This document shows positions 1-10,410 of a stretch of DNA of 10,410 nt, piece after piece. Under the pieces are notes generated by a model, which saw nothing but the letters and a program-made list of their open reading frames with translations, was not told the DNA's origin and did not search any database. Location: the IMG/VR virus record IMGVR_UViG_648276647_000014; one strand, 5' to 3'. The position numbers and the translations under genes are program-made. Each line of letters starts with the position of its first letter. Position 1 is the first letter of the stretch. The stretch is from a virus (lineage: Duplodnaviria; Heunggongvirae; Uroviricota; Caudoviricetes).

Positions 1-312
1 ATGCAGCAGCGTCAGCGTGATGTTGCAGCACTTGATGCCGGATACTCAAGGGAGTTAGCTGATGCGAAAGCTGAAAATAATGCTCTGCGTGCTGATGATG
101 TGGCCGCTGGTCGTCGCCGGTTGCGCGTCAGGGCAGTCTGCCCCACTGTGTCCGCAGATAAAACCGCCATCGCCTCCGGCGTGACTGATGCAGCCAGCCC
201 CGGACTTACTGACGCCGCTCAGCGGGATTATTTCACCCTCAGGGAACGAATTGCAACCAGCGAAAAAATGATTCAGGGATTGCAGGAGTACATCAGGAAA
301 GAATGTCAGTAA
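1..312 (+). CDS. Rz: Rz-like i-spanin (phage lysis cassette), C-terminal ~103 aa; 5' end lies outside the window
   Basis: ORF open from the window edge to TAA at 310-312. Translation (..RQRDVAALDA..ELADAKAEN.ALR.DDVAAGRRRL..RDYFTLRER..) matches lambda Rz as I recall it. An embedded lipoprotein ORF in another frame (62-184) is the expected Rz/Rz1 arrangement. Confidence 0.85.
   Translation: MQQRQRDVAALDAGYSRELADAKAENNALRADDVAAGRRRLRVRAVCPTVSADKTAIASGVTDAASPGLTDAAQRDYFTLRERIATSEKMIQGLQEYIRKECQ
62..184 (+). CDS. Rz1: Rz1-like o-spanin lipoprotein embedded within Rz in a different frame
   Basis: ATG at 62, 40 codons, TGA at 182-184. Translation MRKLKIMLCVLMMWPLVVAGCASGQSAPLCPQIKPPSPPA has a signal-peptide-like N-terminus, a lipobox (VAGC) and a Pro-rich tail, resembling lambda Rz1. 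It is shorter than lambda Rz1 (about 60 aa), so it may be truncated. Confidence 0.6.
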   Translation: MRKLKIMLCVLMMWPLVVAGCASGQSAPLCPQIKPPSPPA

Positions 313-318
313 AAAAAA

Positions 319-340
319 GCAGGGCCGGCTCAGACCCTGC
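319..340 (-). terminator. Hairpin (GCAGGG / CCCTGC, 10-nt loop) preceded on the plus strand by A8; reads as an intrinsic terminator on the minus strand
   Basis: Stem arms 319-324 and 335-340; A-run 311-318 gives a U-run only on the minus-strand transcript. Sits directly after the Rz stop, so it may act bidirectionally. Confidence 0.35.
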
Positions 341-545
341 AGGGTATGCGATGAATATTAAGATAAGTTATAAAAATAACCCCGGAAGGGGTCCCTATGC
401 CGTCATAACAATAGTAAAAATGGTTCCGGATGTATATGGGGAAAAAGATTCAGAATGAAAAAAAGTAATTCTGGTTATTGTTTTTTGTGTTTATGCGAAA
501 TGTTAATTATCAAAACGCGAAAATCCCGGATGGCAAATAAAAAAA

Positions 546-562
546 GGAGCCAAAACGGCTCC
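546..562 (-). terminator. Hairpin (GGAGCC / GGCTCC, 5-nt loop) preceded on the plus strand by an A-run; minus-strand terminator-like
   Basis: Perfect 6-bp stem with A7 immediately 5' on the plus strand (T-run on minus). No convincing minus-strand gene lies upstream of it in this window. Confidence 0.3.
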
Positions 563-752
563 TGAAATAAGGTCATCCAAGTTTACACGCGTATTCAATT
601 ACGGCTTTGCAGTGCTCGTCTGCATGACCAGATTACAAAAAACAATAAATTGCGTACACCATAAAAATGTAACCAGATACTAAACACGGGCGCATACCAT
701 GAATATATCAGCACTCAGTACATTCAGTCGTTTTTTGTTATCCGGAGTGTGT

Positions 753-962
753 ATGAAGAAATTACTGGTAACTGTAAAACCTTTTAACGGAACAATCCCG
801 TTCCGGATTTTACAGTGTGGTCGTGTTCTGGCTGAAGGCACATTCAGTGGTAAATGCACGGAATGTTATTCGCGAACATATGAAGTGAATGCTACGAACG
901 AAGAAATAATCGTGGAATGTGATACCGGGATTGTATCGGCTGAACTGACGCCAGCTGACTGA
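753..962 (+). CDS. Small prophage protein of unknown function (69 aa), in the position occupied by the small ORF between the lysis genes and cos in lambda-like phages (lambda orf-79 / DLP12 YbcW position)
   Basis: Six-frame ORF 699-962. The ATG at 753 (MKKLLVTVKPFNG...) has a GGAG Shine-Dalgarno 5 nt upstream, whereas the ATG at 699 has none. Four Cys residues (CGRV..CTEC..C..C). Assignment rests on synteny, not on recalled sequence. Confidence 0.5.
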   Translation: MKKLLVTVKPFNGTIPFRILQCGRVLAEGTFSGKCTECYSRTYEVNATNEEIIVECDTGIVSAELTPAD

Positions 963-1284
963 GTGGTTGCTCCTGACCGTAACCGGCAGCTTTTCATTCT
1001 TATACTGAGCGCCGTATCGTCGCCGTATTCCTGCATTAACCATGACCGCTGCTGATAACCCGGCGCGAGTGTGCGGGAATAATCAGAAACGATGCACACC
1101 GGGTTTTTACTGCGTTTATGGTTCGCGGGTTTGTCCCTCATGCCCGCCAGTCCTGTGCGGGGGTGGAAGAAACAGGGCACTCACACAGATTTTTGTGGGC
1201 ACGATGCTATGTCTTTCTGGATTATCCCGGTGCCGTTCATGCAAGGCGCTGTGTCAGACGCTCGCCAGGGCTGTCAGGCTGACG

Positions 1285-1470
1285 GGGCCTTCCGGCGGGG
1301 CAGCAGCAGCGCAGATTTTCGCTATTTATGGAAATTTTTAGGGAAAAAGCAGATTCGTTCTTACTCTGGGTAACTTGTTGTTTAATATAATTTTATTGTA
1401 AAAAAGAGAGGGTCTGGTAGCAGTGATTTTTCGCTAAAAAAAGCGTTTTGAGATCCTTTCTTCTTTTTGT
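1285..1470. promoter_or_regulatory. cos-like packaging site region (cosN remnant followed by cosB-like sequence) upstream of the Nu1-like gene
   Basis: Sequence GACGGGGC...CAGATTTTCGCTATTTATGGAAATTTTT... resembles the lambda cos/left-end sequence (GGGCGGCGACCTCGCGGGTTTTCGCTATTTATGAAAATTTTCC) as recalled, and sits immediately upstream of the terminase small subunit as in lambda. The cosN core appears interrupted by extra sequence (CTTCCGGCGGGGCAGCAGCAGCGCA). Confidence 0.5.
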
Positions 1471-1484
1471 GGTGGATGTGTGTC

Positions 1485-2014
1485 GTGAAGGTTAACAAAA
1501 AGAAACTAGCTGAGATTTTTGAGCGCGATGTCAGAACAATTATTGGCTGGCAAAGTCAGGGGCTGAGGGTTTTGCCGGGAGGAGGCAAAGGTGTTGATGT
1601 TCAATTCTGCAGAAGCCATTGTGTGGCATGCGCAGCGGGAAAAAGATATCGAAAACGAAAAGCTCCGTAAAGAGCTGGAAGATTTGCGTGCGGCTGCAGA
1701 ATCTTGGCACCATTGACTATCGCTACTGGCTCACAAAAGCACAGGCTGACGCACAGGAGCTGAAAAATACCCGCGAAGAAGGACTGGTGCTGGAAACGGA
1801 ATTGTTTACCTTCATTCTGCAACGTGTGGCACAGGAGATTTTGGGGATACTTGTGCGTGTGCCTCTGACATTACAGCGTAAATATCCGGATATTTCACCG
1901 TCACACCTTGATGTGGTGAAAACTGAAATCGCAAAAGCCTCCAATGTTGCAGCTAAAGCTAGTGAGAACGTAGGCGGGTGGATTGATGATTTCAGACGTA
2001 CAGAAGGCAGTTAA
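1485..2014 (+). pseudogene. Terminase small subunit (lambda Nu1 / NohA-like) disrupted by two frameshifts
   Basis: Three consecutive frames each match lambda Nu1: about 1485-1600 ([29 protein letters not shown]), 1600-1716 ([28 protein letters not shown]) and about 1700-2014 ([21 protein letters not shown]...). A GTG or upstream ATG start is possible. Confidence 0.8.
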
Positions 2015-2247
2015 TGCAGCCGGTGCGATAGCTACAGGGCTTGTATCTTTCAATATTCCGGTACCATTGACGACAGTTCAGTAGGCTGATCAGCATTATT
2101 ATCTGCCGAAAGAGTCTTCATATACCCCCGGGCAATGGGAAACACTGCCGTTTCAGGTTGCCATCATGAACAGTATGGGAAATGACCGGATCCGTACCGT
2201 TAATCTGATTAAATCGGCGCGTGTTGGTTACACCAAAATGCTGTTGG
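1986..2247 (+). pseudogene. Terminase large subunit (lambda gpA-like), N-terminal fragment with an in-frame TAG and truncated by an IS insertion
   Basis: ATG at 1986 overlaps the Nu1 end as in lambda. Translation ..ADQHYYLPKESSYTPGQWETLPFQVAIMNSMGNDRIRTVNLIKSARVGYTKMLLG matches the gpA N-terminus. TAG at 2082-2084 sits where lambda has Trp. Homology stops at about 2247, where the IS110-family element begins. Confidence 0.75.
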
Positions 2248-3690
2248 GGGGGACCCTATTAAGTTGTCAAGCATGTTTATTACACCTGCGGGGTATAAAA
2301 AGTACCGTCACGCATCATGGCGAACAGAATGTCGCAGCGCCGTCTTGCCAGGGCGATAAGCGCCTGGTTGTGTCGTTTCCCCTGGCTCATTTTGCGTGTG
2401 TAGTAAGCCCTGGATATCGGAGCTCTGAGCGCGGCGAAGGCGGACAGGAACAGCGCCCGTTTGAGGCGTTTATTGCCCCGTCGCGAGGGATGTTCCCCAC
2501 GTATGGATGAGCCGGAGCGTCGGGTTACCGGCGCAAGGCCTGCATAAGCAGCAAGATGTGCGGCAGAGGCGAAGGCCCGACAGGCAACCTCTGTGAGGAG
2601 TCTGGCTGCGGTCCTGACACCGACTCCGGGCATGCTGGTCAGGACCGGGTAAAGAGGGTGAGCAAGAACCCGTTGCTCTACCTCAAGAGCCACTTCGTCT
2701 CTTTGCTTACGCAGCGTGATGAGCTGGAGTGCCAGGCGTGGGAGAACAACGACAGCAGCATTCGGACCGGGGACGATGACGGTTTGCTGTGTCAGTGCCT
2801 GGGTGATATCTGCAGCAAGGCGTTTTCCCTGACGGGGCGCGAGTTTGCAGAGCTGGGTTGCCAGTTTTTTCTCACCCAGTAAAGCGAGTTTTTCGGGTGA
2901 GGGATATCGCTGGAGAAGATCAAGTACTGCTGGATGATCCAGTCGCGGGCCGAGAACGCGCTCCAGAGCCGGATGTATCTGGGTCAACAAGCCGCGGATG
3001 CGGTTGCTGGCCTGTGTTGTCTGTGCGGCAAGATCATCATCGAAGCCGCAAAGCATGGAGAGTTCGGCGATTTGTTCGTCGGCCAGTTTTAGAGAGCGAA
3101 GAGCATGAGGCAGAGTACGTGCAGCTTCGGCAATGATGGCCGCATCACGGGCATCGGTTTTGGCTTCACCGGAGTGCAAGTCGGCGATGCGTCGCATTGC
3201 CAGTCCTGGAAGGTATCCGACAAGGACGCCTTCAGAGCGGGCAACGGCGACGGGTAACGCCCCGATGGTAGCAGGCTGGTCAACGACCAGTAGTATCTGT
3301 CCATGCTGTTTCAGGTCAGATATCAGCGCTTTGAGTTTGTTTTCGTCGTTGGGTAATGCTCTGTCGAACAAACGTTTACCTGAACGATTAACGGCAACGG
3401 CGTGATGGGTGTCTTTACCTACATCAACGCCAATAACGACCTGGATTGATTCGTAATCGCTGGATTCGGTCATTGTGTCTCCCTGTTTATACGGGGTAAC
3501 CAGATAACCTTGGGGAGCAGGTACCGGCATCCACGTTACAGACGGTCCCGATATGATGTCTGACCTGGCCCCTATCAGCGGTTACCAGCGCCCCACCAGA
3601 CCCGGTGACATCACCCCCCGGATCATGGACGACTGGGGGAGGTAATCATGTCGGGGCTGGCTAACACCCCATTATAAGGGGTACGAATAA
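2248..3690 (-). mobile_element. IS110-family insertion sequence (IS110-group organisation: long 5' non-coding leader, transposase, very short 3' end), inserted in the gpA terminase gene
   Basis: Bounded by gpA-homologous sequence on both sides (N-terminal fragment ends about 2247; gpA C-terminal-region homology resumes about 3691). Contains a single DEDD-type transposase gene. Boundaries are approximate to within about 10 bp; no terminal inverted repeats are expected for this family. Confidence 0.75.
2280..3473 (-). CDS. IS110-family (DEDD) transposase, apparently intact, 397 aa
   Basis: N-terminal IGVDVGKDTHHAVAV motif and C-terminal YAGLAPVTRRSGSS motif are typical of IS110-family transposases. 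The six-frame ORF extends to 3530, but the ATG at 3471-3473 is preceded by AGGGAGA 6 nt upstream, so I take that as the start. Confidence 0.85.
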   Translation of the reverse strand: MTESSDYESIQVVIGVDVGKDTHHAVAVNRSGKRLFDRALPNDENKLKALISDLKQHGQILLVVDQPATIGALPVAVARSEGVLVGYLPGLAMRRIADLHSGEAKTDARDAAIIAEAARTLPHALRSLKLADEQIAELSMLCGFDDDLAAQTTQASNRIRGLLTQIHPALERVLGPRLDHPAVLDLLQRYPSPEKLALLGEKKLATQLCKLAPRQGKRLAADITQALTQQTVIVPGPNAAVVVLPRLALQLITLRKQRDEVALEVEQRVLAHPLYPVLTSMPGVGVRTAARLLTEVACRAFASAAHLAAYAGLAPVTRRSGSSIRGEHPSRRGNKRLKRALFLSAFAALRAPISRAYYTRKMSQGKRHNQALIALARRRCDILFAMMRDGTFYTPQV

Positions 3691-4060
3691 AGTAACGGGG
3701 GGTATCTGACGGCGGACATTGACTCGCAGCGAAACCGTTTTGAGATGTATGTCTGGGGATGGGCTCCGGGAGAGGAAGCCTTTCTGGTGGATAAAATCAT
3801 CATTATGGGGCGTCCTGATGAGGAAGAGACGCTGTTACGTGTGGATGCGGCGATCAACAAAAAATACTGCCATGCAGACGGAACCGAAATGACCATTTCC
3901 TGTGTCTGCTGGGACATCGGGGGTATCGATGGTGAAATCGTGTATCAGAGATCAAAAAACACGGTGTTTTTCGGGTATTGCCGATAAAGGGGACGTCTGT
4001 CTATGGCAAGCCGGTGATCACTATGCCGAAAAAGCGCAATCAGCGCGGCGTGTATCTTGG
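3691..4060 (+). pseudogene. Terminase large subunit (gpA-like), C-terminal-region fragment, frameshifted, fused by deletion to J
   Basis: Translation GYLTADIDSQRNRFEMYVWGWAPGEEAFLVDKIIIMGRPDEEETLLRVDAAINK...[17 protein letters not shown] matches lambda gpA (..YLTAGIDSQ..RYEMRVWGWGPGEE..IMGRHD..CWDTGGIDPTIVYERSK). A frameshift near 3960 is followed by [33 protein letters not shown], still gpA-like; homology then switches to J. Confidence 0.7.
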
Positions 4061-4640
4061 TACGGCGCTGTACTGGATAGCCGCCAGTATCAATATCAGG
4101 CCGGGCCATGATTATTATTTTTATATCCGTCGTGTGAACACTGTTGGCAAATCGGCATTCGTGGAGGCTGTTGGTCAGCCGAGTAATGATGCGGCCGACT
4201 ATCTGAATTTTTATAAGGGGTTGATCAATAAAACGCATCTCGGCAAGGAGCTGCTGGAAAACTTTGAGCTGACGGAGGATAACGCCAGCAGACTGGAGCA
4301 ATTTTCGGAAGAGTGGAAAGACGCCAGTGATAAATGGAATGCTATGTGGGGCGTCAAAATTGAGCAGACCAGAGACGGCAAACGGGAATGAAACGCCGAT
4401 GTTTGTGGCGCAGGGCAACCAGATATTCATGAACGACGTGTTCCTGAAACGCCGGACGGGCGGCTTTCTGCAAAAAATGCGGATATCAGTGGCAGTGTGA
4501 ATGCGAACTCGGAGACGCCCAACAACGTCACGATAAATGAGAGCTGTACGATTAAGGGCATGCTGGAGGCGAACCAGGTCAGGGGTGACTTCGTTAAGGC
4601 TGTCTCTAAACCATTCCCGAAAAGGACCGGAACGAGGGGA
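4061..4640 (+). pseudogene. Tail tip / host specificity protein J fragments (central and C-terminal regions) with an internal deletion and frameshifts
   Basis: [34 protein letters not shown]...[39 protein letters not shown], then in other frames [21 protein letters not shown] and [26 protein letters not shown].., all matching lambda J as recalled. The segment is a few hundred bp, whereas intact J is over 1100 codons. Confidence 0.7.
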
Positions 4641-4758
4641 GGCTGGCGTGCAGTTTAACCCGACCGGAACCGTGGCCATTGATATTGCTTATGAAGGTTC
4701 CGGCAGTGGCGACTGGCGCACAGACGGTTTCATCGTGGGTGTCGGTTATAAATTCTGA
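4641..4758 (+). pseudogene. C-terminal remnant of a Lom/Ail-family outer-membrane beta-barrel protein fused to the J remnant
   Basis: Translation ends ..AIDIAYEGSGSGDWRTDGFIVGVGYKF-stop. The terminal GVGY(K/R)F and alternating-hydrophobic pattern are characteristic of Ail/Lom/OmpX-family C-terminal strands, and lom follows J in lambda. The exact junction is uncertain. Confidence 0.45.
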
Positions 4759-4784
4759 TTAGCCAGGTAACACAGTGTTATGAC

Positions 4785-4811
4785 AGCCCGCCGGTTCAGG
4801 CGGGCTTTTTT
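4785..4811 (+). terminator. Rho-independent terminator (8-bp GC-rich stem AGCCCGCC/GGCGGGCT, 6-nt loop, T6)
   Basis: Perfect stem 4785-4792 / 4799-4806 followed by TTTTTT, 27 bp after the lom-like stop codon. Confidence 0.65.
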
Positions 4812-5230
4812 GTGGTGTGCCGGGCATGCTCAGCAGCTCGGGGGTGAAAGTCCCCTGTCCAGCCTGATGGTGGCGAAGGACTAGTGAAGTGCAAGGGTGT
4901 CGTCGTGAGGCGGGATCTGAAGGAAGCGTGGAGCAAAACCATGACCTGACGAACAGAAATCCGATATGAGGCCTACCCGGCTGGCGGAGCAATCCATTGA
5001 TTGCAAAGGCCATAACCATCAAGAGCCGGGGTGGTAGATTGGGCAGGTGTGTGGTGAAAGCGGCTGAGCTTACCCCGGGAGGCCTGTCCGGCGTTCTGTA
5101 TTCAGAACTGAGCGTACCGTAAGGTGCGCTGACCGGCGGACAGGAGTCAGCAGAGGGCATAGTAGGACAGGCGCGTCTGAAGGCCCGAACGGTAATGAGT
5201 GACGAGTATCAGCGGAGGTTCTGAACGGTC

Positions 5231-6576
5231 ATGCAGCAGAAAACGCATCGCGACCCTGATGCAGGAAGACGGGGTGAAGCCCCTGACGCCGGTTCTCAGG
5301 GGGCTGAAACCGTGCAGGCACCGACGACCAGAGAAAGTCCATCGTCAACAGTGTGGCTGATGGAAGCCATCTGCGAACCAGTCAACCTCAGGCATGCCCT
5401 GAAAAGAGTGAAGGCCAATAAAGGTGCGGCGGGAGCCGACGGCATGAGCGTAAGCGAACTGCCGGAGCACCTGAAACGCCACTGGCCGGAACTGAAAGCG
5501 CAACTGCTGTCCGGCAGCTACCGCCCATCCCCTGTAAGAAGAGTGACTATCCCGAAGCCCGGCGGCGGCGAACGCCTGTTGGGCATCCCGACGGTGGTGG
5601 ACCGCTTTATCCAGCAGGCGATGATGCAGGTGTTGCAGGCACAGTGGGATGCGACGTTCAGCGACAGCAGCTACGGGTTCCGGCCCGGACGCTCGGCGCA
5701 TCAGGCAGTGAAGCAGGCTCAGAGATACATCGAGTCGGGCTACAGCTGGGTGGTTGACCTCGATCTGGAAAAGTTCTTCGATCGGGTGAATCACGATGTA
5801 CTGATGAGCCGGATAGCGAAACGAGTATCGGATAAACGGGTGCTGTCGCTTATCCGCAGGTACCTGAATGCAGGTGTGATGGAAGCGGGTCTGGTAATGC
5901 CGGTGACAGAAGGGACGCCGCAGGGCGGCCCACTGTCGCCACTGTTATCGAATCTGCTGCTGGATGACTTCGATAAGGAACTTGAGAAACGCGGCCTGAA
6001 GTTCGCCCGCTACGCAGACGACTGTAATGTGTATGTGAAGAGTGAACGGGCAGGCAACCGTGTGATGGCGGGGCTGACGCACCGGCTGAACCGGAAACTG
6101 AAGCTGAAGGTCAACGCGAAGAAGAGCGCGGTAGCGCATCCGGAGACGCGTAAGTTCCTGGGTTACAGCTTCAGGAGGGGCAGAAAGGTGTGGTGTCGCC
6201 GGAATCGGTGAAGCGGTTCAAAACCCGGATAAGAGAACTGACGGGGCGTAACACGGGCAGAAGCCTGGAGCAGCTTATCGAACCGTTAAAGCGATATCTG
6301 ACGGGATGGAAAAGCTACTATAGACTGAACCAGTGGCAAACGCTGATGAGAGATCTGAACAGGTGGATAAGGCGAAGGTTGCGAAGTGTCCTGTGGAAAC
6401 AGTGGAAAACGGGCAGCAAGCGCTTCAAAGAGTTGCGCAGACGGGGAGTAAGCAAAGACCTTGCAGCGCAAACGGTAGGGAGTTGCCATAAGCAATGGCG
6501 GATAAGCTGTAGTCCGGCACTGAGCATAGCACTTCCCAATCGCCTGTTCGTCAGACTGGGCCTACCGGAGTTATAG
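5231..6576 (+). pseudogene. Group II intron-encoded reverse transcriptase/maturase, split by a single frameshift between the RT and maturase (X) domains
   Basis: RT motifs are present (..PKPGGGERLLGIPTVVDRF.., SYGFRPGRSAHQAV, TPQGGPLSPLLSNLLL, YADDCNVYV). The frame ends at 6211 (..FLGYSFRRGRKVWCRRNR-stop). The maturase domain continues in another frame from about 6172 (..VVSPESVKRFKTRIRELTGRN..LTGWKSYYRLNQ..) to TAG at 6574-6576. The frameshift lies about 6172-6190 and could be genuine or a sequencing error. Confidence 0.8.
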
Positions 6577-6600
6577 GCAGGCGACGATAAACATAACCGA

Positions 6601-6672
6601 ACCGCCGTATACGGACCCGTATGTACGGTGGTGTGGGAGGAGGCTGATCGTGAGATCAGCCCCTATCCCGAT
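6601..6672 (+). ncRNA. Group II intron domain V-like and domain VI-like hairpins (3' end of intron RNA)
   Basis: Domain V candidate 6601-6632: 9-bp lower helix (ACCGCCGUA / UACGGUGGU), 2-nt bulge on the 3' strand, 4-bp upper helix, tetraloop GACC. Domain VI candidate 6635-6669: GCUGAUC-GUGA-GAUCAGC with an extended stem and a bulged A at 6665. Folded by hand, so the register may be off by a few nt. Confidence 0.5.
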
Positions 6673-6699
6673 CACAGAAAACCCCCCGCCATTCTGGAT

Positions 6700-7020
6700 A
6701 TGCTGGACCATTTTTTATGGCGGGTACACGAACCTTTTGATTTTTATCTCAGTGATGATAGCAGCGAGGTGATTGAGGTTCCCGCCGGTTTTGTTACAGA
6801 CCATGCTACGGTTCCGCGTATTTTCTGGATGATACTGCCACCTGATGGCAGATATGCCAAAGCGGCCATTATTCATGACTGGCTGTACGACAATGCGTTG
6901 CGTACCCGACAGGAAGCCGACCGGATATTCTTGGACGGAATGAAGGTACTGGGAGTGCCGCGCCGGAGGCGGATGGTTATGTACGGTGCGGTAAGACTGT
7001 TTGGGCGGGGCAAATACTGA
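6700..7020 (+). CDS. DUF1353-like phage protein (107 aa)
   Basis: Motifs ..PAGFVTDHATVPRIFW.. and ..AAIIHDWLY..R..ADRIF..GMKVLGV..R...MYGAVRLFG resemble the phage-associated DUF1353 family as I recall it. The six-frame ORF starts at 6628 inside the intron 3' domains, so I take the first ATG after the intron (6700) as the start. Confidence 0.55.
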   Translation: MLDHFLWRVHEPFDFYLSDDSSEVIEVPAGFVTDHATVPRIFWMILPPDGRYAKAAIIHDWLYDNALRTRQEADRIFLDGMKVLGVPRRRRMVMYGAVRLFGRGKY

Positions 7021-7024
7021 AAAA

Positions 7025-7054
7025 AGCCCCCGGCCACTGGCCATGCCGGGGGCT
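7025..7054. terminator. GC-rich hairpin (AGCCCCCGGC / GCCGGGGGCT, 10-nt loop) flanked by A-run upstream; possible bidirectional terminator
   Basis: 10-bp perfect stem directly after the stop of the DUF1353-like gene. The plus strand lacks a clean U-run downstream, while the minus strand has T5 after the stem. Confidence 0.45.
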
Positions 7055-7086
7055 GCTCGCTCTTAAGGATATCACTTAGTTAAGTC

Positions 7087-7121
7087 GAAACGCCCAGACG
7101 GACCGCACCACAGGGCGTTTC
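7087..7121. other. Hairpin with 9-bp stem GAAACGCCC / GGGCGTTTC and 17-nt loop
   Basis: Perfect inverted repeat seen directly. A second hairpin with the same GAAAC...GTTTC framing lies at 7623-7656. Confidence 0.4.

Positions 7122-10410: not shown

Follow-up and report, generated by a model that had tools for sequence, protein, structure and literature searches.

An amber codon at codon 33 of a large terminase pseudogene as one of many lesions in a decayed lambdoid prophage of Escherichia coli M605

The window analysed here, a stretch of 10,410 nucleotides that holds a heavily decayed phage-21/lambda-like prophage, carries a TAG codon at positions 2082–2084 of the plus strand, where it occupies codon 33 of a gpA-like large terminase pseudogene. 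The source locus is in Escherichia coli M605 (GCA_000176555.2), on the 138-kb scaffold GL883905.1. The original prediction held that this amber codon was derived from a Trp codon by a single base change, and that it may have inactivated the gene early, before an insertion sequence (IS) and deletions broke it further. The locus thus raises the question of whether the stop is genuine, what it replaced and where it belongs in the decay of the gene. Our analysis leads us to conclude with considerable confidence that the amber codon is an inherited TGG to TAG decay lesion without function, one of a series of unselected GC to AT changes in a dead prophage.

The reading frame that contains the TAG opens with an ATG at 1986 and specifies a lambda/phage-21-type large terminase (gpA). 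The intact large terminase of an E. coli STEC309 prophage (638 amino acids) was used as the tblastn query, and its residues 1–88 aligned with window positions 1986–2249. Identical residues were found at 83 of the 88 positions, in one frame on both sides of the stop, which lies opposite Trp33. The predicted N-terminal gpA fragment is therefore real, and the possibility that the TAG lies out of frame with conserved sequence was considered and is not the case. The ancestral codon was established from alignments of four DNA and eight protein sequences. TGG or Trp was present at the aligned position in every intact homologue (7 of 7: lambda, phage 21, and E. coli STEC309, R1, 503440, CFT073 and O145:H28 RM12581), as against TAG in the window. 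The DNA alignment placed the G to A change at 2083, in agreement with the single substitution that had been proposed. Codon 33 of lambda gene A is TGG, within QTAVEWADANYYLPKE; this is exactly the lambda sequence that the original prediction had given, and the peptide that it had read from the window, TVQ-TAG-ADQHYYLPKE, also matches the letters exactly. Thus the site has the features of a nonsense lesion in a pseudogene, in that both flanks are conserved in frame and the sense codon of the intact homologues is one substitution away.

The M605 source is an older draft assembly, and a sequencing or assembly error in that draft would mean that G is the true base, with Trp encoded. However, the TAG is carried by four assemblies that represent at least three samples. 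In addition to the NCBI assembly of M605, these are an independent Logan re-assembly of run SRR024152 (L016), which is 100% identical to the window over positions 1081–2622 (1542 bp) with the TAG included, and two ENA metagenome contigs from unrelated samples, L007 (ERZ27253670) and L015 (ERZ28664564). Both metagenome contigs contain the TAG and are 99.9% identical to the window; L015 differs from it at two positions in 2735 bp, 234 and 1412. Moreover, the change is a substitution and not an error in homopolymer length. A misread base is scarcely credible given this agreement among assemblies, and for practical purposes an artefact at 2082–2084 appears to be excluded. The three additional assemblies share more than the stop codon, as L007, L015 and L016 all have the IS at the same position and the same deletions in the upstream gene nu1.

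The small terminase gene nu1 (1485–2014, plus strand) is itself a pseudogene. Compared with five intact homologues it lacks 5 bp at about 1597, 11 bp after 1702 and 3 bp after 1720. These deletions are private to the lineage of the window and leave the gene in three reading-frame pieces, the last 128 codons of which (1628–2014) are still labelled 'terminase small subunit (Gp1)' in GenBank. The gpA start codon (ATG, 1986) falls inside nu1, 29 bp ahead of its end, the nu1 stop codon being at 2012–2014.

What remains of gpA is present in three plus-strand fragments. The first, at 1986–2249, consists of codons 1–88 of the N-terminal region and is 94% identical in amino acids to the STEC309 prophage protein, with 96% identity to the R1-type gene at the DNA level. 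Codon 88 is followed by an IS110-family element, and codons 89–394, 306 codons that include the ATPase core, are absent. The second fragment, at 3703–3972, corresponds to residues ~395–485 of the nuclease-domain region, with 94% DNA identity to the CFT073/phage-21-type gene. Near residue 480, at about 3953–3958, contraction of an A-run from seven to six residues causes a −1 frameshift, and the third fragment (3954–4058, residues ~479–513) continues in another frame. Homology to gpA stops at about 4057, at residue ~513, where sequence of the tail-tip protein J takes over. N-terminal homology and the overlap with nu1 place the gene in the lambda-like gpA family (GpA_ATPase PF05876 and GpA_nuclease PF20454), and the uninterrupted open reading frame of ~640 codons with an ATPase domain is absent. 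The nuclease domain is also incomplete, as a precomputed PF20454 match falls on an 80-amino-acid open reading frame at 3745–3987 and residues 395–513 align at 73–86% identity. Judged by its sequence, the window copy derives from the lambda-like large terminase family but survives as a pseudogene remnant, not as a functional member. Altogether, the nu1-A remnant contains at least eight independent disabling lesions.

The gpA pieces on either side of the IS are closest to different relatives. For fragment 1, identity is 96% with the R1-type gene and 86% with the CFT073/phage-21-type gene; for fragment 2 it is 94% with the CFT073-type gene and only 75.6% with the R1/STEC309-type gene. Either the ancestral gene was a mosaic, or pieces of two prophages were joined by recombination between IS copies.

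The minus-strand IS110-family insertion sequence that splits gpA, which the source record calls ISSfl4, occupies 2250–3699. Its DNA is 87–89% identical to ISEc20 over 1454 bp. Its transposase open reading frame is intact (416 amino acids, 2280–3530, minus strand), scores 240 bits against NF033542, for which the cut-off is 140, and has PF01548 and PF02371 matches on record. A DEDD-type transposase that passes the curated threshold thus assigns the element to the IS110 family, in the ISSfl4/ISEc20 group. Both junctions with gpA fall in G-runs (2246–2251 and 3694–3699), with TTGGGGGGGACCC at the left and AACGGGGGGTATC at the right, so the exact ends of the element are ambiguous, including the left one within 2246–2251. 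No target duplication was evident at these junctions.

In L007 and L015 about 129 bp are missing within the transposase gene, at window positions ~2721–2864, between the imperfect 15-bp direct repeats GAGCTGGAGTGCCAG and GAGCTGGGTTGCCAG. The longer of the two contigs, L007, encodes a transposase shortened in frame to 373 amino acids; in L015 the open reading frame is cut by the contig end and was called at 354 amino acids. The gap may be a real deletion in a sub-lineage or a collapse during assembly. Because E. coli matches list ISEc20 beside split terminase genes, site-specific targeting of the terminase gene by the IS110 element was considered. This idea was ruled out, as ISEc20 lies upstream of the holin gene in RM12581 and Z1323HEC0422, and it is an IS3 element that splits their terminase genes. 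Comparison of IS copies provided no usable clock for dating the insertion relative to its flanks, the best full-length copies being 95.6% identical on plasmids and 87–89% identical in complete E. coli genomes.

Elsewhere in the window, the C-terminus of Rz is found at 1–312. A C-terminal fragment of J (4038–4383, plus strand) is joined directly to the gpA remnant, which means that all head genes and most tail genes have been deleted; further J sequence follows 4383, and a C-terminal fragment of Ail/Lom occupies 4537–4758. At the deletion junction the homology to gpA (to ~4057) and that to J (from ~4038) have about 20 bp in common, which may represent microhomology at the deletion endpoint. A search with the gpA-J junction identified no record that spans it, and none of the complete E. 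coli genomes shares it.

Farther downstream, a group II intron at 5231–6576 contains split reverse transcriptase and maturase reading frames. The gene is represented by two overlapping open reading frames, one of 326 amino acids (RVT_1) and one of 128 amino acids (GIIM), implying a frameshift, and the region is ~96% identical to an E. coli contig that bears ltrA. A DUF1353 gene follows at 6628–7020, and an IS3 remnant begins at 9409. Between them, at 8004–8972 on the minus strand, is an AT-rich orphan gene (322 amino acids, 36% GC) whose product had no match in Pfam, NCBIfam or PDB sequences. The cluster of this protein at 90% identity has three members, the exact M605 protein and two that are nearly identical to it. 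Genes for the exact protein are present in the M605 scaffold and in one Logan contig of SRR024152; those for the other two occur on a small number of contigs from ENA and Logan. Within a few kb of the orphan gene, the M605 scaffold (L004, 1–8500) also encodes a YopJ-family acetyltransferase (PF03421), an SLT transglycosylase and a protein of the IpaB_EvcA family. From these neighbours, the orphan may be a candidate for an uncharacterised type III secretion effector.

We next consider the mutational setting of the amber codon. Substitutions were scored as private when five intact relatives agreed and the window differed (1485–2250, 766 bp). This gave 19 private substitutions, 14 of G/C to A/T (13 of them transitions), 3 of A/T to G/C and 2 of A to T; the relatives used for polarising are only 91–96% identical, such that some of these changes may date from the time when the phage was functional. 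The excess of GC to AT over the reverse is significant (14 of 17, binomial p=0.013). All 14 private substitutions at or beyond 1668, the amber change among them, are GC to AT. New bacterial mutations that have not been exposed to selection are strongly biased toward AT (PMC2936535).

Within gpA codons 1–88 the private changes comprise four nonsynonymous (A5V, A9V, L22F and W33*) and two synonymous substitutions. This ratio of 4:2 compares with 1:10 between R1 and STEC309 and 7:28 between STEC309 and phage 21, a difference that rests on six substitutions (Fisher p ~0.03). Together with the substitution spectrum, it is the signature expected of unselected mutation, consistent with relaxed constraint on this region. 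Among such changes a stop codon is not unexpected in a gene free of constraint; 9 of the 130 possible GC to AT transitions in the ancestral codons 1–88 would create one. Given six GC to AT changes in gpA codons 1–88, the probability of at least one stop is ~0.35, and a nonsense codon therefore needs no special explanation. On the plus strand of 1485–2250 the private changes include 10 of C to T and 3 of G to A (binomial p=0.09, not significant). This asymmetry may reflect strand-asymmetric deamination of cytosine in a silent prophage remnant.

It remains to place the amber codon among the other lesions. The N-terminal ~48 residues of gpA are the segment that binds gpNu1, and a gene with a stop at codon 33 and no other damage would have lost terminase function entirely. 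Had gene A been inactivated first, or at an early stage, by the amber codon, with the IS, the internal deletion, the frameshift and the gpA-J deletion arriving later, the stop would have been a clean knock-out that killed the terminase by itself. It is also present in all known carriers and hence older than their split, which is marked by only 2 differences in 2735 bp. The IS and the three nu1 deletions are, however, common to the same carriers. Since all of the lesions occur in every known carrier, all of them predate what must have been a very recent split, and their shared distribution carries no information on their order. Moreover, at least eight disabling lesions are present in the nu1-A remnant, which sets the prior for any one of them having been first at ~0.1, and the amber codon stands among A5V, A9V and L22F, which suggests that the region was already unconstrained when it arose.

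The 5,426 complete E. coli genomes, GTDB representatives and JGI metagenomes that were searched contained no intermediate allele. An exact-pattern scan of the GTDB representative genomes that allowed R at the variable position gave 0 matches, the TAG allele gave 0 matches in JGI metagenome contigs, and a megablast search with the 86 bp around the TAG had no match among the 5,426 complete E. coli genomes. Exact-protein look-ups for alleles with the TAG and no IS, or with the IS and no TAG, recovered only the contigs that carry every lesion (L007, L015 and L016) or unrelated TGG alleles. These TGG alleles, reached through the Nu1 protein cluster, belong to other lineages; one (L017) is intact and the other (L018) is a different and more diverged remnant with 81% identity. 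The proposal that the amber codon came early, before the IS and the deletions, is thus unsupported, as all four assemblies with the TAG also have the same IS and nu1 deletions and no intermediate allele was recovered. We consider an early amber lesion unlikely. Slightly more doubtful still is the specific scenario in which the stop came before everything else, disabling the DNA packaging of an intact phage-21-like prophage in an ancestor of the M605 lineage and locking it into the chromosome, with the IS and deletions following; if true, the amber codon would be a datable first step of prophage domestication.

That the stop is itself functional, either as a suppressible or read-through amber codon or as a selected truncation yielding a 32-residue N-terminal peptide, is highly improbable. 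Our analysis produced no evidence in favor of a functional stop. The IS interrupts the gene 55 codons past the stop and the whole ATPase domain is gone, the upstream partner nu1 is frameshifted, and three private nonsynonymous changes are found in the 32 codons that precede the stop. By far the most probable account is that the change of TGG to TAG (Trp33 to amber) is a genuine, vertically inherited nonsense mutation in what is left of the 5′ part of the large terminase gene of a decayed phage-21/lambda-like prophage, resident in E. coli M605 and in close relatives seen in metagenomes. The amber codon would have no function and would be one of a series of unselected GC to AT point mutations in the nu1-A region, which presumably accumulated once the packaging genes of the prophage were no longer under selection. 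We infer that the stop is part of neutral decay and not the initiating event; it is at least as likely a consequence of the decay as its cause.

For annotation, these results mean that the 5′ gpA fragment of the M605 remnant should be described as a pseudogene with an internal stop plus disruption by an IS. The locus has modest value in illustrating how a dead prophage decays by mutation from GC to AT, and as a caution that, where a gene is broken in many places, a nonsense codon should not be assumed to be the primary lesion.

The amber codon in the gpA remnant is a case of ordinary prophage decay, of a kind that is already known. Phage 21 gp2, lambda gpA and the intact prophage copies (WP_000622385.1 of STEC309 and WP_061336466.1 of R1) have the same gene order as the window, with the nu1 stop overlapping the start of A, and the position of the lambda Trp33 codon matches that of the amber codon exactly. 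In contrast to these intact terminases, the window copy has the amber codon at 33, the IS after codon 88, codons 89–394 missing, a frameshift at ~480 and the fusion to J at ~513. Terminase pseudogenes and deletions that run from terminase to tail genes occur commonly among the cryptic lambdoid prophages of E. coli, and the DLP12/Qin-type remnants of K-12 (nohD/nohA, aaaD) would belong to the same class. Like the window, such remnants have lost head and tail genes and acquired IS elements while retaining lysis and nu1-proximal parts. E. coli VG48B2 (NZ_CP128584.1, 1797279–1800309) also resembles the window in having a gpA-J fusion pseudogene that arose by a terminase-to-J deletion. Unlike the window, however, it has an intact nu1, TGG at the aligned codon and its gpA-J junction elsewhere. 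The possibility that the two share one deletion was rejected because the junctions differ, making that of VG48B2 an independent event, and comparison of the two sequences suggests that terminase-to-tail deletion is a recurrent type of decay. Amber (Aam) alleles of lambda gene A are classical laboratory mutations used in packaging genetics, in which a TAG abolishes the large terminase subunit. Those alleles were studied in the laboratory in otherwise intact phages, whereas the amber codon of the window is natural and lies in a gene that is already missing most of its length.

Follow-up and report, generated by a model that had tools for sequence, protein, structure and literature searches.

Bacterial class C (IIC) group II introns are small elements whose ribozymes carry a characteristic set of traits: a CGC catalytic triad in the place of AGC, a domain V distal stem that is 2 bp shorter, an 11-nt bulge containing AGGAA in the epsilon-prime region, an IBS1-EBS1 pairing of 3-4 bp, and no EBS2/IBS2 pairing, the stem-loop of a terminator taking the place of IBS2 (PMC1702495). 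In experiments with B.h.I1, from Bacillus halodurans, insertion occurred 3-11 nt 3' of a terminator stem-loop (PMC1702495). Introns of the IIC-attC group, which includes S.ma.I2 and E.c.I7, insert at integron attC sites and may carry outward promoters (PMC3001079). Within the Enterobacterales, the class C introns Di.ze.I1 and So.gl.I1, reported by Leclercq and Cordaux in 2012, are present in low copy number after Rho-independent terminators and display conserved IBS1 and IBS3 motifs; for Escherichia/Shigella, no class C intron appears in the same survey, whose model of the extinction of group II introns in enterobacteria extends to copies with disrupted ORFs on mobile elements (PMC3522654).

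The locus studied here lies in a viral contig (IMGVR_UViG_648276647_000014), of which the whole 10,410-nt stretch that was analysed is referred to as the window. Examination of the sequence alone had led to an original prediction of a class C-like group II intron at positions 4785-6672, inserted directly after an intrinsic terminator and encoding a frameshifted RT/maturase. The analysis described below leads, with very high confidence, to a closely similar picture: a terminator-targeted IIC intron whose protein gene was broken by the loss of a heptamer, and whose present copy would be immobile alone. The features on which this explanation is built are collected in Table 1.

Table 1. The intron and its flanking elements, with positions counted from the first nucleotide of the window
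Feature	Position	Strand	Evidence
Stem-loop of lom intrinsic terminator	4785..4806	+	8 pairs, 7 G-C, 6-nt loop
Terminator T-run, T6	4806..4811	+	
IBS1 (GUG), final 3 nt of 5' exon	4812..4814	+	pairs with EBS1 CAU, G-U wobble at -3
Complete class C (IIC) group II intron, 1858 nt	4815..6672	+	Rfam matches and homologue boundaries
5' splice-site consensus GUGUG	4815..4819	+	homology to other copies starts here
11-nt single-stranded AUCUGAAGGAA, AGGAA at 4921-4925, IIC-specific bulge, epsilon-prime region	4915..4925	+	11 unpaired RF02001 columns
EBS1 (CAU), loop of hairpin 4989-5004	4995..4997	+	covariation with IBS1
Truncated intron-encoded protein, N-terminal extension and RT domains with YADD, 326 aa	5231..6211	+	ORF and Pfam
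Single leftover GTGTGGT heptamer	6188..6194	+	intact copies have two in tandem
Out-of-frame remainder: maturase (X/GIIM) and C-terminal DNA-binding region, 128 codons	6190..6576	+	ORF and Pfam
Domain V, 30 nt	6602..6631	+	CGC triad 6603-6605, AU bulge 6621-6622, 3-bp distal stem
Domain VI, bulged branch-point A6665, 7 nt from 3' splice site	6634..6670	+	fold and covariation
First 3' exon base C, presumed IBS3	6673..6673	+	homologue junction comparison
IS200C left-end remnant, 14 nt, start of 3' exon	6673..6686	+	identical to IS200C after same lom terminator in other E. coli
DUF1353 gene, 3' exon region	6718..7020	+	Pfam match to residues 1-92 from ATG 6718

The limits of the intron were defined by alignment of the window with copies carried by plasmids of E. 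coli, Klebsiella and Providencia and by an E. coli prophage, followed by comparison of the flanks. The stretch homologous to seven independent copies runs from the GTGTG motif at 4815 to the boundary between T6672 and C6673, the 3' end of the intron reading ...GAU, with the AU at 6671-6672. The 3' boundary that had been proposed, 6672, was thus retained, whereas the start was moved from 4785 to 4815, because positions 4785-4814 belong to the 5' exon. Intact relatives of the intron measure 1865 nt. The region that precedes the ORF, which had been estimated at about 420 nt, spans 416 nt (4815-5230), a small size of the kind listed for IIC introns.

The gene upstream of the intron is a truncated phage lom, and the hairpin that follows it, AGCCCGCC-ggttca-GGCGGGCT, is the terminator of lom itself, the same sequence being present 3' of lom in approximately 200 lambdoid and Stx phage records. 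The terminator folds at -18.2 kcal/mol (z = -3.5), a value that none of 200 shuffled sequences equalled, and with its T6 run it confirms the prediction that the intron lies directly after an intrinsic terminator. The native phage sequence 3' of the lom terminator is GGGTGAATATGG, the start of a tail fibre gene, while in the window the sequence three bases past the T-run is GTGTGCCGGGCATGC. The intron starts at this point, 8 nt past the terminator stem, and the stem-loop of the lom terminator fills the position occupied by IBS2 in IIA and IIB introns.

The proximity of a terminator is not peculiar to this copy. Thirteen independent insertion sites were drawn from E. coli, Klebsiella, Providencia, Serratia and IMG/VR viral contigs, and in 12 of them the upstream flank forms a hairpin that folds at -10 kcal/mol or better and contains 6 or more T among its last 12 nt, in comparison to 1.3% of 1950 random control positions from the same loci. 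These figures show adjacency to terminators to be characteristic of the element rather than coincidental, and the possibility that the boundaries of homologues might fall elsewhere, raised at the outset as a potential refutation, was not borne out. Within this lineage, introns insert a few bases 3' of intrinsic terminators, with the same orientation as the terminator. No integron context was observed at the 13 sites, whose flanks are plasmid or prophage backbones; membership in the IIC-attC lineage was considered and rejected on the grounds that these upstream flanks provide no integron attC context.

Comparison of the sites also reveals how little exon sequence is shared. On the 5' side of position -3, the 13 sites have in common only the T-run and a hairpin that is unrelated in sequence from one site to another. 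Nearer to the junction, the 3-bp EBS1-IBS1 pairing, which is the best supported of the IIC traits, covaries across four EBS1/IBS1 types: where EBS1 is CAU the exon ends in GUG in the window and in AUG at three other insertion sites, while elsewhere AAG is found with CUU, AUG with CAU or UAU, and AAA(G) with (C)UUU, this last type forming 4 bp. On the 3' side, position +1 is occupied by C in the three EBS1-CAU copies for which the 3' junction was read (the window, L001/L018 and L002) as well as in copy L019, and by T in copies L007, L008 and L012. The EBS3 partner of C6673 was sought through covariation at the variable positions of the internal loop 4949-4959, which yielded no clean signal.

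Assignment of the ribozyme to class C is supported at several levels. Three Rfam group II models match the intron over their full length and above their gathering scores: RF02001 at 4899-5069 (131.9 bits, E = 1e-27, model positions 1-170 of 170), RF01998 at 5109-5185 (53.7 bits, model positions 1-84 of 84), and the domain V/VI model RF00029 at 6600-6672 (42.6 bits, with a gathering score of 40). The position of the ORF, which separates the 5' model matches from domain V, is that expected for domain IV. Within domain V, C6603-G6604-C6605 aligns with the AGC of the model, G6604 forming a wobble pair with U6629, and the distal stem displays a 4-nt gap with respect to the Rfam consensus, leaving 3 bp. 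The CGC triplet had been noted in a hand alignment; its position was upheld, and rather than being an oddity of that alignment it corresponds to the documented triad of IIC introns (PMC1702495). The fold of domains V and VI has an energy of -41 kcal/mol (z = -5.9), and domain VI shows compensatory changes at five pairs in relatives. Domain V is present and conserved, and its absence on proper folding, also raised as a potential refutation, did not materialize. With all tested IIC hallmarks present, positions 4815-6672 are therefore identified, from their sequence, as a bacterial class C group II intron. Domain II is presumably larger than that of the Oceanobacillus iheyensis IIC intron.

The composition of the 3' exon provides an indication of the history of the site. 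An artificial empty site, in which 4515-4814 was joined to 6673-6972, was employed as a query against phages, plasmids and complete E. coli genomes. Many genomes, that of E. coli DCE7 among them, have the lom terminator ...TTTTTTGTG (terminator-GTG) followed without interruption by CACAGAAAACCCCC, and this arrangement represents the effective empty site; the DCE7-type match spans the artificial junction from -179 to +17 (query 122-317) with 96.9% identity. In genomes of this type, the CACAG... that follows the terminator belongs to an IS200C element, of which it forms the left end. Past the junction only IS200-bearing alleles extend, by 14-17 nt, and no intron-free allele that includes both the lom terminator and the DUF1353 flank was found among the phages, plasmids and complete E. 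coli genomes searched. Since terminator-IS200C alleles exist elsewhere, and the native phage sequence is different, the intron can be placed exactly at the terminator/IS200 junction, where approximately 14 nt of IS200 are left. The insertion of the intron probably came after IS200 had landed beside the lom terminator, as it is IS200 that supplies the C at +1. The ligated exons would be expected to read ...UUUUUUGUG followed directly by CACAGAAA...

Further downstream, a longer version of the DUF1353 ORF, starting at GTG 6628 and overlapping the intron, was rejected as an ORF-calling artefact, the Pfam match counting from ATG 6718. A megablast search with 6673-7300 against 5,426 complete E. coli genomes gave no match, and no sigma-70-like promoter directed outward toward DUF1353 was detected in 4400-7200. 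It is also of note that for a 322-aa ORF at 8004-8972 neither Pfam and NCBIfam nor tblastn against plasmids gave a match.

The protein encoded by the intron is interrupted, and its RT and X domains lie in different frames, as had been predicted. The first ORF (5231-6211) closes with 6 out-of-frame codons and a stop, and the frame of the second (6190-6576) is -1 relative to the first. The origin of this arrangement becomes apparent upon comparison with intact copies, which carry AAG GTGTGGT GTGTGGT GTC at the corresponding site: relative to the Nord58 and 06-00048 introns, the window lacks exactly one unit. The region suspected of harboring an indel had been given as 6172-6190, and the remaining heptamer overlaps its 3' end. 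In intact relatives the two units encode a conserved KVWCVV; since homologues from Serratia, Klebsiella and Providencia retain either the length of two units or the KVWCV(V/I)SPES peptide, the two-unit state is taken as ancestral and that of the window as a deletion.

When the 7 nt are put back, a 450-aa protein results, in which Pfam identifies RVT_1 (107-313) and GIIM (329-407) only. No endonuclease domain was thus detected by Pfam in the repaired protein, in agreement with what had been read from the sequence, and the protein matches TIGR04416 with 436.9 bits for a cut-off of 300, which settles the question of RT type, also posed at the outset, in favor of a group II RT/maturase. Its nearest relatives of solved structure are IIC enzymes, namely the GsI-IIC RT (6ar1; E = 5.7e-141, residues 43-448) and 7uim (1.2e-107). 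Matches to LtrA (5g2x) and to 6me0, both full-length intron proteins that we take to be IIA and IIB enzymes, range from approximately 1e-37 to 1e-39, that is, they are about 100 orders of magnitude weaker. By best-match similarity, the predicted protein therefore falls with the class C enzymes.

Could the element nevertheless belong to another group II class, or be a retron or defence RT that lies next to a terminator by chance? RT domains are common to these families, and weak matches to retron and DRT models do exist. Nonetheless, such matches are far below cut-off (St85, 72 bits vs 235; Drt3a, 63 vs 200; Drt2, 61 vs 390), as is that to the Abi enzyme AbiA (22 vs 250), and retron, DRT and Abi RTs were consequently rejected as identities. 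The fit of the ribozyme to group II models, the presence of the IIC-specific features tested, and the covariation of EBS1 with IBS1 at sites of which 12 of 13 follow terminators leave only a negligible chance for any identity other than class C. More attention is required by the nature of the frameshift, for which the original prediction had left a choice between a dead protein and a sequencing error. According to the latter, the intron would be intact and the 7-nt gap an artefact of sequencing or assembly in a short tandem repeat, that is, in precisely the type of motif in which aligners or polishers may collapse units. The truncated 326-aa ORF was also found, by exact-protein look-up, in NCBI assembly GCA_000176555.2 (scaffold GL883905.1), and over 2370 nt, single heptamer included, a Logan assembly of SRR024152 shows no difference from the window; SRR024152 may be the read set behind the NCBI assembly, in which case the two assemblies share reads and are not independent samples. 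On the other hand, the identical 2370 nt came from a different assembler, and the lesion is the clean loss of a 7-nt unit and not a homopolymer error. The same one-unit allele is annotated as 'frameshifted' in the intron of the complete plasmid pHH35, and a second, sister plasmid record gives the same 1872-nt match length. The window copy, moreover, shows further signs of decay, such as the replacement of Trp285 by Arg. Taken together, these observations render an artefact very improbable and favor the dead protein over the error. Clean loss of a unit within a tandem repeat is a typical product of replication slippage, and the frameshift is probably a real slippage mutation. Apart from the heptamer, the pHH35 intron agrees with that of Nord58, which is intact, and approximately 30 positions separate it from the window; it follows that the heptamer loss arose at least twice.

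A recurrent lesion of this kind evokes the question of whether the deletion is entirely disabling. Two routes could allow the protein to be made at a low level: -1 slippage on A_AAG (6184-6187), located 3' of a Shine-Dalgarno-like AGGAGG (6173-6178), which would yield ...FRRGRK-G-VVSPES..., or re-initiation at GTG 6190, which would generate a separate maturase fragment. In either case the heptamer repeat would act as a leaky or reversible switch instead of a kill. The second ORF does lie in the -1 frame relative to the first, its frame is open from a TAA approximately 50 nt 5' of the heptamer to the X domain, A_AAG is a weak slippery tetranucleotide in E. coli, and the one-unit allele has arisen at least twice. 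However, neither an X_XXY_YYZ heptamer nor a downstream stimulatory structure was identified, AGGAGG is located within the coding sequence of intact copies as well, and the product would be devoid of the conserved VWC. In addition, other copies have been killed by unrelated lesions (a 50-nt deletion, split ORFs), a pattern of plain decay (PMC3522654). Low-level production of the protein is consequently regarded as exceedingly unlikely, and a broader proposal, in which the tandem GTGTGGT pair would be a slippage-prone contingency site, or A_AAG a site of -1 frameshifting, that toggles RT/maturase and mobility, as highly doubtful. The reading preferred here thus remains a slippage deletion that would have inactivated the protein.

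Other characteristics of the copy point in the same direction of decay. Four substitutions are unique to the window: T4890, T4993, T5352 and C6083. Of these, T4993 adjoins EBS1 and would convert its 8-nt loop to a 6-bp stem with a CAUU loop, while C6083 replaces Trp285, which all homologues conserve, with Arg. The closest copy, in the prophage of E. coli 06-00048 and also present in an IMG/VR contig, bears a different lesion, which is the 50-nt deletion mentioned above and affects the maturase domain, and it is in more distant chromosomal copies that the ORFs are split. Such divergent lesions are in keeping with the way in which group II introns of enterobacteria have been described to decay (PMC3522654). 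The readable 21 kb of the source genome contain one copy of the intron, and a contig scan with its first 41 nt returned Serratia copies only.

These elements can be assembled into a proposed mechanism. The intron would function both as a self-splicing ribozyme and as a retroelement, and, judging from what is known of the family, its DNA target would be read through the stem-loop, the three base pairs between EBS1 (4995-4997) and IBS1 (4812-4814), and the single-base IBS3 (C6673). Located past the lom terminator, the intron would be transcribed only through read-through, again by analogy with the family (PMC1702495, PMC4424553). The RT and maturase would normally bind the RNA, aid in splicing and in reverse splicing into new terminator sites, and generate the DNA copy; as the protein has no endonuclease, priming of the cDNA would be expected to come from the replication fork. 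The window copy has lost, probably through slippage during replication, one unit of GTGTGGT GTGTGGT, and its 326-aa RT fragment is therefore split from the maturase and DNA-binding part. Loss of the X and D regions should, as for other members of the family, deprive the copy of autonomous help in splicing and of mobility (PMC1702495, PMC4424553). With its protein gene broken, it would be unable to splice efficiently or to move alone, and most likely it is immobile unless helped in trans. Mobilization by the intact protein of a sister copy, acting in trans, would be possible in principle, and the copy can otherwise be viewed as a decaying passenger amid the prophage and IS debris of a scaffold of GCA_000176555.2.

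In practical terms, the locus should be annotated as a IIC group II intron at 4815-6672 with a pseudogenised ltrA, the DUF1353 gene starting at 6718, outside of the intron. Beyond correct annotation its importance is small. It does serve to illustrate terminator targeting, the covariation of EBS1 with IBS1 within a single lineage, and decay through different lesions in nearly identical copies, and it offers an example of nesting in which an IS200 element beside a terminator supplied the +1 C needed by the target of the intron.

With respect to the best characterized IIC introns, the window element begins with the same GUGUGCC.GGCAUGC as the B.h.I1 primers (PMC1702495). It shares with B.h.I1 and with the introns of the GsI-IIC RT (6ar1) and 7uim the CGC triad, the shortened domain V, the AGGAA bulge, a 3-4 bp IBS1, the absence of IBS2, a terminator stem-loop located 3-11 nt upstream, and an endonuclease-less protein. 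It differs from B.h.I1 and GsI-IIC in its gammaproteobacterial host, its mobile-element context and the defective state of the copy, and its protein carries an N-terminal extension of approximately 42 aa beyond the GsI-IIC alignment. Group IIC-attC introns (S.ma.I2, E.c.I7) likewise possess a IIC ribozyme and an endonuclease-less protein; in contrast to these, the lineage of the window targets terminator-like hairpins with T-runs, and no sigma-70-like promoter was found in 4400-7200. An E.c.I name for the intron was sought in the literature, where E.c.I6, E.c.I7 and E.c.I11 appear in unrelated contexts only. The nearest counterparts belong to the same intron lineage, annotated as ltrA 'group II intron reverse transcriptase/maturase' in E. 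coli pAA-type plasmids and in a prophage. The intron of one such plasmid, pNORD58_1 (NZ_CP139842.1, WP_021562748.1), is 98.5% identical in nucleotide sequence to the window over the whole intron, and the E. coli 06-00048 prophage copy (NZ_CP015229.1) reaches 99.56% over the same length. Both share with the window EBS1 CAU, a location after a hairpin and T-run, and C at +1. The window copy is set apart from them by another insertion site, at the junction of the lom terminator with IS200, by the missing heptamer and the split protein that accompanies it, and by the four unique substitutions. The element is thus already known, being 98-99.6% identical to ltrA introns annotated by RefSeq in E. coli plasmids and prophages; its behavior is that expected of the class, its defect is a simple pseudogenising deletion, and its mildly unusual points are limited to the recurrent heptamer loss and to its nesting at an IS200/terminator junction.

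The stretch upstream of the class C group II intron, at 1619-4758, is a heavily degraded lambdoid prophage, whose recognizable elements are listed in the table together with two features that lie downstream of the intron.

Features upstream and downstream of the group II intron (window coordinates)
Feature	Position	Strand	Remarks
Nu1 fragment	1619-2014		lambdoid prophage remnant
IS110/ISEc20-like transposase	2280-3530	minus	in lambdoid prophage remnant
GpA nuclease fragment	3745-3987		lambdoid prophage remnant
J Ig-like fragment	3978-4391		lambdoid prophage remnant
lom, last ~60 codons only	4537-4758		joined by deletion to J Ig-like fragment
GC-rich inverted repeat flanked by A/T runs	about 7024-7058		3' of DUF1353 gene
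322-aa ORF	8004-8972	minus	inside 36% GC island

The first 14 nt 3' of the intron (6673-6686) read CACAGAAAACCCCC, the left end of IS200C (compare 2680-2693 in the compared locus L004); beyond these nucleotides, the remainder of the IS200 is missing from the window. Many genomes, among them that of E. coli DCE7, carry IS200C inserted directly 3' of the lom terminator that precedes the intron here. The first 3'-exon base (+1) is a C that derives from IS200, the native phage sequence having a G at that position. In public gene calls, the downstream DUF1353 gene (6628-7020) starts at GTG 6628, within domain V of the intron; its Pfam match starts at ATG 6718, and the 30 N-terminal residues of the called gene are therefore an annotation artefact.

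The 322-aa ORF matches neither Pfam nor NCBIfam families, and tblastn gave zero matches among 72,556 plasmids. Because IpaB-family, SLT, and YopJ-type acetyltransferase genes lie within 10 kb on the source scaffold, its sequence context indicates that it may encode an orphan type III secretion effector. Two RNA elements were also detected. An ALIL pseudoknot (RF01497, 108.9 bits), a frameshift stimulator in IS3-family elements, occupies 9639-9755, in a region where only fragments of IS3 transposase ORFs are left (from 9409-9684 onward). The Hfq-binding sRNA isrN (RF01396, 123.8 bits) lies outside the window, about 8 kb downstream on the source scaffold (L015 17787-17923).

The nearest copy of the intron, 99.56% identical, is carried by a prophage of E. 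coli 06-00048 (L001, region 6352-6700) and by an IMG/VR UViG (L018). This copy retains both tandem GTGTGGT heptamers of the RT/maturase gene, of which the window copy keeps one, and carries a 50-nt deletion in its maturase domain; two near-identical copies have thus been inactivated by different lesions. A related intron has inserted at least three times in the genome of Serratia nevei 9rpt1 (L010, L013, L014), each time with a different terminator upstream and each ending in ...TTTTCTTT, which fits EBS1 AAAG, the exon-pairing loop motif of that intron. The comparison suggests that the S. nevei intron represents a recently active lineage.
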